Source: Enterobacteria phage vB_EcoM_IME540
Sequence record: MT150133.1
Reading direction: 5' to 3' (one strand)
Length of the DNA stretch: 64,000 nucleotides
Below the pieces are notes generated by a model. The model was not told the origin of the DNA. It did not search any database and saw nothing but the letters and a program-made list of their open reading frames with translations. Positions 1 through 64,000 of this stretch are shown piece after piece. Position numbers and translations under genes: made by a program. Positions within the stretch are counted from its first letter, which is position 1. Each line of letters opens with the position of its first letter.

Positions 1-364
1 CACGTTTAGCTTTAATTAGTTGCCATTCCTTTTCTTCTTTACGTAAATCATACCAGGACCATAAATTCATTAGGCCATACATTAAACCAACGGCTACCGC
101 TAGAATAAGAGCCAGTGTAACCAGTCCTAAAATAAAACCTAAACTTAAACCAACAGGAGTACTCAATACAAAGAACTGCTCCAATATACCGGCACCTGCA
201 ACAGTTAAGCCGAAAATAGTACTACCTGCAAGCACAGAACATATAAAGCACACCCAAACCATTTTCCAGAAGTAAGCACACAAAGAGTGTGGTCGAGAAT
301 GACGGTCATAAAAACGGTCATGAAGTTTAGCGTGCCAAGAGTTTGCATTGATAATCATAATCAT
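1..364 (-). CDS. membrane protein, 3' end cut by window edge
   Basis: ATG at 364 has an AAGGAA SD. My translation MIMIINANSWHAKLHDRFYDRHSRPHSLCAYFWKMVWVCFICSVLAGSTIFGLTVAGAGILEQFFVLSTPVGLSLGFILGLVTLALILAVAVGLMYGL... stays open to position 1 and has at least 2 hydrophobic helices. It is absent from the ORF track because no stop lies in the window. Confidence 0.5.
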   Translation of the reverse strand, partial: MIMIINANSWHAKLHDRFYDRHSRPHSLCAYFWKMVWVCFICSVLAGSTIFGLTVAGAGILEQFFVLSTPVGLSLGFILGLVTLALILAVAVGLMYGLMNLWSWYDLRKEEKEWQLIKAKR

Positions 365-374
365 AATATTTTCC

Positions 375-935
375 TTAAGAGTTCATAGTTGGGATAACAG
401 AGTTCAGATAAGAGACTAAAACTTTTAGTTCGTCTTTAGTAAATACCACTTCACTTTCACCATCGTGTCTTTGGGTCAAGGATAGCAAATCACGACCCTG
501 ATATTGATACACGGTTAATTCAGTATCATAATCCAGTTCTTCTTCGTCGCCTTCAAATGTTTCACTAGAGCGAATTACAGCATCTTGGCCAGGGACTTTC
601 CATTCGACTTCTGGCTTGCATTCTTCCTGGAACAGTTTGAAAATACAATCAAAGAATTTATCAGAATCGCTGATGCTCAGACATTCAATACCATTTTCCA
701 GATTAAACCCAGTTTCATTTTTATAGATATAGGCAAACACATCATCATTGATATCGATAGGAGCCCTATGTCGACCGTTAAGATAATCATGTCTATCTAA
801 AACCATTAAATCATAAAGCGGTTTAATATCAGCGATAGTCAGTACGATTTTATCGTCTTCTTGTGAAAGCTCAATTGCGTTATTAACTACTTCAGCGGAC
901 AGTTCGCCAAACAATTCAGTTGTTTCAATAATCAT
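375..935 (-). CDS. hypothetical acidic protein (186 aa)
   Basis: Track ORF. ATG with GAGGAA SD. D/E-rich product. No family recognised. Confidence 0.6.
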   Translation of the reverse strand: MIIETTELFGELSAEVVNNAIELSQEDDKIVLTIADIKPLYDLMVLDRHDYLNGRHRAPIDINDDVFAYIYKNETGFNLENGIECLSISDSDKFFDCIFKLFQEECKPEVEWKVPGQDAVIRSSETFEGDEEELDYDTELTVYQYQGRDLLSLTQRHDGESEVVFTKDELKVLVSYLNSVIPTMNS

Positions 936-945
936 TTTCTATTCC

Positions 946-1143
946 TCAACGGTTATGTTTTAAAATACTATAAAGCTCTTCGACTTGGTCTGCATTCAGA
1001 CAAATCATATCATTTTCTTGTTGGAGCGTAATTCCACCTTTTTCTTCCCAATCTTTAACAAAGACGTCATCGTCAGATTCTTCAACATCTGCTAAAAGGA
1101 CAATCACACCATCTTCAGAACAACCATTTGGGTCATATAACAT
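946..1143 (-). CDS. hypothetical small acidic protein (65 aa)
   Basis: Track ORF 946-1212 trimmed to the ATG at 1143, which has a GAGGAA SD. Product MLYDPNGCSEDGVIVLLADVEESDDD... Confidence 0.5.
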   Translation of the reverse strand: MLYDPNGCSEDGVIVLLADVEESDDDVFVKDWEEKGGITLQQENDMICLNADQVEELYSILKHNR

Positions 1144-1238
1144 TACAGTTTCCTCGCTAACCATGAAAAGAATAAACCAATTAAAACAGGCCCTACAGCC
1201 ATTGTTAACCAAGCCCAGGGTTCTAAGTAATAAATCAT
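1143..1238 (-). CDS. possible 31-aa single-helix membrane peptide
   Basis: MIYYLEPWAWLTMAVGPVLIGLFFSWLARKL. AGGAG SD 8 nt upstream; the stop overlaps the next ATG (TAATG). Below the track size cut-off. Confidence 0.3.
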   Translation of the reverse strand: MIYYLEPWAWLTMAVGPVLIGLFFSWLARKL

Positions 1239-1262
1239 CTCATACTCCTGTGCCAATAGCCA

Positions 1263-1445
1263 TTATGCTTTCAACTCATTAAGATACTCAACCAATGCCG
1301 CTTTAGAGTTATCCAAATCTCGTTTACACTGCTCTATTGCGGAATATGAATAGCCTTCACAATGTTCTACTGCACTATCATAAGAATCACGTTCAATAGC
1401 AGTAGCCAGCTTAAGGATTTGTTCAATCTGTTCAGTAGTTAACAT
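1263..1445 (-). CDS. hypothetical protein (60 aa)
   Basis: Track ORF with GGTGA SD, tightly packed behind ORF 1450-1686. Confidence 0.5.
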   Translation of the reverse strand: MLTTEQIEQILKLATAIERDSYDSAVEHCEGYSYSAIEQCKRDLDNSKAALVEYLNELKA

Positions 1446-1449
1446 ATTA

Positions 1450-1686
1450 TCACCAGTATTTGTTGATGGTAGAAATCAATTCTTGGGCTTGAGTAGTCTT
1501 CAGCTTACACCCACAACCCTTTAATGTATCTTTAAGGAGCCATGGTTCCTTGAGCTCGTCCTTTTCTAGGCGAATTCTGTATCCTCGATAATCGACAAAG
1601 ATGCTTCGGTCGTCGAATATCTTAACCTCAAGAAGGCGGTTATTAATTTCATATTCTAATGAAACCGTAGTACTTGTAAGTTTCAT
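1450..1686 (-). CDS. hypothetical protein (78 aa)
   Basis: Track ORF with GAGGAG SD. First gene behind early promoter 1715-1743. Confidence 0.6.
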   Translation of the reverse strand: MKLTSTTVSLEYEINNRLLEVKIFDDRSIFVDYRGYRIRLEKDELKEPWLLKDTLKGCGCKLKTTQAQELISTINKYW

Positions 1687-1714
1687 TTTGTTCTCCTCAT
1701 TAGTTGATAGGTCT

Positions 1715-1743
1715 ATAGTATCACGTTCCTAGAGGATGTAAAC
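1715..1743 (-). promoter_or_regulatory. sigma70-type early promoter (GTTTAC -17 nt- TGATACTAT)
   Basis: Minus strand reads GTTTACATCCTCTAGGAACGTGATACTATAGACCTATCAAC and contains the conserved 15-mer TACTATAGACCTATC. Confidence 0.7.
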
Positions 1744-1752
1744 ACCTAAACG

Positions 1753-1779
1753 AAAAAAGGTCCCACCGAAGTGAGACCT
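1753..1779 (-). terminator. rho-independent terminator
   Basis: Minus strand AGGTCTCAC-TTCG-GTGGGACCT followed by TTTTTT, directly after the stop of ORF 1784-2167. Confidence 0.75.
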
Positions 1780-1783
1780 TTGA

Positions 1784-2167
1784 TTATTCTAACGTTAGCA
1801 AATACTTAGTCTGGTAAAAGACCCCAGTGATATCGTCCAAAGTCGACTGGATGGCCTTAGGAAGGGTATCATAGATTTTATCAGATGCTTTAAGAAGCTC
1901 GTCAAGAAAATCTACCGGGTCCTTAGGCAAGTCTGAAGCAGACGGTAATGATGCTTTATATTCTTTGCCACTGAACCCGAGATATTGCTCGCTAAATTGG
2001 TCCAGCGGTCCTTGAACTTCTACATAATAGAAGTCATATGCTTTGTGTCTTGCATAGCTTTTGGTTTCTAAATGGGCTGACTTAAAATAGGCTAAAGAAA
2101 CCAGTAGCCAACCAATATAAGAATCCACTTCAGACCCTCGACCGGGTACGAAATCATTGAACTTCAT
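1784..2167 (-). CDS. hypothetical protein (127 aa)
   Basis: Track ORF overlapping the rI stop by 14 nt. Sits where T4 rI.-1 lies (synteny inference only). Confidence 0.6.
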   Translation of the reverse strand: MKFNDFVPGRGSEVDSYIGWLLVSLAYFKSAHLETKSYARHKAYDFYYVEVQGPLDQFSEQYLGFSGKEYKASLPSASDLPKDPVDFLDELLKASDKIYDTLPKAIQSTLDDITGVFYQTKYLLTLE

Positions 2168-2447
2168 CTTCCACCTTCATTAGTTTTGCATAACGCTCTC
2201 CGATGGCGCGACCTTCAATTGAGCACGCTTCTATAGTCCGACAACTTGAAATCTTCCAAGAAGCCGTAACATAGGCCCAATAGTCTTCGGAGGCTTTTAC
2301 GCTGGGTCTACTCATTTGCGCATAAACAGGCATCGCACTACTAGCAAATGCATCCATCAATTTATCGTTGGTACCATTTGCTAGTGAAACTGTAGGGCTT
2401 AAACATCCCGCCATAAGGATACAAGCCGCTGTACGGAAAATATCCAT
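2154..2447 (-). CDS. rI: lysis-inhibition antiholin RI
   Basis: 97 aa, the same length as T4 RI. Has an N-terminal signal-anchor-like segment. The C-terminal part ...SCRTIEACSIEGRAIGERYAKLMKVEDEVQ parallels recalled T4 ...CSSDFECIERGAEMAQSYARIMNIKLETE. Lies next to tk as in T4. Confidence 0.75.
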   Translation of the reverse strand: MDIFRTAACILMAGCLSPTVSLANGTNDKLMDAFASSAMPVYAQMSRPSVKASEDYWAYVTASWKISSCRTIEACSIEGRAIGERYAKLMKVEDEVQ

Positions 2448-2536
2448 ACAAAAGTCCTTTGTTGTTTTATACTATTTGCCTTTCGGCCTTAACCGATAGC
2501 GATTACCAAAAGCTAAAGCTCTACGGTTAGTATTAT

Positions 2537-2544
2537 TATTTATA
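2537..2544 (-). promoter_or_regulatory. candidate late promoter TATAAATA upstream of rI
   Basis: Exact TATAAATA on the minus strand in an ORF-poor gap, 90 nt upstream of the rI ATG. Chance occurrence is possible in AT-rich DNA. Confidence 0.35.
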
Positions 2545-2693
2545 GCTTTTTAAGCTTACGACAATAAGAATAGAACACGTCGTTAAAATTATGCTCAACC
2601 CAATTCCTCTGTATAGGCGAGGTAATGGAAAGCATATAATGCGCTTTAATTAAATCCATCCCATTTTTATTAGGACACTCTTTATTATTAGCA

Positions 2694-2819
2694 TTATACG
2701 TCGCTGCTACAACCTTCTATCTCTCTTTTGTAAGCCACATCATCCATGATAGGCGAAAGAACAATATAAGAAATAGCCACAGCGAACGCTAGAATTAAAA
2801 TCTTTGAATTTAGGTCCAT
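2694..2819 (-). CDS. possible 41-aa membrane peptide
   Basis: MDLNSKILILAFAVAISYIVLSPIMDDVAYKREIEGCSSDV. GAGGG SD lies within the last codons of tk. Has an N-terminal hydrophobic helix. Confidence 0.35.
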   Translation of the reverse strand: MDLNSKILILAFAVAISYIVLSPIMDDVAYKREIEGCSSDV

Positions 2820-2826
2820 AGTACCC

Positions 2827-3399
2827 TCAACTCGTTATTTCTATCCAGTGCTTCCTGCACAATGACACGTAAGAATCGTTGCCACCTATAGAAACTTGGG
2901 CTCCGTCCTTAATTGCGATACCATCTTGGATACGAGCCGTCATAGTAGCTTTACGGCCGCAATGGCACACACCTTTGTACTCAACGAGTTTATCTGCCGT
3001 AGCGAGTAATTCAGCAGAGCCAGGAAACAGTTTACCCTGAAAATCAGTTCTTAGCCCATAACACATAACTGGAACATTATAATTGTCTACTATCTTCGCC
3101 AGTTGTTTTATCTGTGCAGGTTCTAAGAACTGTGCTTCATCCACAAATACACAGTGGATATCTTTTTGAGATTCAGCCCAACGATAGAACTCGTATAGGT
3201 CCATATCCGGAGTCACGGCATTAGCCTCTTGACTAATCCCTATACGAGACGAAATGCTATGGCTTGATTCTCTATTGTCTACCGCGGGCTTTAAAAGGAG
3301 TACGCCCATACCACGTTCTTTGTAGTTATGAGCTGCCGTTAGCAATGAAGCGGTTTTCCCGGAATTCATCGCCGCATAGTGAAACATCAAGCTTGCCAT
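2827..3399 (-). CDS. tk: thymidine kinase
   Basis: 190 aa. P-loop MNSGKTASLL, VFVDEAQF, and a C-terminal Cys cluster CHCGRKAT...SLCRKH. Matches the T4 Tk pattern and position. Confidence 0.92.
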   Translation of the reverse strand: MASLMFHYAAMNSGKTASLLTAAHNYKERGMGVLLLKPAVDNRESSHSISSRIGISQEANAVTPDMDLYEFYRWAESQKDIHCVFVDEAQFLEPAQIKQLAKIVDNYNVPVMCYGLRTDFQGKLFPGSAELLATADKLVEYKGVCHCGRKATMTARIQDGIAIKDGAQVSIGGNDSYVSLCRKHWIEITS

Positions 3400-4124
3400 T
3401 TAAATACAACTCCTCTATAAGAGCAATTAGGATAACCTTTGCTTATAGCTATCTTTTTAAACATATATGCTGAAGGCTTATTGGATTCTTCCCATAAGAG
3501 TTTTAATTCATCGTAAAATTTCCAAGATTCGTTTCTTATAGGAGAAGGTTTTCCTGCCATAGCGCCCTTTTTACCGTACATGGGATTCTTTTTGCCCTTT
3601 TTGGCGTTACTCATATTTTCTATGGTTTCAGCGCTATGTTTAAATCCTTTTAATTTTTTAGAGGCTAATCCTATTTTAGCTTTATGCTCATCACTAAATC
3701 CTATTCTATTGGAATAATGGTTTAAACCTTTATTAGAAGTGGTGAATTTAGAAGCTTCTATTCTGGCTTTGCTCCATTTAACTCCTTTTCTAGACCTAGA
3801 CATTTTCTGTTTAGTTAAATTAGATAATTTGGTTCCTTTCTTTTTACCTCTTCCGCCATCAGCAAAATTTAAAGAATGCTTACCATATTTTAATTTAGCC
3901 TTTTCAACTAAAGGAATTTCGGCGGCATACGCCTCTTCTTCAGATTCGAAGAATTCTAATATACGAGTTTTATAAGGATGCTTTTTACAAATATTTTTAA
4001 CTACCGTACCACTTCCATAATACCCGTCTGAAAGATTATCAGTGGAGTGTTTACCTACATAGTAATAATTTGCCTTATGGGTTTTTATTACAGTCAAGTA
4101 ATTATAATGGAATTCCTTTGCCAT
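3387..4124 (-). CDS. GIY-YIG family homing endonuclease (Seg-like)
   Basis: N-terminal NYLTVIKTHKANYYYVGKHS...GYYGSG (GIY-x10-YIG type). Lys-rich NUMOD-like repeats (SDEHKAKIG..., SAETIENMSNAKKGKKNPMYGKKG). Overlaps the tk start by 13 nt. Confidence 0.75.
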   Translation of the reverse strand: MAKEFHYNYLTVIKTHKANYYYVGKHSTDNLSDGYYGSGTVVKNICKKHPYKTRILEFFESEEEAYAAEIPLVEKAKLKYGKHSLNFADGGRGKKKGTKLSNLTKQKMSRSRKGVKWSKARIEASKFTTSNKGLNHYSNRIGFSDEHKAKIGLASKKLKGFKHSAETIENMSNAKKGKKNPMYGKKGAMAGKPSPIRNESWKFYDELKLLWEESNKPSAYMFKKIAISKGYPNCSYRGVVFKWQA

Positions 4125-4133
4125 ATTACCTTC

Positions 4134-4325
4134 TTAAAGCGTATTCACATAAGCTATTAATTCGTTTTCTTTCTCATCAAATCGATTGACAAATTCTTCC
4201 TGATGTTCGGGAGATAGCGGGCCATATTCATCATAAAAAGAATTTGCTTCTGCATGCTCATCTAGAAGTTCATGGATAAGCTCAAACAATTTATCTTTCT
4301 GTTCTTTACTCAGACTCATAACCAT
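4134..4325 (-). CDS. hypothetical acidic helical protein
   Basis: Track ORF 4134-4340. The likely start is the ATG at 4325 or 4319; the latter forms an ATGA overlap with the upstream stop. Start uncertain. Confidence 0.5.
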   Translation of the reverse strand: MVMSLSKEQKDKLFELIHELLDEHAEANSFYDEYGPLSPEHQEEFVNRFDEKENELIAYVNTL

Positions 4326-4528
4326 TGTACCTTTAAGCAATATTCTTCTACATGCTGCTTACGTTTATTTTTATCTATAAAAGTATATTCAACATATTCA
4401 CCGATATACCATTTATCGGTGTTGTGTTGACTTTTTATAGGGCATTTAGTTACTCGGGTTTCGGACCAGTGTCGAATAATTTCCGCTTTATTTTTAGGGT
4501 CAAACGGATGCGGGTAATGGGCTTTCAT
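4316..4528 (-). CDS. hypothetical protein (70 aa)
   Basis: Track ORF overlapping the 3' end of the macrodomain gene by 29 nt. Confidence 0.5.
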   Translation of the reverse strand: MKAHYPHPFDPKNKAEIIRHWSETRVTKCPIKSQHNTDKWYIGEYVEYTFIDKNKRKQHVEEYCLKVQWL

Positions 4529-4967
4529 AATCTACCACCACTAAATTAATATCAGGAGTAAACAAATTAATCAATTGGTAAACCTTGTCCCAATCACCAC
4601 CAGCAATACCACAACCGATGCGAGGAATATAAATTCTTGGTTTAAACAAAAGACCTTTTGCTTGTTGATTTAATTCTATCATACAGTTTACTAAAGCACC
4701 GTAATCAAGATTAGGGCCTGGTTCGTATTGGGTGTATAAATTATAGCAAATTTGGCCCTTATTACCTGTGGCTTGAGTAAACGTGCCAAGTTTTTCCAAA
4801 TGGCCTAAATAAGTGGTTTTATCGATAGCGAGAATAGGCGGATAAGCCTTAGCCAATTGCCCAGCTACACCTGAACCCATTGTGTGGAAACAGTTACACC
4901 CGTGTGCAACATTATTACCTTGAAGAAATAGGGCGACAATATCGCCCTTAATATAATCAATAATCAT
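4500..4967 (-). CDS. macrodomain protein, TARG1/OARD1-like ADP-ribose binding/hydrolase
   Basis: 155 aa. HGCNCFHTMGSGVAGQLAKAYP and IPRIGCGIAGGDWDKV parallel the recalled human TARG1 motifs H-C-x-x-D-x-x-MGAGIA and PRIGCGLDRLQWENV. Sits where T4 tk.4 lies. Confidence 0.65.
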   Translation of the reverse strand: MIIDYIKGDIVALFLQGNNVAHGCNCFHTMGSGVAGQLAKAYPPILAIDKTTYLGHLEKLGTFTQATGNKGQICYNLYTQYEPGPNLDYGALVNCMIELNQQAKGLLFKPRIYIPRIGCGIAGGDWDKVYQLINLFTPDINLVVVDYESPLPASV

Positions 4968-5320
4968 TTAGAGTTTAATCCTCGATTGTATGAATCAACG
5001 AGTCTGTCTACCATAGACGCGCACATTTCTTTGTACTTTTTATCAGATGGAATACATTCAGTAACGTTTAGACGTTGCTCGTATCTTTTAGAAAGAGTTT
5101 TCTCTTTCATTCGACGATGCTCTACGTCGTTCTGCCCATCTTTAAAAGCAGCCGTGATTTTTGAACTGAATTCGATAATGCATTCAGTATTACTCGGATG
5201 ACAATAATCTTTTGCTGTACGGGTAGCATACTCGACAATTGAATTATTACTATCATAAACTTGTGACGCTAATACTCCCGGAGCAATCAACATAAGCGCT
5301 ATAGTCATCTGCTTAATCAT
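4964..5320 (-). CDS. secreted/periplasmic Cys-containing protein (118 aa)
   Basis: N-terminal signal peptide MIKQMTIALMLIAPGVLASQ and four Cys in the mature part. Sits where T4 vs lies, but identity was not verified. Confidence 0.55.
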   Translation of the reverse strand: MIKQMTIALMLIAPGVLASQVYDSNNSIVEYATRTAKDYCHPSNTECIIEFSSKITAAFKDGQNDVEHRRMKEKTLSKRYEQRLNVTECIPSDKKYKEMCASMVDRLVDSYNRGLNSK

Positions 5321-5884
5321 TTAATATACCGCCTCAAACATCTTTTTAGATTTTAGATAATTGGCCTTTTCTAGAACTTCAGAAGCATATTTACTGCCTG
5401 CTTCGACGTTCCAGCCCGCATTATAAGAAGCAATCGCTTTTCTCAGGTCACCTTTGTGAACATCAATCCAATAAGACAGTTCAATGTAGGCCCAAGAGGC
5501 ACTGTTCTGTCGTTTTTGGACCATACGAATTATTTCTTTGTCTGACATCTTCCAACCTACCTGTTGAACACGACTTCTTAACGTAGGCAAGTAATTTTGG
5601 AACATGCCATAAGCATGGTGCTTATCTTTATTTAAACCCTGATTAATTCCGGCAGATGATTCCTGCCATAGTAATCCGGCCATAATATATCCTAATCCTT
5701 TTTGATTAGGGGTTTCTTTGAACTTTCCCGACTTTTGGTATTGTTCACCGAAAGCATACGCATAATGTAAATTATCGAGCTGGGTTTCTGTAAATACGGG
5801 TTCTGCTGCACTTACAGAAAACGAACCACACATAATAGCCGCTATTAAAGAATATTTAAGTTTTTTTAGAAAAATCATAATCAA
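5321..5884 (-). CDS. secreted soluble lytic transglycosylase (SLT domain)
   Basis: Signal peptide ...CGSFSVSAAEP. All three SLT motifs are present: LLWQESSAG (catalytic E-S), YGMFQ and ASYNAGWN. Confidence 0.7.
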   Translation of the reverse strand: MIMIFLKKLKYSLIAAIMCGSFSVSAAEPVFTETQLDNLHYAYAFGEQYQKSGKFKETPNQKGLGYIMAGLLWQESSAGINQGLNKDKHHAYGMFQNYLPTLRSRVQQVGWKMSDKEIIRMVQKRQNSASWAYIELSYWIDVHKGDLRKAIASYNAGWNVEAGSKYASEVLEKANYLKSKKMFEAVY

Positions 5885-6590
5885 TAAGTCCTCGGTAATC
5901 TACATTAGGGAAGCCGTTCTTAATTGCGATTTTACTAAATCTTCCACACTTGAGCTTATTATTATCTACCCATAATTTATATAATTGTGAATACATCGGT
6001 TCATGCCATATAGGGGATTTACGCAAAGAGGCTTTTTTCCTTTCTATAGTTTCTTTAGAATTTTGTATGGCTTTAAATTTTTGTCTATTTTCAGGATTTT
6101 CAAAATACTTAACCCGTTTTTCAGACATTTTAGCTTTTACTTTTGGCGAATTTAAAATTTCTTTGAGCCGTTCTTTAGAGCCTTCCTTTTCAAAATACTT
6201 TATTAAAGCCATTGAATGAGCAGCCCTATTTTCCTTTTTAGAGAAAAATAAAATTTTATTAATAGATTGCAATTTTGAAAATGATTCTTTAGCCAACTTA
6301 TAATTTTCAGAATCTACAAAATAAGACCTTTGTTTTGAATTTGAAGTAGAGCTCATATTTAACCAGGCAAAATTCAACCCATAGTGGTTTGGATTAGCTT
6401 TGGCTAGATACATATGGGCCAAATAATGTTCATCAGCATAAAGCTCAACTAAATTGTCTTGAGTGTCAGGACCACCAACACAACTCGGAATTATATGATG
6501 CTTTTCTGTATAGGCGTCATTAGGTGTATCCCTAGATAAGGCCGCATTTATTATTTTATAGTAGTCATATGGATATTTTATAGTTTCCAT
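5856..6590 (-). CDS. HNH family homing endonuclease
   Basis: N-terminal EKHHIIPSCVGGPDTQDNLVELYADEHYLAHM (HNH core), a basic repeat region, and a C-terminal module shared with the GIY-YIG ORF 3387-4124. Inserted between the SLT gene and regB. Confidence 0.75.
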   Translation of the reverse strand: METIKYPYDYYKIINAALSRDTPNDAYTEKHHIIPSCVGGPDTQDNLVELYADEHYLAHMYLAKANPNHYGLNFAWLNMSSTSNSKQRSYFVDSENYKLAKESFSKLQSINKILFFSKKENRAAHSMALIKYFEKEGSKERLKEILNSPKVKAKMSEKRVKYFENPENRQKFKAIQNSKETIERKKASLRKSPIWHEPMYSQLYKLWVDNNKLKCGRFSKIAIKNGFPNVDYRGLIDYDFSKKT

Positions 6591-6597
6591 ACTGTCC

Positions 6598-7056
6598 TCA
6601 CAAGTAAATTACTTTCGTGCTGGTTTTACCTTCTAAACGTTTAGAGTTAACAAATGCCATACGACATTTAAGGGAATATCCTTTATCAGGATGTTTACGG
6701 TCTACTGTCATACCTAGCCATAAGGTTTTATCGGTAATTTCGAGACGCAATGGCCGATACACTTTACCAGGGACAATTTCGGATTCTACATCAGGCAGAG
6801 GTTCCTGGATTAAGAATTCATGGATTTCTTTAACATGGTTATGGAGTTGCTTGAATAAAGCAAAAACGTATTTTTCGTCGATTTCACGTTGGATAGCACG
6901 GTCCAACAAGTGGTTAGAGTACTTAATAAAGAAGGCTGGGACTCCGCTCTTAATGGCGGCTTTTTTGATGGACGTATTCAGTTCACGGAATTCGGTTTCG
7001 AACTGACGACGTAATTTATTGCGGCGGATGAATACTTCTGAATTAATTTCTGACAT
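6598..7056 (-). CDS. regB: RegB site-specific endoribonuclease
   Basis: 152 aa. MSEINSEVFIRRNKLRRQFETEF...LLDRAIQREIDEKYVF...YRPLRLEITDKTLWLG matches recalled T4 RegB (153 aa) throughout. Confidence 0.9.
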   Translation of the reverse strand: MSEINSEVFIRRNKLRRQFETEFRELNTSIKKAAIKSGVPAFFIKYSNHLLDRAIQREIDEKYVFALFKQLHNHVKEIHEFLIQEPLPDVESEIVPGKVYRPLRLEITDKTLWLGMTVDRKHPDKGYSLKCRMAFVNSKRLEGKTSTKVIYL

Positions 7057-7063
7057 TTTGTAA

Positions 7064-7106
7064 TCTCCTGTAGTTGATAGGTCTATAGTACCACGTCTAC
7101 AGGAGA
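7064..7106 (-). promoter_or_regulatory. 10-bp inverted repeat pairing the promoter spacer with the regB Shine-Dalgarno
   Basis: Minus strand TCTCCTGTAG (just after the -35) ... CTACAGGAGA (SD, 7 nt before the ATG). The loop holds the -10 and the start site. Confidence 0.7.
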
Positions 7107-7113
7107 TGTAAAC
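7085..7113 (-). promoter_or_regulatory. early promoter (GTTTAC -17 nt- TGGTACTAT)
   Basis: GTTTACATCTCCTGTAGACGTGGTACTATAGACCTATCAAC upstream of regB, with the conserved 15-mer. Confidence 0.75.
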
Positions 7114-7117
7114 TGCT

Positions 7118-7327
7118 TTATTCTTGGAATGGGGTAAGTTTTCCAGCAGCTGAACAAATTTCTACCAGTACAGGGTAAAACTCTTTCACTTGTTCAAGGC
7201 GTTGGGCTGCATACTGTACTTCACCTTCTTCGAGACAAGCCATTTGGTCGTCAAGCAAGTATTTGTGGTAGCCAGTACAGGCTTCACCGATGATACGCTG
7301 GAAATCTTGTAAACTTTCAATTTTCAT
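7118..7327 (-). CDS. hypothetical protein (69 aa)
   Basis: Track ORF trimmed to the ATG at 7327, which forms an ATGA overlap with the upstream stop. Confidence 0.55.
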   Translation of the reverse strand: MKIESLQDFQRIIGEACTGYHKYLLDDQMACLEEGEVQYAAQRLEQVKEFYPVLVEICSAAGKLTPFQE

Positions 7328-7605
7328 CAGTATTTTTCCTCGGGTTGGAAAACGGAACGACACGCCCACATACTTGCTTCTTTCAGACGGTCAATTGCAT
7401 TACGAATCTGGGTGATGCGTTCATGAGCCTGGTCTAGTTCTTGTTCAGAAACCTCTTCGGTATCTAAGTTCATATAATGAGTAACATGTTCTTCTTCCAG
7501 AGCTTTAAACATTAACCCAAGACGAACTTCAGCATCTTTGATAGCGTTTACTTTACCGATTTTATCGTCGGTATGCGGCTTATAACCCTTGATATCTTCA
7601 ATCAT
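7327..7605 (-). CDS. hypothetical protein (92 aa)
   Basis: Track ORF in translationally coupled packing. Confidence 0.55.
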   Translation of the reverse strand: MIEDIKGYKPHTDDKIGKVNAIKDAEVRLGLMFKALEEEHVTHYMNLDTEEVSEQELDQAHERITQIRNAIDRLKEASMWACRSVFQPEEKY

Positions 7606-7820
7606 TTCACTTCCTCGCCAGTTGCGATATCATATTCTACCAAACGAAGGCCTTCAGTCCAACCTTGCACGGAGATATAGGTAGTCGGGTAAATCATTTC
7701 TTTACCATTCCACCGACCGCCATCCCAGACTTCCAGAAAGTCTTGTTCACCTGGTCCATTAAGCCATTCAACAAATCTTTTCAGAGCTTCTTCAGAACCT
7801 TCAATTGTCAATTTAGACAT
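7602..7820 (-). CDS. hypothetical protein (72 aa)
   Basis: Track ORF with 4-nt overlaps on both sides. Confidence 0.55.
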   Translation of the reverse strand: MSKLTIEGSEEALKRFVEWLNGPGEQDFLEVWDGGRWNGKEMIYPTTYISVQGWTEGLRLVEYDIATGEEVK

Positions 7821-8109
7821 ATTTTTTCCAATCAGAAATCATATGAATCTCTTGGTCATAAGTCAAGAGACTACGAGCAATAATACCCTTACAAGGCCCT
7901 GAGATGAACTCGAGAGTGAAGTAAGGAACCTGTTTCATTAATCGGATACTAGGAGCATGACATCTAAAACGAGAGCCCTTAAAGGGCCCTGTCATGAATA
8001 CATATTCCAATGGGTAGAAATAAGCATATTCGAAATTTGCAGTAAGGTCCTCTCTTCGAACCTTACGTGAGAAATAACAGAACTCAAAAAGTTCTTCATC
8101 AGTCATCAT
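7813..8109 (-). CDS. hypothetical protein (98 aa)
   Basis: Track ORF trimmed to ATG 8109 (AGGAA SD; ATGATGA overlap with the upstream stop). Confidence 0.55.
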   Translation of the reverse strand: MMTDEELFEFCYFSRKVRREDLTANFEYAYFYPLEYVFMTGPFKGSRFRCHAPSIRLMKQVPYFTLEFISGPCKGIIARSLLTYDQEIHMISDWKKYV

Positions 8110-8633
8110 TGCATTCCTATCACAAAGAACAGAGGCAAAGGCTTGTCGCCTTGGCACATAAATTTATTAATCATTACCTGGTAAGCTTCATAGAACTTAT
8201 CCATCGCTGGAAGGCGCATTGGCTCTTCGATAATAATCAATAATCGAGTAACAGATAGTCCACGATACTTATGGAAATTGTCTTCATCAAGGAAACTGCG
8301 CACAGTATCATAGACAACAAAACCAGGACCTTCGACTTGGAGATGTGGGTGTGCCTTAGAAACCTGTTTTATTACATTACAAATTTCTCGCGAGCGATGC
8401 GAAGAACTCGACATAACAATCACATCATTACCCTTGGAAACCCAATCAGCGGCGAACTGAGCAAGGGCACTTGTTTTACCTGTTTGGCGTCCGCCATCAA
8501 GTCGAAGAGTACCAAACTCTTGCATTCTTGAAGCAGGTTCATACCATGTGTATTGGTCTGAGTCTAAACGTTCAATGGCGCGTTCAGCGAAGGCGTGCAT
8601 TAAGGTTAGATAAATGGGAGTTAAAAATTTCAT
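8106..8633 (-). CDS. P-loop NTPase-like protein (175 aa)
   Basis: Walker A GGRQTGKTS and a Walker B-like RLLIIIEEP. Confidence 0.55.
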   Translation of the reverse strand: MKFLTPIYLTLMHAFAERAIERLDSDQYTWYEPASRMQEFGTLRLDGGRQTGKTSALAQFAADWVSKGNDVIVMSSSSHRSREICNVIKQVSKAHPHLQVEGPGFVVYDTVRSFLDEDNFHKYRGLSVTRLLIIIEEPMRLPAMDKFYEAYQVMINKFMCQGDKPLPLFFVIGMQ

Positions 8634-8668
8634 AGTAGTCTCTTAGTGGTGGGGCCATTCCTTGGCAC

Positions 8669-8697
8669 ATAATTCGTCCATGTATCCGTATGTAAAC
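8669..8697 (-). promoter_or_regulatory. candidate early promoter (GTTTAC -17 nt- AATTAT)
   Basis: Minus strand GTTTACATACGGATACATGGACGAATTAT, 36 nt upstream of ATG 8633. The -10 is weak. Confidence 0.4.
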
Positions 8698-8793
8698 CCT
8701 TTACCGCACTTGGGCTCGACCTTATTACAGGTAGGGAAAGGTCCATCACTCAGAGGACGCGACGTTCATGAGGAGAGGGCCGGCTTGCCTTTA

Positions 8794-9093
8794 TTAGAAA
8801 GAACCAGAACCTCTAATTGTGTTCTGGCGACCTTTATTTTCTAATTCGGAGTGGTCGATTTCATATGCTTGTGCTACGCCAAAGGCCTTTTTAACTTTAG
8901 CTAAAGAACCTTTAGATGTAACAATATTAAAAGTATTACCTTTGGTAAAATCAACAAAATCGACTTGTACGCCCTGTTTACCGAGGCTTGCTACAATAGC
9001 ATCAACATATTCTTGGTCTAAATTGCCTTGAACTCCAATTTGAAATGCTTTAGGAGCTTTGGCTTCTGTGATAAATTCTTGATAAGTTTTCAT
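8794..9093 (-). CDS. internal head protein (IP) with capsid-targeting sequence
   Basis: The N-terminus MKTYQEFITE|A matches the T4 IP capsid-targeting sequence (MKTYQEFIAE) with the gp21 cleavage context. 99 aa. Confidence 0.75.
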   Translation of the reverse strand: MKTYQEFITEAKAPKAFQIGVQGNLDQEYVDAIVASLGKQGVQVDFVDFTKGNTFNIVTSKGSLAKVKKAFGVAQAYEIDHSELENKGRQNTIRGSGSF

Positions 9094-9118
9094 TGTTATT
9101 CCTTAAGTTGATAGAAGT

Positions 9119-9148
9119 ATTCTATCACGGATTTAATTAAGCGTAAAT
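9119..9148 (-). promoter_or_regulatory. candidate early promoter (ATTTAC -18 nt- TGATAGAAT)
   Basis: Extended -10 TGATAGAAT lies 26 nt upstream of the IP ATG. The -35 lies in the last codons of denV. Confidence 0.4.
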
Positions 9149-9553
9149 AGCCTTGCCATAATGTTTGTACCAGGTAGGACGCTGTGCAATTTTTTCATCC
9201 AAACGGGTCTGAGATATAGCAATAGAAGCTTCGTGTGGAGTATAGTCACCACGGAATTCCTGAGGAATGCCACTAATGTCCTGGACAGTAGTATCCTTGA
9301 TATTAAAACCACGTTTTAAACATTCGGCTATAAGCTCAATTTGTCGCTTACGTAAAAATTCAAGCTTATCGTAAAAGAATGTAACATGGCCTGTGCCAAG
9401 GATAAAAGTAGGACTGATTTTGAAATCACGGACACGTTTACCATTAGCAACATGCTTACGAACTGCACCGAAAACACGTGGTAATTCACGATATTCAGCC
9501 ATTAAGTGTTGGTCGGCCAATTCAGATACTAAGGTAAGGTTGATACGAGTCAT
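9137..9553 (-). CDS. denV: endonuclease V (pyrimidine-dimer DNA glycosylase)
   Basis: 138 aa, as in T4. [28 protein letters not shown]...[13 protein letters not shown] closely matches T4 DenV. Confidence 0.95.
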
Positions 9554-9559
9554 TTTTTA

Positions 9560-9602
9560 ATCTCCTGTAGTTGATAGGTCTATAGTATCATGCCTACAGG
9601 AG
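9560..9602 (-). promoter_or_regulatory. 10-bp inverted repeat pairing the promoter spacer with the denV Shine-Dalgarno
   Basis: Minus strand GTTTACA-TCTCCTGTAG-GCATGATACTATAGACCTATCAA-CTACAGGAGA-TTAAAAAATG. The arms are perfect. Confidence 0.7.
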
Positions 9603-9609
9603 ATGTAAA
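9581..9609 (-). promoter_or_regulatory. early promoter (GTTTAC -17 nt- TGATACTAT)
   Basis: Conserved 15-mer present. Drives denV. Confidence 0.75.
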
Positions 9610-9610
9610 C

Positions 9611-10009
9611 TTATTTATAGGTTTTCATCCAATTCTTGAACAAAGCTGCGACGTCTTTCTCTTTAACGTTCAGTTTAACGTCCAACATTTTACCACCGGC
9701 AGCACGTGTCTGACGAATCTTAGCAGTACCGGTTTCGCCATTCCACTCAACATAATACTGTCCGGTGTTCATTGCAATACCGTCGCCGTAGTCTTCATTT
9801 TTAGAAGTGGTGAATGCCAGCTTCATAGTCTTAGATACACGAGCCTGCATGCCTGTCTGAAGGGCATTACGAACGCGAATAACCTGAGGAGTGGCCTGGG
9901 TCAGGTTTTCATTCAGTTCTTCAGTGAACTCTTCAGATTCAAACATCGCCAAAAGTTCTTTAGATGCAGGAATTACATTCTCTGCGATAAATTCATTATA
10001 AGTTTTCAT
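9611..10009 (-). CDS. internal head protein (IP) with capsid-targeting sequence
   Basis: [10 protein letters not shown]|NV... 132 aa. Lies between e and denV, where T4 has ipIII/ipII. The body is unrelated to the other IPs in the window. Confidence 0.7.
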
Positions 10010-10490
10010 ATGCTTTCCAAGTACCTGTTTTAAATGTGGAAATCACGCGCTTAGCACGATTAGGAGTTTGTTTATACCAACGGGATTGAGCCAGGTTAAC
10101 TGCTGCATCATCCCAACGTTTTTGCTGAAGCATACGCAGAGAGTTAGTGAACCCTGCTACGCCTGCTTCACCCATTTGGAAGACCATGTTAATTAAAGCA
10201 CAACGACGAACTTCGTCCAGTACATCATAAACAGGTTTCAATTTAGGATTACGCAGAATAGCTCTACGAGCATTTTCAACCGACCGGTTAAAGAGTTGTT
10301 CGGCTTCAGCCATAGTAATACGACCATTGCAAACTCGACCCATAAGCTTATCAAGTTCAGCCCGAGCAACATCTTTAGAAGGATTCTTAGTAATCAATTG
10401 GCCAATACCAATAGTATAGTATCCCTCAGTATCCTTATATAAGTCTAATTTACAGCCTTCATCAAGGCGTAACATATCAAAAATATCCAT
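9996..10490 (-). CDS. e: endolysin (T4 lysozyme)
   Basis: 164 aa, as in T4. [30 protein letters not shown]...[27 protein letters not shown]...[20 protein letters not shown]. Confidence 0.96.
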
Positions 10491-10491
10491 A

Positions 10492-10520
10492 ATACCTCCT
10501 GAGTATAGGAGGTATTTATA
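10492..10520 (-). promoter_or_regulatory. gene e late promoter TATAAATA plus SD-sequestering hairpin
   Basis: Minus strand TATAAATACCTCCTATACTCAGGAGGTATTATG. The 9-bp stem ATACCTCCT/AGGAGGTAT buries the SD, and the late start falls inside the hairpin. Same arrangement as known for T4 e. Confidence 0.75.
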
Positions 10521-10970
10521 TCAAAAGAGCGAGTCTAAAACCTTAAACATCGACGGGCCCATGACATATTCCCATTGAGGTCGTTTAATCAAGGCGAACG
10601 CATCGAATTCAGGAATAGTACGACCCTCAGGGAATGTATGGTAAGCCGTACATTTGCAATCCTTGAACTGCTCGTGTTCCACAGGCACCGTATATAAGAA
10701 CAGATGTAGATTCTTATTGCTTGAATATTTGAACTCACCTAGGTCTTTCAGGAATGCAGGATCGTATGCTGTGAATCCAATCTCTTCTTCGGTTTCGCGC
10801 ATTGCCGCTTGAATAGGCTCTTCGCCTGGTTCGACATGACCTTTAGGAATGTCCCATTTATGACGCATATTCTCTGGATTACGAGAGCCTGTTACACGAC
10901 CCATGACCAGTTCTTTATCAACGGTCATGAATAAAATACCTGCCGATAATTCCTTAGCTTTCTTACTCAT
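10521..10970 (-). CDS. nudE: Nudix hydrolase
   Basis: Nudix box GHVEPGEEPIQAAMRETEEEIG. Track ORF trimmed to MSKKAKELSAG... (ATG 10970), giving 149 aa against about 151 in T4 NudE (e.1). Confidence 0.85.
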   Translation of the reverse strand: MSKKAKELSAGILFMTVDKELVMGRVTGSRNPENMRHKWDIPKGHVEPGEEPIQAAMRETEEEIGFTAYDPAFLKDLGEFKYSSNKNLHLFLYTVPVEHEQFKDCKCTAYHTFPEGRTIPEFDAFALIKRPQWEYVMGPSMFKVLDSLF

Positions 10971-11199
10971 CGTCTCGTTCCCATGATTGTTTAAAAATAT
11001 CTTGCATAATAATTTGAAGTCTATTTTCTGTTGATGGACTTTCACTATCAGACACTTGAAGCATATAGTCACCAATAGGACAGAACATATCCAAGTCGCT
11101 TTCTAAATCTTCTTTGATTTTCTCTTCTGACGTTCCGGTATCATAGGAATACAGATAAGAATCACATGACTCGGATTTAATATAAATCGCAATACTCAT
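10963..11199 (-). CDS. hypothetical acidic protein (78 aa)
   Basis: Track ORF with 8-nt and 4-nt overlaps to its neighbours. Confidence 0.55.
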   Translation of the reverse strand: MSIAIYIKSESCDSYLYSYDTGTSEEKIKEDLESDLDMFCPIGDYMLQVSDSESPSTENRLQIIMQDIFKQSWERDDE

Positions 11200-11789
11200 T
11201 TACGGCATTCCTCAATAAACTCATTTAAATTCCGTTTGATTTTACCTTCGTCGTAAAGACGTTGTTGACGACGTAAACGCCATGGCATTTCAATAGCCAA
11301 GCACCAAATACTTAAAGCAGCGCCAGCTGTGAAAAGGTTCATTAATCCAGCACCAATAATAGTTCGTTCTAGCGCATCATTCCAGTTAGCATCGATTAAA
11401 AATGAACTCAACACTAACATTGGAAGTAAAGTAATAAAATATGCTACAACATATCGTCTGAACGTAAGCCATTCAGTATCGATGAGCTTAGCCTTTCCAT
11501 CTTGGAGACAAATATACTTATCGTCAGTGCGGGTGATTTTCTTTACTGGTTGCCAGCCGTTTACGATATAGCCCATTTTATATTCCTCAATTAAAAGCTG
11601 TTTCATTTCGGCAGTACAACCTGACCAATCTATTGTACTGGCTGAAATTCCTTCATCACCGTCATCGATATTTCGCCAGGACTTTTTAATAATCATATGT
11701 TCACCACTTGGGATAATAATTCCAGCATTTTCCGACCGACGGATGAAGTTTGTATCAATACCCATACAACCGGGTTCATAAAGGGCCAT
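11196..11789 (-). CDS. membrane protein (197 aa), soluble N-domain plus 2 C-terminal TM helices
   Basis: Hydrophobic stretches VVAYFITLLPMLVLSSFLI and IIGAGLMNLFTAGAALSIWCLAI. C-terminal tail KRNLNEFIEECRK. Confidence 0.6.
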   Translation of the reverse strand: MALYEPGCMGIDTNFIRRSENAGIIIPSGEHMIIKKSWRNIDDGDEGISASTIDWSGCTAEMKQLLIEEYKMGYIVNGWQPVKKITRTDDKYICLQDGKAKLIDTEWLTFRRYVVAYFITLLPMLVLSSFLIDANWNDALERTIIGAGLMNLFTAGAALSIWCLAIEMPWRLRRQQRLYDEGKIKRNLNEFIEECRK

Positions 11790-12478
11790 TACCAGCCCTC
11801 CATAGGGAATTCCAGATATACTTGAGCATTAACGCGGATTTCATTAGTAATCTTTTTAACTCGGTCGGTATTACGAGACACACGACCAAACCAGCGCCAA
11901 CCGTTACTTACTGCACGAGAACCTGTATGCCATGTCTGCCAATCAAACTGGAGCAACGTGCGGTCGGGGGCATCCCACTTGGTTAATTCATTAGACTCAA
12001 TTTTTTCCAGAACTTCTTTATGCCACTGGCGATAGATAAGTTCGCCTTCAGGAATCTGACTGAATTGTGCAGTTCCGGTTGCAAAATGAGTAGGACACAC
12101 ATCAGCGTTAACAAGACCAAGAATATGTTCAGAATGGTATCGAGGATTATCATAATCAGGTTGCCCTGCGGTAATAAAGTGTTGACCCACCGGAATATCC
12201 GGGCGTGGTACATCATCATGGTGGAAGCCTGGAATTGCAGGGTACCAGCCAGGCATTAACATGTGTACACGGGAATCAAATACAATATCAGGGCCACATT
12301 GCCAATCTTCAGGCAGGTTTTCAATAAAGCTACGAGTAATAGGACCGCCATGTTTATGAGCAAAATAAGCATCGCAATTAAAGAACATAGGCTCATTTTT
12401 AATCATATCATTACTGATATCTTGAGCAAAACCACCTACTGCACGAGCTTTAGAATTAAAAATTTTTGGACCGTTCAT
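11789..12478 (-). CDS. putative 2OG-Fe(II) dioxygenase-fold protein (229 aa)
   Basis: HxD-type motif PGFHHDD, a distal His in WQTWHTG, and R-x-S (GRVSR) about 14 aa later. Motif-level call only. Confidence 0.4.
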   Translation of the reverse strand: MNGPKIFNSKARAVGGFAQDISNDMIKNEPMFFNCDAYFAHKHGGPITRSFIENLPEDWQCGPDIVFDSRVHMLMPGWYPAIPGFHHDDVPRPDIPVGQHFITAGQPDYDNPRYHSEHILGLVNADVCPTHFATGTAQFSQIPEGELIYRQWHKEVLEKIESNELTKWDAPDRTLLQFDWQTWHTGSRAVSNGWRWFGRVSRNTDRVKKITNEIRVNAQVYLEFPMEGW

Positions 12479-12492
12479 AATATTTTCCTCAC

Positions 12493-12705
12493 TTACTTTT
12501 TGTTGAAAAAGTACATTTTACCTTTAGGGGATAAGGATACACGAAGTGCGTTACCAATACCAACTGAACATTTAACCAGGTCAGCAGATTTCAATTCACC
12601 AAATGCTTGACGAAGGTCACCGTCACGAGTGTTAACCATCAGGCATTTAGCACCAGCTGCACGAACTTCGTTTAACATGTTGATTGCTTGGTTAGAAAGT
12701 TTCAT
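12493..12705 (-). CDS. hypothetical protein (70 aa)
   Basis: Track ORF 12493-12783 trimmed, because its 5' part covers promoter 12743-12771. The ATG at 12705 is preceded by GGAGAATAAA. Confidence 0.55.
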   Translation of the reverse strand: MKLSNQAINMLNEVRAAGAKCLMVNTRDGDLRQAFGELKSADLVKCSVGIGNALRVSLSPKGKMYFFNKK

Positions 12706-12742
12706 TTTATTCTCCATTTCACTCTGTTGTTTTGATAGGTCT

Positions 12743-12771
12743 ATAGTATCACACCTATAGACCTTGTACAC
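12743..12771 (-). promoter_or_regulatory. early promoter (GTGTAC -17 nt- TGATACTAT) with 10-bp palindrome
   Basis: Minus strand GTGTACA-AGGTCTATAG-GTGTGATA-CTATAGACCT-ATCAAAAC. Arms lie at 12737-12746 and 12755-12764. Confidence 0.65.
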
Positions 12772-12783
12772 TGTTTTGTGCAA

Positions 12784-13743
12784 TTATTTTTCGAAAGGAC
12801 GAATTAAATGTTGGTTACGCTTAAACCGTTCAATGTAGTCGTTTTCACCTAAAGTCTTGTACATATTAACCACAGCTTGGTAGTTTTCCCATGCATAAGT
12901 GCGGAACCAACCTGAAGTGATTGAGGTGCACACTTTCTCAAGGGCCATATAGAAACTTAATGATGGTGAAATATTGAAGTCATTAGGAACCTGTGAACGT
13001 TCTAGTGCCAGGACACAAGTTTCTTCATACACACCAGCCAGTTTAATAGCTTCAGGCAAAGCCTCGAACTTCTCACGAGAGGTCATGACTTCAGAACCTT
13101 CCTTCATATAAAAGGTATATGCAGGGCGCCCTGCCAATGCCACTGCTTCATGGATAGAGTCGTGGTCCAGAGTATAAATGGGATCATTAAAGAACGATGA
13201 TTTGTTTACATCCAATTTAGGGTGGGAATAGCTCAACGTTTCTTTTTGACGTTGCAACATAATTTCCTGGAGTTCTTCGTTAAGGGTGATACCTTTATTA
13301 CGAAGGTATTTGATGTGGGACATGGTTTTCAAGAAGAACGGATTATTCTTCAAGAAACGATGGGAGGTTTTGATAGCCAGACAGATATCAGGGGTTGCCC
13401 AATAGAAACCTGTAAGACGGTCCTTTTTAATATGATTTTCGGCATATTTCAGGAGACGATAACTTGAGGTGAAATCTTCGTCTTGAAGCTCACCGGTAAT
13501 TTCTCGTACGTTAGTCAGGGCACGAACGATATAAGCTTCAAAATAGGTTTCTTTACCATTGTACATGCATTTAAAAGCCTGGACATCAGGGTTATCCACA
13601 GGAACATGGGCACCAAACATCCGAGCTTTAAAGTGATTCCATGAGCCTTGGTCGGCAATGAAATCCCAATCAGAATTTTCGATATGCTTACTTTCAATCA
13701 GACCAGCGTGGTGCAGTGCACGAGAACCAATAACTAACATCAT
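12784..13743 (-). CDS. putative Pol-beta superfamily nucleotidyltransferase-like protein (319 aa)
   Basis: Trimmed to ATG 13743 (GAGGA SD). The N-terminus MMLVIGSRALHHAG...NSDWDFIAD resembles the hG[GS]xA...[S]DxD NTase signature, followed by a long helical C-terminal region. Motif-level call only. Confidence 0.4.
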   Translation of the reverse strand: MMLVIGSRALHHAGLIESKHIENSDWDFIADQGSWNHFKARMFGAHVPVDNPDVQAFKCMYNGKETYFEAYIVRALTNVREITGELQDEDFTSSYRLLKYAENHIKKDRLTGFYWATPDICLAIKTSHRFLKNNPFFLKTMSHIKYLRNKGITLNEELQEIMLQRQKETLSYSHPKLDVNKSSFFNDPIYTLDHDSIHEAVALAGRPAYTFYMKEGSEVMTSREKFEALPEAIKLAGVYEETCVLALERSQVPNDFNISPSLSFYMALEKVCTSITSGWFRTYAWENYQAVVNMYKTLGENDYIERFKRNQHLIRPFEK

Positions 13744-13762
13744 AATATTTTCCTCAGTAAAC

Positions 13763-14002
13763 TTAAATTTCAGCGACGTAATCGTTATGCAATTCCCACA
13801 TATCATCAGAATTATTCTTAATGATAGGAATTATCTCATTAGAGATTTCTTCAGCATAAGGGTCATTGATACAGTGGGCATCTTCAAAACGAACACCGTA
13901 ATCAGACTTCTTATAAGAGAAGCCATAAATCTTTTTAAACTTGGCGCGAGTAATGCGTACCGGTTCATTAGACTTATCGGACATCGGAGCGTAATACCAC
14001 AT
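13763..14002 (-). CDS. hypothetical protein (79 aa)
   Basis: Track ORF with a strong GAGGAG SD. First gene after candidate promoter 14030-14059. Confidence 0.55.
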   Translation of the reverse strand: MWYYAPMSDKSNEPVRITRAKFKKIYGFSYKKSDYGVRFEDAHCINDPYAEEISNEIIPIIKNNSDDMWELHNDYVAEI

Positions 14003-14029
14003 ATGTTCTCCTCATGTTTGTGTAGGGTA

Positions 14030-14059
14030 ATAGTAACATGATTTTCTAGAGTTGTACAT
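14030..14059 (-). promoter_or_regulatory. candidate early promoter (ATGTAC -18 nt- TGTTACTAT)
   Basis: Extended -10 TGTTACTAT and a degenerate -35. Overlaps the stop of ORF 14046-14375. Confidence 0.45.
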
Positions 14060-14375
14060 CACTTCTGCAATATTCTAAAAATAATTTATCATTGTCTACT
14101 GTATCCCAACGACGCCAAGACGGGTTCCAGACCAAAGCGTTGTCACCACAATCATTGAGCTTAAAATGGTCGTAGTACATAGCTATGTGTCTAGTCTCGT
14201 CACCAGAGAACCCCAGTATAGGCTCACCGTGGGTGTGATACATATGATGGTGCATTGAGAGGTCGCATTTGTAAAACATCTCACGTTTACCACGAACGAA
14301 CAAGAAGGCCTGTCCATTCATATAGAATTCTTTATTTGTTTTCAAAAGATATTTGAATACTGAATCTTTATGCAT
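14046..14375 (-). CDS. hypothetical His-rich protein (109 aa)
   Basis: Trimmed to ATG 14375 (TAGGAGG SD). Carries the cluster SMHHHMYHTHGE. Confidence 0.55.
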   Translation of the reverse strand: MHKDSVFKYLLKTNKEFYMNGQAFLFVRGKREMFYKCDLSMHHHMYHTHGEPILGFSGDETRHIAMYYDHFKLNDCGDNALVWNPSWRRWDTVDNDKLFLEYCRSDVQL

Positions 14376-14405
14376 AAGTCCTCCTACCACATCCATGTGG
14401 TTAAA

Positions 14406-14633
14406 TTATTTTCCTAACGAAATACGAGTAGGTTTTTTACCGAAATAGTCTTCATAAGAACCATCTAAACGACCTGCTTTAGACCGACAATATGAATCGT
14501 ACTTTTTGTAATAAGTCATCTCAGTATTATAACGCGGGTGTCTATCAGCCATAATAATACTTAACGGCCAACCTTTGGCATAATCGCGAAGACCATTTAT
14601 TTTACGAATGTATCTTTTCTTTAATTTTAGCAT
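14406..14633 (-). CDS. hypothetical basic protein (75 aa)
   Basis: Track ORF. Its ATG overlaps the last codons of the upstream paralogue (TCATGCTAA). No clear SD, so translational coupling is presumed. Confidence 0.45.
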   Translation of the reverse strand: MLKLKKRYIRKINGLRDYAKGWPLSIIMADRHPRYNTEMTYYKKYDSYCRSKAGRLDGSYEDYFGKKPTRISLGK

Positions 14634-14851
14634 GAGCTCGGATACCAGATTTTACCATCGGCCTGAGCAACGAAGGTGCGTCCAGCTTCTTCACCATAAC
14701 AAGAGCTATTCAGCCAATCTTCGAGACGAACTTCACCGTCATAATCGTCGAGCTCAACACCAAAACTTTGAGCAGAAGCCATATCTTTTACTTTCTTATA
14801 CAGTGCAGCCAGTTCAAGTGCGGCTTTTTCTAATTCATTAATATCAGTCAT
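14627..14851 (-). CDS. C-terminal-Cys paralogue 1 (74 aa)
   Basis: Track ORF trimmed to ATG 14851 (AAGGTGA SD). MTDINELEKAALELAALYKK...EDWLNSSCYGEE...GKIWYPSSC-stop. Confidence 0.6.
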   Translation of the reverse strand: MTDINELEKAALELAALYKKVKDMASAQSFGVELDDYDGEVRLEDWLNSSCYGEEAGRTFVAQADGKIWYPSSC

Positions 14852-14861
14852 TTTTATCACC

Positions 14862-15074
14862 TTAGCAAGACATAGAGGATGTAAACCAGAAACCTTCACC
14901 ATCTGGGATACCGTAATCATCACGGGCCCATTCATAATCATCATATTCCGGATTCTTTGGAGAAATGTATTGTCCACGACCAGAAACATGGAACTCTTCA
15001 CCCGTTTCGTCAGCCACGGCCTGGCCTTTACGTACTAATTCGCGGATTTGTTTTTCAATTTCATCAATAGTCAT
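14862..15074 (-). CDS. C-terminal-Cys paralogue 2 (70 aa)
   Basis: MTIDEIEKQIRELVRKG...GEGFWFTSSMSC-stop. Confidence 0.6.
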   Translation of the reverse strand: MTIDEIEKQIRELVRKGQAVADETGEEFHVSGRGQYISPKNPEYDDYEWARDDYGIPDGEGFWFTSSMSC

Positions 15075-15083
15075 TTTATTTCC

Positions 15084-15365
15084 TTAACATTCAGAAGAAG
15101 AGGACACCCAACCGCCATTTTCTAGGCTGGTGGTGTAATCATGCTGGTTTACAATAGCATACTGGGCTTCACCGTATTCTTCCCAGTGGGCAAGGTCGGC
15201 TTTCAAGGCGCCAGGAGAATAATAGTCACCGCCCATACCGCGAGCAGGGTATATATTAAAATGAGTCTCATATTTGTTAGCAATTTCCTCGGCACGACGA
15301 ATAGCTTTATGGATATCATTTACTGCGTCAGCCAGCTCTTTATTTTTACGGTAATCATTCATCAT
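15084..15365 (-). CDS. C-terminal-Cys paralogue 3 (93 aa)
   Basis: AAGGAA SD. ...DIHKAIRRAEEIANKY...GMGGDYYSPG...NGGWVSSSSEC-stop. Confidence 0.6.
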   Translation of the reverse strand: MMNDYRKNKELADAVNDIHKAIRRAEEIANKYETHFNIYPARGMGGDYYSPGALKADLAHWEEYGEAQYAIVNQHDYTTSLENGGWVSSSSEC

Positions 15366-15374
15366 AGCGTTTCC

Positions 15375-15665
15375 TTAGCACATTGCCGAAGAGGAGACCC
15401 AAGCACCAACTGTAACGACACCGTTTTCAACTTCACCGCCATTGTTTTCAATTTCATCTTTAAACCATTGGGAGCATTCATAACCGACAGGATAATATGT
15501 ACGGCCTGAACCATAACCACCGGTACTGAATTCAATACCATATTCATCTGCGATTTCTTCACATTTGGATTCGATGGTGCCTACTTTACCCAGCAGGTCA
15601 TAGATAGCCTTTTCTGCGGACAGCGCGCTGTTGTATTCAGGGATTTCAATTTCAATTTTATTCAT
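15375..15665 (-). CDS. C-terminal-Cys paralogue 4 (96 aa)
   Basis: ATGA overlap with the upstream gene. ...AEKAIYDLLGKV...GGYGSGRTYYPVG...VGAWVSSSAMC-stop. Confidence 0.6.
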   Translation of the reverse strand: MNKIEIEIPEYNSALSAEKAIYDLLGKVGTIESKCEEIADEYGIEFSTGGYGSGRTYYPVGYECSQWFKDEIENNGGEVENGVVTVGAWVSSSAMC

Positions 15666-16015
15666 GATTTACATTCCTTAATAAAGGTTTCAAGGTCATT
15701 ACGTTTAGTTTGTTTTACATACTCATTATAATTAACCATAGCTAAAGCATATCTCTTTTTACGCGGCTTGTTTATTTTATTAGTTTGGGCAATATCAAAG
15801 ACCCATGGGATAAAAAATCCTATTAAAGCCGGAACCCAAATCCATGCAAGGCTCATATCTTCAAACGGATGGCGAGGCATACCATTAATAATCCCACCGA
15901 CAAGAAATCCAATTATCCCTGCAGTCATACTAGTAGCAATGCCGAGGAATAAGGAAATAGCTATATCATAATCTGCTAATGCGTAACCAGGGTCGGTTTT
16001 ACTAGGCTTATGCAT
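15662..16015 (-). CDS. membrane protein (117 aa, about 3 TM helices)
   Basis: Trimmed to ATG 16015 (MHKPSKTDPG...). Hydrophobic segments IAISLFLGIATSMTAGIIGFLVGGII and LAWIWVPALIGFFIPWVF. Tail KRNDLETFIKECKS. Confidence 0.6.
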   Translation of the reverse strand: MHKPSKTDPGYALADYDIAISLFLGIATSMTAGIIGFLVGGIINGMPRHPFEDMSLAWIWVPALIGFFIPWVFDIAQTNKINKPRKKRYALAMVNYNEYVKQTKRNDLETFIKECKS

Positions 16016-16544
16016 TTTGAACCTCTTTAGCGTATTCGCGACATTCAGTAATAAAACGATTAAGTTTACGTTGTTGTTTACGAATCTCTGATGTATACTC
16101 ATTGGCTAAAATAATAAGCTCATCTTTATCGTAATTTTTAATATCCGAATAACTCGGGCGGCGGTCGACCATACCAAAGTGGTCACCATTTTCTAACATC
16201 AAATAGCATACTAAATGGTAATCATCGTCGGCATCAACAAGCTGTTTATAATCGCTTGGTTCATTTAAAGAGTATACTGAATAGCGTAGCCCAGCGAATT
16301 CCACTCGTTGAATAGCCAGATTTACGTCAATAATTTCTAAAGCATCTGCAAAAGAAAGGTCCTCAGCTAAAGCAAAGATAAAGGGTAATTTGGTAGTATG
16401 CCCACGGCTAGATGTTCTGCTTAAGAAATCGTTTGAATAACCTAGGTCTTGGCGAATTCTATAAAGAACTGCATTAGTTTCATGTGAAAGACCACTATGT
16501 TTAAACCAATCAATATTTGATATCAGGTCGTCGTATAAACTCAT
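16008..16544 (-). CDS. hypothetical protein (178 aa)
   Basis: Track ORF with GGAGGAGAGGAG SD. The C-terminal region contains RKLNRFITECREY. Confidence 0.6.
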   Translation of the reverse strand: MSLYDDLISNIDWFKHSGLSHETNAVLYRIRQDLGYSNDFLSRTSSRGHTTKLPFIFALAEDLSFADALEIIDVNLAIQRVEFAGLRYSVYSLNEPSDYKQLVDADDDYHLVCYLMLENGDHFGMVDRRPSYSDIKNYDKDELIILANEYTSEIRKQQRKLNRFITECREYAKEVQNA

Positions 16545-16567
16545 AATATTCTCCTCTCCTCCAAATA

Positions 16568-16585
16568 GGGAGACCGAAGTCTCCC
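16568..16585 (-). promoter_or_regulatory. intergenic hairpin GGGAGAC-TTCG-GTCTCCC
   Basis: Perfect 7-bp stem with a TTCG loop between ORFs 16593-17186 and 16008-16544. The same 18-mer forms the gene 23 terminator at 56603-56620. Confidence 0.55.
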
Positions 16586-16592
16586 GGTAACA

Positions 16593-17186
16593 TTACTTAA
16601 GTGAATTAATGTAGTCTTCGATATCAGCAGAAGTCGTATCCATTCCAACTTGCGGGCCTTTAAACGTTTCTACGCGCATCAGGGTGTCTTCGATATCAAT
16701 CTTGGTCAGTGCAGCAATTTCAACAACATCGTCGGCAGTAGCAATACCAAGGGCAGCCATATTACGAGTTTCACGGATGTACTCGAGCTTAACAGCCAGT
16801 TCCTGACGAGAGTCATCAAGTTCCTTAACCTTCAGTTTAATTTCATTACGCATTTCGATATAATCATCGGCTTTCTTACGAAGCTGAGTAGCTGTACGAC
16901 GATAAAGGAGACCGAGTTTAGCATGTACCTGGACATCAGAGCCTTCGGCAATCAGTTTACGAATTTCACGTTCTTTAGAAGCAGCGAGCTGGTCTTTTTC
17001 ATTAGCCAAAGCACGAATACGTTTTTCTTCATTCACAGACTTAACATGAGCAGTCTGGAGTTCAGTGATTTTATCAATCAGAGTAGAAGCAGCTTTGGTG
17101 TATTGGTCTTCGATTGACAGGTTCTGAGCCATTGCGGTGCCCAGTTTAGAACGAATGAATTCAACGATTTTCTTTAAAGTGTTCAT
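16593..17186 (-). CDS. coiled-coil protein, PspA/IM30-like (197 aa)
   Basis: Trimmed to ATG 17186 (AAGGAA SD), because the track 5' extension covers promoter 17230-17259. Long heptad-rich helices; the layout (IEDQ..., [17 protein letters not shown]..., [28 protein letters not shown]) resembles PspA. Pattern-level call only. Confidence 0.4.
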
Positions 17187-17229
17187 AGTATTTCCTTCAG
17201 TTGGTTGATATTTTGTAATCCATGAGGAC

Positions 17230-17259
17230 ATTATACCCTGTCCTCTGAGGTTTGTAAAC
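17230..17259 (-). promoter_or_regulatory. early promoter (GTTTAC -18 nt- TATAAT) with inverted repeat around the -10
   Basis: Minus strand GTTTACAAACCTCAGAGGACAGGGTATAATGTCCTC. The arms GAGGAC/GTCCTC bracket the -10. Confidence 0.7.
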
Positions 17260-17262
17260 ATT

Positions 17263-17661
17263 TTATTTCATTTTTGCGAGGCAGATTTCATTGGCTTCCC
17301 ATTGAGCTTGCTTAATAATAGCTTTGGATACAGGAGCCCTTTGCCCATAAGTTTTTGACGTTGAGAGAACAATACATTTGTTTGCTTCATTATGCCAGCC
17401 CCATGATTTTTCGCCATGAGTACCTTTAACTACAGCTGACACCTCAACAGAGCAACCGCCATCAGAAATCTTGGTTTCGACAACCCATTCATTTCTCTCA
17501 GCAGCTTCAATTTCTAATCTAGTTTTTTCTTCATACATCGCGGCCCAATCAGTTTTTGCCAAGTTGAAAGTAAGAGCTTTCTCTAATTCTTTGGCATATT
17601 TTTGTTGTTCAGGTGTTAATGAATTATACAACTCTTGCATTTCTTTATCTTCGATATTCAT
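17263..17661 (-). CDS. hypothetical protein (132 aa)
   Basis: Track ORF with GAGGAG SD, behind promoter 17687-17716. Confidence 0.6.
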
Positions 17662-17686
17662 TATGTTCTCCTCAAATTATGGGCTC

Positions 17687-17716
17687 ATAATATCTTAATC
17701 ATGAGCCCATGTAAAC
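17687..17716 (-). promoter_or_regulatory. early promoter (GTTTAC -18 nt- TATTAT) with 10-bp inverted repeat
   Basis: Minus strand GTTTAC-ATGGGCTCAT-GATTAAGATATT-ATGAGCCCAT. Arms lie at 17679-17688 and 17701-17710. Confidence 0.65.
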
Positions 17717-17719
17717 GTT

Positions 17720-17983
17720 TTATTTCATATTATTGAAATAATTTTCTGCATCAAAATCATTACCATGGTAAACTTTGGTAGACGATTTGGCGTAACCTTC
17801 AGCTGAGAACATATTAATCACAACTTTAATTGTATACCACTGTCCATCTTCATTACCCATTACTGCATAGGTTTCATACACCGGGTGTTCAGGACCGATA
17901 ACCTTAATATCGTTAACTGTGGCACCAAATTCTTCCGGAACGCATTTCATAAAGAAATTAAACACTTCACCATAATTATCCAT
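17720..17983 (-). CDS. hypothetical protein (87 aa)
   Basis: Track ORF starts at a GTG; trimmed to ATG 17983, which is preceded by GGAGAGTAAA. Confidence 0.55.
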   Translation of the reverse strand: MDNYGEVFNFFMKCVPEEFGATVNDIKVIGPEHPVYETYAVMGNEDGQWYTIKVVINMFSAEGYAKSSTKVYHGNDFDAENYFNNMK

Positions 17984-18018
17984 TTTACTCTCCTTCACTC
18001 TGTTGTTTTGATAGGTCT

Positions 18019-18047
18019 ATAGTATCATGTTTAAAGGAGGTGTAAAC
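18019..18047 (-). promoter_or_regulatory. early promoter (GTTTAC -17 nt- TGATACTAT)
   Basis: Conserved 15-mer present. The spacer CCTCCTT is complementary to the downstream SD AAGGAG. Confidence 0.7.
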
Positions 18048-18068
18048 ATCTTTTTTAAACTTTTAGAA

Positions 18069-18098
18069 ACAAAAAAGGCCCAACCTTTCGGAAGGGCC
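18069..18098 (-). terminator. rho-independent terminator (copy 1 of a 30-nt direct repeat)
   Basis: Minus strand GGCCCTTCC-GAAA-GGTTGGGCC followed by TTTTTTG, after the stop of ORF 18104-18658. Identical 30-mer at 18692-18721. Confidence 0.75.
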
Positions 18099-18103
18099 GT
18101 GAA

Positions 18104-18658
18104 TCAGTTCTTGTAGAACCGGAACGGGTTTATGTGGAAGGCTAACATAGCCTTAGGGATTTTACGAGACAAAAGACTCTTAAGTTTCCAACCACAGTAC
18201 ACGCGAAGGTAAAAGGTAATTCCACCTACTTTAAGATACGGAACCGAAGCAAAGACTCCCCATGCTTCATCATTCCACATCCATAACCAACCATGGTGAG
18301 CTTTATCAGGAGAACCAGATTCTACATCAGGATTACCGCGATAATGGAATTCTGAACTACAATCACGTCCTAGTTTATGATAAGCAAAGTTATAAGCTTT
18401 ATTTCGCCATAGCCAAGCTACTCTCTGGAGGTAAACACCACCAGGCATTTTCCTGATTTTAGCCCAACGTTTAATATGACCTTTGTCGCCATCAATTGGA
18501 TTATCGTATGTCATCATCCAATCAAAGCCATAAGGCAATTTACCGGTCTTTTTATTGTAGAAAGGAACTACAAAAGGCGCAAGGATAACGGCTAGAACCA
18601 TAGAGATAAAATCCAGCGGGACCAACAGAATCCAACTCAAATATTTTAAAAGTTTCAT
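18104..18658 (-). CDS. membrane-anchored protein (184 aa), apparently late-expressed
   Basis: N-terminal TM helix LSWILLVPLDFISMVLAVILAPFVVPF and a Trp/aromatic-rich body. Preceded by TATAAATA and flanked by identical terminators. Confidence 0.6.
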   Translation of the reverse strand: MKLLKYLSWILLVPLDFISMVLAVILAPFVVPFYNKKTGKLPYGFDWMMTYDNPIDGDKGHIKRWAKIRKMPGGVYLQRVAWLWRNKAYNFAYHKLGRDCSSEFHYRGNPDVESGSPDKAHHGWLWMWNDEAWGVFASVPYLKVGGITFYLRVYCGWKLKSLLSRKIPKAMLAFHINPFRFYKN

Positions 18659-18684
18659 ATTATTTCCTAAGTTAGTTTACTACA

Positions 18685-18692
18685 TATTTATA
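18685..18692 (-). promoter_or_regulatory. late promoter TATAAATA
   Basis: Exact motif on the minus strand, intergenic, 27 nt upstream of ATG 18658. Confidence 0.55.
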
Positions 18693-18721
18693 CAAAAAAG
18701 GCCCAACCTTTCGGAAGGGCC
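18692..18721 (-). terminator. rho-independent terminator (copy 2 of a 30-nt direct repeat)
   Basis: Same 30-mer acaaaaaaggcccaacctttcggaagggcc (plus-strand text). Ends the tRNA-Arg/noncoding transcript. Confidence 0.75.
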
Positions 18722-18952
18722 TTTAACCTAGGGTAACCTTGTCGGGGTTCCACCTGCTAGGCAAGTGTTCGGTGCGCCGTTTCAGCTGTGATAGTAAAGA
18801 GCCAGAACACAGTAAAACTGTGGGAGGAACTATACTCCAGGGAACATCAGTCCGACGACTTACCGGTAGCGACCCGGTTTCTTGTTTGGTGCGCCGGTGA
18901 ATGCTGGTAATCAGTCTTCATACGACGGCTTGACTATATAATAGTCTTCATT
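18722..18952 (-). ncRNA. candidate stable small RNA(s) downstream of tRNA-Arg (positional analogue of T4 rnaC/rnaD)
   Basis: 231 nt with no credible ORF, relatively GC-rich, between the tRNA-Arg 3' end and a strong terminator. Carries the duplicated motif CGGCGCACC(A/G)AAC, a duplicated ATGAAGACT and several hairpins. Homology not verified. Confidence 0.4.
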
Positions 18953-19027
18953 TGGTATCCCGCCCTGGGATCGAACCAGGACCGCAAACTTAGAAGGATC
19001 GTATGCTATCCATTACACCAGCGGGAC
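18953..19027 (-). tRNA. tRNA-Arg (anticodon UCU), CCA encoded
   Basis: GTCCCGCTGGTGTAATGGATAGCATACGATCCTTCTAAGTTTGCGGTCCTGGTTCGATCCCAGGGCGGGATACCA. The cloverleaf folds by hand: 7-bp acceptor stem, T arm CCTGG-TTCGATC-CCAGG, anticodon loop CTTCTAA. Confidence 0.9.
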
Positions 19028-19032
19028 GTAAT

Positions 19033-19698
19033 TCAAAATTTTATTTTACGGCCTTTATTCCAACCTTCAGGAATAATATCCGTTTTGTTAATACGTTTAG
19101 AAACTTTTTCTTCTAAAGAATGAATCCACATTTTTCCATATCCGGAATTATTTTCACCTTGTTGGTGTTTATTTCTGGCGTGAGATTCTTTCATTTTATT
19201 TTTGGTTTCATCTGAATGGGTCTTACCCAAGAAAGATTTAGTATTTGAAAATTTCTCTCTATACTTAGGATTATCCCAAAGTTGTTTAAACCTTTCCGAA
19301 CCCATTTTACGATATTTTTCTTTAAGGTCTGGGTCGTTCTCAAATCTGGTTTTAAAAGCGGCAACTCCTTTTAAGGAAGCTTCTTTCTTTTTATCTAAAT
19401 ATTCTTCAGTGTTTAAATGGTCCCAACCACCTTCACCACCTAATTTCAAATTATAAACATCAGGGCGCTTTAAAAACTCTTCAGTCACAATATTCTTTTC
19501 TGACTCAAACATAGAGGTTTTATCGTCAAAGAACTCTAATATTTCTTTAGAGAAATTTTCTATACCGTATTTGACCTGGGCCCTTTTTAAGAGTTTACCA
19601 GAACCAAAATATGCATCATTCAAATTTTCGGTTGAATGGGCGCCTATATAGATTTTATTATTAATTTTGTTTGTTATTTTATAAGTGTAATGGAACAT
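19033..19698 (-). CDS. segB: GIY-YIG homing endonuclease, SegB-like
   Basis: 221 aa. MFHYTYKITNKINNKIYIGAHST...FGSGK (GIY-YIG) plus NUMOD-like basic repeats. Sits between tRNA genes, as T4 segB does. Confidence 0.75.
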   Translation of the reverse strand: MFHYTYKITNKINNKIYIGAHSTENLNDAYFGSGKLLKRAQVKYGIENFSKEILEFFDDKTSMFESEKNIVTEEFLKRPDVYNLKLGGEGGWDHLNTEEYLDKKKEASLKGVAAFKTRFENDPDLKEKYRKMGSERFKQLWDNPKYREKFSNTKSFLGKTHSDETKNKMKESHARNKHQQGENNSGYGKMWIHSLEEKVSKRINKTDIIPEGWNKGRKIKF

Positions 19699-19739
19699 AA
19701 ATATCTCCTATTTCTAAGAGTATTTATGTTCTCAAAATA

Positions 19740-19810
19740 TGGCCCTGGGTGGAATCGAACCACCATCCAGCGATTATGAGTCGCTCGCTTGACCGTCCAG
19801 CTACAGGGCC
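19740..19810 (-). tRNA. tRNA with anticodon CAU (elongator Met, or Ile if lysidine-modified)
   Basis: GGCCCTGTAGCTGGACGGTCAAGCGAGCGACTCATAATCGCTGGATGGTGGTTCGATTCCACCCAGGGCC(A). 7-bp acceptor stem, anticodon stem AGCGA/TCGCT with loop CTCATAA, T arm GGTGG-TTCGATT-CCACC. CCA not encoded. Confidence 0.85.
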
Positions 19811-19815
19811 TTAAA

Positions 19816-20082
19816 TCAAACTACAAATCCAGCAGGAGCATTATCATCTTTAGCCATGTGCTGAATTGTATGATAAGTCATTTCTTCAGGAGCAACCAGA
19901 TAAGCCGCAGCGTTAACTAGTGGAATTATTTTTGGTTTAGCGAATGTGCTATCGGCAATTGCCATAAAGGGCTCGCCATCAGTCTCAACTTCGCCAAATT
20001 GACATTCATATGAAATAGAACAACGTTTGGTAGTTGTTGTCTTGGTTTCTGGGTCGTAAAAAGCTAATTTTAATACTAACAT
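19816..20082 (-). CDS. hypothetical protein (88 aa)
   Basis: Track ORF starts at a GTG; trimmed to ATG 20082 (GAGG SD). Ends 5 nt before the tRNA. Confidence 0.55.
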   Translation of the reverse strand: MLVLKLAFYDPETKTTTTKRCSISYECQFGEVETDGEPFMAIADSTFAKPKIIPLVNAAAYLVAPEEMTYHTIQHMAKDDNAPAGFVV

Positions 20083-20194
20083 AAACACCTCAAATAAAAT
20101 TAAGTAAAGTAAGTTTGATTAATAGACCTTGTCTATTATGAAAGGTTCTTTGAGGGAAGAACCTTTGGTAATAGAGGGTATTAATGATAGAGTA

Positions 20195-20219
20195 ATAATA
20201 ACACATTACTCTTAAAGCA
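20195..20219 (-). promoter_or_regulatory. middle (MotA-dependent) promoter: MotA box TGCTTTA -12 nt- TATTAT
   Basis: Minus strand ATATGCTTTAAGAGTAATGTGTTATTAT in the intergenic gap upstream of ORF 19816-20082 and the tRNA cluster. Confidence 0.6.
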
Positions 20220-20256
20220 TATTACTATTTTTAGGAATAGTCTGGTCAAATTTGAT

Positions 20257-20547
20257 TCATTGTGGCCACATATTAATGTAATCAAGTTTAATAGAAGCAA
20301 TCTTCAAAGGATTTTTAAAGATGTCGTATTCGATCAATCCGTTTTCAGTTGCGGTGTAGAAAGTAAAGTTAACAGAATTATAACGGCGACCATTAACTTT
20401 TAGTTTAACGTCGCTTGAACTACGACCAATATTAACCTGTTGGACATCAAGCACAGCACCTTTGCCAAAGTTGCGAATCAGTAGCTCTGCTGCAACCTGG
20501 TCTGAATTATAGCCATTCTCTGGATTAGTAACCTTAACGTATAGCAT
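20257..20547 (-). CDS. hypothetical protein (96 aa)
   Basis: Track ORF, abutting ORF 20548-20955. Confidence 0.55.
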   Translation of the reverse strand: MLYVKVTNPENGYNSDQVAAELLIRNFGKGAVLDVQQVNIGRSSSDVKLKVNGRRYNSVNFTFYTATENGLIEYDIFKNPLKIASIKLDYINMWPQ

Positions 20548-20955
20548 TTAACCCTCGTCTACAATAGTATGGGTATTAGCATTAACAATCTGCCACCAGT
20601 CACAGTCAAAACGATTAGAACCGTAACGAGGCTTTTTCTCATTTTCGTTAATAATATCACGTAGTTCGTCTTCAGAAAATGCTTTAGCGATTAAATCGGT
20701 ATAGCCGCCACGTGGATAATAGTTATCACCTGCGAACAGAAGGAAATTTACTTTACCAGAAGGAACATATGCTTCCTTAGGATACTTGTTTCCTGCTTGG
20801 TCTACCACTTCAATATAACGGTAAGGAATATCGGTACTTTCAACCCATTGCCAAGCTGCAGCAGGGGATTCAAAAGCATCTACACCTAAACGGTTATCTT
20901 CATCTTTAGACGGATTATTTTCATAATCCGCATATACATAATATTCAATGTTCAT
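20548..20955 (-). CDS. hypothetical protein (135 aa)
   Basis: Track ORF. No family recognised. Confidence 0.55.
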   Translation of the reverse strand: MNIEYYVYADYENNPSKDEDNRLGVDAFESPAAAWQWVESTDIPYRYIEVVDQAGNKYPKEAYVPSGKVNFLLFAGDNYYPRGGYTDLIAKAFSEDELRDIINENEKKPRYGSNRFDCDWWQIVNANTHTIVDEG

Positions 20956-21140
20956 TATTCACCTTTAGAGATTTTATCCATAACGAAAGAAATTGAACCA
21001 ATTAAGAATGCCACTACTAAAGAGATTATATTCTCGGAAGTTGAAAGCATATCGAGCATGAATCCTGCAAACATACTAAAGCCAAAAGCAGTAACAGCGG
21101 CCAGTGCAGTAACATTTCTAATTAATTCACAAGGTTTCAT
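20955..21140 (-). CDS. small membrane protein (61 aa)
   Basis: Trimmed to ATG 21140 (GGAGAATAAA leader identical to the one at 12705). Two hydrophobic helices. Confidence 0.55.
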   Translation of the reverse strand: MKPCELIRNVTALAAVTAFGFSMFAGFMLDMLSTSENIISLVVAFLIGSISFVMDKISKGE

Positions 21141-21176
21141 TTTATTCTCCAATCACTCATTTGTTTTGATAGGGCT

Positions 21177-21206
21177 ATAGTACCATCACTAAAGCCCGTT
21201 GTAAAC
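21177..21206 (-). promoter_or_regulatory. early promoter (GTTTAC -18 nt- TGGTACTAT), variant 15-mer
   Basis: Minus strand GTTTACAACGGGCTTTAGTGATGGTACTATAGCCCTATCAAAAC. Short inverted repeat GGGCT/AGCCC. Confidence 0.6.
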
Positions 21207-21208
21207 AA

Positions 21209-21481
21209 TTATTTTAAATAAATTGCATATTTTTTATAACCAGCCGTCTCGTGGCGCAGCCCTTTTTCATTAGCAAAACGTTCAATATTGTTAATTTGAT
21301 TCTGGTCGAGTTCTGAAGTATCAAATACAAAAAAGTTTCGCTTATTGCCTAAAGTTACGTGATTAGTCAAATCGATGTTATAGAGATGATTTATATTATC
21401 AATCATGGTCTTAACAGATTTGTTAATTTTTACTTCTTCATTAAGAATAGATTCAGCGATAAATTCTTGGTATGATTTCAT
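21209..21481 (-). CDS. internal head protein (IP) with capsid-targeting sequence
   Basis: MKSYQEFIAE|SIL... 90 aa. Starts 1 nt after the stop of the upstream IP gene. Confidence 0.7.
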   Translation of the reverse strand: MKSYQEFIAESILNEEVKINKSVKTMIDNINHLYNIDLTNHVTLGNKRNFFVFDTSELDQNQINNIERFANEKGLRHETAGYKKYAIYLK

Positions 21482-21482
21482 T

Positions 21483-21707
21483 TTATTCAGCGCCAGCAGC
21501 TTTCAAAAGTTTTTTAAGATTGGCTATGCCGCCAGCAGAAAACGTGACCTTGCCACCTTTTTCATTGATAGAGCCAGTCAATTTAGCAAGCTTATCACTA
21601 GGGACTTTTTTAAAATCAGCCAGTGTGCCATCAAAGGTTTTTGTAACAATTGGCAGTTCATCTTCATGTCTTTTAGCTTCGGTGATAAATTCTTGATAAG
21701 TTTTCAT
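21483..21707 (-). CDS. internal head protein (IP) with capsid-targeting sequence
   Basis: MKTYQEFITE|AKRHEDE... 74 aa. Sits where T4 ipI lies, next to 57B. Confidence 0.7.
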   Translation of the reverse strand: MKTYQEFITEAKRHEDELPIVTKTFDGTLADFKKVPSDKLAKLTGSINEKGGKVTFSAGGIANLKKLLKAAGAE

Positions 21708-21744
21708 TTTGATTTCCGTTTGGTTAGTTTGTTTTGATAGGTCT

Positions 21745-21773
21745 ATAGTATCATGCCTATAGACCTTGTAAAC
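21745..21773 (-). promoter_or_regulatory. early promoter (GTTTAC -17 nt- TGATACTAT) with 10-bp palindrome
   Basis: Minus strand GTTTACA-AGGTCTATAG-GCATGATA-CTATAGACCT-ATCAAAAC. Arms lie at 21739-21748 and 21757-21766. Confidence 0.7.
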
Positions 21774-21784
21774 AACTTTTTAAA

Positions 21785-22477
<693 letters not shown>

Positions 22478-22485
<8 letters not shown>

Positions 22486-23239
22486 TTTTATTTCCTAATA
22501 ATTTATCAATAGTGGTGTATAGTTCAGAAAGAGTGCCGTTATTTTCAACAACAACGTCACCAGGTAAAATTGGTAGACCCGCTTCAGTGATGTGCGAGTC
22601 TTGTACTTGACCGGTTTCAGCGCGAACTACATGAATAATCGTAGCACCCATCGCTCTGAGCGAATCAATTTCGTGTGTTTGACGAACATCAGGTACGACA
22701 TAGTATTTCGCATCAGAGTATATTTTATCAAAATAGTCTAAAGCGAACAACTTAACCCAATACATCTTATCAAATTGGTTAACAATAATATCAGTCCCAA
22801 GGGTCTGCATGAGACGACGTACTGACCAATTGTTATTTTTATTTATTACTTCAAACAGTTGGTCTTTTGTTTCTTCAGACAGATACTGGACTGCGGTAAG
22901 ACCATAATGATATGCGGTACGAACATCCATTCCTGGAATAGGAAGGATATTATTCAGTTTGACAATAGCATTTTCAAAGATATCAATCACATCATATGGT
23001 TTTAAAGGAATGATTTCTTCACGGTCGTAACCGATACCTTCAAAACAGTTAAAATCTAGTTTAGGCATGTAACTACGGTCGAATACAGGGTCATCAGAGA
23101 TGTATTCATAGGCTTCAGCCAGATACTTTTTAATAGGACCTGCGAGCTGAAATTTTACCGAATCCATATTTTCGATTACATAGTTAGCAACGGTATCCTT
23201 ACCGCTACGTTTGATTCCTACAATTGATATTAGTTTCAT
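22478..23239 (-). CDS. 1: deoxynucleoside monophosphate kinase (gp1)
   Basis: P-loop GIKRSGKDT. WSVRRLMQTLGTDIIVNQFDKMYWVKLFALDY and HITEAGLPI match T4 gp1. Confidence 0.92.
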
Positions 23240-23829
23240 TATTTTCTCATAGATGGATGCATAGACATACGAGCCACTCGTTGTTCGGCATACGAATCAA
23301 TTTGTGGACGACCTGTAACTATTGTACCATCTATTTCTACAGCAAACGATTTGAAGTTGAATGTTGCTGTAGCGATTATCGCTGGGTCAGAATCCTCTTT
23401 ATAAGAGTACTGGATTTCCGAGAGGTCAGATGGCCAACCACCGTAGTAATGAATGCTCATTACGATTTTTTGTTTGTTGTTATCAAGGATGTGGAGGGTG
23501 ATAGCTTCCGGTTGTCCTTTAGGGTGCCAGGCTTCTGAATCATGGGTTACATAGTTGTTTAATGACAACATCCACTTATAAACACCAAGCCATGATTTCA
23601 ATTCACGGTCTACAAGAAAGTTCACAATCAATGGATCGAATTCTACCGTAGAACCTGGCAGCTTAGCACGATGTATGCCCTGGGTCGATCCCGGGACGTC
23701 TGAGACCGGAATATGGATACCCGGTAGTGTTACATCTTGTACGTTCAATTTGAATGCCTGCGTCATTCCTGCGTCACTAACCTCTAAGATAAAGTTAGTA
23801 GTGTTAGTTTGGTTAAATAAACCGTTCAT
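23239..23829 (-). CDS. 3: gp3 tail completion / tube terminator protein
   Basis: Synteny (1-3-2-4). Track ORF trimmed to ATG 23829 (MNGLFNQTNTTNFILEVSDAG..., AGGAA SD). The longer form would cover the whole intergenic region. Start uncertain. Confidence 0.7.
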   Translation of the reverse strand: MNGLFNQTNTTNFILEVSDAGMTQAFKLNVQDVTLPGIHIPVSDVPGSTQGIHRAKLPGSTVEFDPLIVNFLVDRELKSWLGVYKWMLSLNNYVTHDSEAWHPKGQPEAITLHILDNNKQKIVMSIHYYGGWPSDLSEIQYSYKEDSDPAIIATATFNFKSFAVEIDGTIVTGRPQIDSYAEQRVARMSMHPSMRK

Positions 23830-23911
23830 AGGGTTCCTATATTGCTTAAGTCCCAGACAGTGTATAATGGTCCTAGGTCTGTTCCATTCAATAACTGGCT
23901 GGGATAATAGA

Positions 23912-24739
23912 TTAAGAATTCTTCCATACTTTCTGAGCTGAGTAACGCTTACCTTTCGATACAAATTGCTGAAGCGGTAATCCTATTACATTAGCCCAAT
24001 CAGACGGTTTTATCTCTACTAAAGGTCCCTTGATATTTCCAGGGATATAAGCTTTAATCATCACGTCGGCGCCAGCGAATCCTTTTACCTTACTCCAATC
24101 GATTTTTAATTTAGTCGAGTTCGTAATGGTAGGCGTACTCGCGTATTGCTTCAGCAATTCTTCCAGAAATTGTTGACGTGCTTTAGGTGGAATATAGTGT
24201 AAGTTCAGTCCGTACATTAAATTATGCTTACCTAACCCAAGATAAATTATTAAAGGATATTTGTCCCAGTATGGTAGGGTATCCTTATGTTTGGCATCAT
24301 AGATATAAGCATAAAGCTTACCAGGAGACGGTTTAGATACCTGGTGTCCACGAATTCCTTTCTTTAATGTTTCTGTAAACCATTTAGCTGATTTATTGTT
24401 TATGGCAGCGCCTTCGTTAGCAATCTTATCGCGAATACTCTTTCTAAAACTATTCACCAAAATTAATTGACGTTCTGCTTTGGTTAATTTATTGCCAGGT
24501 TTCTTCTGAAGTTTTTCAACCTGTACAGCAGTTTTAATTCGACTCGAGTATCGAGACATCGCAGATGTAAAGCTAGAATACTTGATGCCTTTATCTTCAG
24601 CGAATTTCTTAGCCGAAACACCTTTAGCCTTAGCGTTGGCATATTCAACGCCTAAAGTTATCCATTGTTGTTCTGAACGAGTAGGCTTGGAACCTTTTGT
24701 AGTTTCAGTAGCCTCGTTGATGTAAGAAAATATACTCAT
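23912..24739 (-). CDS. 2: gp2 DNA-end protector protein
   Basis: Trimmed to ATG 24739 (GGAAAGG SD, ATGA overlap with the gene 4 stop). 275 aa against 274 in T4. Synteny. Confidence 0.8.
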
Positions 24740-25185
24740 CCTTTCCATCCTAATTTTTTCAGTGAGTTTTCGGTAATCAATCTGAAATTAATTCCCATTT
24801 TATCTGCTGTAGCTTTAGCAGCTTTCCATTTATCTTTATTTACACTCCATGTATAATGTTCGTTGATATATCTCTTTTTAGCAGCTGTAGTCATTTTAGC
24901 AGGCGCCGCTGGAGGATGGGTCTCTTTAAAAGGTTTGACTTCGAAAAAGAATTGTTGACCATTGTCGAACTTCACCCAGAAGTCCATAAAATACCGACGT
25001 TTCTTTCCATCAGCGTTACTAAAATATGGAATCACAACCTCTTCCGAGTTCCACTGGACGACATTAGGATGGTTATCAAGCCAACGCATAAGCCATGCTT
25101 CCCAAGAGGAACGATATTGGATTTTCTTCCAATCACCTTTATATTTTTGTAAGTTTGTAGGTTTAAATTTCCCTGAGTAGGCCAT
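24736..25185 (-). CDS. 4: gp4 head completion protein
   Basis: 149 aa. [18 protein letters not shown]...SSWE... Diverges from gene 53 across a late-promoter pair, as in T4. Confidence 0.85.
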
Positions 25186-25195
25186 AGTGCCTCCT

Positions 25196-25203
25196 TATAA
25201 ATA
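25196..25203 (+). promoter_or_regulatory. late promoter TATAAATA (gene 53 rightward)
   Basis: Exact motif, intergenic, 28 nt before ATG 25231. Confidence 0.75.
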
Positions 25204-25210
25204 TTAATAT

Positions 25211-25218
25211 TATTTATA
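25211..25218 (-). promoter_or_regulatory. late promoter TATAAATA (genes 4-2-3 leftward)
   Basis: Exact motif on the minus strand, 26 nt before ATG 25185. Back-to-back with the plus-strand promoter. Confidence 0.75.
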
Positions 25219-25230
25219 CTCGGAGGCACT

Positions 25231-25833
25231 ATGCTCTTCTCATTTTTCGATCCCATCGATTACGAATCAAAAACAGTCAAGCCAGATTCCGGCTCATTAA
25301 CTGATGCCGATGTACTGAGCGTACCGATGACTGATATATTTAGAAACTATAAAGAATATTTTGATAAAGTGGCTAAAAATTATACACTTAAAACATATTA
25401 TATCAGTGGGGCCCCTCGTCCAGAAGAATTAGCCCATCAACTTTATGGTAACGTGCAATTATATTGGGTCCTTTTAATGTGTAACAATATCTATGACCCT
25501 TATTACGGCTGGATTACAGGCCAAGAATCTGCGTATCAAGCAGCTATTCAACGTTATGCTACTGCAGGCGGAAACCAAGTCCTTTATCATGTCAATGAAA
25601 AGGGTGAGAAATTCTGGAATCTAGTAAATACTCCGGAAAATCCTTATACTTGGTACGATAAAGGTGATACAGAAAAACGTTATCCTCAATATGAAGGTCC
25701 TTTGGCTGCAGTAGATATTTACGAGGACGCCATTCGTAAAAATGAATATAAGCGCGAAATAAAGATTATAGACCCTAATGACATCGAGTCCTTTGTTTCC
25801 GCTTTAATTAGAGAAATGGAGAAGTCACTCTAA
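25231..25833 (+). CDS. 53: gp53 baseplate wedge protein
   Basis: 200 aa. MLFSFFDPIDYE..., PMTDIFRNYKEYF, LYWVLLMCNNIYDPYYGWIT and YPQYEGPLAAVD match T4 gp53. Confidence 0.92.
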   Translation: MLFSFFDPIDYESKTVKPDSGSLTDADVLSVPMTDIFRNYKEYFDKVAKNYTLKTYYISGAPRPEELAHQLYGNVQLYWVLLMCNNIYDPYYGWITGQESAYQAAIQRYATAGGNQVLYHVNEKGEKFWNLVNTPENPYTWYDKGDTEKRYPQYEGPLAAVDIYEDAIRKNEYKREIKIIDPNDIESFVSALIREMEKSL

Positions 25834-26468
25834 TGTTTTATTACGTCTATAAAATAACCAATATAATTAATGGTAAATTTTATATCGGTGCTCATAGTAC
25901 ATCAAATATGGATGACGGTTATATGGGCTCAGGTAAATTAATTAAACGCGCTATACTAAAATATGGCATTGAAAATTTCAAAAAAGAAATATTAAAATTT
26001 GTTGATTCTAAAAAAGAAATGTATGAACTCGAAAAAGAACTTGTTGTCCTTACTGAAAATTCATACAATTTAAAACCGGGCGGTTCCGGTGGGTTTTTAA
26101 AACATGATAACTTTAAAGGCAGGTCCCATAGTCAGAAAACCAAAGATATTATGAGCGCTAATAACTCAGGCAAAAACAATCCTATGTATGGTAGAAAACG
26201 AGACCAACACGGAGAAAAAGCACCTAATTATGGTAAAAAGTGCTCTGAGGCTAAAAGAAAATTACTTTCTGAAAAATCTAAATCCTATTTTGAAAACCTT
26301 CAAACCATAACTAAAAATCTCGGCTTTGGTCCTACATCGGTTGAAACTAGATATGTATCAAGACATATTAAAAAGCTAGGATTAGATTTTTATAAATTTA
26401 ATCGTGATATAACAGAAACTAATGTTTCCATAGTTAGAAATATTTTAGAACAAAGGAAAGCGCTATGA
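25833..26468 (+). CDS. GIY-YIG homing endonuclease (Seg-like) inserted between genes 53 and 5
   Basis: MFYYVYKITNIINGKFYIGAHST...MGSGK. The N-domain is paralogous to SegB at 19033-19698, with NUMOD-like repeats. Its start overlaps the 53 stop (TAATG) and its stop overlaps the gene 5 start (ATGA). Confidence 0.8.
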   Translation: MFYYVYKITNIINGKFYIGAHSTSNMDDGYMGSGKLIKRAILKYGIENFKKEILKFVDSKKEMYELEKELVVLTENSYNLKPGGSGGFLKHDNFKGRSHSQKTKDIMSANNSGKNNPMYGRKRDQHGEKAPNYGKKCSEAKRKLLSEKSKSYFENLQTITKNLGFGPTSVETRYVSRHIKKLGLDFYKFNRDITETNVSIVRNILEQRKAL

Positions 26469-28207
26469 TTAACATGTCTGATAATGTAAGTTGGTTCGTC
26501 GGTGTGGTTGAAGACCGTATGGACCCACTCCAACAAGGACGCGTTCGAGTTCGTGTCTGGGGCCTGCATCCTTACGAAAAGGTCCAAGGTCCTGTAAAAG
26601 GCCTTCGTACAGAGGATTTACCGTGGATGTCCGTATTAATGCCTACATCTTCTGCCTCTGTTTCTGGTATCCAAACCGCTATGACTGGTATGGTTCCAGG
26701 TACTCAGGTTTATGGGCACTTTCTTGATAAGTGGAAATTAAACGGGCTTGTCCTCGGTACATATGGTTCCGCTTCAAGACAAAAGGCTAATCCTAATGAA
26801 GGTTTTAGTGACCCGACAGGTCAATACCCACTTTATTTGGGTAATGATGCTGCAGCACTAAACCGAGGTGGTGAAGTTGGATACGATGCCACTTCTAACG
26901 TAATACAAGATGCAAACACCGATGTAGGTATTAACCCAGACGGTTTGGATTTGAGCCAAGTCAAGCCTGATGATAATCCTAATTTCACAATAGAAAACAT
27001 GCTTCATCGTGATGAAGGGCTTAGACTGAAGGTATATTGGGATACCGAAGGTTATCCTACTATAGGTATAGGCCACCTTATCACACCACAACCTATTAGA
27101 GATATGAATCGAATAAACAAAATATTATCTAATCAGGTAGGACGAGAAGTTAAAGGTAACCCTGGTGCAATATCAATGGATGAGGCTTCTAAATTATTCC
27201 AAGAAGACCTTAAAAAAGTCCAAAACGATATAGGTCGGCATAGTGTTGTAGGTCCTGTTTACAATAAAGAAAACCGTTCAAGACAAATGGCTCTTGAAAA
27301 CATGGCTTTCCAAATGGGATTAGGTGGATTGGCTAAATTCCGTGGAATGCTTAGTGCAATGCTAATAGGCGATTATAAAAAGGCATTTGAGGAAGCTCGT
27401 AATTCAGTATGGTTTAACCAAACTAAAGGTCGCGCATCAAGGGTGTCAATGATTATCCTCACAGGTAACATGGAATCATATGGTATTATGGCCCCTAAAG
27501 AAAGGTCATTTAATGGCCGTTCGTATAGAATGATTCAAACCTTTGTGGCCCCTACAAATTCAGACCCTGCCGACCCGTGGACTCCAGAAGACACAAGGAT
27601 TCTTTTTAAAGAACCTGATTCTAGTTATAAAGGCGAATATCCATATGTCCAAACCATGCAAACTGAAGGCGGGCATATCCAAGAATTCGATAATACCCCA
27701 GGGCAAGAACGATACCGTTTAATCCATCCTACCGGTAGTTATGAAGAAGTTGCTCCTGACGGACGTAAAACTTCTAAGACGGTAGCCGATGGTTATTATA
27801 TGACCCAAGGCGATTCAAATACTTATGTTGGTGGTAATAATAAGGTCAATATAGGCGGCGATGAAACCTATTATAATATGGCAAACGTTCGTCGTCAAAC
27901 TGACGGGTCTGAAAGCATCCATATTCGTGGTAATGAAACTAAAACAGTAGAAGGTGACGGAACCCTTATTGTTAAAGGAAACGTAACAATTCTTGTCGAG
28001 GGTAGTGCTGATATAACTGTTAAGGGCGATGCTAAAACATTAGTTGAAGGCAATCATGACTATACCGTAAATGGAAACGTTAAATGGTCTGTAAATGGAA
28101 ACGTTGATATGACTGTTGCAGGTAATTGGTCTGAAACTATGTCAACTATGAGTTCTATTGCATCAGGTCAATATACTATTGATGGTTCGAGGATTGACAT
28201 TGGCTAA
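26465..28207 (+). CDS. 5: gp5 baseplate hub / cell-puncturing device with lysozyme domain
   Basis: 580 aa. OB domain WFVGVVEDRMDPLQQGRVRVRV, lysozyme domain DEGLRLKVYWDTEGYPTIGIGH, and a C-terminal beta-helix with VxGxxxxx repeats ending QYTIDGSRIDIG as in T4. Confidence 0.96.
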   Translation: MINMSDNVSWFVGVVEDRMDPLQQGRVRVRVWGLHPYEKVQGPVKGLRTEDLPWMSVLMPTSSASVSGIQTAMTGMVPGTQVYGHFLDKWKLNGLVLGTYGSASRQKANPNEGFSDPTGQYPLYLGNDAAALNRGGEVGYDATSNVIQDANTDVGINPDGLDLSQVKPDDNPNFTIENMLHRDEGLRLKVYWDTEGYPTIGIGHLITPQPIRDMNRINKILSNQVGREVKGNPGAISMDEASKLFQEDLKKVQNDIGRHSVVGPVYNKENRSRQMALENMAFQMGLGGLAKFRGMLSAMLIGDYKKAFEEARNSVWFNQTKGRASRVSMIILTGNMESYGIMAPKERSFNGRSYRMIQTFVAPTNSDPADPWTPEDTRILFKEPDSSYKGEYPYVQTMQTEGGHIQEFDNTPGQERYRLIHPTGSYEEVAPDGRKTSKTVADGYYMTQGDSNTYVGGNNKVNIGGDETYYNMANVRRQTDGSESIHIRGNETKTVEGDGTLIVKGNVTILVEGSADITVKGDAKTLVEGNHDYTVNGNVKWSVNGNVDMTVAGNWSETMSTMSSIASGQYTIDGSRIDIG

Positions 28208-28217
28208 TATCCTACCG

Positions 28218-28739
28218 ATGAGCACTGATTTAGGAGATTCCATGGAAGGAAGCTCTATCGATGTTACGTTTACCGCTCAACTAGAAACAAACGAAACATT
28301 AGTCGAAATAAATATAACAGAATATGAGCCAACAGAAGGCATCACAGTTGATGGAGCTCATTTATATGGAACCTACGAATCGGTATTTGGATTCTCTGAG
28401 GATGCATTAAAATACCGATTAGGTGACGAATTTAAAACTGCTGGTTCATGGAAAGATTTACCGGAGGACGAGAGCACCCAATTATACCTCTGGAAAGCCC
28501 CTAGTAATCTCCAGAAGACTTTTTCTTATACGGTCACATTAATCTATGACTTTCAGGAAGAGACGTCAGGAGGTGATACAGGGAACTCAGGAGGTAGTAA
28601 TTCCAGAGCCGGTAACGAAACCGATCCGCCTCCTGCTCCAATAAGAAAAACCCTTACTAAGGTTTATACCAAGGTTATAGTGGGTAATTGGAGTCGCTGG
28701 GGAGACCAATTAAGAGAATATGTATATGCGAGGCCATAA
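28218..28739 (+). CDS. 5.1: gp5.1-position protein (173 aa)
   Basis: The track ORF begins at a TTG inside gene 5. The first ATG after the gene 5 stop is 28218. Has a Gly/Ser/Asn/Pro-rich segment. Synteny only; start uncertain. Confidence 0.6.
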
Positions 28740-29032
28740 TGTCGGGCTTAAGTTATAACCAATGCGTAACCGCAGGTCATGAAGCATGGCCTCCTACAGT
28801 AATAAACGCCACCCAAGGTAAAGTATTTACGGGTGGTATTCCTGTATTAGTAGATGGTGACCCTATTACAGAACACACCGAAATTAAAAAACCATATGAA
28901 ACCCATGGTGGGGTAACCCAACCTAGAACATCAAAGGTATATGTTACAGGCAAAAAGGCCGTCCAGATGGCAGACCCTATTTCGTGCGGAGATACAGTCG
29001 CACAAGCCTCATCTAAAGTATTCATAAAATAG
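28739..29032 (+). CDS. 5.4: gp5.4 PAAR-repeat spike-tip protein
   Basis: 97 aa from ATG 28739 (TAATG overlap). [33 protein letters not shown]...[16 protein letters not shown] closely matches T4 gp5.4. Confidence 0.92.
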
Positions 29033-29040
29033 GAATTAAA

Positions 29041-30999
29041 ATGGCTACTCCTACGAATTACCAATTAACAAGAACCGTTAACGCTATCCCAAAAGTATTT
29101 GTGGGAGCTACGTTTGAAGAGATTAAAAAGAATATTATCGATTGGCTTTCTAGTCAGAAAGAATTCCAGGATTATGATTTCGTAGGTTCGCGAATGAATA
29201 TCCTGATTGACATGTTAGCTTACAATACCCTGTATATGCAGCAATTTGCTAACACTGCTGTATATGAATCATTTATTGGCACAGCTAACTTGCGTTCCTC
29301 TGTAGTCCAGGCTGCACAGGATAATGGCTACCTTCCTAGTTCTAAATCAGCAGCAAAAACAAGTATCATGTTGACCTGTACCCAGGCTCTTAATGAAAAG
29401 AATATTCGTATCCCACGTGGTACTAAATTCTTGGCTTATGCCCGTGATACTTCGGCCGACCCGTATGCTTTTGTTACCACGGAAAACGTTATTGCCGTAC
29501 GTGATGTTAACAACCAATATCTTCCTATTGTATCTTTAGCACAGGGTCGTATTATCCGTACCGAACTCAAGTATGACCCTAAAACTCCTATTCTTATTCG
29601 CGACCCGGATATCGACCGTCAAGAAGTTAAGCTTTATGTTGATGGTGCAGAATGGATTAACTGGACTAATAAATCAATGGTTCACGCTGGTAGCACATCT
29701 ACCATTTATTATATGCGCGAAACCGTAGATGGTAATACAGAATTCTTCTTTGGTGAGGGTGAAGCTGAGAAATCTGTTGCTGGTGGAGTATTGGAAGCTA
29801 ATTATATTGGTGGTCTAAAACCGGTTAAAGATTCTACCATTGTTATAGAATACCTTCGAACAGATGGTGAAGTTGCAAACGGTGCAGTTGACTTTAGTTA
29901 TGCTGACTCCTTAGCATATATTACGGTAGAAAAAATTACTGAAAACTACAACAACGACCCTGATTATGTGGGTGCTGATGGTGGTGGTGACCCTGAAGAT
30001 ATTGAACGTATTCGTGAATTGGCTGTAGTTAAGCGCGAAGCCCAGATGCGTGCTGTAACTGGTACAGATTATGATACATTCGTTTCGGAACGATTTGGGT
30101 CTATTGTACAAGCAGTACAAACCTTTACCGATTCAAATAAACCAGGTTATGCTTTTGTTACTATTAAGCCTAAATCCGGATTATATTTGACGGCGGTACA
30201 ACGCGAAGATATCCAAAATTATCTTTCAGAATTTAACTTGGCACCTATTACTCCTTCGGTTATTTCTCCTGACTACTTGTTCTTGAAGCATAAAATTAAG
30301 GTTTCATATGCACTGAACAAATTACAGGAATCTGAACAGTGGTTGTCAGCCCAAATCCTTTCCCAAATAGACCGTTATTATATTAACGAAGTTGAGATAT
30401 TCAACCATGGGTTCGCTAAGTCTAAAATGTTGTCTTATATTGATAATGCCGACCATAGTATCCTTGGTTCTTCTGCTACGGTGACCATGGTTCGCGAGGT
30501 ATTGAACTTTTTCAAAACACCTGAATCAGGTATTAAATACTATAATCAATACACCAACCGTTCTGTAGCTTCTAGTGAATTTGAGTTCGTCCCAACAAAC
30601 GTATCTGATGATATTAAATCTTATAACGTGCGTATTGTTGCTACAGATAAAGACGAACGGGGCGATGGTAAAATGGTTATAGGTCCTTTCCGACCTGGTG
30701 ATGTAATTGAAAACCAATACATCCAACCTTATACCGGAGATGACTTCGATAAAATGGCAGCGCCTGCAGACCAATCAGTTTACTATGTTATTGGCGAAAT
30801 TGATTATTACTCAGACTTTATTTTCTGGGATATCGCCGCAATAGGCCTTACTTCAGATCGTTTTGAAGTCCAGTCTATTGAACTTTATGCAGGGCCAGAC
30901 CAAGACAACATCTTTACCAAAGACGGTTCTTTAATCGTATTTGAAGATGACCTTCGCCCTCAGTACACAACTATAGAGTTGGAACCCATTACAATATAA
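29041..30999 (+). CDS. 6: gp6 baseplate wedge protein
   Basis: 652 aa (T4 660). Synteny between 5.4 and 7, with recalled similarity. Confidence 0.88.
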   Translation: MATPTNYQLTRTVNAIPKVFVGATFEEIKKNIIDWLSSQKEFQDYDFVGSRMNILIDMLAYNTLYMQQFANTAVYESFIGTANLRSSVVQAAQDNGYLPSSKSAAKTSIMLTCTQALNEKNIRIPRGTKFLAYARDTSADPYAFVTTENVIAVRDVNNQYLPIVSLAQGRIIRTELKYDPKTPILIRDPDIDRQEVKLYVDGAEWINWTNKSMVHAGSTSTIYYMRETVDGNTEFFFGEGEAEKSVAGGVLEANYIGGLKPVKDSTIVIEYLRTDGEVANGAVDFSYADSLAYITVEKITENYNNDPDYVGADGGGDPEDIERIRELAVVKREAQMRAVTGTDYDTFVSERFGSIVQAVQTFTDSNKPGYAFVTIKPKSGLYLTAVQREDIQNYLSEFNLAPITPSVISPDYLFLKHKIKVSYALNKLQESEQWLSAQILSQIDRYYINEVEIFNHGFAKSKMLSYIDNADHSILGSSATVTMVREVLNFFKTPESGIKYYNQYTNRSVASSEFEFVPTNVSDDIKSYNVRIVATDKDERGDGKMVIGPFRPGDVIENQYIQPYTGDDFDKMAAPADQSVYYVIGEIDYYSDFIFWDIAAIGLTSDRFEVQSIELYAGPDQDNIFTKDGSLIVFEDDLRPQYTTIELEPITI

Positions 31000-31026
31000 G
31001 CCTCTTCGGAGGTTTAAGGAGATTTA

Positions 31027-34000
31027 ATGTCTGTACAAGCGCCTTATGTTACTAGTCTGAGAATTGATAAACTCTCGGCTAACCATGTGAGCATTCTTTG
31101 GGATGACGTAGGCGCCAACTTCTATTATTTTGTAGAACTGGCCCAAACGAAGGATGCGGGTGTAGAAATTCCCGACGATAGATTATTTTGGAGAAATTTA
31201 GGTTACACCCCTAACAACGAATGGTTTGAAGAGGCATTCATTTCTCCTAATTCGTTTTATAAAATGCGAGTTGCGGTGGCAGCCCAGGGGTTTGAGCAGT
31301 CTGAATGGGTTTATACTGAAGAATTTGAAACTTTCTCTACCAACGCATATACATTTGAGCATATGCGTGAATTCACTTTGTCTAATAAGTTTATTGAAGA
31401 AAAATTCACAAACAATAACCAGAATTATGTGAACTTTAATACTGACGCCATTATGGCTTCTTTGATGAGTGAAGATTTTAACTTTACCCCTGCATATTCG
31501 CATTTGTCATCTATATCGAATTATGTTTTAAAAGCCGATCGTTTCCATGAAATCCAAGGAAGCATCCAAGCTGTTTGTAAAGACCCTAAACGTTCTATTT
31601 TAATGGAACTTGGTGGTGTACTTTACCTTTTAGAAAGATTCCAAAGCACCGCTAAGGTTTCTAATGATAAAGGGCAGAACTGGCATTATATCCGTTTGTT
31701 TAATGACCGGGTAGGTAATCCTGTTTCACGTACGGTACATTACCAAACCGACACGACCACTTATGTTCTAGGTTATGACCAAATATTTTACGGGCGTAAA
31801 TCAAGTGATATTCGTTGGTCTGCTGATGATGTTAGATTTAGTTCCCAAGATGTAACATTTGCTAAAATCGGTAGTGATATTGACCTTCCATTTGAAATCG
31901 AGATATTTGGTTCTTATGCGAAACTTCCTTTGCCTATTTCCACTATTGCTGAAGCTATGTGTGCTTCGGACGATTTCATTTATGTTGCAGGTAGAGACAG
32001 GGTTTATAAAGCAAAAACATCTGAGGCCCCTATCGACACGGACCCTAGTTCTCCGACTTACGGGGAGAAGATATTTGAAAGCGGTTATTCAACCATCACA
32101 GGGAACCCTAAAGCTGTTTGTTATAAATTAGATTCGATTCAAGGAAATACCTTTGCTTTAATTACAGGTGAAGTTAAAGAAGAGAAAATGGACCCTACAG
32201 TCGAATCCAATGTTATTGATTCTGAATCTAAAGGTGTTTATTGGTTAGACACTTCAACCGATACATGGACCCGTGTATTTGGAAACACCGAAGAAGAACG
32301 TCGTCGTATAGAACACGGATATACTAGCATGTCTACCGACGGAGAGGAATTATTTTTCAGTTCAAGCAACTTTAGATATGAAGTAGAGGTTGATTCTGAA
32401 CTTCCTTTGGAATATCCTGAAATTGTTACCTCAGCCGTTAAATATGTTAAAGACGAACAATGGATTCATGATAAGCATTATTTGATGATGAGTTTTAGGT
32501 CCAACTCTAAATCAGATTTTAAAGAATTTAAACCAGGGCGTATGGCTTATTATGCCGAACCATTCTTTAGTTGGTCCCGTCGTGATGGAACCCGTTCGTG
32601 GATTACTACTAGCGACCATGCGATGGTTGTTTATAATGATGCTTTATATCAGAAAATTATCGACCTGAACAGTGGTTCTTCACCTGAACGTATTGTTCAT
32701 GAGATTTGGAATAAAGGTTTTTGTAAAGTCACATCTCCTAATATAGAGTTTAATGGCTTTAAGAAATATTCTTCAGGAATGATGATTCATAAATCGACAG
32801 GTGAATTGGTTGGATATTTTGAATTCGACTATCGTGTACGTGATGAAGTTCGCGTCATTTGGAAGCCTAAAGAAATTATGTTTACGGCCGAATTACAAAA
32901 CCAGGAACATGAAATCCCATGGAAACCTAAAGAGGAAGTTGGTGAGCAGGACCCAGACCTCCAGCCTTTACTGGTTAAAATGATTCCAGATAGTTATTTG
33001 CTTCAAGATTCTAACTTTGAAAAATTCTGCGAATACTATCTCCAATTTATTAGTGATGGTTCCGGTACACACTATAATAATTTGTTGAATCTTATTCGTA
33101 ACCAATACCCACGTGAAGAAGATTCATGGGAATATTTGTGGTCAGAAATCTATAAGCGTAATATCTATTTGTCGAAGGAAAAACGTGATGAAGTTGTTCG
33201 TTTTTTCCAGGCACGCCAAAGCGATTTTTGGTCTACTAAAGGTACCGAAGCTTCTTATAAGTTCCTGTTTAAATTGCTTTATAACGAAGATGTTGAAATT
33301 GATATCGAGTCCAAGAACTCTATTGAATACGATATCATCGTAGAATCTGATAATATCAGTGAAGATATTGTCGGCCAAACCATTTATACTCCTACAGGAC
33401 GTAGTAATGTTACTTATATTGAACGTAACTATAAACAAGGTAAACTGCAATGGCGTTTAACCATTCATAACCTTTTGGGTCGTTTTATAGTCGGCCAGGA
33501 AATTAAATCTGAACGTACTTCGTTCAAGGGTATGATTGTGCGTGGTGTACGTGGTAAAGAACTTTTAAGTAACAATATAGACTATATCAACCGTAACCGC
33601 TCTTATTACGTGATGACTATTAAATCTAATCTCCCTACCTCTCGTTATCGCAACGATGTTTTGAGATTTGTCCATCCGGTAGGTTTCGGCTTTGTAGGTA
33701 TAACTTTGCTTTCTATGTTTGTTAACGTTGGTTTAACGCTAAAACATACAGAAACTATTATTAATGTCCTTAAGAACTACAAATGGGACTCTGGTTTGCC
33801 ATCTGAATGGTATGATAGAGTTGCTGTAATAGGTTTTGATGGTAATATAGAACGAGACCCTCGTACAGGTGCTCCGATGTACAACGTCGGCCCTAAAGCA
33901 GGTGAACCGTTTGATATTCCTGCCGATTATGATGCAGAAAACGATTTCTCTGTATTCCAAGGTCAATTACCACACGAACGTATTAAAAAGCATAGTCCAT

Positions 34001-34122
34001 TGTTTGACCAAAGTGCTGTGACCTTTGCCAATTGGCGTGCACTGGTTGATAAACGTCTTAAAGACGATATTGGAAATCCTAGAGACCCTAAAGTTCCAAC
34101 TCAGGTAAAAATTAATGATTAA
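31027..34122 (+). CDS. 7: gp7 baseplate wedge initiator
   Basis: 1031 aa (T4 1032). AAGGAG SD. Synteny. Confidence 0.9.
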   Translation: MSVQAPYVTSLRIDKLSANHVSILWDDVGANFYYFVELAQTKDAGVEIPDDRLFWRNLGYTPNNEWFEEAFISPNSFYKMRVAVAAQGFEQSEWVYTEEFETFSTNAYTFEHMREFTLSNKFIEEKFTNNNQNYVNFNTDAIMASLMSEDFNFTPAYSHLSSISNYVLKADRFHEIQGSIQAVCKDPKRSILMELGGVLYLLERFQSTAKVSNDKGQNWHYIRLFNDRVGNPVSRTVHYQTDTTTYVLGYDQIFYGRKSSDIRWSADDVRFSSQDVTFAKIGSDIDLPFEIEIFGSYAKLPLPISTIAEAMCASDDFIYVAGRDRVYKAKTSEAPIDTDPSSPTYGEKIFESGYSTITGNPKAVCYKLDSIQGNTFALITGEVKEEKMDPTVESNVIDSESKGVYWLDTSTDTWTRVFGNTEEERRRIEHGYTSMSTDGEELFFSSSNFRYEVEVDSELPLEYPEIVTSAVKYVKDEQWIHDKHYLMMSFRSNSKSDFKEFKPGRMAYYAEPFFSWSRRDGTRSWITTSDHAMVVYNDALYQKIIDLNSGSSPERIVHEIWNKGFCKVTSPNIEFNGFKKYSSGMMIHKSTGELVGYFEFDYRVRDEVRVIWKPKEIMFTAELQNQEHEIPWKPKEEVGEQDPDLQPLLVKMIPDSYLLQDSNFEKFCEYYLQFISDGSGTHYNNLLNLIRNQYPREEDSWEYLWSEIYKRNIYLSKEKRDEVVRFFQARQSDFWSTKGTEASYKFLFKLLYNEDVEIDIESKNSIEYDIIVESDNISEDIVGQTIYTPTGRSNVTYIERNYKQGKLQWRLTIHNLLGRFIVGQEIKSERTSFKGMIVRGVRGKELLSNNIDYINRNRSYYVMTIKSNLPTSRYRNDVLRFVHPVGFGFVGITLLSMFVNVGLTLKHTETIINVLKNYKWDSGLPSEWYDRVAVIGFDGNIERDPRTGAPMYNVGPKAGEPFDIPADYDAENDFSVFQGQLPHERIKKHSPLFDQSAVTFANWRALVDKRLKDDIGNPRDPKVPTQVKIND

Positions 34123-35119
34123 TTCTACAGTAGTTTACCGTTCTATTGTTACTTCAAAATTTAGAACGGAAAAAATGTACAACTTTTACAGAACAATAGG
34201 TGATGGTGAAGATCAGAACACTATGTATGTATCTTTCGGAAGGGCCCGACCATGGGCCGATAACGAAAATGACCCAGGTTTTGCACCACCATATCCTGTA
34301 GATGATTCTGAAGGCGTAGAAGACGTCTGGACCAACATGATGGGTTGTGTTAAGGTTTATAAGAGTATGCTGGATTGTGTTGTCCCTCGCAAAGACTGGG
34401 GTGACACCTCTTATCCTAACCCGTTTACTTTCCAGATTGGTGAAATTGTAGTGGCGAACAGCCAGCCGCAAAACCGTACTGATGTCGGCGCTGGATGGAT
34501 GGTTTATCGTTGTGTAGATATTCCTGAATCGGGTACATGTTCTATTTTGTCCCTTGATAATAAAACCGAGTGTATTAAACTTGGTGGTAAATGGACTTCA
34601 AATGTACAGTCGGTTAAAGCCCCTGCAGGACAAGGCGATACGGAAGGTATGGTTGATACAGGAGATGGTTATCTCTGGGAATATTTGTATGAGATTCCAC
34701 CTGATGTAAGTATCAACCGTTGCACTAATGAATATATTGTGGTTCCATGGCCAGAAGAAATTGCTGAAGACCCAGAACGTTGGGGATACGAGAATAACCT
34801 TACTTGGCAGCAAGACGATTATGGATTGATTTATCGTATTAAAGGCAATACCATTCGTTTTAAAGCATTCTTAGATTCAGTTTACTTCCCTGAATTTAGT
34901 CTTCCCGGTAACAAAGGATTTAGACAGCTTTCGATAATTTCTAATCCATTAGAAGCTAAAGCTCACCCATCCGATCCGATCATTAAAGCCGAAAAAGAGT
35001 ACTATGATGTTATAGACCTCTCCCGCCATTCAGGTGAAATGATTTATATGGAAAACCGTCCTCCGGTTATTCGTTCCATGGACCAAACAGAAGAAATTAA
35101 CATTATCTTCGAATTCTAA
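34115..35119 (+). CDS. 8: gp8 baseplate wedge protein
   Basis: 334 aa, as in T4. VYRSIVTSKFRTEKM, GFAPPYP, YLWEYLYEIPPDVSINRCTNEYIVVPWPEE and HSGEMIYMENRPP match T4 gp8. Confidence 0.95.
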   Translation: MINSTVVYRSIVTSKFRTEKMYNFYRTIGDGEDQNTMYVSFGRARPWADNENDPGFAPPYPVDDSEGVEDVWTNMMGCVKVYKSMLDCVVPRKDWGDTSYPNPFTFQIGEIVVANSQPQNRTDVGAGWMVYRCVDIPESGTCSILSLDNKTECIKLGGKWTSNVQSVKAPAGQGDTEGMVDTGDGYLWEYLYEIPPDVSINRCTNEYIVVPWPEEIAEDPERWGYENNLTWQQDDYGLIYRIKGNTIRFKAFLDSVYFPEFSLPGNKGFRQLSIISNPLEAKAHPSDPIIKAEKEYYDVIDLSRHSGEMIYMENRPPVIRSMDQTEEINIIFEF

Positions 35120-35122
35120 TAA

Positions 35123-35140
35123 GGGCCGCAAGGCCCTTTC
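35123..35140 (+). terminator. hairpin terminator after gene 8
   Basis: GGGCC-GCAA-GGCCC followed by TTTC. Weak U tract. Confidence 0.5.
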
Positions 35141-35181
35141 GGGGTTTAATAAATACAGTATATCAATAATGAGGCATACCT

Positions 35182-36042
35182 ATGATTAAGCAAACTGGTA
35201 AAGAACTAATTGACGTCGGTGAAATTGGTAATGCCAGCACCGGCGACATTCTTTATGACGGCGGTGTTAAACTGAACACTGACTTAAACAACATCTATAA
35301 TACTTTTGGCGACCAACGTAAAACTGCTTTAACCGGCGAATTAACAGGTCAGAAATTACACGCTACAGGCTACTATCAAAAATTTGGTGATACCGACCAA
35401 GCAAGTTCAGTTGATTTAGGCTCCTTGGTAGATATCGATGCTTCTACCGGTTCTATCGTATTAACCACTGTAAAAGGTGCAGTCGGTGAAGGAATCGAGA
35501 TTATCAACTCTAATGGAAGTATTTCTTCCACTAATTATCTTGAAATCCGTATATTGGATACTTTTGCAAGCCATTCAACTTCGACTTTGCGCATCGTAAC
35601 ACCTTATACACGAGTTCTTTTATGGTGTGTATCGGATACAAACGGCGTTGCGGTATGGGATTATTCAATTGAAAGTATGTTTGGCGATAAACGAGTTCCA
35701 TTAAATAAGACATATAATATATCTTCTGTCGCTCGTGATATCCCGGTGGTTTATTCCGGCCAGTACTCATTGCTCAAACTTTTAGTTACGGCAGTGAATG
35801 CTAATGAAACCATTTACAAAGCTTCAGAATATCTTGTGTTTATCGACAACCAAGCTAAAAAGATTTATTCCACTGAATACGGTGTTATTAAACGTGGACA
35901 AACTTCAGATGATGACGAAATTTATTCTCTAGATTTTAAATTCGATACATCAAACTATATTATCGCGACCGCTTCTTCTGTCAACCCTATGAGGCTTGCA
36001 ATTAAGGTCGTAGAAACCCAAACTATTGGAGTTCCAGTATAA
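35182..36042 (+). CDS. 9: gp9 baseplate wedge / long tail fibre socket
   Basis: 286 aa (T4 288). GEIGNASTGDILYDGG, YNTFGDQRK, HATGYYQK, NSNGSIS and WDYSIESMFG match T4 gp9. Confidence 0.94.
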   Translation: MIKQTGKELIDVGEIGNASTGDILYDGGVKLNTDLNNIYNTFGDQRKTALTGELTGQKLHATGYYQKFGDTDQASSVDLGSLVDIDASTGSIVLTTVKGAVGEGIEIINSNGSISSTNYLEIRILDTFASHSTSTLRIVTPYTRVLLWCVSDTNGVAVWDYSIESMFGDKRVPLNKTYNISSVARDIPVVYSGQYSLLKLLVTAVNANETIYKASEYLVFIDNQAKKIYSTEYGVIKRGQTSDDDEIYSLDFKFDTSNYIIATASSVNPMRLAIKVVETQTIGVPV

Positions 36043-37853
36043 TGAAACAAGACTTAAAAGTAGGTTCCGCTGTTGATGACGGGTCCGGTGATTACCTGCG
36101 CGCAGGTGGTCTTAAAATTAATAACAACTTCAATGAGCTTTATTACCAATTAGGCGATGGCAATAACCCGCATGCAGCAGGTGCTTGGAAACAACATTCT
36201 ACTGAAGATGGTGCTTTGTTGAACGCCGTAATGGGTCATAGCTATACCCTGAATACCCAAGGCGGACGTATTAACGTTCAGCTTCCTAAAGGCTCCCCTG
36301 AAGAATATAACTTTGTTATCCGTGTACGTGACGTGTATTCTTCATGGCAAGCTAACCCGGTGACCCTAATCCCTGCCACAGGTGATACCATTAAGGGTTC
36401 AGCTACTCAAGTAGAAATTGCTCGCAACTTCTCTGACCTTGAATTAGTTTATTGTGCCCCAGGACGTTGGGAATATGTTGAAAATAAGCAAGTAAACCGT
36501 ATTCCAAATAACGACCTTGCTACTGTAGCAACCAAGCAGTTTATTGCCACCGAAGGTCAAACAGATTTTCTAGATGTTTTCCCAGGTCTTTCTTATAACG
36601 TAGCAAGTTTAAGCGTTTCACAACGTGGTAACAATTTGTTCTACGGTATTGATGATATTTTTGATGCGGCTACTGCAGAGTTCGGTTCCCCAGGTGCTCA
36701 ACCAGGTGAATTGGTTGCCTTGAATGGTAAGGACATCCGTTTAAAATATCCTTGTGAAGCAGGTGATACTGTTATTATCAAATCGTATAATGACGGGCTT
36801 GCTCAATGGCGTAGTTCTTATAACCGTCGTGATATAACAATCCAAAGTTCAGAATTGACTAAAAATGTTTCTGTTCCTGGTTCTTCTTTCGTCGGAGATT
36901 TGAATACTTCACATGTTATATCGGCCGCAGATTTGAATATTTCTGTTAATAGTCCTATCAACCCAAATGCTTGCCAAGTTATGCTGAATAGCACATTACT
37001 TCATCAAGCTGGTACGGCAGGACTTCCTTCGTTTTATTGTGAAGGCGCTGATGGTCGTACTGCTACCGAGTGTTTTAATGCTGGTGGCCAATGGACCCGA
37101 TCTAAATCTGATTATATTTTTAATTTGACTCCTGAAGATAAGATTGAATCCATCGAATTTGGACGTAACTTCGAACATGGCGATATTCTTACAGTAATTT
37201 GGTACAATAATGATATCGGTACTACCATGGAAATTGATGAGATTTTGGATTATACCAACAACATCTATATTTCTAAAGGTCCATCTATTGATATAACAGG
37301 CCAGGTTCGTATTACTGATGTAGATAATCCTTTTGCACCTAACGTTGAGCCGGTTGCCTCGTCTAATATTACAATAGACACAGCAGCAACATTTTTTGAT
37401 TTAATTTACCCTATAGGAACTATCTACGAGAACACCGTGAATCCTAATAACCCTAAAACTTATATGGGCTTTGGGTCATGGAAGCGTTTATCTGATGTGT
37501 TCTTGGTAGGTTGGTCTCCTGACGCGGCTTCTTTGTTTAATGCAAATAATAACGATCTGGATTCTGCTGGTATTCCACAGTCAACTGCAGGTGGTACTGG
37601 TGGTGCTCATGTGGCTAATTTGAAATATGAGAATATCCCTGAACTTAATACTGATGATAAAGTCCTTATTGCTGATAACGATGGCCCTATTTTTGTAGGT
37701 GGATGTTTAGTTGACCCTGATTCACAAGGACCGGCTTATACAAAATATCGTGAAGATAAAGCCAGTATTAATAAGGCTCAAGGAACCACTCCTATCCCGG
37801 TTAATACTCTACCACCATACTTAACTGTTCATCGCTGGATGAGGATTGCATAA
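36042..37853 (+). CDS. 10: gp10 baseplate wedge protein
   Basis: 603 aa (T4 602). DDGSGDYLRAGG, DLELVYCAPGRWEYVENKQ, IYPIGTIYENTVNPNNPKTYMGFGSWK and YTKYREDKAS match T4 gp10. Confidence 0.95.
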   Translation: MKQDLKVGSAVDDGSGDYLRAGGLKINNNFNELYYQLGDGNNPHAAGAWKQHSTEDGALLNAVMGHSYTLNTQGGRINVQLPKGSPEEYNFVIRVRDVYSSWQANPVTLIPATGDTIKGSATQVEIARNFSDLELVYCAPGRWEYVENKQVNRIPNNDLATVATKQFIATEGQTDFLDVFPGLSYNVASLSVSQRGNNLFYGIDDIFDAATAEFGSPGAQPGELVALNGKDIRLKYPCEAGDTVIIKSYNDGLAQWRSSYNRRDITIQSSELTKNVSVPGSSFVGDLNTSHVISAADLNISVNSPINPNACQVMLNSTLLHQAGTAGLPSFYCEGADGRTATECFNAGGQWTRSKSDYIFNLTPEDKIESIEFGRNFEHGDILTVIWYNNDIGTTMEIDEILDYTNNIYISKGPSIDITGQVRITDVDNPFAPNVEPVASSNITIDTAATFFDLIYPIGTIYENTVNPNNPKTYMGFGSWKRLSDVFLVGWSPDAASLFNANNNDLDSAGIPQSTAGGTGGAHVANLKYENIPELNTDDKVLIADNDGPIFVGGCLVDPDSQGPAYTKYREDKASINKAQGTTPIPVNTLPPYLTVHRWMRIA

Positions 37854-38518
37854 TGACTTTAACTGAAATGAAAAGCGGGTTAAAATCCCGCTTAGCTGAT
37901 TATTTGGAATTATCTTATACCAGTGACAAGCCTACTGCTGTCGCTGACCAACGACCTATTGGTGGCCCTTCTGCAAACCAAACCCAGAAGGGTGTTTATT
38001 TTCCTACGGTCCAAAGTGCAATAGATGATATTGCATTTAGAGCAGAGCTTCCTGTGAACTCTGTTATTGTTACTACGGAAAATAGAGCCCCCGGATTTAT
38101 TCAGCAATCTGATAAAATTACATTTACTGGTTCTATTTCTTCGGGTGGTGAACTTGGCGACCCGGTTATTATTAAAGTGTTTGGACTTCCTGTAGAGGTC
38201 TTAGTTGGTGATTCATCCGTATTGGTTGCATCTAAAGTAAATGATGTGTTTTTAGACGCTATTGCTAATAGCTATATTTTGGCCGAAACTGCTATTGATG
38301 CCTTAGACCAATCTACCTTGAATATTAAATACAATGACTATCAGAATCATATTTTTTCACCATATAAACAATCGGGTTGTACAATTTCCCATACCATAGT
38401 CCAACAGCCGAGGGCTGGATACGGCAAGTGGGAATACTTAGGTAACTCTACCCAATCGTTAGCAGGTGGTACAGTTAACGGCACGATTCCTTTATATTAC
38501 TATAAGAGATTATATTAA
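37853..38518 (+). CDS. 11: gp11 baseplate wedge / short tail fibre connector
   Basis: 221 aa (T4 219). SRLADYL, VFGLPV and GYGKWEYLG match the pattern of T4 gp11. Synteny. Confidence 0.88.
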   Translation: MTLTEMKSGLKSRLADYLELSYTSDKPTAVADQRPIGGPSANQTQKGVYFPTVQSAIDDIAFRAELPVNSVIVTTENRAPGFIQQSDKITFTGSISSGGELGDPVIIKVFGLPVEVLVGDSSVLVASKVNDVFLDAIANSYILAETAIDALDQSTLNIKYNDYQNHIFSPYKQSGCTISHTIVQQPRAGYGKWEYLGNSTQSLAGGTVNGTIPLYYYKRLY

Positions 38519-40044
38519 TGTCAACAAACACACTAAAACACATTAGTGATAAATCGGAATTCAAATCATTCGACCCTACTGGGTCGAATTTCCCACCTGA
38601 TATTACTAATGTTCAAGAAGCATTGGCAACTATTTCATTAATCGGTGTCACAGGTAATGTTCCTTCAGCCACAGAAACATCCCAAGGTATTATTCGTCTG
38701 GCCACAACACAAGAAGTAATGGATGGATTGGATGCTTATAGTGCAGTGACCCCAGCAACTTTAAAAGCCCGTTTAGATATTCCTACTCAGGCAACAGAAA
38801 CTTATGTAGGTATCACCCGTTACGCTACTAACGCTGAAGCTATAGCAGGCACAGAGCCCCAGGCTGCAATCGTAGCAACCTCTTTGAAAGCGGTAATGGA
38901 TTATACATTTGAGAACCGTTTATCAACAGAGAACGCCACAGGCGTTATCAAGATTTCAACTACACCTGCTGCATTAGCTGGTACCGATGATACCACAGCG
39001 ATGTCCCCACTTAAAGTATCGCAAGCAATTGGTGCAGCGACAGCAGCTTTACCGGTTTATTCTACGGCAACGACTACAAATGAAGGTTTAGTTCGTTTAG
39101 CGACTAATGCTGAAGTTGGTAATGGAAATCTTTCTGTAGGTATCGCTATTTCTCCAGCAGGATTAGCCACATTAACTTCCACCGAAGAACGAAGCGGTAT
39201 TATTAAACTCGCTGGTTGGGATATGGTATCTAATGGTACTGACCACACCGCCGCTGTTACACCTGCTTCTTTGTTAGCTCGTACAGGTAATACCGGACGC
39301 ATTGGATTGGTTCGATTATCTACTACCGTAGGTCAAGGCGACGGTAATACAGCACTGGCTTATAATGCTAACGTTATTTCTACTTCAGGCGGTGAAATAT
39401 GGGGTACTTTAAACGTTAATGGCGCATTACGCCGTAATGGTGTTGATGTTGTTACCCACGACCAATTATCAGATAGCGTCCCGGTAGGTACTATTTGTAT
39501 GTGGGGTGGCCATGAAGGTAATATACCTGGTAAATGGCGTGCTTGTGTAGGTGGGACTTACACCGGTGGAGCATATTTAAATGCTGTTGGTGGACGTTGG
39601 GGATGGTGGGGTGCTATTCCGGATTTCCGTGGATTATATCCTCGTGGCGCTAACATGGTTGGCGGATATTCTGAAGGCGAAGTTAACCCACATATTGCCG
39701 GTAACCGAGGAGAAGACGGTAAAGGTAAAGCCCGTTTAGGTAATGGTGTTGGTTCGTTCCCACAATCTTCCGTTCAAGCCCAAGCATTACGTTATCATAA
39801 ACATGCTGGTGGTTTTGGTGAACACGATAACTATGGCGCTTTTGGTAACACCGCTAACTCCGGATATGTTGGTACTCGTAAAGGACTTGACTGGGATAAC
39901 CGTAGTTATTTTACTAACGAAGGGTTTGAAACCACCGATCCTTGGAACCGTGATGGCCATAGCACACTGAATAGTGAAGGACTTATTGCAAATGAAACAC
40001 GTCCTTGGACAATGTCCGTTCTTTTTATTATTAAAGTAGAATAA
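38518..40044 (+). CDS. 12: gp12 short tail fibre
   Basis: 508 aa (T4 527). FDPTGSNFPPDITNVQ and the repeated (A)VTPA(T/S)L units. The C-terminal receptor domain with YHKHAGGFGEHDNYGAFGNT...GTRKGLDWDNRSYFTNEG...ETRPW matches T4 gp12. Confidence 0.95.
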   Translation: MSTNTLKHISDKSEFKSFDPTGSNFPPDITNVQEALATISLIGVTGNVPSATETSQGIIRLATTQEVMDGLDAYSAVTPATLKARLDIPTQATETYVGITRYATNAEAIAGTEPQAAIVATSLKAVMDYTFENRLSTENATGVIKISTTPAALAGTDDTTAMSPLKVSQAIGAATAALPVYSTATTTNEGLVRLATNAEVGNGNLSVGIAISPAGLATLTSTEERSGIIKLAGWDMVSNGTDHTAAVTPASLLARTGNTGRIGLVRLSTTVGQGDGNTALAYNANVISTSGGEIWGTLNVNGALRRNGVDVVTHDQLSDSVPVGTICMWGGHEGNIPGKWRACVGGTYTGGAYLNAVGGRWGWWGAIPDFRGLYPRGANMVGGYSEGEVNPHIAGNRGEDGKGKARLGNGVGSFPQSSVQAQALRYHKHAGGFGEHDNYGAFGNTANSGYVGTRKGLDWDNRSYFTNEGFETTDPWNRDGHSTLNSEGLIANETRPWTMSVLFIIKVE

Positions 40045-40053
40045 GGGTAAAAA

Positions 40054-42216
40054 ATGATTAACAAATTGGAACTTAGTGAGTTACCATTTGTTGACGGCGT
40101 ACCTGATGCTCCTCAAAAGCGTATCCAATGGATACGCGAGGGTGATTGTATGTCTGCAGCAAAAACAAAATACGGCAATGAAGGTAATTTGAACGCTGCT
40201 GCTTTAGGAGTTCAGAAAAACGTTGAAGCTCTTGATGCGAATGATTTGAAAACAGCAGATAAAGTTAACGAACTGGTAGAAAACGTTAATAATATCAATG
40301 ATGCCTTAGAAATGGCTACTGATATTTCCGTCATCCAGCAAATTGAGAAAAACCGTGTTGATATCGTGGACCTTAAAAAGGTTACTTCAGAAACAACAGG
40401 AAAATTGGATGAGTTAACCACCAATTTTGATTACTTGCGTGAAGACGTTGGTTACCATGACCCTTTACAAGACGGCCCATATTTAACTGTACGTGAAAAT
40501 ATTGTTCTTCTTAAAACCGAAATAGGTCATTATGAAAACCAGGATATAAATGGCAATCCATTGCCTCCGGGTGAAACCAATGAAGCCACTGGTATGAAAC
40601 GTCGCATCATTGATAATACCACTCAATTGGTCGACCATCGTCTTCGCATTGATACCCTTGAAAGGAATTATGAAGATTCTGACGTCGGGCAACTAGGTAT
40701 TAAATTAAATGAAATTCGTGCTGAACTTGGCCCTCATTCTGATACTGTAGGTAAACAACCGGCTTATACCCGAATTTCTGTATTAGAAACGGCTGCAATT
40801 AATTTCAATACATCTATCGACGAAATTAAGACTAATATTGATTTCTCCGGTATGCCTATAAAGGACCGAGTAACTACTTTAGAAAGCAAAACTCTTACCC
40901 TAGAAAATTCAGTCAACGTTGATTTAAAACCTCGTGTAACATCAATTGAAACCCAAATAGGATCCGAATCAACTCCTACTTCTATTAATGGGCGTTTGAG
41001 CGGTCTTCGCACCGATGTAAATGACCTTAAAACCATAGTAGGTGTTAGTTCAAGTGATGGCTTACGTTTCCAAGTTACTGATATCAACCGCCGTTTAGGT
41101 GGTGAAGTATCTCCGGCAGCTGGGACCATTAATAAGCGTTTAAATGACGTTATTATCCAAGCAAACCAATCTACTTCATCTATCCAGGATATTCAAGTAG
41201 AAATTGGAAATAACCAATCCGGTATTAAGGGTACTTTACTTAAACTCACCAATAAGGTTGACGGGACAAACCCTAACGGTGCTACTGTAGAAGAACGTGG
41301 TCTTATTAACGCGGTTACTTCTTTAGAAACCCAGATGTTAGGTAAGTTGAATGATGCCCCTTCCGATGGTAAACTTTATGCTCGTCGTAATGCTACATGG
41401 ACCGAAGTTCCTAACGTTTCTACTGAAATAGAATCTGTTAAGGATGATTTAGTTGTTACCGATGGTAAAGTGGCAGCTTTAACTTCTAGAGTCGATGGTA
41501 ATGATACCTCAATTTCTTCTCTTGATACTCGCACCGGTGCATTAAACACTTCGGTTGGTGAGATTAAAGCAGATATCGTTACTATAAAGGCTAAAGACCT
41601 TGAACAGGACAGTCGTTTAACAGCACTTGAATCTAGTGATGTTACTGTTAATGGAAAAATAACGGCACTTGAATCTAAAACCGATACCACCGATTCTGAT
41701 GTTACCGCTTTGGCCTTAGATGTGAGTTCTATAGAATCACAATTAATTCCTATTAAAGCTGATATAACTAAGAACAAAGGCGATATAGTTACTTTAACCG
41801 GACGAGTAGCTGCTAATGAAGGTGAAATTGCCGATATTAAATTAGACACCGCTAAAATAGCTCCTTTGGCTACTCGAGTCACTACTGCTGAAGGTAAAAT
41901 TACCACCTTAGAAACAGGTTTGGCAGCAGTTAAAGTTGAATCCGATAAAGTTGCAGGAATCAATACCCGTTTAGGTACGGTAGAAGGTAAAGTTGGTACT
42001 CTTGAAACAGGTTTAGCAGCGGTTAAAGTTGAATCTGATAAAGTTGCTGATTTAGGAACCCGTTTAACTGCGGCTGAAGGTAAAATCACTGCACTAGAAA
42101 CTGAGTTGGCCAAACGCCCTCCTGTTGCTCCTGTTGCTGATGGACTTCCATATGTTCTTGTTGATAATGCGTGGGTGCTATTGTCAGATTTTGTGACTTT
42201 AAACCCAGCACCATAA
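40054..42216 (+). CDS. wac: fibritin (whisker/collar fibre), extended 720-aa form
   Basis: N-terminus LSELPFVDGVPDAPQKRIQWI... and the central EIGNNQSGIKGTLLKLTNKVDGTNPNGATVEERGL match T4 Wac. C-terminal foldon-like DGLPYVLVDNAWVLLSDFV. T4 Wac is 487 aa. Confidence 0.92.
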   Translation: MINKLELSELPFVDGVPDAPQKRIQWIREGDCMSAAKTKYGNEGNLNAAALGVQKNVEALDANDLKTADKVNELVENVNNINDALEMATDISVIQQIEKNRVDIVDLKKVTSETTGKLDELTTNFDYLREDVGYHDPLQDGPYLTVRENIVLLKTEIGHYENQDINGNPLPPGETNEATGMKRRIIDNTTQLVDHRLRIDTLERNYEDSDVGQLGIKLNEIRAELGPHSDTVGKQPAYTRISVLETAAINFNTSIDEIKTNIDFSGMPIKDRVTTLESKTLTLENSVNVDLKPRVTSIETQIGSESTPTSINGRLSGLRTDVNDLKTIVGVSSSDGLRFQVTDINRRLGGEVSPAAGTINKRLNDVIIQANQSTSSIQDIQVEIGNNQSGIKGTLLKLTNKVDGTNPNGATVEERGLINAVTSLETQMLGKLNDAPSDGKLYARRNATWTEVPNVSTEIESVKDDLVVTDGKVAALTSRVDGNDTSISSLDTRTGALNTSVGEIKADIVTIKAKDLEQDSRLTALESSDVTVNGKITALESKTDTTDSDVTALALDVSSIESQLIPIKADITKNKGDIVTLTGRVAANEGEIADIKLDTAKIAPLATRVTTAEGKITTLETGLAAVKVESDKVAGINTRLGTVEGKVGTLETGLAAVKVESDKVADLGTRLTAAEGKITALETELAKRPPVAPVADGLPYVLVDNAWVLLSDFVTLNPAP
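41911..42096 (+). repeat. tandem 93-nt (31-aa) duplication inside wac
   Basis: Copies at 41911-42003 and 42004-42096. TLETGLAAVKVESDKVAGINTRLGTVEGKVG against TLETGLAAVKVESDKVADLGTRLTAAEGKIT. The first ~45 nt of each copy are near-identical. Confidence 0.85.
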
Positions 42217-42217
42217 T

Positions 42218-42240
42218 AAAAGGGCTTCGGCCCTTTTTTG
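42218..42240 (+). terminator. rho-independent terminator after wac
   Basis: AAAGGGC-TTCG-GCCCTTT followed by TTTG. Confidence 0.75.
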
Positions 42241-42241
42241 C

Positions 42242-42249
42242 TATAAATA
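42242..42249 (+). promoter_or_regulatory. late promoter TATAAATA (gene 13)
   Basis: Exact motif, intergenic, 21 nt before ATG 42271. Confidence 0.75.
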
Positions 42250-42270
42250 CGGTTATTAGAGGAATAAACC

Positions 42271-43206
42271 ATGGCAAGTGAATCATATAACCCTAAGCAA
42301 CTCAAGGACGCAATCCTGCGCCGCCTGGGTGCACCGATTACGAATATTGAAGTAACTACAGACCAAGTATACGATTGCATCCAGCGCGCCCTGGAGCTCT
42401 ACGGTGAGTATCATTATAACGGCTATAACAAAGGTTATCAGGCTTTTTATATAGGCCATGATGACGAAGAAAAATTCCGTAACGGCGTATTTGACCTTAA
42501 AGGCCGTAATATATTTGCGGTAACACAAATTTTAAGAACTAATGTAGGTTCTTTAACATCTATGGATGGCCAAGCGACTTATCCATGGTTTACTGATTTT
42601 GTATTAGGCCTAGCTGGTATTAATGGCGGTCTTGGAACTTCTTGTAACAGCTTTGGGCCTAATGCCTTTGGTGCTGACCTCGGGTATTTTACACAATTAA
42701 TGCAATATCGTTCTATGATGCAGGACCTTTTGGTTCCATTGCCTGATTATTGGTATAACGATGCCACTGAACAGTTGAAGGTAATGGGTAACTTTGTTAA
42801 AGGCGATTTTATTGTAATTGAAGTTTATACTCGCTCTTTTAATGGGGTCGATTCTATGGTAGGAAATACCGCAGGATATGGATATGCCTCTGGTGGGTGC
42901 GACGAAAATGAATGGAGCCCCGGAGCTATTTGGGATAACCCGGCTCGTCGTATTTCAGGTATGAGGGCAGGTGAAGACCTTGGTTTGCAAGATGGTTCAT
43001 ATAATAACCGTTGGGTCAAAGATTATGCGACGGCATTGGTTAAAGAAGTCAATGGTAATATTTTGGCCAAACACCAAGGCATGCAACTTGCGGGTGGAAC
43101 CACTGTAGATGGTATTCGATTGATTGAAGAAGCTCGTTTAGAAAAAGAACGCCTTCGCGAAGAATTAGATTTACTCGACCCACCAACACCTATTTTAATT
43201 GGATAA
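42271..43206 (+). CDS. 13: gp13 neck protein
   Basis: 311 aa (T4 309). Synteny wac-13-14-15. Confidence 0.85.
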
Positions 43207-43208
43207 TT

Positions 43209-43982
43209 ATGGCTACTTTCGATTCGAGTTTATTTGCCAAGCTGGAAAATAATACTGGCTATGCTAACACGAACGAAACTGAAATAATGAATCCGTTCGT
43301 CAACTTCTACAAGCATGAGAATACCCAAACATTGGCTGATGCTTTAGTTGCTGAGTCTATTCAAATGCGTGGTATTGAGCTTTATTATATACCACGTGAA
43401 TACGTTAATCCAGACCAGATATTTGGCGAAGACCTTCAGAACAAATTTACTAAAGCCTGGAAATTTGCAGGTTATTTGGATTCCTTTGAAGGTTATTCCG
43501 GTGACAATACTTATTTCAGTAAGTTCGGTATGATGGTTAATGATGAAGTAACAATCACAATTAACCCTAACCTTTTTAAACATCAATGCAATGGCACTGA
43601 ACCTGTTTCAGGTGATTTGATTTATTTCCCTATGGATAACAGCCTATTCGAAATTAACTGGGTGCAACCTTATGACCCGTTCTATCAAGTGGGTGCTAAT
43701 GTCCAGCGTCGAATCACTGCTACCAAGTTCATTTACAATGGTGAAGAACTTCGTCCTGAATTACAGAGAAATGAAGGTATTAATATTCCTGAGTTTAGTG
43801 AGCTTGATTTAATGCCTGTTAAGAATATCGACGGATTGGCTGATATCTCCGACATTCAATATGAAGAGGTCAATGAGATTAATGCTGAAGCGGCGGAATT
43901 CGTACATCCTTATGTTGTAATTAATGGACGAGGAGAAGATGCTCCTCCTACAGCATTCGATGATGCTTTTTTAGATGATTAA
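43209..43982 (+). CDS. 14: gp14 neck protein
   Basis: 257 aa (T4 256). Synteny. Confidence 0.85.
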
Positions 43983-43989
43983 ATAATAC

Positions 43990-44011
43990 ATGGCGCATGG
44001 TGCGCCATTTT
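43990..44011 (+). terminator. hairpin (weak terminator) between 14 and 15
   Basis: ATGGCGCA-TGG-TGCGCCAT followed by TTT. Abuts the gene 15 SD TAGGAGG. Confidence 0.4.
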
Positions 44012-44021
44012 AGGAGGTTTG

Positions 44022-44884
44022 ATGTTTGGACATTGGTATAATAGTTCGCTACGTCGCTATATTGTTTTGATGGGTGATTTATTTTCCCATGTTCAAGTAG
44101 CACGTCAAAGAGAAGATACAGGGCTTAAATTTATTAAAGTTCCTATTACGTATGCTTCTAAAGAAAGATTTATGGCAAATTTGGGTAAATGGACGGCAGT
44201 ACAGAATATTCCAAATCCTAATATGACAGCTAAAGAACGGGCCGAACAAAAAGCTAAAGTGGAAACAGTTCTTCCGCGTATGAACCTCCAAATGGTTGAT
44301 ATGCTTTACAACTCACAATATAAAACAGCCCTTCAAAACAGAACACAAATTCAATTTGAGAATGGCGACCCACGTAAGCGTGTCAGCCAATATTCTCCTA
44401 CTCCGGTTAAAATGATTTTCGAACTGGGTATTTACACTAGAACCCAAGATGATATGTTCCAAATTGTAGAACAGATTATGCCTTATTTCCAACCTCACTT
44501 CAATACAACTATCACTGAACTCTATACAAACGAAATTAAATTTGACCGTGATATCCGTATTGTGTTCCAATCTATAGCAATGGATGAACAATTAGAAGGT
44601 GATACCACTTCTAGACGTCGCTTAGAGTGGTCTATGATGTTTGAGGTTAATGGTTGGTTATATCCTCCTGTGAAGGAAATGGAAGGCGAAATTAAAACCA
44701 TTTATCTTGATTTCTTTGCCAACTCAAAGGAACTCGCTCCTGAAGGTAATTTCGAATCGGTTGATAGCGAAGTGGTTCCTAGAGGTGTAGAAGAAAAAGA
44801 ATGGGACGGTAAGTCCATTCAAACATATTCACAAGATATTCCAGTGCCTGTCGAGCCAGCGCCTCCAGCACCAAGGAGAAACCC

Positions 44885-44888
<4 letters not shown>
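44022..44888 (+). CDS. 15: gp15 tail sheath stabiliser / tail terminator
   Basis: The track start at 44019 is a TTG; ATG 44022 follows [61 protein letters not shown] and [11 protein letters not shown] match T4 gp15. Confidence 0.93.
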
Positions 44889-47198
<2,310 letters not shown>

Positions 47199-47227
47199 AC
47201 AATAAAGCATAACCAAGAGGATTCAAA

Positions 47228-49210
47228 ATGGCTTTATTATCACCGGGCATTGAGCTCAAAGAAACGTCCGTACAGAGTACTGTCGTTCGTAACGCAACGG
47301 GTCGTGCAGCGCTGGTTGGTAAATTCCAGTGGGGCCCTGCTTTCCAGGTAACTCAAATTACTAACGAAGTTGAACTGGTGGATTTGTTTGGAGGTCCTAA
47401 TAACGAAGTTGCTGATTACTTCATGTCGGGTATGAACTTCCTCCAGTATGGTAACGACCTTCGTACTGTTCGTGTTGTTAACCGTGAATTCGCTAAAAAC
47501 GCGTCTCCGGTAGCGGGTAACGTCCAAACCACTATTACTACTGCAGGTTCTAACTATGCGGTAGGCGATAAAATTAATATCAAATATAACCAGACTGTTG
47601 TTGAATCTGAAGGTCGTGTAACTTCGGTCGATACAGACGGTAAAATTCTATCAGTGTTTATTCCTACCGGCAAGATTATTTCTTATGCTCGTTCTGTTAA
47701 CCAGTATCCGAACCTAGGCCCTGCGTGGACTGCTGAAGTTACTTCTGCCTCTTCCGGTGTTTCTGGTACTATTACTGTCGGTAAAATTGTAACCGATTCC
47801 GGTATTCTGTTGACTGAAGCAGAGAACAGTGAAGAAGCTATTACTTCCCTGGAGTTCCAAGCATCTCTTAAACAGTTTGGTATGCCTGGTGTGGTCGCCC
47901 TTTATCCTGGTGAAATTGGTAGTACTCTAGAAGTTGAAATTGTTTCTAAAGCGGCTTATGATGCTGGTTCTACTAAAATGTTGGATATTTATCCAAACGG
48001 TGGTACTCGTGCTTCTGTAGCTAAAGCGGTATTCAACTACGGCCCTCAGTCCGATAACCAGTATGCTATTATTGTTCGTCGTGATGGTGCAATCGTAGAA
48101 TCCGTCGTACTTTCTACCAAAGAAGGCGAAAAAGACGTTTACGGTAATAACATCTATCTGGATGATTATTTCGCTAAAGGCACTTCGAACTATATCTTCG
48201 CTACCTCTCTGAACTGGCCGGCCGGTTTTAGTGGTATCATCAATCTTATGGGTGGTGTATCTGCTAACGATCAGGTTACTGCGAGTGATTTGATGCAGGG
48301 TTGGGATTTGTTTGCCGACCGTGAAGCACTCCATATTAACCTTTTGATTGCTGGTGCCGTTGCCGGTGAAGGTGATGAAGTTGCTTCTACCGTCCAGAAA
48401 CACGTTGTTAGTATTGCTGATGAACGTCAGGATTGCTTGGCATTTATTTCTCCTCCTAAAGGACTGTTGGTTAACGTTCCATTGACTCGTGCAGTAGATA
48501 ATCTTATCGACTGGCGTACCGGTGCAGGTACTTTCGATACCAACAACATGAACATTAGCACCACTTATGCTGCTATTGATGGTAACTATAAATATCAGTA
48601 TGACAAATATAATGACGTAAACCGTTGGGTGCCTCTGGCCGCTGATATGGCTGGTTTGTGTGCACGTACTGATGATGTTTCTCAGCCTTGGATGTCTCCG
48701 GCAGGTTATAACCGTGGCCAGATTCTTAACGTTCTGAAATTGGCAATTGAACCACGTCAAGCACAACGTGACCGCATGTACCAGGAAGCTATTAACCCAG
48801 TTGTTGGTTTTGCTGGCGGTGATGGTTTCGTATTGTTTGGTGATAAGACTGCAACTAAAGTTCCATCTCCGATGGACCACATTAACGTTCGCCGTCTGTT
48901 CAACATGCTTAAGAAAAATATCGGTGATGCCTCTAAATATAAACTGTTTGAATTGAACGACAACTTCACTCGTTCAAGCTTCCGTATGGAAGTTTCTCAG
49001 TACTTAGATGGTATTAAGGCACTTGGTGGGATTTATGAAGGACGCGTGGTTTGTGATACTACAGTGAACACCCCTGCGGTTATCGACCGTAATGAGTTTA
49101 TTGCTAATATCTACGTTAAACCGGCCCGTTCTATTAACTACATCACGTTGAACTTCGTTGCAACGAGCACTGGTGCTGATTTTGATGAATTGATTGGACC
49201 TTTAGTATAA
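47228..49210 (+). CDS. 18: gp18 contractile tail sheath
   Basis: 660 aa (T4 659). MALLSPGIELKETSVQSTV... Synteny. Confidence 0.95.
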   Translation: MALLSPGIELKETSVQSTVVRNATGRAALVGKFQWGPAFQVTQITNEVELVDLFGGPNNEVADYFMSGMNFLQYGNDLRTVRVVNREFAKNASPVAGNVQTTITTAGSNYAVGDKINIKYNQTVVESEGRVTSVDTDGKILSVFIPTGKIISYARSVNQYPNLGPAWTAEVTSASSGVSGTITVGKIVTDSGILLTEAENSEEAITSLEFQASLKQFGMPGVVALYPGEIGSTLEVEIVSKAAYDAGSTKMLDIYPNGGTRASVAKAVFNYGPQSDNQYAIIVRRDGAIVESVVLSTKEGEKDVYGNNIYLDDYFAKGTSNYIFATSLNWPAGFSGIINLMGGVSANDQVTASDLMQGWDLFADREALHINLLIAGAVAGEGDEVASTVQKHVVSIADERQDCLAFISPPKGLLVNVPLTRAVDNLIDWRTGAGTFDTNNMNISTTYAAIDGNYKYQYDKYNDVNRWVPLAADMAGLCARTDDVSQPWMSPAGYNRGQILNVLKLAIEPRQAQRDRMYQEAINPVVGFAGGDGFVLFGDKTATKVPSPMDHINVRRLFNMLKKNIGDASKYKLFELNDNFTRSSFRMEVSQYLDGIKALGGIYEGRVVCDTTVNTPAVIDRNEFIANIYVKPARSINYITLNFVATSTGADFDELIGPLV

Positions 49211-49216
49211 TCTATT

Positions 49217-49301
49217 ATCCCAGGCTGTAATATAAAGAACCTAAAACCATTATACCATGTGTTTGGTTACAGCGTACATCACGTAGAATTGCGCCTGGGA
49301 T
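49217..49301 (+). promoter_or_regulatory. structured intergenic element after gene 18 (function unknown)
   Basis: 9-bp long-range stem ATCCCAGGC/GCCTGGGAT (49217-49225 and 49293-49301) enclosing a second stem GCTGTAA/TTACAGC (49224-49230 and 49267-49273). Confidence 0.45.
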
Positions 49302-49347
49302 TGATTATTCTCTTGGAATATGATTTATCAACTGTATAACTAAAAAC

Positions 49348-49374
49348 GTCGCAGGCGCAATCCTGCGACTTTCT
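49348..49374 (+). terminator. rho-independent terminator after gene 18
   Basis: GTCGCAGG-CGCAAT-CCTGCGAC followed by TTTCT. Confidence 0.7.
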
Positions 49375-49378
49375 GGTA

Positions 49379-49386
49379 TATAAATA
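49379..49386 (+). promoter_or_regulatory. late promoter TATAAATA abutting the HNH ORF start
   Basis: Exact motif, intergenic, only 5 nt before ATG 49392. The expected start site therefore falls at or inside the ATG. Confidence 0.55.
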
Positions 49387-49391
49387 TAAGT

Positions 49392-50075
49392 ATGATTACT
49401 AATACTCTATTTGAAATACCTATAACAAATCGTAACGTTTCTGCTTTTAAAAATCTTGGGTATCAAGTTAAAAGTGGGAGCTCCCATTTAATAAAATTAG
49501 AAGACTGCCCTGGAAAAATTGCTGTTACGTGTAAATGTGATAAATGTGGCACTTATTATACTGTAACAAAAGGGCGACTTAATGAAACCAATTCTAAGTT
49601 CTGTAAAGAGCATCGTTGGGAAGTCTATTCAGAAACAAGAAAAGAATATTGGAATTCTGATGAAGGCATAAAAATCCGTAAAACCAAAGGGCCTAAAATT
49701 TCTAAGTCTAAAAAAGGTATAAAGATTGAAGCTTGTTCAGGACCTAAAAACGGAAGATGGAATCCTAACAAATCTGAACGTAATAAATATTATTATTCAG
49801 TGAGGTCTTTTACTAATAAGACTTTTAAAGAAGAAGTTGATAATCTACCAAATAGACATCTAAGCGGGATATGTGGTGTTAAAGGAGCTTATCAATTAGA
49901 CCATAGGGTATCTATCAAATATGGATTTGAAAATGGCGTCCCTCCCGAAATAATAGGACACATTTGCAATCTAGAAATGATTCCTTGGGAAAAGAATCGA
50001 AGTAAAGATTCTAAAAATAGTATAGATTTAGATATGCTATTCCATTTAATTGAAGAATATGATAGGAAACACTAA
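49392..50075 (+). CDS. HNH homing endonuclease between genes 18 and 19
   Basis: 227 aa. C-terminal HNH core YQLDHRVSIKYGFENGVPPEIIGHICNLEMIPWEKNRSK, an N-terminal Cys cluster CKCDKCG...FCKEH, and a basic linker. T4 has nothing at this position. Confidence 0.75.
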   Translation: MITNTLFEIPITNRNVSAFKNLGYQVKSGSSHLIKLEDCPGKIAVTCKCDKCGTYYTVTKGRLNETNSKFCKEHRWEVYSETRKEYWNSDEGIKIRKTKGPKISKSKKGIKIEACSGPKNGRWNPNKSERNKYYYSVRSFTNKTFKEEVDNLPNRHLSGICGVKGAYQLDHRVSIKYGFENGVPPEIIGHICNLEMIPWEKNRSKDSKNSIDLDMLFHLIEEYDRKH

Positions 50076-50078
50076 CTT

Positions 50079-50570
50079 ATGGAACTTACGGATATCACTA
50101 GGGCCTTCGAGTCAGGTGACTTTGCACGCCCTAACCTTTTCGAAGTGGAAATTCCATTTCTGGGTAAAAACTTTAGCTTTAAATGTAAAGCAGCACCTAT
50201 GCCGGCAGGCATTGTAGAAAAAGTACCGGTTGGCTACATGAACCGTAAAATTAACGTAGCCGGTGACCGTACGTTTGATGATTGGACCATTACCATTTAT
50301 AACGATGATGCACATGACACCCGTCAAGCAATTGTCGATTGGCAGAATCTCTGTCACGGTATGACCAATGAAATTACCGGTGCAGCACCTGCAGAATATA
50401 AGAAACAAGCAGTAGTTCGCCAGTTCCATCGTGACGGCAAGACTGTGACCAAAGAAGTTACAATTTACGGCTTATGGCCTACTAACGTTGGTGAAGTCCA
50501 GATGGACTGGGACTCGAATAACGAGGTAGAAACATTTGAAAGCACATTTGCTATTGACTGGTGGGAATAA
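50079..50570 (+). CDS. 19: gp19 tail tube protein
   Basis: 163 aa, as in T4. Synteny. FARPNLFEVEIPFLG... Confidence 0.92.
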   Translation: MELTDITRAFESGDFARPNLFEVEIPFLGKNFSFKCKAAPMPAGIVEKVPVGYMNRKINVAGDRTFDDWTITIYNDDAHDTRQAIVDWQNLCHGMTNEITGAAPAEYKKQAVVRQFHRDGKTVTKEVTIYGLWPTNVGEVQMDWDSNNEVETFESTFAIDWWE

Positions 50571-50599
50571 GTTTTTACTTTTATAGCAAATTATGATAG

Positions 50600-50607
50600 T
50601 ATAAATA
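50600..50607 (+). promoter_or_regulatory. late promoter TATAAATA
   Basis: Exact motif, intergenic, 30 nt before ATG 50638. Confidence 0.65.
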
Positions 50608-50637
50608 CATTCAAACAATGAAGTCAAGGAGTTTAGA

Positions 50638-51219
50638 ATGTATTGTACTTACTTAACCATATACACGGGGTCTAAACTACCCCGTCGTTATATTGGCTCA
50701 ACATACGTTGAAAGGATTCTCAAAGAAGGATATAATGGTTCTGTATTATCCCAAGCATATAAAAAGATTTGGAATCTAGAACGTAAAGAAAATCCGCACC
50801 TTTTCAAAACCAGAATTTTATCTTTATTTGAAACCGATAAAGAAGCTCGTATAGCTGAGAAAGAGCTTCAAATAAAGTATAATGTAGTTAAATCTAAAAA
50901 CTATATAAATATGTCATTAGCTCAGCCTGACGGGTTCTTTGGAATGTCTCGTAAAGGGATTCCAATGAGTGAACATGCCAAACAGCTACAAAGAGATTGT
51001 AGGTTAGGTAAAAAGAGGCCTGAACATTCTAAAGCTCTAAAAGGACGTAAGCGACCAGACCAAGCCAAAGCTATGTCTGGTGAAGGTAATCCGATGTTTG
51101 GTAAAGAACATCCGGCTAAAGGCAAAAAGATTAATCAGCCAAGGATGATTTGCCCTATCTGTGGTGTTGAATCAACTCGTTCGGCTATAACACGTTATCA
51201 CAAACATGAAAATGAATGA
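50638..51219 (+). CDS. GIY-YIG homing endonuclease between genes 19 and 20
   Basis: 193 aa. MYCTYLTIYTGSKLPRRYIGSTY...GYNGS (GIY-YIG type). NUMOD3-like repeats (PMSEHAKQLQ, RPEHSKALKGRKRP, GEGNPMFGKEHPAKGK). C-terminal CPICG zinc motif. Confidence 0.75.
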   Translation: MYCTYLTIYTGSKLPRRYIGSTYVERILKEGYNGSVLSQAYKKIWNLERKENPHLFKTRILSLFETDKEARIAEKELQIKYNVVKSKNYINMSLAQPDGFFGMSRKGIPMSEHAKQLQRDCRLGKKRPEHSKALKGRKRPDQAKAMSGEGNPMFGKEHPAKGKKINQPRMICPICGVESTRSAITRYHKHENE

Positions 51220-51220
51220 G

Positions 51221-51228
51221 TATAAATA
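51221..51228 (+). promoter_or_regulatory. late promoter TATAAATA (gene 20)
   Basis: Exact motif, intergenic, 48 nt before ATG 51277. Confidence 0.7.
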
Positions 51229-51236
51229 GAATTATC

Positions 51237-51254
51237 AAGGAGCTTCGGCTCCTT
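51237..51254 (+). promoter_or_regulatory. 5'-leader hairpin of the gene 20 late transcript
   Basis: AAGGAGC-TTCG-GCTCCTT, a few nt downstream of the expected late start site. Confidence 0.5.
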
Positions 51255-51276
51255 ATCCCATTCATCGGAGACTCTA

Positions 51277-52851
51277 ATGGCAAACTTTAATACAATATTA
51301 AGTTTTCTTAAGCCATGGGCTAATGAAGACGAAAAAGAATATAAACAACAAATTAATAACAATTTAGAGTCTGTCACCGCACCTAAGCTTGATGATGGCG
51401 CTCGCGAAATTGAGACACAAGAGCAAAATATTCCTTATAATGCTCTTATGCAACAGATGTTTGGTAGTAATGAGCCTGAAGTTAAAAATACCAGGGAACT
51501 TATTGATACCTACCGTAATTTAATGAACAACTATGAAGTCGACAATGCCGTACAGGAAATTGTGTCTGACGCTATTGTCTATGAGGATGATAAAGAAGTA
51601 GTTGCATTGAATTTAGACGGGACAGAATTTAGTCAAGCAATTAAAGATAAAATCTTGGCCGAATTCAGTGAAGTTTTAAACCTTTTAAATTTCCAACGTA
51701 AAGGTACTGACCATTTCCAACGCTGGTATGTAGACTCAAGAATTTTCTTTCATAAAATTATAAACCCTAAAAAAATGAAAGATGGCGTACAAGAGCTTCG
51801 TCGCTTAGACCCACGCCAAGTCCAATATATTCGTGAAATCGTTACACGTATGGAAGATGGCGTTAAAGTTGTAGACGGATATCGCGAGTTTTTCGTTTAT
51901 GATACAGGCCATGAAAGTTATTGCGCTGATGGACGCATTTATTCAGCCGGGACTAAAGTTAAAATTCCTCGTGCTGCAGTGGTTTATGCTCATTCTGGAT
52001 TATTAGATTGTTGTGGTAAAAACATCATTGGCTATTTGCAACGTGCTATTAAGCCTGCAAACCAGCTTAAATTGATGGAAGACGCAATGGTCATCTACCG
52101 TATTACACGTGCTCCTGACCGTCGTGTGTTTTATATCGATACAGGTAATATGCCTTCACGTAAGGCTGCAGCACAAATGCAACATATCATGAACACGATG
52201 AAAAACCGTGTGGTGTATGATGCTTCGACAGGTAAAATTAAAAACCAACAACACAATATGTCCATGACTGAAGACTATTGGTTGCAACGTCGTGATGGTA
52301 AAGCGGTAACAGAAGTTGATACAATGCCAGGTGCTACTGGTATGAGTGATATGGATGACGTTCTTTATTTCCGCACAGCACTTTACCGTGCGTTGCGTGT
52401 TCCTGAATCACGTATCCCTAGCGAGTCTAATTCTGGTGTTATGTTTGATGCCGGTACAGCAATCACTCGTGACGAATTAAAATTCTCTAAATGGATTCGT
52501 CAACTACAAAACAAATTTGAAGAAATTTTCCTAGACCCGTTAAAAACAAACCTCATTCTTAAAAAGATTATTACAGAAGATGAGTGGGAAAAGGAAATAA
52601 ATAATATTAAAGTTACGTTTAACCGTGATAGCTATTTCAGTGAAATGAAAGATGCTGAAATCATGGAACGCAGAATCAATATGCTAACGATGGCTGAACC
52701 ATTTATTGGTAAGTATATTTCACATCAAACGGCTATGAAAGATTTCCTCCAAATGACCGACGAAGAAATTAATCAAGAAGCTAAGCAAATTGAAGAAGAG
52801 TCTAAAGAGGCTCGTTTCCAAAACCCAGATGAAGAAGAAGAGGATTTCTAA
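51277..52851 (+). CDS. 20: gp20 portal protein
   Basis: 524 aa, as in T4. Synteny, with recalled similarity ([14 protein letters not shown]...). Confidence 0.95.
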
Positions 52852-53096
52852 TGGAAGATTTAATCGAAGCTATTAAATCAAACGACCTCGTAGCAGTTCG
52901 TAAAGCAGCAGCCCCGCTTATCGAATCTCGAGTAACCGCTTTGATTGAAGCCCGTAAAGCAGAAATTGCTCGCTCCGTTATGATTGAAGGCGAAGAAGCT
53001 GACGAAGATGACGAAGACGACGAAAAATCCGATAAAGCAGATAAGAAAGACAAAAAAGAATCTGACGATGCGGATGATGACGAGGACGACGAATAA
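52851..53096 (+). CDS. 67: gp67 prohead core protein
   Basis: 81 aa. [20 protein letters not shown]... with a poly-acidic tail, like T4 gp67 ([18 protein letters not shown]...). Confidence 0.9.
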
Positions 53097-53524
53097 TGTT
53101 CCTTATCCCTGATGATTACGAATTAACTCTAGAAAGCGTAGAGGCCAAAATTCCAGAAGCACAGGGACGTTTTGCTGCTCTTTCTGAAGCGCTCGAGAAA
53201 AGCGATATAAATAATCTTGTAGAGAACATGATTGCTGAAGGCGATATCGAATGTGCTATCGCTCTTGGTTCTTTAAATGAATCAATGGCTCTTAACGAAT
53301 TTATAGTTAAACACGTTTCCTCTAAAGGTGAGCTTACTCGTACTAAAGATATTAAAACCCGTCAACGTAATGCGTTCCAAACGACAGGTTTATCTAAAGC
53401 AAAACGCCGTCAGATTGCTCGTAAAGCATCTAAAACCAAACGTGCTAATCCGTCTACTCAAGTACGTGCCGAACGTAAGCGTAAGAAAGCCCGTTCTAAA
53501 CGTAAAGCTTTTGGACTCAACTAA
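53096..53524 (+). CDS. 68: gp68 prohead core protein
   Basis: 142 aa (T4 141). Basic C-terminus. Synteny. Confidence 0.85.
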
Positions 53525-54159
53525 TGAAACCTGAATTGCTCATCGAACATTGGGGACAACCAGGTGAAATTATCGATGGGGTTCCTATGTTGGAATCTCA
53601 TGATGGAAAAAATTCTGGGCTTGCTCCCGGCCTTTATATAGAAGGCATTTTCATGCAAGCAGAGGTAGTTAACCGTAATAAACGCCTTTACCCAAAACCT
53701 ATTTTGGAAAAAGCCGTTGCCGATTATATGGCAGAACAGGTTGCTACTAAACAAGCTTTAGGAGAATTAAACCACCCACCTCGTGCTAACGTTGACCCTA
53801 TGCAAGCTGCTATCATTATTGAAGATATGTGGTGGAAAGGTAATGATGTTTATGGACGTGCACGTATCATCGAAGGTGACCATGGCCCTGGTGATAAACT
53901 AGCTGCAAATATCCGAGCTGGCTGGGTTCCTGGTGTTAGTTCTCGCGGTCTTGGTTCTTTAACTGAAACCAATAAAGGATATAAGCGTGTAAACGAAGGT
54001 TATAAATTAACCGTCGGTGTTGATGCAGTATGGGGACCATCTGCTCCTGATGCTTATGTAACTCCGAAGCAAATTACAGAATCACAAACGGTAGAAACCG
54101 ATACCAGTGCCGATGACGCCTTTATGGCTCTCGCAGAGGCCATGAAAAAAGCGTTATAA
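53524..54159 (+). CDS. 21: gp21 prohead core protease
   Basis: 211 aa (T4 212). LGELNHP and SSRGLGS motifs. Synteny. Confidence 0.92.
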   Translation: MKPELLIEHWGQPGEIIDGVPMLESHDGKNSGLAPGLYIEGIFMQAEVVNRNKRLYPKPILEKAVADYMAEQVATKQALGELNHPPRANVDPMQAAIIIEDMWWKGNDVYGRARIIEGDHGPGDKLAANIRAGWVPGVSSRGLGSLTETNKGYKRVNEGYKLTVGVDAVWGPSAPDAYVTPKQITESQTVETDTSADDAFMALAEAMKKAL

Positions 54160-54162
54160 ATA
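54155..54162 (+). promoter_or_regulatory. late promoter TATAAATA (gene 22)
   Basis: Exact motif overlapping the gene 21 stop codon, 27 nt before ATG 54190. Confidence 0.7.
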
Positions 54163-54189
54163 TTATTATCTAAACAACAGGACTACAAA

Positions 54190-55005
54190 ATGCTTAAAGA
54201 ACAACTGATCGCCGAAGCACAGAATATTGATGCTTCCGTTGCTCTTGACAGTATTTTCGAATCAGTTAATATTTCTCCGGAAGCAAAAGAAACTTTCGGC
54301 ACTGTATTCGAAGCTACCGTCAAGCAACACGCCGTGAAACTGGCTGAATCTCACATCGCTAAAATCGCTGAAAAAGCGGAAGAAGAAGTCGAGAAAAATA
54401 AAGAAGAAGCTGAAGAAAAAGCCGATAAGAAAATCCAAGAAGCTGCCGGTCGTTTCCTTGACCACGTTGCTAAAGAATGGATGGCTGAAAACCAGCTGGC
54501 TGTTGATAAAGGTATTAAAGCCGAACTGTTCGAATCCATGTTGATGGGTATGAAAGAACTGTTTGTTGAACACAATGTGGTTGTTCCAGAAGAAGCAGTA
54601 GATGTTGTTGCTGAAATGGAAGAAGAACTCCAAGAGCAGAAAGATGAAACCGCTCGTCTGTTCGAAGAAGTTGGTAAGCGCGACGCGTATATTAATTACG
54701 TACAGCGTGAAGTTGCTGTTACGGAAGCAACTAAAGACCTGACTGAATCCCAAAAAGAAAAAGTTAGTTCTCTGGTAGAAGGCATGGATTATTCCGATGC
54801 ATTCGGTAAAAAAATTGGCGCTATTGTTGAAATGGTTAAAGGTCAATCTGACGTTGAAAACCCAATCACCGAAGCCGCTATAAATAAAAATGTAGACGAT
54901 GCTGCGGCACTGAATTACATTTCAGAAGCAGTTGAAGAAAAAGGCGCTAAGCCTACCCTGTCCTTCGCGGACCTGTCTGCAATCGCAGCATCACGAATTT
55001 CTTAA
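54190..55005 (+). CDS. 22: gp22 major prohead scaffolding core protein
   Basis: 271 aa (T4 269). Glu/Lys-rich and helical. Synteny. Confidence 0.92.
   Translation: MLKEQLIAEAQNIDASVALDSIFESVNISPEAKETFGTVFEATVKQHAVKLAESHIAKIAEKAEEEVEKNKEEAEEKADKKIQEAAGRFLDHVAKEWMAENQLAVDKGIKAELFESMLMGMKELFVEHNVVVPEEAVDVVAEMEEELQEQKDETARLFEEVGKRDAYINYVQREVAVTEATKDLTESQKEKVSSLVEGMDYSDAFGKKIGAIVEMVKGQSDVENPITEAAINKNVDDAAALNYISEAVEEKGAKPTLSFADLSAIAASRIS
54879..54886 (+). promoter_or_regulatory. candidate late promoter TATAAATA for gene 23, inside the 3' end of gene 22
   Basis: Exact motif 140 nt upstream of ATG 55027. No motif exists in the short 22-23 gap. Could be a chance occurrence. Confidence 0.4.
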
Positions 55006-55026
55006 TTTAATAAGGTTATACAACAC

Positions 55027-56586
55027 ATGAAAAAGAATGCATTAGTTCAAAAATGGTCCGCTCTGCTGGAAAACGAAGCCCTTCCTGAAATCGTGGGTGC
55101 TTCTAAACAAGCTATCATTGCTAAAATTTTCGAAAACCAGGAACAAGATATTCTGACCGCTCCTGAATACCGTGACGAAAAAATCTCCGAAGCATTTGGT
55201 TCTTTCCTGACCGAAGCTGAAATTGGCGGTGACCACGGTTATGATGCTACCAATATCGCAGCTGGCCAGACTTCTGGTGCTGTAACTCAGATTGGGCCGG
55301 CAGTAATGGGTATGGTTCGTCGTGCTATTCCTCATCTGATTGCTTTTGATATTTGTGGTGTTCAGCCTCTGAATAACCCTACCGGCCAGGTATTTGCCCT
55401 TCGTGCAGTTTATGGTAAAGACCCTATCGCTGCTGGCGCTAAAGAAGCTTTCCATCCGATGTATTCTCCGGACGCTATGTTCTCTGGTCAGGGCGCTGCT
55501 GAAACTTTCGAAGCACTGGCTGCAAGCAAAGTTCTGGAAGTTGGTAAAATTTATTCTCACTTCTTCGAAGCTACCGGTGCTGCACACTTCCAGGCTGTTG
55601 AAGCCGTAACCGTTGATGCTGCTGCTACTGATGCCGCTAAACTGGATGCTGCTATTACCGCTTTGATTGAAGCTGGTAAGTTGGCTGAATTGGCTGAAGG
55701 TATGGCTACTTCTATCGCTGAACTTCAGGAAGGCTTTAACGGTTCCCAGGACAACCCGTGGAACGAAATGGGCTTCCGCATCGACAAACAAGTTATCGAA
55801 GCTAAATCCCGTCAGCTGAAAGCAAGCTATTCTATCGAACTGGCACAGGACCTTCGTGCAGTACACGGTATGGATGCAGATGCTGAACTGTCCGGTATCC
55901 TTGCTACCGAAATTATGCTCGAAATCAACCGTGAAGTTATCGATTGGATTAACTACTCTGCACAGGTTGGTAAATCTGGTATGACCAACACCGTTGGCGC
56001 TAAAGCTGGTGTGTTTGACTTCCAGGACCCGATTGATATCCGTGGTGCTCGTTGGGCCGGTGAGAGCTTTAAAGCCCTTCTGTTCCAGATTGATAAAGAA
56101 GCAGCCGAAATCGCTCGTCAGACCGGTCGTGGTGCTGGTAACTTCATCATCGCTTCCCGTAACGTAGTTAACGTACTGGCTGCAGTTGATACTTCTGTAA
56201 GTTATGCAGCTCAAGGTCTGGGTCAAGGTTTCAACGTTGACACAACCAAAGCAGTATTTGCCGGTGTTCTTGGTGGTAAATATCGCGTTTACATCGACCA
56301 GTATGCACGTTCCGATTACTTCACCATCGGTTATAAAGGCGCTAACGAAATGGACGCAGGTATCTACTATGCTCCGTACGTTGCACTGACCCCGCTGCGT
56401 GGTTCCGATCCGAAGAACTTCCAACCGGTAATGGGCTTCAAAACTCGTTACGGTATCGGTATCAACCCGTTCGCTGACCCGTCTGCACAGGCTCCTACCA
56501 AACGTATTCAGAGCGGTATGCCTGACATCGTTAACAGCCTTGGTCTGAATGGTTACTTCCGTCGCGTATATGTTAAAGGTATCTAA
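55027..56586 (+). CDS. 23: gp23 major capsid protein precursor
   Basis: 519 aa (T4 521). Long matching stretches to recalled T4 gp23, including AIIAKIFENQE, GSFLTEAEIGGDHGY and the C-terminal FRRVYVKGI. Confidence 0.98.
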   Translation: MKKNALVQKWSALLENEALPEIVGASKQAIIAKIFENQEQDILTAPEYRDEKISEAFGSFLTEAEIGGDHGYDATNIAAGQTSGAVTQIGPAVMGMVRRAIPHLIAFDICGVQPLNNPTGQVFALRAVYGKDPIAAGAKEAFHPMYSPDAMFSGQGAAETFEALAASKVLEVGKIYSHFFEATGAAHFQAVEAVTVDAAATDAAKLDAAITALIEAGKLAELAEGMATSIAELQEGFNGSQDNPWNEMGFRIDKQVIEAKSRQLKASYSIELAQDLRAVHGMDADAELSGILATEIMLEINREVIDWINYSAQVGKSGMTNTVGAKAGVFDFQDPIDIRGARWAGESFKALLFQIDKEAAEIARQTGRGAGNFIIASRNVVNVLAAVDTSVSYAAQGLGQGFNVDTTKAVFAGVLGGKYRVYIDQYARSDYFTIGYKGANEMDAGIYYAPYVALTPLRGSDPKNFQPVMGFKTRYGIGINPFADPSAQAPTKRIQSGMPDIVNSLGLNGYFRRVYVKGI

Positions 56587-56602
56587 GATATAACCTTATT
56601 AT

Positions 56603-56632
56603 GGGAGACTTCGGTCTCCCATTCTTGTTTCT
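56603..56632 (+). terminator. rho-independent terminator after gene 23
   Basis: GGGAGAC-TTCG-GTCTCCC followed by ATTCTTGTTTCTG. Also sits just downstream of the convergent minus-strand ORF. Confidence 0.75.
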
Positions 56633-56635
56633 GTA

Positions 56636-56902
56636 TTATGCAATCTTAACTCGGCGGTTGATGATATCACGGAAGTCAATACGATTTTCTTGGATTTTCA
56701 GCCAGTTACCAGATTTGTCTTTGGTATGGGTAGAGTATTCACCGTTCCACCAGAAGTCGGTAGCATAAGCCATGGCTTCGTATTTCTTAACTAAGGCATT
56801 CACTGCATTACCATTAGGATTGTTACCGAATTTTTCTACCAGAGCTTTGATGTCTTTATCAAGAGCGGAAAGAGTAGTACGAATAAAGTTTAACTTGTTC
56901 AT
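56636..56902 (-). CDS. hypothetical early protein (88 aa) antisense to the late cluster
   Basis: Trimmed to ATG 56902 (GAGGAG SD). Has its own early promoter at 56932-56961. MNKLNFIRTTLSALDKDIKALVEKFG... No family recognised. Confidence 0.6.
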   Translation of the reverse strand: MNKLNFIRTTLSALDKDIKALVEKFGNNPNGNAVNALVKKYEAMAYATDFWWNGEYSTHTKDKSGNWLKIQENRIDFRDIINRRVKIA

Positions 56903-56931
56903 TTTTAATCTCCTCATGTTTTGATAGGTCT

Positions 56932-56961
56932 ATAGTAACATGTGAGAATCTTGCTGTAAAC
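56932..56961 (-). promoter_or_regulatory. early promoter (GTTTAC -18 nt- TGTTACTAT)
   Basis: Conserved 15-mer TACTATAGACCTATC present. Interleaved with the plus-strand late promoter of gene 24. Confidence 0.7.
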
Positions 56962-56967
56962 AACTTT

Positions 56968-56975
56968 TATAAATA
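56968..56975 (+). promoter_or_regulatory. late promoter TATAAATA (gene 24)
   Basis: Exact motif, intergenic, 28 nt before ATG 57004. Confidence 0.75.
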
Positions 56976-57003
56976 AACATATACCCTCAATAAGGAAAGC
57001 GCA

Positions 57004-58287
57004 ATGGCAAAGATTAACGAATTACTGCGCGAGTCAACAACTACTTCCAGCAACTCATTGGGTCGCCCTAATCTTGTTGCTTTGACCCGTGCTACAACCA
57101 AATTGATTTACCGTGATATTATCGCCGAACAACGTACTAGCCAGCCTATTGCTGCACTGTATGGTGTCAAATATCTTACCCCTGATAATGAATTTAGTTT
57201 CCAGACAGGTGCCTCTTATGGTGGTGAAGTTGGTTCTAAAGACCGTGAAACTATCCCAGAACTCACAGATAAGGCCCAGGCGATTGCTCAGGGTGAATAT
57301 TTCAAGTACCAGAATGTGGTTTATAAGGCTCTTAAAGCAAGCCCACTCGCGTCCACTAGCGCCACAGAATTGGCTGATGCTCTTCAAGAAGGTTTAGTGT
57401 CATTAACATGTCGTCTGGTTCCTGATGCTGCCCATACCACTAAATTTGAAGCGAGTGATGTAGAAATCTCTGATGCTGTATTCCAGGTTAATAAATGGAA
57501 TGCTCCGGTTAAGACCCGTAAATTGAAGACGGCTTTGACTGTAGAATTAGCGCAGGATATGGAATCAAATGGCTTTGACGCGCCGGCGTTCTTAGAAGAC
57601 CTCTTGGCTACAGTAATGGCAGATGAAATTAATAAAGACGTTCTGCAATCTCTAATAACCGTATCCAAACGTTATAAAGTTACTGGTGTATCTGATAACG
57701 GCATCATCGATTTGTCTTATGACAGTGCTCCTGAATCTGCACGTAAACTTTATGAACTCGTTTGTGAGATGAATTCTGAAATCCAGAAAACTACTTCTTA
57801 TTCTGGCACGTTTGTTGTGGCTTCAAGTCGTGTGGCTGCAATGCTTGCAGGTTCTGGCTGGTTAAAACATAAACCCGAAGATAATAATTGGCTTCCGGAA
57901 ACTGCATACGGATATTTGTTGAATGGTCTGCCTCTGTTTTGTGACGTTAACAGTCCATTAGATTATGTTACCGTTGGTGTTAAAGAGAATTACGGCGGTA
58001 ATGAAGTTGTCGGTTCTATTTTCTACGCTCCCTATACCGAAGGCTTAGATTTAGATGACCAAGAACACGTCGGTGCTTATAAGGTTATTGTTGACCCGGA
58101 TTCATTACAACCTTCTATTTCTCTGATGGTTCGTTATGCACTATCAGCTAACCCGTACACCGTGGCTAAAGACGATAAAGAAGCTCGTGTTATCGATGCA
58201 ACCAATATGGATTTAATGGCTGGACAGAGCAATATGTCTTATCTGGTTGGCGTTAAACTTCCGGCAATTATTTACGAGGCTGATTAA
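57004..58287 (+). CDS. 24: gp24 head vertex protein precursor
   Basis: 427 aa, as in T4. MAKINELLRESTTT..., RKLKTALTVELAQDMESNGFDAP and RYALSANPYTVAKDDKEAR match T4 gp24. Confidence 0.95.
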   Translation: MAKINELLRESTTTSSNSLGRPNLVALTRATTKLIYRDIIAEQRTSQPIAALYGVKYLTPDNEFSFQTGASYGGEVGSKDRETIPELTDKAQAIAQGEYFKYQNVVYKALKASPLASTSATELADALQEGLVSLTCRLVPDAAHTTKFEASDVEISDAVFQVNKWNAPVKTRKLKTALTVELAQDMESNGFDAPAFLEDLLATVMADEINKDVLQSLITVSKRYKVTGVSDNGIIDLSYDSAPESARKLYELVCEMNSEIQKTTSYSGTFVVASSRVAAMLAGSGWLKHKPEDNNWLPETAYGYLLNGLPLFCDVNSPLDYVTVGVKENYGGNEVVGSIFYAPYTEGLDLDDQEHVGAYKVIVDPDSLQPSISLMVRYALSANPYTVAKDDKEARVIDATNMDLMAGQSNMSYLVGVKLPAIIYEAD

Positions 58288-59567
58288 TGTCTAAGATTGT
58301 AGACCTAATTAAAGAATCCACATTGACGGCTGCCAGCTCGGTTGGCCGTCCTGCTCTTCTTTCATACACCCAAGCAACTAATAAACGAATCTTTAAAGCC
58401 CTAGTTGCTGAACAAAAAACAAATCAACCGGTTGCTGCTCTGTATGGGGTACGTGTACTGAATCCTGACGACAAAATGACTTATCTTGGTGGAGCAACAT
58501 TTGCGGGCCAGATTGGTATGACGGAACGTGAAAATATTCCAGAATTTACTGATTCATCTACAGCTTATGCGGTCGGTGATATGTTCCAGTTTGAAAGCGT
58601 AGTGTTTAAAGTTCTAGAAGCATCTCCTTTCGCCGGAACCACAGAAACCAACCTCAGCGAAGTTATTTCTGAAGCAGTGGCAGCCGGCCATATCCGTATG
58701 GCGTCGGATGCTGCTATTACTTCTAAATTTGAACAAGGCCATCCTGAAATTGCTGAAACCGGATTCCGTATCGACAAATGGCAATCTGAAGTTAAATCGC
58801 GTAAACTGAAAACTTCATTGACAGTCGAATTAGCCCAAGACCTAGAATCTAACGGGTTTAATGCTCCTAATTTCGTTGAAAATCTGCTAGGCATTCAAAT
58901 GGCAGAAGAAATTAATAAGGATGTATTACAGTCATTAATTACCGTGAGCTCTCGTTTTAAAGTCCAGGGTGTTTCTGAAAAGGGTGTATTAGACCTTACC
59001 AACCCTCGCTACGATAATGCCCAGGACCGTGCTCGCACATTATATTATTATATGTGTGAGATGAACTCTGCCGTCCAACGACAGACTTCTTTTGCCGGGA
59101 CTTATGCAGTAGCTAGTTCTCGTTGTGCTGCTATTCTCGCCGCCTCTGGTTGGGTTGAGAAAAAGGAAGACCAGGACGAATTGGCTTATGGTATATTAAA
59201 GAATGGCCTACCACTTTATGCTGATATGAATAGTCCATGTGATTATGTTATTGTTGGTGTAAATGCCCAGATGGGTGAAGGACAGACGGTCGCATCTTTA
59301 TATTATGCGCCTTATACGGAAGGTTTGAATGTGGTTGACGAAGAAGGTGATACTTCAGTTGGTGAATTTAAGGTTATTGTTGACCCGGAAAGCTTACAAC
59401 CTACAGTAGCATTGCTTGCTCGTTATGCATTGACTGCAAACCCTTATACCGTCGCTAAGGACGATAAAGAAGCCCGCATTATTGATGGTTCTGATATGGA
59501 CAAAATGGCTAATCAAAGTCAATTGAGTTCTTATCTCGGCGTAAAATTACCGCCTTTAGAAAAATAA
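58287..59567 (+). CDS. second gp24-family vertex protein paralogue
   Basis: 426 aa, collinear with the upstream gp24; roughly half the positions are identical by eye. Keeps the propeptide MSKIVDLIKE|S and RKLKTSLTVELAQDLESNGFNAP. TAATG junction. Confidence 0.85.
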   Translation: MSKIVDLIKESTLTAASSVGRPALLSYTQATNKRIFKALVAEQKTNQPVAALYGVRVLNPDDKMTYLGGATFAGQIGMTERENIPEFTDSSTAYAVGDMFQFESVVFKVLEASPFAGTTETNLSEVISEAVAAGHIRMASDAAITSKFEQGHPEIAETGFRIDKWQSEVKSRKLKTSLTVELAQDLESNGFNAPNFVENLLGIQMAEEINKDVLQSLITVSSRFKVQGVSEKGVLDLTNPRYDNAQDRARTLYYYMCEMNSAVQRQTSFAGTYAVASSRCAAILAASGWVEKKEDQDELAYGILKNGLPLYADMNSPCDYVIVGVNAQMGEGQTVASLYYAPYTEGLNVVDEEGDTSVGEFKVIVDPESLQPTVALLARYALTANPYTVAKDDKEARIIDGSDMDKMANQSQLSSYLGVKLPPLEK

Positions 59568-59590
59568 AAGGGACCTTGCGGCCCTTTATC
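59567..59590. terminator. bidirectional hairpin terminator between the convergent gene-24 paralogue and rnlB
   Basis: AAAGGGACC-TTGC-GGCCCTTT, with U-rich tracts on both strands. Confidence 0.7.
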
Positions 59591-59592
59591 AT

Positions 59593-60600
59593 TTATTTGG
59601 ATACTAGTTCAATCCATACGGCTCGTAGGGTATCTTTTACACACTCAACGAGCTGCTTTTTAACTTCAACAGGATTTTCTGCATCAGTTAATTCTAATTC
59701 TTCACGGGCAGCTTCTTCTAAGATATCTTGGACTGCCAAGCCCATTACCTTTCCAAAATCCTTCGGCGATACTTCGCCAATCTTACTGATAACGTTGTTA
59801 ATACGGTTAACAGTCACATAATCAGTGAATTGCCACATCAAATCCATATCGTCTTGGGACAAAACTACAGCCGCCTTAATAGGCTTATCAGACTTTTTCT
59901 TCTCGCTGAATTTAGAGTTCTTACATTTAATCGCCACGCGATTTCCATTAGGAAGCCAGATAGGAATATCGGGTTTAAGTACAAAGCCTTCAGCCGTGAA
60001 TACTTTACCTTCTACCTTAGGAATAAAGTCTGTAGAGTTTGCAATAGTTAGGCCTGCGTTATCAACCGCAAAATTATAATCAGGAATAACTGAATCAAAG
60101 TCATTAGGTAATTTAATAAGGTCTTCAAAGCTACCAGTAGCCAGACATGGCGCGACCTTAAACTTATGGATAATACAGAAGGCTTCCATCAATGTATCGG
60201 TTAGAACAGATTCTGAACCATCTTCTTTAGTAACTCGGATATCGAACACATAAAAGTCTTTATCGCCGTAGTCCACATTCTTCTGGATGCCTGTCCCAGC
60301 GAATTCGCCATAAATCTGGTATGACTGATAATTAATCGATTCAATTAGATGTTGAACTGATTTAATAGAATCAGCGTAGTTCTTAAGTACAATTTCATAA
60401 CCATAGAAATCTTCAGCAGGGAGGATAGGGCCAGTGCGCTTGGCGCATGTGACTGCGTCACGTTCTATGATTAAACTAAAGTTGGTTCCATGAATCTTCT
60501 CACGTGCTACCCATTCACCACCAGTCAAACCGTTAGTACGGAGTTTTTCGATAAACTTACTGTTGTAGTGGTTTTCGAGACTGCTATATTTCTTGAACAT
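59593..60600 (-). CDS. rnlB: RNA ligase 2
   Basis: 335 aa (T4 334). [20 protein letters not shown]...[16 protein letters not shown] (ligase motif I KxHGxN)...[24 protein letters not shown] matches T4 Rnl2. Confidence 0.96.
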
Positions 60601-60686
60601 AAATCACCATAATAAATATAATTAAATAGAAGAGCTAGTAGTCTTCTGTCACCAAGCCAAATGGGTTAACGGAAGGACCTAGACCC

Positions 60687-60712
60687 ATTATATCACACCT
60701 AAATTTAAAGCA
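60687..60712 (-). promoter_or_regulatory. middle (MotA-dependent) promoter: TGCTTTA -13 nt- TGATATAAT
   Basis: Minus strand ATATGCTTTAAATTTAGGTGTGATATAAT, 87 nt upstream of the rnlB ATG. Confidence 0.6.
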
Positions 60713-60714
60713 TA

Positions 60715-60924
60715 TTACTTTGAACTAGAACGCGCTTTGCGCCGAACCTTGTTGTTCAATCTTTTACGATAAACAACCTTTTCTTTCGCTTTAAATTTGG
60801 CCTTGGCTTGTTCTACATCAACCCATGCTTTGGCCATGTCCTTAGCGGTCCCACCCATTTTTTTAGCAATTTCTATAAAATTCAACCCAGATTCGTGTAA
60901 AAAATGTACTTTAACCTTATCCAT
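60715..60924 (-). CDS. hypothetical small basic protein (69 aa), T4 24.2/24.3 position
   Basis: Trimmed to ATG 60924, because the track 5' extension covers the promoter. MDKVKVHFLHESGLNFIEIAKKMGGTAKDMAKAW... looks HTH-like, with a Lys/Arg-rich tail. Confidence 0.55.
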   Translation of the reverse strand: MDKVKVHFLHESGLNFIEIAKKMGGTAKDMAKAWVDVEQAKAKFKAKEKVVYRKRLNNKVRRKARSSSK

Positions 60925-60953
60925 AACAATTCTCTCGTTGAGTTGGTAAACCC

Positions 60954-60983
60954 ATCTTAACATAGAATTTTTAACTTGTAAAC
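60954..60983 (-). promoter_or_regulatory. early promoter (GTTTAC -18 nt- TGTTAAGAT)
   Basis: Minus strand GTTTACAAGTTAAAAATTCTATGTTAAGAT, 30 nt upstream of ATG 60924. Confidence 0.5.
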
Positions 60984-61002
60984 AGGAATTTTGTACTTTA
61001 AC

Positions 61003-61025
61003 GCAAAATGGGCCTTGCGGCCCAT
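61003..61025 (-). terminator. rho-independent terminator after hoc
   Basis: Minus strand ATGGGCC-GCAA-GGCCCAT followed by TTTTG. Confidence 0.7.
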
Positions 61026-61027
61026 TA

Positions 61028-61876
61028 TTAATAAATGTAATCGTATATAATACCAGCTTCTAAAGCGGTGCGATGAATAATTCGACCATTACGAGATTCT
61101 TGTACATCAACCTCTGAATAGTCGGTAATCATTTTTTGAAGTGTATATCGGTGCAAATAATACGGGCTATCCGGGTCATCTGTTTTCCAGTCTTTGCCTT
61201 CAAGAGTCATTTTCTGGATTTCATCCATAACCCACCAACCAACCCAAATATATGCTGAATTACGAACAGGGAGTGGATGAACGTAAGGTAATTCGCCATC
61301 CGGAACCGGTGCGACTTTAGCCGTGACTGTTACATTACCGGTTTTTGTGACAGTCGCCGGGTTATAATCAGTCGCCGAAACCACAACAGAAACTTCAATA
61401 ACCTGCGAACCTTCAGTGCTTGTATCGATTGCTAGAGTATCCGTGGTGCCAACTACAGGAGAACCGTCTTTCTTCCAAGAATAGGCAAAAGTAGCACCAG
61501 CAGGAGCGCCGACCACATCCGCTTTAAAAGAAGCTGGAGTGCCTTCCGGAACATTAATCGAAGCTGGGGTTAATGTCACAGAAACACCGGAAATGGTTTT
61601 ATTCTGGATAGTTAAAGTTGTTTCAGCTTCAGCTGTTTCTGGTTCGCCGTCCGCCGGTGTAGTTGTTGCAACAACTTTAATAGTCTTGCTGCCTGCCGGG
61701 CCAACAGCAACATAATCCATTGCAGCAGTCACAGAAGATTGAGGAACGCCATCAACGGTCCAGACAAATGATTCGGTACCTTCAGCTGCAGCACCGGAAC
61801 CGGTCGCAGTGAAATTGGTTGTTGCTCCAATAACGGCCGTAGCCGCCAAAGGAGCCATATCTACGGTATAAGCCAT
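61028..61876 (-). CDS. hoc: Hoc highly immunogenic outer capsid protein, short (two Ig-like domains) form
   Basis: 282 aa. The C-terminal capsid-binding domain ELPYVHPLPVRNSAYIWVGWWVMDEIQKMTLEGKDWKTDDPDSPYYLHRYTLQKM matches T4 Hoc. The N-terminal part has two Ig-like repeats (T4: three; 376 aa). Confidence 0.9.
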   Translation of the reverse strand: MAYTVDMAPLAATAVIGATTNFTATGSGAAAEGTESFVWTVDGVPQSSVTAAMDYVAVGPAGSKTIKVVATTTPADGEPETAEAETTLTIQNKTISGVSVTLTPASINVPEGTPASFKADVVGAPAGATFAYSWKKDGSPVVGTTDTLAIDTSTEGSQVIEVSVVVSATDYNPATVTKTGNVTVTAKVAPVPDGELPYVHPLPVRNSAYIWVGWWVMDEIQKMTLEGKDWKTDDPDSPYYLHRYTLQKMITDYSEVDVQESRNGRIIHRTALEAGIIYDYIY

Positions 61877-61885
61877 AATAAACCC

Positions 61886-62557
61886 TTATTTTAAAGTGAC
61901 AAAAGATGAGTTACGAGTTTCACGTACTAATACTGAACCATTACGATTAATGTAATAAATCAGACTAAATAATGTTTGGTGGGCAGAAGGATGTTGGAAA
62001 GCAGTTGGACGTTCTTTCCAATCCGGAGTCTCAGAAATCCATTGGTAAATCCACCAAGGAACGGTGCAATAACCTGGGTTCTTACCGATAAGCAAAAGAT
62101 TAGGACTGAAGTTTTCAGGTAAAGAGAATACAGGTTTTTCAGATTCAACAACCTTGGCTATAGCCCCTTTGAATTTCTCTTCGTCAAATGGAACATCCTC
62201 TTCGATAATCTCTACCTTAGGAAGTTCGGCTACCTCAACGACTTCTACTGCAGCCTCAGGGGCATCGAACAACAGGGTGGCTTCTTCTTTAGCTGGTTCA
62301 GCACCATCAACAAATTCGTTAGCACCTGTAAGTTCGTCGGCAGCATCAATCAAATCAGAAATGGACAACCCTTCGGTTTCTGGAAGTGGTTCGTCAGCCA
62401 AGGCTTTAAAGCCTTCAGAGATATCGATAATCAAATTATCAAACGAACGGGTTTTCTTAAGTTTTAAACCGAACTGTTCGCCGTATTCGATTAACTTAGC
62501 TTTAGCTTCTTTTTTATCTTCGAGTGCACGAAGCTCTTCAATATATTGAGTATCCAT
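61886..62557 (-). CDS. inh: Inh, inhibitor of prohead protease gp21
   Basis: 223 aa (T4 about 226). Position between hoc and uvsW as in T4. Sequence identity not independently recalled. Confidence 0.7.
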   Translation of the reverse strand: MDTQYIEELRALEDKKEAKAKLIEYGEQFGLKLKKTRSFDNLIIDISEGFKALADEPLPETEGLSISDLIDAADELTGANEFVDGAEPAKEEATLLFDAPEAAVEVVEVAELPKVEIIEEDVPFDEEKFKGAIAKVVESEKPVFSLPENFSPNLLLIGKNPGYCTVPWWIYQWISETPDWKERPTAFQHPSAHQTLFSLIYYINRNGSVLVRETRNSSFVTLK

Positions 62558-62576
62558 AATTAGTCTCTTGTTGGTG

Positions 62577-62584
62577 TATAAATA
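62577..62584 (+). promoter_or_regulatory. late promoter TATAAATA (uvsW)
   Basis: Exact motif, intergenic, 28 nt before ATG 62613. Confidence 0.7.
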
Positions 62585-62590
62585 TAACTA

Positions 62591-62598
62591 TATTTATA
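62591..62598 (-). promoter_or_regulatory. late promoter TATAAATA (inh-hoc leftward)
   Basis: Exact motif on the minus strand, 34 nt before ATG 62557. Back-to-back with the uvsW promoter. Confidence 0.7.
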
Positions 62599-62612
62599 AC
62601 TGAGAATTACTT

Positions 62613-64000
62613 ATGCAAATTCAAGTACATTTTGATAATTTTAGTCATGTCCGTATTGAATGCGATGAATCTACATTCTACGAACTCAGAGACTATTTTA
62701 GCTTTGAAGCTGATGGATATAAATTCAACCCTAAATTTCGTTATGGCCAATGGGACGGACGTATTCGCCTTCTGGATTACAACCGTAAACTTCCTTATGG
62801 ATTGGTCCCTCAAATTAAAAAGTTCGCTGAACAATTTGAATACTCTCTGTGGATTGACCCACGTATTCTTGAACAGGAAGATATTTCTCGTGAAGATTTT
62901 GATTCATGGGTAGCTTCTCAAGAAATTTATTCAGGGTCTACCAAGATTGAGCCTCATTGGTATCAGAATGAAGCCGTATACAACGGCCTGACAAAACGTC
63001 GTGCAATTCTGAATTTACCTACATCCGCAGGTAAATCATTAATCCAGGCGCTCCTGAGTCGATATTACGTTGAGAACTATGAAGGTAAAATCCTCATCTT
63101 AGTTCCTACTACTGCACTTGTCGACCAGATGATTAATGACTTCATCGATTATCGATTGTTCCCTAAAGCAGCAATGCTTGGTATTCGTTCAGGTACTGCT
63201 CGTGATTCCGATGCAATGATTTATGTTTCAACTTATCAAACCGCTATCAAGCAACCTAAAGAATGGTTTGCTCAGTTCGGTATGTTTATGAACGACGAAT
63301 GCCATTTGGCTACAGGTAAATCTATTTCTACTATCATCGAAGGCCTAACCAACTGTATGTTTAAATTCGGTTTGTCGGGTTCTTTAAAAGATGGTAAAGC
63401 TAATTTAATGCAATATATGGGCTTGTTTGGTGATGTGTTTAAGCCAGTATCCACCTCCCAATTAATGGAAGAAGGACAGGTTACTGACCTTAAAATCAAC
63501 AGTATTTTCCTTCGATACCCAGACGAATTCACGGTTAAAATGAAAGGTAAAGATTACCAATCAGAAATCAAGGTCATTACTAAGGCTACTCGTCGTAATA
63601 AATGGGTTGCTAATTTAGCTGTTAAACTCGCTAAGAAAGAAGAGAACGTATTCCTGATGTTTAAAAACATCGAACACGGTAAAACTCTTTTTGAAATGGT
63701 TAAAGAGCAACATAAAGAAGTTTATTACGTATCAGGTGAAGTTAATACCGAAACGCGTAATGCTCTGAAGGTAATGGCGGAAAATGGTAAGGGTATTATT
63801 GTTGTGGCAAGTTATGGTGTGTTCTCTACAGGTATTTCCGTTAAGAACCTTCACCACGTTGTATTTGCCCATCCAGTAAAATCTAAAATCATTGTACTCC
63901 AGACAATTGGTCGTGTACTCCGTAAACATGCCTCTAAATCAACAGCACAGGTGTGGGATATCATCGACGACATGGGTGTTAAGCCTAAATCAGCTACGGC
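62613..64000 (+). CDS. uvsW: UvsW RNA-DNA / DNA-DNA helicase, 3' end cut by window edge
   Basis: My translation MQIQVHFDNFSHVRIECDESTFYELRDYFSFEADGYKFNPKFRYGQWDGRIRLLDY...LPTSAGKSLIQ...NDECH...VASYGVFSTGISVKNLHH...LQTIGRVLRKH matches T4 UvsW. Absent from the ORF track because no stop lies in the window. Confidence 0.93.
   Translation, partial: MQIQVHFDNFSHVRIECDESTFYELRDYFSFEADGYKFNPKFRYGQWDGRIRLLDYNRKLPYGLVPQIKKFAEQFEYSLWIDPRILEQEDISREDFDSWVASQEIYSGSTKIEPHWYQNEAVYNGLTKRRAILNLPTSAGKSLIQALLSRYYVENYEGKILILVPTTALVDQMINDFIDYRLFPKAAMLGIRSGTARDSDAMIYVSTYQTAIKQPKEWFAQFGMFMNDECHLATGKSISTIIEGLTNCMFKFGLSGSLKDGKANLMQYMGLFGDVFKPVSTSQLMEEGQVTDLKINSIFLRYPDEFTVKMKGKDYQSEIKVITKATRRNKWVANLAVKLAKKEENVFLMFKNIEHGKTLFEMVKEQHKEVYYVSGEVNTETRNALKVMAENGKGIIVVASYGVFSTGISVKNLHHVVFAHPVKSKIIVLQTIGRVLRKHASKSTAQVWDIIDDMGVKPKSAT

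Follow-up and report, generated by a model that had tools for sequence, protein, structure and literature searches.

In IS10/Tn10, fold-back inhibition was reportedly described by Davis, Simons and Kleckner in 1985 (Cell 43:379): external transcripts pair a segment upstream of the element's own promoter start with the transposase's ribosome-binding site. Transcripts from the element's own sigma-70 promoter are said to lack the pairing segment, so that translation is tied to that promoter. In PMC13181058, where Davis et al. 1985 is cited, the translation signals of IS10 are described as sequestered in secondary structure.

Translational occlusion by a hairpin with an internal promoter is used in bacteriophage T4 by gene e, for which the function of the hairpin has been established experimentally, and also by soc, 49, I-TevI, mobE and segB (PMC3014915). 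In this group the Shine-Dalgarno sequence (SD), the AUG or both are hidden in upstream-derived RNA, and a promoter located in or just after the 5' arm yields an arm-less RNA that is translated. The internal promoter of these genes is late (gp55) or middle, and translation is delayed until late. Neither regB, denV nor any other early-promoter case is among the examples given in the 2010 review of T4 post-transcriptional control (PMC3014915).

A cassette found in T4-type early regions, the PeSL (Arbiol 2010; Comeau 2014), is a repeated intergenic element comprising an AT-rich upstream region, a sigma-70-type early promoter, a stem-loop and an SD with ATG, and its copies bear signs of having recombined. 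PeSLs are repeated in hyperplastic regions, and one stem-loop from RB49 reduced expression of a lacZ gene placed downstream, as a strong terminator would (PMC2839356; PMC4122927). In the available portions of these texts the stem-loops are compact, lie upstream of the promoter boxes, inside them or directly behind them, and are read as terminators or attenuators and as recombination sites; the same portions mention JS98 in passing and describe, for the published PeSL classes, neither an SD as the 3' arm nor a translational role. Our literature search, with the older T4 literature outside its scope, returned no paper on anti-SD arms in early promoters. Valerie et al. are said to have noted in 1986 (NAR 14:8637) that the sequences before ipIII, ipII, denV and orf61.9 can form stem-loops, which makes it likely that the hairpins of T4 as such were noticed early on.

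Here we analyse a stretch of 64,000 nucleotides from Enterobacteria phage vB_EcoM_IME540 (record MT150133.1; hereafter, the window), in which denV and regB are each preceded by a predicted hairpin that overlaps the early promoter. From the sequence comparisons described below we consider it probable, at roughly 0.7, that these hairpins belong to a T4-type early-promoter cassette in which DNA upstream of the transcription start encodes an anti-SD arm, and that this arm masks the SD in read-through RNA. The placement in early promoters is new, whereas the hairpin-occlusion logic (T4 gene e, IS10) and the PeSL cassette were already known.

Architecture of the denV and regB promoters

The window derives from a JS98/QL01-like T4-type phage of the genus Dhakavirus, and its best match is Escherichia phage QL01, with 96.5% identity over 2 kb. 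The elements ahead of denV and regB are the following.

9611-10009, minus strand: nudE-like open reading frame upstream of denV, its stop codon (9611-9613) abutting the -35 box
9604-9610, minus strand: -35 region of the denV early promoter, G-TTTACA (sequence and promoter scans)
9594-9603, minus strand: denV 5' arm TCTCCTGTAG, the anti-SD, within the 16-nt promoter spacer (sequence, folding and covariation)
9582-9590 (hexamer 9587-9582), minus strand: extended -10 box of denV, TGa-TACTAT, inside the 23-nt hairpin loop (sequence and promoter scan)
9575, minus strand: predicted transcription start of denV, the seventh nucleotide past the -10 box (from promoter geometry)
9561-9570, minus strand: denV 3' arm CTACAGGAGA, which is the SD, with GGAG at 9562-9565 (sequence and folding)
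9137-9553, minus strand: denV coding sequence (endonuclease V; phrog_1183, E = 2e-62), ATG at 9553
7107-7113 (box 7112-7107), minus strand: -35 region of the regB early promoter (sequence and promoter scans)
7097-7106, minus strand: regB 5' arm TCTCCTGTAG in the promoter spacer (sequence and folding)
7085-7093 (hexamer 7090-7085), minus strand: TGn and -10 box TACTAT of regB, in the loop (sequence and promoter scans)
near 7078, minus strand: predicted transcription start of regB (from promoter geometry)
7064-7073, minus strand: regB 3' arm CTACAGGAGA, which is the SD (sequence and folding)
6598-7056, minus strand: regB coding sequence (endoribonuclease; phrog_1323, E = 7e-72), ATG at 7056

Read along the minus strand, the denV promoter runs G-TTTACA, TCTCCTGTAG, gca-TGa-TACTAT, agacctatcaa, CTACAGGAGA, ttaaaaa and ATG. 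The pairing spans 9561-9603, and beyond the perfect 10-bp match A9604 and T9560 supply an eleventh pair. At regB the pairing over 7064-7106 is likewise perfect and comprises 10-11 bp, the flanking A and T forming the eleventh, and the two cassettes are near-identical across about 60 bp. A preliminary description of this DNA had placed an anti-SD arm in the spacer of the denV promoter and the same perfect arm pair at regB. The sequence bears out both claims: the coordinates at denV were correct to within 1 nt, and the regB arms lie at 7106-7097 and 7073-7064.

Both promoters are of the textbook T4 early type, with a -35 GTTTAC, a 16-nt spacer and an extended -10, and both were called by two scans. 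The 5' arms lie about 19-20 nt upstream of the predicted starts at 9575 (denV) and 7078 (regB), and the predicted local leader is about 22 nt long, starting 5 nt ahead of the SD arm. Since the 5' arm is upstream of the predicted start, only RNA arriving from upstream could sequester the SD. The upstream open reading frames stop 7 nt (denV; nudE-like, 9611-9613) and 11 nt (regB; 7118-7120) before the 5' arms.

Intrinsic terminators likewise form a stable hairpin in upstream-derived RNA, but the denV and regB hairpins differ from them in having a 23-nt loop and no U-tract, the sequences that follow being UUAAAAAAUG and UUACAAAAUG. The terminator scan predicted no terminator-like site at or before either hairpin, or between the upstream open reading frame and the promoter. 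A scan of the whole window against Rfam 15 at the gathering score returned two tRNAs only, with no match at these hairpins. Several features of PeSLs are found at denV and regB, namely a sigma-70-like early promoter that has an AT-rich upstream region and ends in an SD and ATG, an associated stem-loop, though with a spacer-to-SD geometry unlike that of the published classes, and repeated intergenic copies linked to gene shuffling; the U-tract and terminator call that would mark a PeSL terminator or attenuator are absent.

Folding energies of read-through and promoter-proximal RNA

Opening cost was calculated as the ensemble cost of opening positions -15 to +3, from the SD to the AUG, in the read-through and in the promoter-proximal RNA. 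For denV it amounts to 10.9 kcal/mol in the read-through RNA versus 2.3 kcal/mol in the local RNA, and for regB to 14.1 versus 1.6 kcal/mol. When the promoter segment was shuffled the cost was 3.4-4.0 ± 1.1-1.6 kcal/mol, and the native value of denV or regB was reached in none of 40 shuffles. With an independent tool, the 66-nt read-through RNA of denV folds at -19.3 kcal/mol (z = -5.2) and the read-through RNA of regB at -19.2 kcal/mol (z = -3.25), with 0/200 shuffles as stable in either case, while the 28-nt promoter-proximal RNAs fold at 0 (denV) and -1.4 kcal/mol (regB). The folding prediction that the preliminary description had proposed as a check thus gives stable read-through 5' ends and nearly unfolded promoter-proximal ends. 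The pairing at denV and regB exceeds chance.

The hairpin of gene e, which is present in the window in its known arrangement, served as a positive control.

10491-10520, minus strand: gene e control hairpin, with the late box overlapping the 5' arm
10520-10513, minus strand: late box TATAAATA
10516-10507, minus strand: 5' arm AATACCTCCT
10500-10491, minus strand: 3' arm AGGAGGTATT
10490, minus strand: ATG of gene e

The late box, both arms and the ATG at 10490 are all in place, in agreement with the earlier assignment of the gene e arrangement to 10492-10520. The opening cost of this hairpin is 15.3 kcal/mol in T4 and 14.9 kcal/mol in the window, and that of the late transcripts 0.3-4.7 kcal/mol. 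The cost of about 15 kcal/mol at gene e is comparable with the 11-14 kcal/mol at denV and regB. By predicted energetics, the SD and start codon of denV and regB are hidden in long transcripts at near the magnitude of gene e, and by the predicted starts the promoters' own transcripts are without the 5' arm.

The denV and regB promoters nevertheless depart from the gene e group in being sigma-70 immediate-early promoters, and it is the -10/+1 region itself that forms the loop of their hairpin. The effect is predicted to be the opposite, with translation limited to the earliest period rather than delayed. The IS10 system is a single case in a transposon, whereas here a family of promoters of phage early genes is concerned.

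Other sites in the window

The preliminary description listed further versions of the arm pair, and an additional candidate was found here.

56909-56947, minus strand: imperfect version, with a 5' arm TCTC-A-CATGTT (56947-56937) that extends from the spacer into the first -10 base
56909-56947, minus strand: 3' arm of the same site, AACATG-AG-GAGA (56920-56909), covering the SD of an open reading frame that starts at 56902
60928-60969, minus strand: hairpin of the additional candidate, absent from the preliminary description (promoter 60982, ATG 60924)
60928-60969, minus strand: arms of the same candidate, AATTCT.TGTT in the spacer (60969-60959) with AACG..AGAATT (60939-60928), the SD being covered
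17990-18040, minus strand: 6-bp pair CTCCTT/AAGGAG, 18039-18034 with 17995-17990
1694-1736, minus strand: imperfect TCCTC/GAGGA version

The imperfect version that had been reported at 56903-56961 holds, with an opening cost of 11.0 versus 1.3 kcal/mol and 0/40 shuffles as high, and the candidate with promoter 60982 and ATG 60924 gives 9.7 versus 3.5 kcal/mol (0/40 shuffles). The 6-bp pair near ORF 17720-17983 exists as claimed but does not rise above chance (4.1 versus 1.0 kcal/mol, matched by 23/40 shuffles). The imperfect version proposed at 1687-1743 does not rise above chance either, 16 of 40 shuffles doing as well as the native 5.2 versus 2.3 kcal/mol. Intrinsic terminators lie just upstream of these two weak sites, at 18071-18098 and about 1753-1781, and both sites (18046 and 1742) follow them directly.

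Most early promoters of the window (21772, 12770, 17715, 17258 and 21205) carry a hairpin of another kind, the 3' arm of which falls on the -10/+1 region and leaves the SD unpaired. Several T4 promoters (ipI, ipII and ipIII) also have a hairpin in this place, and again its 3' arm is made up of the -10/+1 region instead of the SD. A stem-loop in this position is therefore not always an anti-SD device, and promoter stem-loops must have at least one further role.

Cassette classes and covariation among relatives

The cassette core TACTATAGACCTATCAA is present six times in the window. A scan of viral contigs for this core gave 73 loci, which together with the window amount to 61 unique promoter cassettes in three classes. 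Class A is marked by 10-12 bp of pairing between spacer arm and SD. This class comprises four gene families: denV and regB, both with the arms TCTCCTGTAG/CTACAGGAGA, an nrdC.8-like gene with the arms TCTCCAGTAG/CTACTGGAGG, and an ndd.4-like 36-aa peptide with the arms TCTCCATTAG/CTAATGGAGA; the differences among the arms of these families are compensatory. In class B the partner of the spacer arm is the -10/+1 region (AGGTCTATAG/CTATAGACCT and variants); the hairpin lies wholly upstream of the start, and the SD remains unpaired. Class C lacks a long stem.

Over the set of 20 unique TCTCC-type cassettes, pairing in the 11-bp helix amounts to 87.3% of cells, versus 80.7 ± 1.4% in shuffled and 33-53% in slid controls. 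The covariation score of this family, A1, is 0.178 versus 0.070 ± 0.019 (0/500 shuffles), and the covarying pairs are 13-45 (UA:10, AU:6, UG:4) and 14-44 (GC:12, UA:3). Chimeric cassettes and exchanged cassette halves also occur among the relatives, as do orthologous genes with different spacer types. Pairing is broken in nature, with no obvious harm, in the JS98 chimera L065, which retains 8 of 10 pairs, and in the MKTIDCK family, which has kept the 5' arm with a pairing of only 5-6 bp.

Orthologues of denV and regB

The arms of T4 denV are identical to those in the window. T4 regB has a different pairing of 15 bp, TTTTCCTCTTGACTG/CAGTTAAGAGGAGAA, two of the pairs being G.U. The denV orthologues, collected as 35 distinct upstream sequences from T4-like phage records of roughly 120-180 kb, have such a hairpin in nearly every record, and its 3' arm is always the SD with or without the AUG, through which it often extends. 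The 5' arm lies either in the spacer, as in TTCCTCCAAG/CTTGGAGGAA, TCTCCGTTTG/CAAACGGAGA and TTCTCCTGTAGATG/CATCTACAGGAGAA, or over the -10 hexamer and discriminator, as in TATGATGTCTTCC...GGAGGACATCATG; it precedes the predicted start in all 35 sequences. No fewer than 10 different arm sequences are represented.

Across these orthologues the read-through RNA costs 7.5-24 kcal/mol to open, versus 1-4 kcal/mol for the local RNA, and in 32 of the 35 sequences none of 25 shuffles reached the native value. The denV homologues of phages of roughly 350 kb are exceptions, with a TTGACT promoter inside a GC-rich hairpin. Where the 5' arm overlaps the -10 box, RNAalifold returns a helix whose hexamer variants GAT, AGT and AAT covary with those bases that immediately precede the AUG (AU:7, GC:4, GU:3; GC:5, AU:5).

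At regB, an anti-SD arm with different extensions is found in four of five IMG/VR lineages, as well as in T4. Besides T4, one lineage shows a 15-bp version, here a perfect one (TTTCTCCTCTTTATG/CATAAAGAGGAGAAA), and in two lineages an outer anti-SD helix is nested around an inner class-B helix. The lineage L080-82 has a class-B stem only, with the SD free. When promoters were swapped between lineages, the opening cost fell from 14.7 kcal/mol (native) to 7.6 kcal/mol for denV (868 swaps) and from 11.1 to 5.7 kcal/mol for regB. As judged from these comparisons, the arrangement is conserved, with covarying arms, in nearly all denV and most regB orthologues of T4-like phages.

Early promoters with predicted masking in T4

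The early regions of T4 (loci L172, L173, L074 and L174) contain 40 strong early promoters closely followed by a start codon. Predicted masking was scored where the opening cost of the read-through RNA exceeded that of the local RNA by at least 6 kcal/mol and was reached by 0/20 shuffles. Eleven of the 40 promoters, about a quarter, pass this cut-off. The masked set includes mrh.2, modB, motB.2, nrdC.8, gene 1, denV, regB, ndd.4, alc and alt.-3, and e.8 and 30.8 are borderline by the energy criterion. The preliminary description had suggested that the device is built into early promoters, and it was right on a wider scale than could be seen from the window.

Four genes, denV, regB, nrdC.8 and ndd.4, are masked in both T4 and JS98-type phages; e.8 is masked, at the borderline, only in T4. 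Because the two remaining class-A families of the JS98 type are the orthologues of T4 nrdC.8 and ndd.4, the property follows the gene across genera despite differing arms. The idea that the masked promoters are those without an upstream intrinsic terminator, which the read-through model might lead one to expect, found no support in T4, where masking and a missing terminator show no association: a terminator precedes 2 of 12 masked and 6 of 28 unmasked promoters (Fisher p = 1).

Proposed mechanism

The cassette would consist of a -35 GTTTAC, a spacer of 16-17 nt, an extended -10, a short leader, the SD and the ATG. RNA initiated at the local promoter would carry a leader of about 22 nt with no partner for the SD, and would thus be unstructured and translatable. 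In read-through RNA, which contains both arms, the SD would snap into a hairpin of 10-11 bp once transcribed, with the -10/+1 region as the loop. At denV such RNA would be supplied by the e-nudE message, late e transcripts included, and at regB by transcription of the preceding open reading frame. The hairpin is expected to block binding of the 30S subunit, and the paired GGAG should also be shielded from RegB. Protein would then be made only from the gene's own immediate-early promoter and would be confined to the first minutes, despite the read-through RNA present later. With the gene order e, nudE, denV in this phage, late e transcripts would enter denV, and the hairpin would silence it there.

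Ribosomes that terminate 7-11 nt upstream of the 5' arms may open the first few pairs of the stem, a point that was counted against the model. We infer that a ribosome stopping 7 nt upstream could open about 3 of the 11 pairs, too few to free the SD. Also counted against masking were the class-B hairpins elsewhere, L065, the MKTIDCK family, the regB lineage L080-82, the terminator test without association and the similar sense and antisense G.U counts in the orthologue set. In vivo, RegB cleaves regB, motB.2 and nrdC.8 at their SDs (PMC1702504, PMC3014915), and this fits the model only on condition that RNA from the local promoter predominates early on. The masking interpretation, as first put forward for all the sites in the window, is supported at denV and regB, where the predicted energetics and the lineage-specific covariation, T4 included, argue for it; it does not extend to ORF 17720-17983 and 1687-1743, which behave like shuffled sequences.

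Alternative explanations

The cassette could conceivably act mainly on transcription, by attenuation or termination in the manner of a PeSL, and double as a recombination site of roughly 60 bp for the shuffling of early genes, the involvement of the SD being incidental. Promoter, stem-loop and SD/ATG are combined in the described PeSLs as well, and the lacZ result with RB49 shows that one such stem-loop can act on downstream expression. The six copies of the core in the window, the 61 unique cassettes counted with its relatives, the chimeric or mismatched cassettes L065 and MKTIDCK, the differing spacer types on orthologous genes and the near-identity of the denV and regB cassettes in this phage all fit a recombining element. 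A terminator role is, however, opposed by the absent U-tracts, the negative terminator scan at both hairpins and the 23-nt loops. Moreover, the 3' arm tracks the SD or AUG across lineages despite changes in position, length and sequence, which neither a terminator nor a recombination site needs, and recombination accounts for the spread of the cassette but not for the covariation of unrelated arms in T4 and other genera. We consider this explanation unlikely. A related view is that a single ancestral palindromic cassette was copied by recombination and that its pairing is unselected. In the JS98 group the cassettes of denV and regB are almost the same and so do not count as independent events, but the arms of different genera comprise at least 10 unrelated sequences at denV and about 5 at regB. 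Hitch-hiking or chance of this kind is strongly disfavoured by the shuffles, which never reach native values in 32 of 35 denV sequences, by the higher cost of native than of swapped combinations and by the compensatory changes, and it is the least probable of the explanations considered.

It is also possible in principle that the hairpin serves RNA stability, with the paired GGAG guarding read-through RNA from RegB or the stem acting as a 3' stabiliser of the upstream cistron, and with masking as a secondary effect. RNA structure is known to shield GGAG from RegB (PMC3014915) and cleavage by RegB to trigger decay (PMC1702504); the SDs GGAGAUUAAAA and GGAGAUUACAA are near the strong RegB consensus GGAGRAYARAA, and regB is itself among the genes concerned. 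Yet in T4 denV, which has the same stem, the GGAG is resistant to RegB through its 3' context (PMC1702504), and in the -10-overlap design the stems reach over the AUG, which points to translation initiation rather than to GGAG alone. Shielding from RegB would in any case accompany translational masking, not replace it, and as the main role we regard it as quite improbable. At the DNA level, the inverted repeat, centred on the -10/+1 region, could be an operator bound by a dimeric protein of the phage or the host, for instance in the shut-off of early promoters, the mechanism of which is incompletely understood in T4 (PMC3014915), or it could form a cruciform. The counts of G.U pairs in the orthologue set, which was chosen regardless of folding, are 26 in the sense and 22 in the antisense direction and are compatible with pairing of DNA; the sense strand is 2 kcal/mol more stable overall (p = 0.009), a difference driven by the T4 set, which was preselected on sense-strand folding. 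Against a DNA element, the arms differ by gene and lineage while their complementarity persists, which marks a nucleic-acid helix rather than a site bound by protein. The SD makes up one arm throughout, extrusion as a cruciform is disfavoured by loops of 14-23 nt, and several lineages use U.G pairs, which are A.C mismatches on the other strand. An operator or cruciform therefore seems very unlikely.

Implications for T4-type phages

Early genes of T4-type phages are packed end to end with few terminators, so that most of them lie on several overlapping transcripts. If translational masking operates as proposed, the arm would explain how some proteins are kept to a brief immediate-early burst although read-through RNA persists, late e transcripts that enter denV included. 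Among the proteins concerned are a nuclease that destroys early mRNAs, an endonuclease of DNA repair and, for T4, ModB and Alc too. Masking of this kind would add an unlisted class to the translational controls of T4 and would assign a function to some of the PeSL stem-loops. The translation initiation region covaries with elements of the promoter, the -10 hexamer among them, a constraint on promoter evolution that is relevant to annotation and to the design of synthetic insulators. The identity of the denV arms makes the model directly testable in T4, and the feature is conserved across T4 relatives.

A broader and more tentative reading, which is possible but which we hold to be doubtful at present, is that of a switch for each gene, in which the untranscribed part of the promoter decides whether polycistronic read-through RNA can be translated, with a set of promoters carrying a masking arm and another an insulating hairpin. 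About a quarter of the early promoters may be masked in this sense, and many others may fold on themselves, with an SD less occluded than expected by chance. The masked set would be proteins, several toxic enzymes among them, which may be made only in the first minutes. If true, such a switch would add a layer, so far without systematic description, to the abrupt way in which early protein synthesis is shut off.

A second kind of hairpin at early promoters

A second kind of promoter hairpin was observed, in which an arm in the spacer has as its partner the end of the -10 box together with the +1 region (as in AGGTCTATAG/CTATAGACCT and TGGGCTCAT/ATGAGCCCA), and the whole structure lies 5' of the predicted start site. 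Hairpins of this kind were identified at the following positions:

window 21739-21766, minus strand
window 12737-12764, minus strand
window 17680-17709, minus strand
window, 17258 region, minus strand
window, 21205 region, minus strand
T4 ipI, ipII and ipIII, in a T4 early region (L074)

At these sites the SD of the read-through RNA is predicted to be more open than in shuffled controls. For the promoter at 17715, all 40 of 40 shuffles were at least as closed as the native read-through RNA, as were 20/20 for T4 ipI. On these folding predictions, the second kind of hairpin looks like an 'insulating' design, the reverse of the masking one seen at denV and regB.

Other sites and genes in the window

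Further features of the window are as follows:

50574-50638, plus strand, promoter-like site with a start codon downstream (TTTACT and TAGTAT boxes, 17-nt spacer)
57004-58287 and 58287-59567, plus strand, paralogous, mutually similar ORFs arranged in tandem (427 aa and 426 aa)
18956-19027, minus strand, tRNA gene (Rfam)
19740-19810, minus strand, tRNA gene (Rfam)

The plus-strand promoter-like site is predicted to have its SD masked in the read-through RNA (11.1 versus 3.3 kcal/mol for opening in read-through and local RNA; 0/40 shuffles). It is on the opposite strand from denV and regB, in a late-gene region, and may not be a real promoter. The tandem ORFs come after the major capsid protein gene (55027-56586) and have the appearance of a gene-24-type vertex protein gene that was duplicated. 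The gap separating the first of them from the capsid gene holds a small minus-strand ORF (56636-56902) that has its own early-promoter cassette. Rfam returned no matches in the window besides the two tRNA genes.

Terminators next to promoters

Two clear intrinsic terminators are located directly 5' of the two promoters with weak anti-SD pairing:

window 18071-18098, minus strand, GGCCCTTCCGAAAGGTTGGGCCTTTTTT
window about 1753-1781, minus strand, AAAGGTCTCACTTCGGTGGGACCTTTTTT

In denV homologues of jumbo phages (345-380 kb contigs L118, L119, L123 and L126), the -35 box TTGACT is found inside a GC-rich hairpin with a T-run 3' of it (GGGTTGACTTCGGTCAGCCCTTTTT), and the SD is unmasked. These promoters resemble the RB49-type PeSL (promoter-early stem-loop) cassette in their overlap of terminator and promoter.

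Possible cassette exchange and the denV start region

A near-identical promoter-plus-hairpin cassette (..CCTCGTGTTGTGTTATAGTAGTCTTACT.ACATAACATGAGGA..) precedes both T4 alc (136278) and alt.-3 (123032), which are 13 kb apart (L174). Chimeric cassettes were also observed, in JS98 (L065) and at loci L003, L023, L050 and L062. At the nrdC.8-like gene of JS98, a 5' arm of the ndd.4 cassette type pairs with the gene's own 3' arm at 8/10 positions, and the MKTIDCK gene family carries a 5' arm of the denV type, but with pairing of only 5-6 bp because the leader is shortened (CTTGGAGAAC). As judged from sequence, the chimeras are consistent with recombination within the cassette loop.

In the alignment of denV orthologues (L095-L129), covariation was seen between bases 4 and 5 of the -10 hexamer and the three nucleotides immediately 5' of the AUG, with TATGAT, TATAGT and TATAAT set against ATC, ACT and ATT. 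By this alignment, promoter sequence is directly coupled to the translation initiation region at denV.

Follow-up and report, generated by a model that had tools for sequence, protein, structure and literature searches.

The e.2-e.8 cluster of phage T4 carries an early promoter upstream of e.6 and a hairpin downstream of it, and the products of e.2, e.3 and e.5 end in the motif F-[IV]-x-E-C-[RK]. The genes of this cluster have no known function, so a match to one of them gives a gene its name but explains nothing. GlnD, an enzyme with a nucleotidyltransferase and an HD domain, reversibly uridylylates the small protein PII on a Tyr in a loop. In the MNT-HEPN and AbiEii/MenT systems a small partner adjoins a protein of ~300 amino acids (aa), which has an N-terminal minimal nucleotidyltransferase motif and a helical C-terminal domain; nucleotidyltransferase-fold toxins with small acidic partners are known in toxin-antitoxin biology. 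ThiS, MoaD and the Bil (ubiquitin-like/E1) proteins have an invariant extreme C-terminus and an adjoining enzyme that acts on it. PeSL (promoter-early stem-loop) cassettes were defined in the hyperplastic regions of T4-type phages (Arbiol et al. 2010, PMC2839356; Comeau et al. 2014, PMC4122927). In such plastic regions small genes are shuffled as cassettes (PMC2839356), and the T4-type early promoter consensus is TTTACW-N17-TAYWAT (PMC4122927).

The DNA analysed here, a stretch of 64,000 nucleotides termed the window, comes from a Dhakavirus, a T4-like coliphage. The block of interest is part of a plastic region that is flanked by the lysozyme gene e on one side and by the tRNA genes on the other (Table 1). 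A preliminary description had placed a nine-gene early operon at 14046-17259, and all nine minus-strand open reading frames (ORFs) were found at exactly those positions, between 14046 and 17186. Position and strand are identical to those of the T4 e.2-e.8 cluster. The preliminary description could name no T4 counterpart, which proved incorrect: the window contains orthologues of e.6 (74% identity over the full length) and e.8 (80% identity), and an e.3-like membrane protein (E = 3e-9 against T4 e.3). It differs from T4 in its added basic and His-rich proteins; conversely, neither the family that we call Cys-tail proteins nor the DUF7277+DUF7275 family is present in the T4 e region.

Table 1. 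Features of the block and of its downstream neighborhood, in order of transcription.
Feature	Position	Strand	Remarks
Early promoter TTTACA-17-TATAAT with stem-loop	17223..17258	-	PeSL-type cassette
T4 e.6 orthologue, 197 aa	16593..17186	-	phrog_1203
C(UUCG)G tetraloop hairpin GGGAGAC-UUCG-GUCUCCC	16568..16585	-	directly 3' of e.6
Acidic protein, 178 aa, T4 e.5 position	16008..16544	-	phrog_8788
Membrane protein, 117 aa, T4 e.3/e.4 family	15662..16015	-	phrog_2330
Cys-tail paralogue, 96 aa	15375..15665	-	end ...GAWVSSSAMC
Cys-tail paralogue, 93 aa	15084..15365	-	end ...GGWVSSSSEC
Cys-tail paralogue, 70 aa	14862..15074	-	end ...GFWFTSSMSC
Cys-tail paralogue, 74 aa	14627..14851	-	end ...KIWYPSSC, shortened tail variant; phrog_899, E = 1.7e-9
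Basic protein, 75 aa, net charge +12	14406..14633	-	phrog_7065
His-rich protein, 109 aa, SMHHHMYHTHGE	14046..14375	-	phrog_9796; F-L-E-Y-C-R tail
Promoter-like element TGTACA-17-TACTAT	14031..14058	-	ahead of 13763-14002
RB69 ORF135c homologue, 79 aa	13763..14002	-	phrog_3723; between array and enzyme
DUF7277+DUF7275 protein, 319 aa	12784..13743	-	Pfam E = 7e-77 and 2e-26

The packing of the genes, with overlaps or gaps of at most 10 nt and two larger gaps, is as first described. The gene of the 178-aa protein overlaps that of the membrane protein by 8 nt, and the latter overlaps the first Cys-tail gene by 4 nt (ATGA), an overlap common to Dhakavirus, VR7 and RB69. Spacers of 9, 9 and 10 nt separate the Cys-tail genes, the last of which overlaps the gene of the basic protein by 7 nt. 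The 48-nt gap (16545-16592), between e.6 and the 178-aa gene, contains the hairpin that had been noticed in it. The 30-nt gap (14376-14405) holds if the gene of the His-rich protein, which has eight His residues, starts at ATG 14375; this codon lies behind the Shine-Dalgarno sequence AGGAGG, and residue 8 of the longer ORF is where the PHROG alignment starts. The nine genes, the 132-aa gene upstream of them and the last two genes of Table 1 were compared with their counterparts in phages Bp7 and IME08. The dN/dS values of 0.02-0.51 indicate that all twelve are real coding genes; the 75-aa gene has no ratio against Bp7 because the DNA is identical.

The strong early promoter (17258-17230), reported at 17230-17259, was confirmed with 11/12 matches and is the top site within 7 kb in a generic sigma-70 scan. 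Its -10 box is overlapped by a 7-bp stem-loop, GAGGACA/TGTCCTC (-12.6 kcal/mol, z = -2.29), which has the same position in T4, RB69 and Bp7 and a compensated stem in RB69. Like a PeSL cassette, this boundary consists of an AT-rich stop region, TTTACA-N17-TATAAT, a stem-loop over the -10 box, and the Shine-Dalgarno sequence and ATG of a non-essential gene; each of two neighboring genes, 17263-17661 and 17720-17998, likewise has a promoter of this kind to itself. However, the PeSL type is confined to the upstream boundary of the block. None of the eight genes that follow the e.6 hairpin has its own cassette, and together they thus behave like a polycistronic tail, not like single-gene cassettes. 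The stretch would be transcribed early from the cassette upstream of e.6. The promoter-like element reported at 14030-14059 has CATGT upstream of its -10 box and one mismatch to the T4-type early consensus, but falls below the threshold of the generic scan; on this strand the next T4-type early promoter after 17258-17230 is at 9609. T4 and RB69 have equivalent hairpins after e.6 with different stems (GGGGC-UUCG-GCCCC and GGAGGAC-UCCG-GUCCUCC, respectively). The window hairpin was not called by a terminator scan and has no U-run, and is therefore likely to be an RNA 3' stabilizer or an attenuator, not a strong terminator.

Homologs of the e.6 protein in the aligned set of T4-like phages are 46-94% identical. 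An AF2 model has helices at residues 25-80 and 86-145, so that the protein is predicted to be a long helical hairpin with an N-terminal helix. The PspA/IM30-like label given to it earlier had to be dropped: Pfam PspA_IM30 gives no match even at E <= 1, the hhalign probability against PspA is 0.4%, and Vipp1 is outscored by BAR and SNX domains and many other coiled coils. The protein has no sequence link to PspA and shares with it only a generic helical hairpin. The 178-aa protein matches T4 e.5 (E = 0.003) in the C-terminal 15 aa only, which contain F-I-x-E-C-R, and occurs at >=60% identity in 82 phage records from T4-like phages of Escherichia, Shigella, Salmonella and Yersinia. The 117-aa protein is a membrane protein, as proposed, but its two hydrophobic stretches suggest two to three transmembrane helices, and the three described earlier are not certain. 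It is only 52% identical to its IME08 counterpart, whereas identity in the flanks is 95% or more. Its tail, F-I-K-E-C-K, is an instance of another C-terminal motif, F-[IVL]-x-x-C-[RK], common to the 178-aa, membrane and His-rich proteins. Thus the block does not consist of unrelated fillers, as had been argued: three of its genes share this motif and four share W-x-S-S-x-x-C.

These four, the Cys-tail paralogues, all match phrog_899, as their earlier grouping implied, and each has an invariant W..SS..C end that is absent from every other ORF of the window. They belong to a large, uncharacterized family of small acidic proteins with at least 212 clusters at 50% identity (representatives taken at E <= 1e-3). 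Of 178 related proteins retrieved, 165 end in Cys; among these, 157 carry W at -7, 158 carry S at -4 and 157 carry S at -3. The consensus of the tail is G-x-W-x-[S/A/P]-S-S-x-x-Cys-COOH. Members bearing the motif (n=138) have a median length of 86 aa and a mean net charge of -7.9, and most family members have a single Cys. The bodies diverge to ~20% mean column identity, whereas the tail is invariant. The fold is predicted with a pLDDT of 94.4 and places the conserved Trp in the last strand of the globular domain. It has no significant match among solved structures, and its significant BFVD matches (E <= 0.001) are all uncharacterized phage proteins with the same family fold.

The DUF7277+DUF7275 protein is found in 734 phage records, two of which annotate it as 'putative nucleotidyltransferase'. 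The motif hhGSxA...DxD is invariant in its N-terminal domain, and KxSH, DHDxxH, EE...ER and KVC(T/S)SITSG in its C-terminal domain; the invariant columns are G6, S7, A9, D25, D27, K125, S127, H128, D193-H194-D195, H198, E240, E241, E248 and R249. These short motifs suggest that the N-terminal domain is nucleotidyltransferase-like and that the C-terminal domain is possibly metal-dependent hydrolase-like. Fifteen diverse members gave no match to Pfam NTP_transf or HD at E <= 10, a PDB sequence search gave no match, and hhalign against E. coli CCA-adding enzyme and kanamycin nucleotidyltransferase was negative. The conserved Cys of KVC(T/S)SITSG is missing only in the two homologs that have no Cys-tail neighbors.

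This putative enzyme and the Cys-tail genes are same-strand neighbors in many unrelated phage lineages and constitute the conserved unit. The preliminary description had drawn the boundaries of the unit so that the enzyme gene falls outside them. When Cys-tail genes served as the seed, the enzyme was nearby in all nine contexts, mostly no more than about two genes away and in one case past a run of tail-bearing paralogues. Searches seeded with the enzyme gave Cys-tail genes in 7/9 newly fetched loci from unrelated phage records, in all five T4-like loci holding the enzyme and, by automated count, in 73 of 80 IMG/VR loci, many of which are closely related, so that the independent count is ~17 lineages; 16 of the 17 enzyme clusters at 60% identity have Cys-tail genes. 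Inspection revealed variant tails in two further IMG/VR loci, and no Cys-tail gene lies within 3.5 kb of the enzyme in L044 and the L072/L096 group. All 173 motif-bearing ORFs of the IMG/VR loci are on the enzyme strand and none is on the other. There are one to six Cys-tail copies per locus and always a single enzyme. The pair is flanked by entirely different genes in Straboviridae, Otagovirus, Phapecoctavirus, Menderavirus, Busanvirus, several metagenomic lineages and an Erwinia phage of 366 kb. Of the whole block it is the array that matters, recurring as it does beside one uncharacterized nucleotidyltransferase-like enzyme in many unrelated large phages.

We favor, at a probability of about 0.6, a reading of these sequence patterns in which the array and the DUF7277+DUF7275 protein would form an enzyme-plus-partner module that targets the tail or works through it and that resides inside a mosaic. 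The enzyme would recognize the common tail and covalently modify it on the Ser hydroxyls or the terminal Cys, or the tail may direct or regulate the enzyme; the variable acidic bodies would provide different target specificities in host takeover or counter-defense. GlnD-PII offers an analogy only, since there is no detectable sequence homology. The window enzyme also appears to have two domains, one with a GS...DxD signature and, behind it, a helical one in which His and Asp residues are invariant, and is genomically coupled to small proteins with an invariant hydroxyl-bearing motif. However, its acidic, multi-copy partners are not related to PII, and the acceptor would be in the C-terminal Ser/Cys tail. 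The comparison with ThiS, MoaD and Bil is limited by an end in Cys instead of Gly-Gly, a fold that is not β-grasp and the lack of a ThiF/E1 signature in the enzyme.

The observations of the preliminary description are thus confirmed, while its interpretation is supported only in part. It had taken the nine genes as one envelope, membrane or defense-evasion module, composed of a PspA-like remodeler, a membrane protein and a small-protein family. Common strand, close or overlapping starts, the single strong early promoter and the conserved ATGA overlap agree with this, but it is improbable and, on comparative genomics, already contradicted in part. Besides the failed PspA assignment, the conserved hairpin sets e.6 apart from the remaining genes, and the members differ in neighbors and in phyletic range: different members have 64, 82, 173, 259 and 734 records in the phage collection, and the distributions of the nine genes extend from 64 to more than 700. 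The genes do not move as a block, because VR7, RB69, Pet-CM3-4 and T4 each retain a different subset; VR7 has the array but no e.6, and T4 has e.6 and e.3 but no array. Judged by gene content, the stretch is a mosaic and not one module. Its layers would be e.6 with its own promoter and 3' hairpin, widespread in T4-like phages; the e.5-position gene with the e.3-like membrane protein; the four-copy array; and, as lineage-specific fillers, the basic and His-rich proteins. The shuffling of small genes in plastic regions might also have brought array and enzyme together by hitch-hiking, the tail acting independently in, for example, metal binding, oligomerization or host-factor recognition. Three unrelated genes do separate the two in the window, and some enzyme loci lack the array, but recurrence of the pair amid entirely different flanking genes and the uniform orientation make this quite improbable.

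Alternatively, the Cys-tail proteins could be inhibitors, antitoxin-like regulators or specificity subunits of the enzyme and not its substrates, with the terminal Cys plugging or ligating a metal or Cys site. The Cys is strictly terminal, which points to a role for its free thiol and carboxylate; this is compatible with such a reading, as are the tight adjacency, with overlapping reading frames in L010 and L105, the loss of the enzyme's conserved Cys exactly in the partner-less homologs and the precedent of small acidic partners of nucleotidyltransferase-fold toxins. Nevertheless we consider it unlikely: up to six divergent copies per enzyme are unusual for a stoichiometric inhibitor, addiction modules are of little obvious use to virulent phages, and nothing points to toxicity of the enzyme. 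The system resembles MNT-HEPN and AbiEii/MenT in the size and domain layout of the larger protein and in the small partner beside it, but differs from them in its occurrence in virulent phages and in having partners arranged in arrays with a strictly terminal Cys motif, and PADLOC and Pfam gave no match to those families. The core motifs of lanthipeptides or AviCys peptides superficially resemble a C-terminal Ser-Ser-x-x-Cys, a lead only, and several precursor copies beside one enzyme are typical of such clusters. Release of a thioether or AviCys-like structure made from the Ser/Cys tail is nevertheless very improbable, as the tail is just 5-8 residues, the body is a confidently predicted globular domain ending in the Trp-bearing strand rather than a disordered leader, and no LanB/LanM/LanD, radical-SAM, YcaO, protease or exporter genes were found in any locus examined.

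The overlap of the basic protein with a paralogue, and its charge, are as first described. Its gene is a lineage-mobile filler, present in 173 records and located elsewhere in the genome in other genera. The His-rich protein occurs in 64 records, all at >=80% identity and all from close relatives of the window phage.

The four paralogues that end in a cysteine (the Cys-tail array) and the enzyme encoded downstream of them, which carries the domains DUF7277 and DUF7275, are the worthwhile unit in this region, and this unit reaches past the boundary of the nine-gene block that the preliminary description treated as one functional module with a PspA-like protein. The nine genes do not move as a block. 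According to tblastn searches of the window proteins against the fetched loci, the Dhakaviruses contain all nine genes. VR7 has an e.3-like gene and five paralogues, and is devoid of e.6, the 178-aa gene and the genes for the basic and His-rich proteins. RB69 has e.6, e.5, e.4, e.3 and four paralogues, of which one carries a frameshift; e.6 and two paralogues are present in Pet-CM3-4, and T4 has e.6 and e.3 only. The number of records in the phage collection ranges from 64 for the His-rich protein, through 82 for the 178-aa protein, 173 for the basic protein (encoded at other genomic sites outside this genus) and 259 for one Cys-tail paralogue, to 734 for the downstream enzyme. The proposal that the genes form a functional module rather than filler is partly supported: they are no random assortment of fillers, yet they make up neither a single module nor one that is demonstrably PspA-based.

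Features of the nine-gene block and its surroundings in the window
Feature	Coordinates	Strand	Remark
Motif-bearing gene	11196-11789	-	F-[IVL]-x-x-C-[RK]
Flanking protein	11789-12478	-	phrog_1843, 229 aa
Enzyme	12784-13743	-	DUF7277+DUF7275, Pfam E = 7e-77 and 2e-26
Promoter-like element	14058-14031		TGTACA-17-TACTAT
His-rich protein	14046-14375	-	phrog_9796
Basic protein	14406-14633	-	phrog_7065
Cys-tail paralogue	14627-14851	-	phrog_899
Cys-tail paralogue	14862-15074	-	phrog_899
Cys-tail paralogue	15084-15365	-	phrog_899
Cys-tail paralogue	15375-15665	-	phrog_899
MotA-box match	15725-15749	-	doubtful as promoter
Membrane protein	15662-16015	-	phrog_2330
178-aa protein	16008-16544	-	e.5 slot
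Hairpin	16568-16585		C(UUCG)G tetraloop
e.6 orthologue	16593-17186	-	phrog_1203
Early promoter	17258-17230	-	TTTACA-17-TATAAT
132-aa gene	17263-17661
Its T4-type early promoter	17687-17715	-
e.8 orthologue	17720-17998
Its T4-type early promoter	18019-18046	-
Membrane-like protein	18104-18658	-	DUF7338, E = 2e-63
tRNA-Arg, tRNA-Met	18953-19810

The kinship of the four paralogues was confirmed, as all of them match the same PHROG protein family and bear the tail. Members of the family are defined as small acidic proteins that end in G-x-W-x-[S/A/P]-S-S-x(0-2)-Cys-COOH and whose genes have a DUF7277+DUF7275 gene next to them. At E <= 1e-3, a profile search among 1.84 billion representatives gave at least 212 clusters (50% identity). 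The cysteine is terminal in 165 of the 178 related proteins retrieved, and these 165 have Trp at position -7 in 157 cases, Ser at -4 in 158 and Ser at -3 in 157. The 138 motif-bearing members have a median length of 86 aa, a mean net charge of -7.9 and mostly a single cysteine. In an alignment of 118 members, with a mean column identity of 20%, the W, S, S and C of the tail are the sole invariant positions. The AF2 model (pLDDT 94.4) consists of one long helix and a small sheet with the conserved Trp in its last strand. Nothing significant was found for the family in Pfam, NCBIfam, PADLOC or the PDB sequences, and the significant BFVD matches of the fold are all uncharacterised family members. 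Three distant single members have no relatives that could be found in IMG/VR. The copy number of the array varies in close relatives: a fifth paralogue (...SWVSSSYEC) is present in the loci of IME08 (L002:7282-7485) and VR7 (L004:7001-8260), and a frameshift in the first paralogue of the RB69 locus (L005:6989-7295) results in ORF139c and ORF138c.

The enzyme gene of the window is located 0.9-1.6 kb downstream of the paralogues on the same strand. All nine metagenome contexts of distant Cys-tail members contain a DUF7277+DUF7275 gene, in most of them within about two genes and in one after a run of tail-bearing paralogues. The neighbours of the pair differ among these phages (DnaB/PolA/Thy1, gp32/gp59/NAMPT or PrkA/SpoVR/Thg1). 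Searches seeded with the enzyme placed Cys-tail genes beside it in seven of nine new, unrelated phage-record loci, including those of Otagovirus, Phapecoctavirus, Menderavirus, Busanvirus, an Acinetobacter Twarogvirinae phage and a 366-kb Erwinia phage. In IMG/VR, 73 of 80 enzyme loci by automated count contain one to six Cys-tail copies, as do 16 of the 17 clusters formed at 60% identity, and the motif ORFs are on the strand of the enzyme in every case (173/173). The seven loci counted as negative include two with variant tails, which the search pattern missed. Among the phage records, the pattern is broken by a KVP40-like Vibrio phage and a Streptomyces phage, whose enzyme is about 250 aa long and has no Cys-tail neighbours. 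The enzyme has a cysteine of its own in the motif KVC(T/S)SITSG (...EKVCTSITSGWF... in the window), which is kept in 97 of 99 homologues. It is replaced by Ile only in Vibrio phage V09 and Streptomyces phage Annadreamy, which are the same two shorter, neighbour-less homologues. This loss of the enzyme cysteine together with the array hints at a Cys-Cys or shared-metal relation to the tail.

Fifteen diverse homologues of the enzyme share the invariant residues G6-S7-x-A9, D25-x-D27, K125-x-S127-H128, D193-H194-D195-x-x-H198, E240-E241 and E248-R249. G6-S7-x-A9 and D25-x-D27 could be the minimal signature of a Pol-beta-type nucleotidyltransferase, an acidic strand motif E-h-E follows D25-x-D27, and two GenBank records label homologues 'putative nucleotidyltransferase'. 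The residues H128, D193-H194-D195, H198 and E240/E241 resemble an HD-type metal motif at the level of short-motif likeness. The 15 members match DUF7277 and DUF7275 alone in Pfam at E <= 10, with no HD match, and the enzyme has no match in PADLOC or among the PDB sequences. Its hhalign probabilities are below 1% against kanamycin nucleotidyltransferase and the CCA-adding enzyme of E. coli.

The enzyme may recognise the C-terminal handle that a variable set of small acidic proteins has in common. This handle would then either be modified by the enzyme or steer or regulate it. As the cysteine is strictly terminal, the terminus itself might take part in chemistry or ligation. C-terminal chemical handles are present in other systems, such as the Gly-Gly of ubiquitin-like proteins and CaaX boxes. 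By analogy, an invariant C-terminal motif ending in Cys on freely diverging bodies is the type of signature that marks a chemical handle elsewhere. The pair could be a protein-tail modification system of large virulent phages that has so far gone unrecognised, in which the enzyme would nucleotidylate or derivatise the W-x-S-S-x-x-Cys-COOH of diversifying acidic effectors, arming or switching them for host takeover or counter-defence; this reading is tentative, with a probability of roughly 0.3. Reading the small proteins as lanthipeptide or AviCys precursors disagrees with their globular fold (pLDDT 94) and with the content of more than 20 annotated loci, which contain no dehydratase, cyclase or decarboxylase. 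A ubiquitin-like/E1 reading was likewise rejected on the fold and the gene content.

At least 734 sequenced genomes of phages contain the enzyme, and the hosts of these phages include Escherichia, Klebsiella, Acinetobacter, Pseudomonas, Aeromonas, Stenotrophomonas and Erwinia. Actinophages have reduced forms of it. No annotation, solved structure or literature was found for the Cys-tail family and the enzyme, and searches for DUF7275/DUF7277, the PHROG families and the RB69/JS98 ORF names in the literature returned nothing. If the pairing reflects catalysis, it would represent a new phage-encoded protein modification and give a functional entry into a large set of 'hypothetical' early genes, several of which are in therapeutic phage candidates.

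The gene that was labelled PspA/IM30-like is the orthologue of T4 e.6 (74% identity over 197/197 aa; PHROG E = 4e-84). Its neighbours, e.8/e.7 and e.5/e.3, are shared by T4, RB69, Bp7, IME08 and the window, and identity to e.6 is 46-94% in the aligned homologues from T4-like phages of Escherichia, Klebsiella, Pectobacterium, Serratia, Yersinia and Aeromonas. The protein has no match to Pfam PspA_IM30 (PF04012) at E <= 1 and no PspA match in NCBIfam. Its hhalign probability against E. coli PspA is 0.4%, and its profile gave only noise against the PDB sequences. PspA kinship finds no support in these sequence-profile tests, and the structural likeness to PspA appears to be only generic. UniRef calls homologues of e.6 'Host specificity protein', which looks like a propagated error.

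The statement that no gene of the block has a T4 counterpart does not hold for e.6 or for the membrane gene, which belongs to the e.3/e.4 family, and the region is homologous to T4 e.3-e.6. A literature search for T4 e.6, e.5 and e.3 returned irrelevant papers only. The membrane protein matches T4 e.3 in BLASTP (E = 3e-9, residues 1-116) and its PHROG family at E = 1e-43; it contains two hydrophobic stretches and has the tail FIKECKS. The 178-aa protein has only the C-terminal motif in common with e.5. Family-library searches with the basic and His-rich proteins gave no informative relatives. In phage vB_EcoM_005, the enzyme and the basic protein are named 'prohead assembly scaffold protein' or 'major capsid protein', and these names look like propagated errors.

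A second C-terminal motif, F-[IVL]-x-x-C-[RK], is found within the last 25 residues of several proteins (NEFIEECRK, LFLEYCRS, TFIKECKS, RFITECREY). The only real genes that bear it in the 64-kb window are the His-rich, membrane and 178-aa genes and the gene at 11196-11789, all on the minus strand. Elsewhere (loci L003-L006) it is carried by T4 e.3 and e.5, by several RB69 and Pet-CM3-4 genes and by an unannotated 51-aa ORF in the T4 locus (L003:3473-3628; ...NNFITECRKLK). Enzyme loci of phages that are not T4-like lack the motif, which may serve as a shared docking peptide or be a recombination linker.

All 12 genes tested are under purifying selection, with dN/dS of 0.02-0.51 against Bp7 and IME08; one gene pair is identical in DNA and yields no ratio. 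Selection is more relaxed on the membrane gene and on three Cys-tail paralogues (14862-15665), with dN/dS of 0.2-0.5 compared to 0.04-0.1 in the flanks. Identity to the allele of IME08 is only 52% for the membrane gene and at least 95% for the flanks, which suggests that this gene has been swapped by cassette replacement.

The nine minus-strand genes are all present with the overlaps and gaps originally reported. The 30-nt gap before the last gene holds if the His-rich gene begins at ATG 14375, its most likely start given the AGGAGG Shine-Dalgarno sequence and the PHROG alignment beginning there. The early promoter of the block was also corroborated: it has 11/12 matches and is the top sigma-70 site within 7 kb. 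A 7-bp stem, GAGGACA/TGTCCTC (z = -2.29), spans its -10 box. A promoter is located at the equivalent place upstream of e.6 in T4, Bp7 and RB69, and the RB69 stem has a different, compensated sequence (GAGAGCA/TGCTCTC). In a PeSL (promoter-early stem-loop), a sigma-70-like early promoter is combined with a stem-loop located at its boxes or between them, and the whole precedes a non-essential gene of a hyperplastic region (PMC2839356). The promoter at 17258-17230 and the stem-loop over its -10 box are predicted to form such a PeSL-type cassette. The hairpin downstream of e.6 is likewise as first described, and its equivalents in T4 and RB69, also immediately 3' of e.6, differ from it in stem sequence. 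It has no U-run, and a terminator scan made no call there. The hairpin is read as a predicted RNA-stability or attenuator element, presumably akin to the intercistronic UUCG hairpins of T4.

The promoter-like element at the end of the block is one base off the T4-type early consensus (TTTACW-N17-TAYWAT), but is under the threshold of a generic sigma-70 scan. Exact matches to this consensus on the minus strand of the window are at 21772, 21205, 18046, 17715 and 17258, and the next one is at 9609. The 132-aa gene and the e.8 orthologue have T4-type early promoters of their own, and the eight genes past the e.6 hairpin have none of that kind. A single transcript is consistent with the common strand, the overlapping genes and the lack of an exact early promoter between 17258 and 9609, whereas the conserved hairpin after e.6 argues against a strictly single operon. 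Because no terminator was found after the ninth gene (14046), early transcription from 17258 probably runs past the proposed boundary, continuing into 13763-14002 and the enzyme gene. Inside the membrane-protein coding sequence, some 60 nt upstream of where the first Cys-tail gene starts, one sequence agrees well with a MotA-dependent middle promoter (ATATGCTTTA, 12 nt, TATAAT). It is present in IME08; its function is doubtful because it is mutated in Bp7, VR7 and RB69.

Escherichia phage LHE83 is 97.5% identical to the window over 3.9 kb around the block, and the JS98-group phages WG01, QL01, MX01, Bp7 and IME08 are 92-97% identical over the same 3.9 kb; all are members of Dhakavirus, Straboviridae. 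In annotated relatives the stretch is flanked by e/nudE/e.2 downstream and by e.8 and tRNA genes upstream, and its T4 equivalent is the e.2-e.8 region, which is among the plastic regions of T4-type genomes (Arbiol et al., Comeau et al.; PMC2839356, PMC4122927). Two further conserved proteins, the DUF7338 membrane-like protein and the phrog_1843 protein with its PGFHHDD motif, are encoded on the flanks of the region.

Follow-up and report, generated by a model that had tools for sequence, protein, structure and literature searches.

Among the systems described so far, the closest to the locus reported here are the MenA-MenT and AbiEi-AbiEii toxin-antitoxin pairs, in which, as in our case, a small gene is followed directly by that of its partner, a Pol-beta-type nucleotidyltransferase (NTase) whose C-terminal domain is helical. 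The MenT and AbiEii NTases have a bi-lobed fold and the catalytic residues S/T, D(xD), K, and D (PMC10435456). The enzyme of the present locus has invariant candidate counterparts to the MenT pattern [S/T]..DxD...K...D. Unlike MenT and AbiEii, it carries additional conserved His/Cys motifs (YxHP, DHDxxH, and KVCTSITSGWFR) and neither it nor its homologs match DUF1814 (PF08843; 33 homologs searched, E ≤ 10). The small partners also differ: they are unrelated to MenA1, MenA3, and AbiEi and occur in arrays of one to six proteins that share an invariant C-terminal tail. The MenT/AbiEii toxins inhibit growth by nucleotidylation of tRNA 3' ends and are neutralized by the cognate antitoxin; for the present enzyme, toxicity and a tRNA target are putative.

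An NTase-fold enzyme is also found beside a small partner in GlnD-PII, MntA-HepT (Type VII toxin-antitoxin), and CitX/MdcG-ACP. In these systems the Pol-beta-fold enzyme nucleotidylylates a hydroxyl of a small protein: GlnD acts on PII, MntA on HepT, and CitX/MdcG on a serine of the citrate/malonate ACP. The parallel is one of analogy, the modification in our system being putative. The GlnD, MntA-HepT, and CitX/MdcG families match neither protein studied here, and their acceptors are Tyr, or a Ser within the fold, as against a C-terminal Ser-Ser-x-x-Cys tail in the present proteins. RlaP (PF10127), an RNA-ligase-associated Pol-beta NTase of phages, likewise has no settled function. Some distant homologs of our enzyme have RNA ligase or tRNA genes in their vicinity, RNA ligase in two cases. 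In the T4-like, rV5-like, and jumbo-phage clades, however, the conserved neighbor is the tail-bearing small-protein array rather than an RNA ligase, and in the clade of the phage analyzed here RNA ligase is not conserved beside the enzyme. Identity with RlaP was rejected, since PF10127 gave no hit at a cut-off of E ≤ 10. The catalog labels of the two families (phrog_899 for the small proteins; phrog_2141, DUF7277, and DUF7275 for the enzyme) carry no function, and a literature search on phrog_899, phrog_2141, DUF7275/DUF7277 (PF23940/2), RB69ORF139c, or the gene linkage found no paper. We describe below the small proteins and the enzyme, which are probably the two parts of a single unstudied system.

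Four Tandem Genes With a Common C-Terminal Tail

The DNA analyzed (the window) is a stretch of 64,000 nt from Enterobacteria phage vB_EcoM_IME540 (MT150133.1). The features under study are listed in Table 1. A preliminary description, made from the sequence, had reported four tandem minus-strand genes separated by 9-10 nt, each with its own Shine-Dalgarno (SD) sequence, and the ORF list and the sequence bear this out: every preceding TAA stop in the array is overlapped by an AAGG SD sequence (TGY-TAA-GG), and the membrane-protein gene that precedes the array ends in a stop codon overlapping the P4-type start codon (ATGA). The common W-x-(x)-S-S-x(0-2)-Cys ending was likewise recovered. The pattern W.{1,2}SS.{0,2}C$ was matched by exactly four of the 577 ORFs in the window (stop-to-stop, at least 40 aa), all of them array members, with zero matches in 100 shuffles and ∼0.003 expected from the amino acid frequencies. 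The internal copy of the motif noted in the first member is present at 14699-14716 (DWLNSSC-YG) and is a trait of the P1 subtype that is found in other phages too. Two members, the 70-aa and 93-aa proteins, indeed have the terminal Cys as their sole cysteine. All four proteins are acidic (pI 4.1-5.0), and the P3-type member, with its ARGMGGDYYSP loop, comes closest to the family consensus. Five family members are typical of most Dhakaviruses; the window lacks the 65-aa one. Since no terminator-like site was found on the minus strand between the best promoter match and the enzyme gene, the promoter match, the array, and the enzyme gene could form one leftward transcription unit.

Table 1. Features of the small-protein array, the enzyme gene, and their surroundings in the window.
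Feature	Position	Strand	Evidence and remarks
319-aa DUF7277+DUF7275 protein, conserved partner gene	12784-13743	minus	Pfam E = 8e-77 and 2e-26
Small ORF between array and enzyme gene	13763-14002	minus	own PHROG, function not known
Small ORF between array and enzyme gene	14046-14396	minus	own PHROG, function not known
Small ORF between array and enzyme gene	14406-14633	minus	own PHROG, function not known
P1-type small protein, 74 aa	14627-14851	minus	phrog_899, E = 1.7e-9
P1-type C-terminus ...GKIWYPSSC, short tail class W-Y-P-S-S-C	14630-14647	minus	
P2-type tail-bearing small protein, 70 aa	14862-15074	minus	phrog_899, E = 2.9e-14
P2-type C-terminus ...GFWFTSSMSC, tail FWFTSSMSC	14865-14888	minus	
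P3-type tail-bearing small protein, 93 aa	15084-15365	minus	phrog_899, E = 7.3e-20
P3-type C-terminus ...GGWVSSSSEC, tail GWVSSSSEC	15087-15110	minus	
P4-type tail-bearing small protein, 96 aa	15375-15665	minus	phrog_899, E = 3e-22; orthologs in several genera
P4-type C-terminus ...GAWVSSSAMC, tail AWVSSSAMC	15378-15401	minus	
Best sigma-70-like promoter match, TTTACA-17-TATAAT, 11/12	17230-17258	minus	consensus scan; number of sites not above shuffles

The Small-Protein Family

All four proteins match one independent profile, phrog_899, at positions ∼133-221 of its 221 (E = 1.7e-9 to 3e-22), which establishes the kinship beyond composition that had been claimed for them. Scans of the four against Pfam, NCBIfam, and PADLOC gave nothing significant, and the PADLOC-DB profiles matched 0 families among the eight proteins scanned. 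The profile comparison confirms, at the sequence level, that the phrog_899 small proteins are a genuine, previously uncharacterized family, which extends to at least 386 clusters at 50% identity. The terminal Cys is kept in homologs: it is the last residue in 166 of 178 relatives and the penultimate one in 7 of the remaining 12. In an alignment of 144 sequences, Trp, Ser-Ser, and the terminal Cys show virtually no variation. Two tail classes can be distinguished, W-x-[S/A/P]-S-S-x-x-C and a short W-x-[S/P]-S-[S/N]-C, each ending at most one residue from the C-terminus, and all four proteins conform to them. Of 191 unique locus ORFs ending in Cys, a set chosen in part by the motif itself, 142 have a W-to-C distance of 7 and another 40 a distance of 5. 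Arrays contain one to six tail-bearing ORFs of 52-172 aa; the bodies vary, some with additional N-terminal domains, and the tail is constant. No recognizable domains were found in the N-terminal extensions of the longer members. To our knowledge, an invariant C-terminal Cys after Ser-Ser and Trp is rare.

The AlphaFold2 (AF2) model of the 96-aa member is a helix-hairpin with a small sheet (pLDDT 90.9), in which the final 10 residues score 72 as compared to >90 elsewhere. A Foldseek search of the PDB with this model matched no solved fold (best E 2.3), the matches in BFVD were homologous uncharacterized phage proteins only, and the family sequence profile gave only coiled-coil noise against the PDB (E > 0.3).

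The paralog types P1-P5 are common to several T4-like genera. The dN/dS of the small genes is about 0.02-0.4 for ungapped ortholog pairs among Dhakaviruses, the signature of real coding genes; some estimates obtained for the 70-aa gene, with dN about 0.6, were dropped because gapped hits had been treated as ungapped. Paralog types that cross genera, together with purifying selection, argue against recent diversification. Of the preliminary description as a whole, the real uncharacterized family and the near-invariant terminal Cys thus stand. The suggestion of tandem diversification typical of host-takeover or anti-defense genes does not agree with types that are shared among genera, under purifying selection, and fixed beside a conserved enzyme gene, and no PADLOC or anti-defense match was found that would support an anti-defense character. 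Nor could the suggested pairing with the neighboring membrane protein (upstream, 15662-16102) be upheld: this gene is present in only 9 of 80 loci, all from close relatives, and was rejected as a part of the system.

Linkage to a Conserved Enzyme Gene

The gene at 12784-13743 had been overlooked in the preliminary description. We examined the linkage from both sides. In all 12 informative loci anchored on the small family (located with a degenerate DNA pattern for YGMGGTYYP) the enzyme gene is found immediately downstream on the same strand. Among 80 enzyme-anchored loci, 71 contain at least one family member by HMM; three more (L072, L076, and L090) have divergent tail-bearing ORFs and one (L045) has a tail-bearing ORF by a looser motif, bringing the total to about 74-75 of 80. 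The small genes in these loci are nearly all upstream of the enzyme gene on the same strand, often with a gap of 1-100 nt. The pair is also present in 5/5 MAG contigs. In the window, the enzyme gene lies 0.9 kb downstream of the array on the same strand. The three intervening ORFs occur in merely 5-12 of the 80 enzyme-anchored loci and only in close relatives, and were rejected as parts of the system, being lineage-specific insertions. No other neighbor is conserved across the enzyme-anchored loci, and the linkage holds in T4-like, rV5-like, Pseudomonas, and jumbo-phage contigs that share no other conservation nearby. We consider a functional partnership of the small family and the enzyme likely. 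The module belongs to phages and is essentially confined to them. T4 has neither the small family nor the enzyme gene, which may be the reason why the module was never studied.

The Partner Is a Predicted Nucleotidyltransferase

The start of the enzyme was placed at the second Met pair (MMLVIGSRAL), matching its homologs. The protein scores 258 and 93 bits for DUF7277 and DUF7275, respectively, above the gathering cut-off of 27 in both cases, and is also a member of phrog_2141. Alignment of 33 diverse homologs showed that G6 S7, D25 x D27, E69, K125, H128, and D193 H194 D195 are invariant; only a few of the 80 enzyme-anchored loci depart from the GS, DxD, K, and D motifs. The AF2 model (pLDDT 92.5) has a beta-alpha-beta N-domain. 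Its top Foldseek matches were the NTase-like 5uvd and MenT1 (8an4), essentially tied, followed by Cid1, PolX, and CCA-adding enzymes; unrelated nucleoside phosphorylases also appeared in the list at E 0.04-0.4. The match to 8an4_A is weak (E 4.8e-3, prob 1.00, TM 0.34 for the query and 0.51 for the target). D25/D27, K125, and D193/D195, all of them invariant, are candidate counterparts of the MenT catalytic residues. No NTase Pfam model matches the enzyme. The features that define Pol-beta NTases were found in it, namely hG[GS]...D-x-[DE], a third acidic residue (E69), and the minimal alpha/beta fold. Based on these features and the model, the partner is predicted to be a Pol-beta-superfamily NTase. 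The enzyme looks active, judging from the invariant GS/DxD/K/D residues, a dN/dS of 0.03-0.09, and a fold that is nearest to NTases. Co-variation of Cys243 or Cys272 of the enzyme with the terminal Cys of the partners is at most a tentative lead: ten partner-bearing loci have Tyr or Met in place of C243, and C272 belonged to the locus search pattern, so that its invariance reflects ascertainment.

Possible Roles of the Tail

A rare tail next to a strictly linked, apparently active NTase points to a specific biochemical relation, either as substrate or as inhibitor. We propose that the four genes would be the small-protein half, and the DUF7277/DUF7275 enzyme the other half, of a conserved two-component module, with the invariant C-terminal tail as the element that the enzyme recognizes. 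In the version we favor, the tail would insert into the active-site cleft, just as MenT or CCA-adding enzymes take up a tRNA 3' end, and one of the nucleophiles of the tail, a Ser hydroxyl or the terminal Cys, would accept a nucleotidyl group; the several paralogs might then serve one enzyme as alternative substrates or carriers. We give this overall explanation, a two-component module whose tail is recognized and may be nucleotidylylated, a probability of about 40%; we infer the physical interaction, the contact role of the tail, and the nucleotidylylation alike. The specific acceptor-substrate chemistry is put forward tentatively. A dedicated protein-tagging system in large virulent phages of the T4-like (other than Tequatrovirus), rV5-like, and jumbo groups, in which a MenT-like enzyme covalently nucleotidylylates the tails of small acidic effectors or carriers, is somewhat doubtful. 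The most sensible reading of the tail itself is a modification site or a docking peptide. If nucleotidylylation is true, the module would represent a new enzyme-substrate pair and a new type of C-terminal protein modification in phage infection.

The acceptor role is favored by a tail that is rich in nucleophiles and lies in the less confidently modeled segment, and by a constant tail on differing bodies served by one enzyme, a pattern that suggests recognition or an acceptor tag and is unlike that of a 1:1 inhibitor. Against it count the weak fold match to MenT1 and the lack of an NTase Pfam match. Ser nucleotidylylation alone would not explain why the Cys is strictly terminal, and in the window three unrelated ORFs split the array from the enzyme gene. 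MenT-type enzymes target tRNA and not proteins; given this and the RNA ligase or tRNA genes near distant homologs, the substrate of the enzyme may be RNA and the small proteins mere regulators. The order of a small upstream gene and a downstream NTase gene fits an antitoxin-toxin layout equally well. In the main rival reading, the small proteins would act as inhibitors or timers in the manner of antitoxins and block a potentially toxic MenT/AbiEii-like NTase, for example one whose nucleotidylation target is the 3' end of host tRNA; nucleic acid would be mimicked by the acidic body, and the catalytic site plugged by the tail. The small acidic proteins (with the low pI given above) are encoded upstream of the NTase, often nearly abutting it, and the MenT1 toxin, the closest characterized solved relative of the enzyme, is neutralized by the short upstream-encoded MenA1 (PMC10435456). 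However, MenA1 binds via a helix and not via a C-terminal tail (PMC10435456), no sequence or fold likeness to known antitoxins was found, and up to 5-6 different tail-bearing proteins accompany one enzyme gene, with types kept across genera, where one inhibitor would suffice. We consider inhibition unlikely.

A constant tail, variable bodies, and several paralogs per enzyme would also be expected of specificity or adaptor subunits that form hetero-oligomers with the enzyme and steer it to RNA (tRNA) or other targets, the tail serving as docking peptide; the tRNA and RNA-ligase genes near distant enzyme homologs are in line with this. The acidic small proteins have no recognizable nucleic acid-binding features, however, and neither the invariance of Ser-Ser nor the strictly terminal position of the Cys is obviously required of a docking peptide, which makes adaptors quite unlikely. 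Location of the block in the early region, its absence from T4, and small acidic proteins with Cys as the only conserved potential ligand would suit independent host-takeover or anti-defense effectors with thiol or metal chemistry, such as an oligomer that binds metal via the terminal Cys or a Cys that covalently captures a host target. This is the view of the preliminary description. The enzyme gene would in that case be a mere syntenic neighbor, yet the linkage persists in diverse phages where no other neighbor is conserved; selection on the genes is purifying and not diversifying, and PADLOC or anti-defense matches are lacking, so that we regard this reading as improbable. C-terminal Cys arms are known in SoxY, DsrC, and TusE, and the conserved Cys at the tip of the less confidently modeled segment could act as a swinging arm of a sulfur carrier, bearing a persulfide or other covalent adduct. 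This is very improbable, as the proteins have no fold or sequence likeness to SoxY, DsrC, or TusE and the module contains an NTase-fold partner and no sulfurtransferase, rhodanese, or E1-like gene. The Ser-Ser-x-x-Cys-COOH tail also recalls lanthipeptide/AviCys cores, and multiple precursor paralogs per enzyme are typical of RiPP loci, in which Ser would be dehydrated and Cys added to give a lanthionine or AviCys-type C-terminal ring. RiPP-like precursors are hardly credible here: Pfam searches of the window neighborhood and the related loci found no LanB-, LanM-, LanC-, or LanD-like protein, protease, or exporter, and the small proteins are folded domains of 65-170 aa with a confident AF2 model rather than leader-core peptides.

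Distribution of the Module

Of about 50,700 phage genomes on deposit, 734 encode the enzyme. The phages that carry the module, jumbo phages included, infect E. coli, Klebsiella, Enterobacter, Aeromonas, Acinetobacter, and Pseudomonas, and both halves are still annotated as "hypothetical" or DUF proteins. Once the module is resolved, several genes of many phages that are candidates for therapy would have an assigned function; the outcome could be a new protein modification, or a new form of phage control over an RNA- or tRNA-directed nucleotidyltransferase. The distant enzyme homologs of actinophages and KVP40-like phages are also flanked by tandem small ORFs; these belong to a different family with a shared C-terminal ...T.T.Y.

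Tandem genes for small proteins with a common tail

The four minus-strand ORFs of the preliminary description were reproduced, with the C-termini GKIWYPSSC (74 aa), GFWFTSSMSC (70 aa), GGWVSSSSEC (93 aa), and GAWVSSSAMC (96 aa). Among 577 window ORFs (stop-to-stop, ≥40 aa, whole window), the pattern W.{1,2}SS.{0,2}C$ matched these four only; the chance expectation from composition is ~0.003 ORFs, and 100 shuffles gave none. All four proteins also matched an independent profile, phrog_899 (E = 1.7e-9 to 3e-22), and ungapped orthologue comparisons among Dhakaviruses gave dN/dS values of ~0.02-0.4. The tail shared by the four genes, as originally described, is confirmed by the uniqueness of the pattern, the common profile and the dN/dS values. 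The proteins are acidic (pI 4.1-5.0). GG follows each stop codon in the array, and the resulting TGY-TAA-GG is also the Shine-Dalgarno sequence of the next gene. The start codon of the 96-aa gene and the stop codon of the membrane-protein gene upstream share nucleotides (ATGA), which suggests that the two are translationally coupled. The candidate promoter upstream was called by consensus scan only. Coordinates are listed in the table.

Coordinates of the array, its surroundings and related features (window positions unless a compared locus, L-number, is named)
Feature	Position	Strand	Remarks
229-aa ORF	11789-12478	-	phrog_1843; no Pfam match; two genes downstream of the enzyme gene
DUF7277+DUF7275 (enzyme) gene, 319 aa	12784-13743	-	Pfam E = 8e-77 and 2e-26
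Four small genes	14627-15665	-	
Site of missing 65-aa member	15074-15084		P3/P2-type gene junction; member present at L002 4285-4482
Two-TM-like membrane protein	15662-16102	-	phrog_2330; at T4 e.3/e.4 position
178-aa protein	16008-16544	-	phrog_8788; at T4 e.5 position; C-terminal motif ...ECREYVK common to T4 e.5
tRNA-Arg(tct), tRNA-Met(cat)	18953-19027, 19740-19810	-	upstream of e.6-like gene
Small ORFs beside distant enzyme homologue	L099 4627-5322		...VEV.P..T.T.Y motif
Small ORFs beside distant enzyme homologue	L100 4406-5657		...VEV.P..T.T.Y motif
Small ORFs beside distant enzyme homologue	L101 3705-4001		...VEV.P..T.T.Y motif

The window is from a Dhakavirus-type T4-like phage, and its 13.8-16.6 kb region is 93-97% identical to PSD2002, LHE83, MX01, QL01, and Bp7; in Bp7 the equivalent region sits between homologues of T4 e.2 and e.6. 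The placement of the two tRNA genes corresponds to the T4 tRNA cluster position. A fifth member of 65 aa (...GTSWVSSSYEC) is found in most Dhakaviruses and is absent from the window genome, QL01, and Bp7; array copy number therefore varies within the genus. The five paralogue types (P1-P5) also occur in other T4-like genera (L028-L047), so the paralogues are old and maintained, and the tandem diversification proposed earlier is not borne out as a recent event.

In a profile search against 1.84 billion representatives, 386 small-family clusters matched at E≤1e-3. Cys is the last residue in 166/178 relatives and the penultimate one in 7 of the other 12; the remaining five stop before the tail (P0034 and P0127), match weakly and partially (P0178), or carry other tail variants. 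The nucleophile-rich tail is invariant at W, S, and C in an alignment of 144 sequences, whose consensus is helix-helix ...EAExIADEyGxxFxF..YGMGGTYxP....W....GGWxSSSxxC. Tails fall into two classes: one, W-x-[S/A/P]-S-S-x-x-C, has a W-to-C distance of 7, and a shorter one, W-x-[S/P]-S-[S/N]-C, a distance of 5. The motif statistics behind these classes are partly circular, the locus ORFs having been chosen by HMM or motif. The 74-aa member belongs to the shorter class and has an internal W-x-x-S-S-C-Y-G copy that recurs elsewhere in the same subtype. AF2 modeled the 96-aa member confidently (pLDDT 90.9) as a helical hairpin against a small sheet, with lower confidence (72) for the final ten residues. 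Foldseek gave no solved-structure match (best E 2.3) and, among viral models, only uncharacterised homologues (RB69, Yersinia TG1, Aeromonas CC2 and 31, Acidovorax ACP17, and an rV5-like phage); Pfam, NCBIfam, PADLOC, and PDB-sequence searches gave no matches. T4 tk.1 (62 aa, ...EISSEYGDAETYYEL...; L104 11346-11534), which does not have the Cys tail, matched the family HMM marginally (E 0.009, filters off); it is perhaps a degenerate relative, or the match is due to chance.

Linkage to a putative nucleotidyltransferase gene

Just downstream of each of two divergent metagenomic small-family members lies a ~300-aa DUF7277+DUF7275 gene, the counterpart of the enzyme gene in the window. When IMG/VR was scanned with a degenerate pattern for YGMGGTYYP, the enzyme gene was directly downstream on the same strand in 12/12 loci with enough flank, including contigs of 355-389-kb jumbo phages. 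Conversely, the family HMM found at least one small member within 4 kb in 71/80 enzyme-anchored IMG/VR loci; three further loci (L072, L076, and L090) have divergent tail-bearing ORFs, and L045 has one by a looser motif. The tail-bearing ORFs (1-6 per array, 52-172 aa) are nearly all upstream on the same strand, often at a gap of 1-100 nt; the longer ones have unrelated N-terminal extensions and keep the helix + 'yGlxF' + tail module. The enzyme occurs in 734 phage records (tblastn) and in only five MAG contigs among 185,579 species-representative genomes, all five with tail-bearing ORFs upstream. These contigs are probably phage, judging by their sizes (four of 73-167 kb and one 2.3-kb fragment). 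The other window neighbours, i.e., the membrane protein, the 178-aa e.5-like and the e.6-like genes, three intervening ORFs, and the 229-aa ORF (23/80 enzyme-anchored loci), are found only in close relatives. The array and the enzyme gene form a conserved two-gene module. T4 has neither gene and no tail-bearing ORF.

In an alignment of 33 homologues (43-89% identity), the invariant enzyme residues are G6-S7, D25-x-D27, E69, K125, H128, R165, Y172-x-H-P, Y190..D193-H-D..H198, P-A-Y, GVYEE-x-CVLALER, and KVCTSITSGWFR. GS, DxD, K125, H128, and H194-D195, the catalytic subset, are kept at almost every one of the 80 loci; exceptions to the conserved residues are the L025 deletion variant, the truncated L074 ORF, and a few substitutions at E69, D193, C243, and W279. 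The invariance of C272 reflects ascertainment, as the patterns of the enzyme-anchored scan contained it. The dN/dS of the gene is 0.03-0.09. The AF2 model (pLDDT 92.5) has an alpha/beta N-terminal and a helical C-terminal domain; its top Foldseek matches in PDB were 5uvd, a nucleotidyltransferase-like protein (E 4.5e-3), and 8an4, the MenT1 toxin of M. tuberculosis (E 4.8e-3, prob 1.00, TM 0.51 on target), followed by Cid1, PolX, and CCA-adding enzymes. Candidate counterparts of the MenT catalytic T39/D41(D43)/K137/D152 (PMC10435456) are invariant in the phage enzyme, whose NTase signature is intact. NTase Pfam models, including DUF1814 and RlaP/PF10127, and a PDB sequence search gave no match. 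Model and residues point to a Pol-beta-superfamily nucleotidyltransferase nearest to the MenT/AbiEii type, of which it is not a demonstrated member.

Possible roles of the tail

Both halves of the module have only catalogue entries of unknown function (phrog_899; phrog_2141/DUF7277/DUF7275), and a full-text literature search with family identifiers and representative locus names found no papers. Phage NTases are discussed in a jumbo-phage survey, which covers RlaP, CCA-adding enzymes, and Thg1; the DUF7277/DUF7275 family is absent from it. The module is of a type already described, in which an NTase has a small protein as its partner. We infer that the tail is the element engaged by the enzyme. 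In the favoured reading it would be an acceptor substrate, the enzyme nucleotidylylating a tail Ser or the Cys, because several proteins of variable body and constant tail accompany one enzyme gene, nucleophilic residues make up the constant part, at the less rigidly modeled end, and Pol-beta-fold enzymes nucleotidylylate small partner proteins (GlnD-PII, MntA-HepT, and CitX/MdcG-ACP). That the module represents a new protein-tagging chemistry is a tentative proposal, with a probability of roughly 0.3.

The main alternative is that the small proteins are antitoxin-like inhibitors, as in MenA1-MenT1, which fits the gene order and their acidity but leaves the upkeep of four to six conserved paralogues unexplained. 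Less likely roles are adaptor subunits, autonomous thiol or metal effectors, sulfur carriers, and RiPP precursors.

Variant loci and distant homologues

L068, L069, L074, and L093 form an enzyme sub-clade with Q or E for D193 and R for W279. No tail-bearing ORF was detected within 2.2 kb upstream of the enzyme at these loci, where the change in the enzyme may accompany loss of the partner. The 229-aa ORF has an HxD...H-like pattern (PGFHHDD ... TWHTG) reminiscent of cupin or 2OG-oxygenase metal sites. In phage vB_EcoM_005 (MK295203.1/NC_055783.1), the small ORFs, like the enzyme gene, bear the labels 'prohead assembly scaffold protein', 'major capsid protein', and 'tail completion protein', apparently a misannotation; a deletion of 102 nt in this enzyme gene (L025) has taken out the DHD motif.

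Distant enzyme homologues occur in Streptomyces, Gordonia, KVP40-like (Vibrio), and roseobacter phages, and the Cys-tailed partner is absent beside the four examined. In 3/4 loci, all but that of roseobacter phage DSS3_PM1, the enzyme is flanked by one to three small ORFs in tandem; they belong to a different family, whose members are weakly inter-related and have a conserved C-terminal motif of their own. Because the distant homologues adjoin this other family, the pairing of an NTase with tandem small proteins may predate the Cys tail. At 3/4 of these loci, RNA ligase or tRNA genes are close by (RNA ligase at L099 and at L102, the locus of the roseobacter phage; a tRNA cluster at L100).
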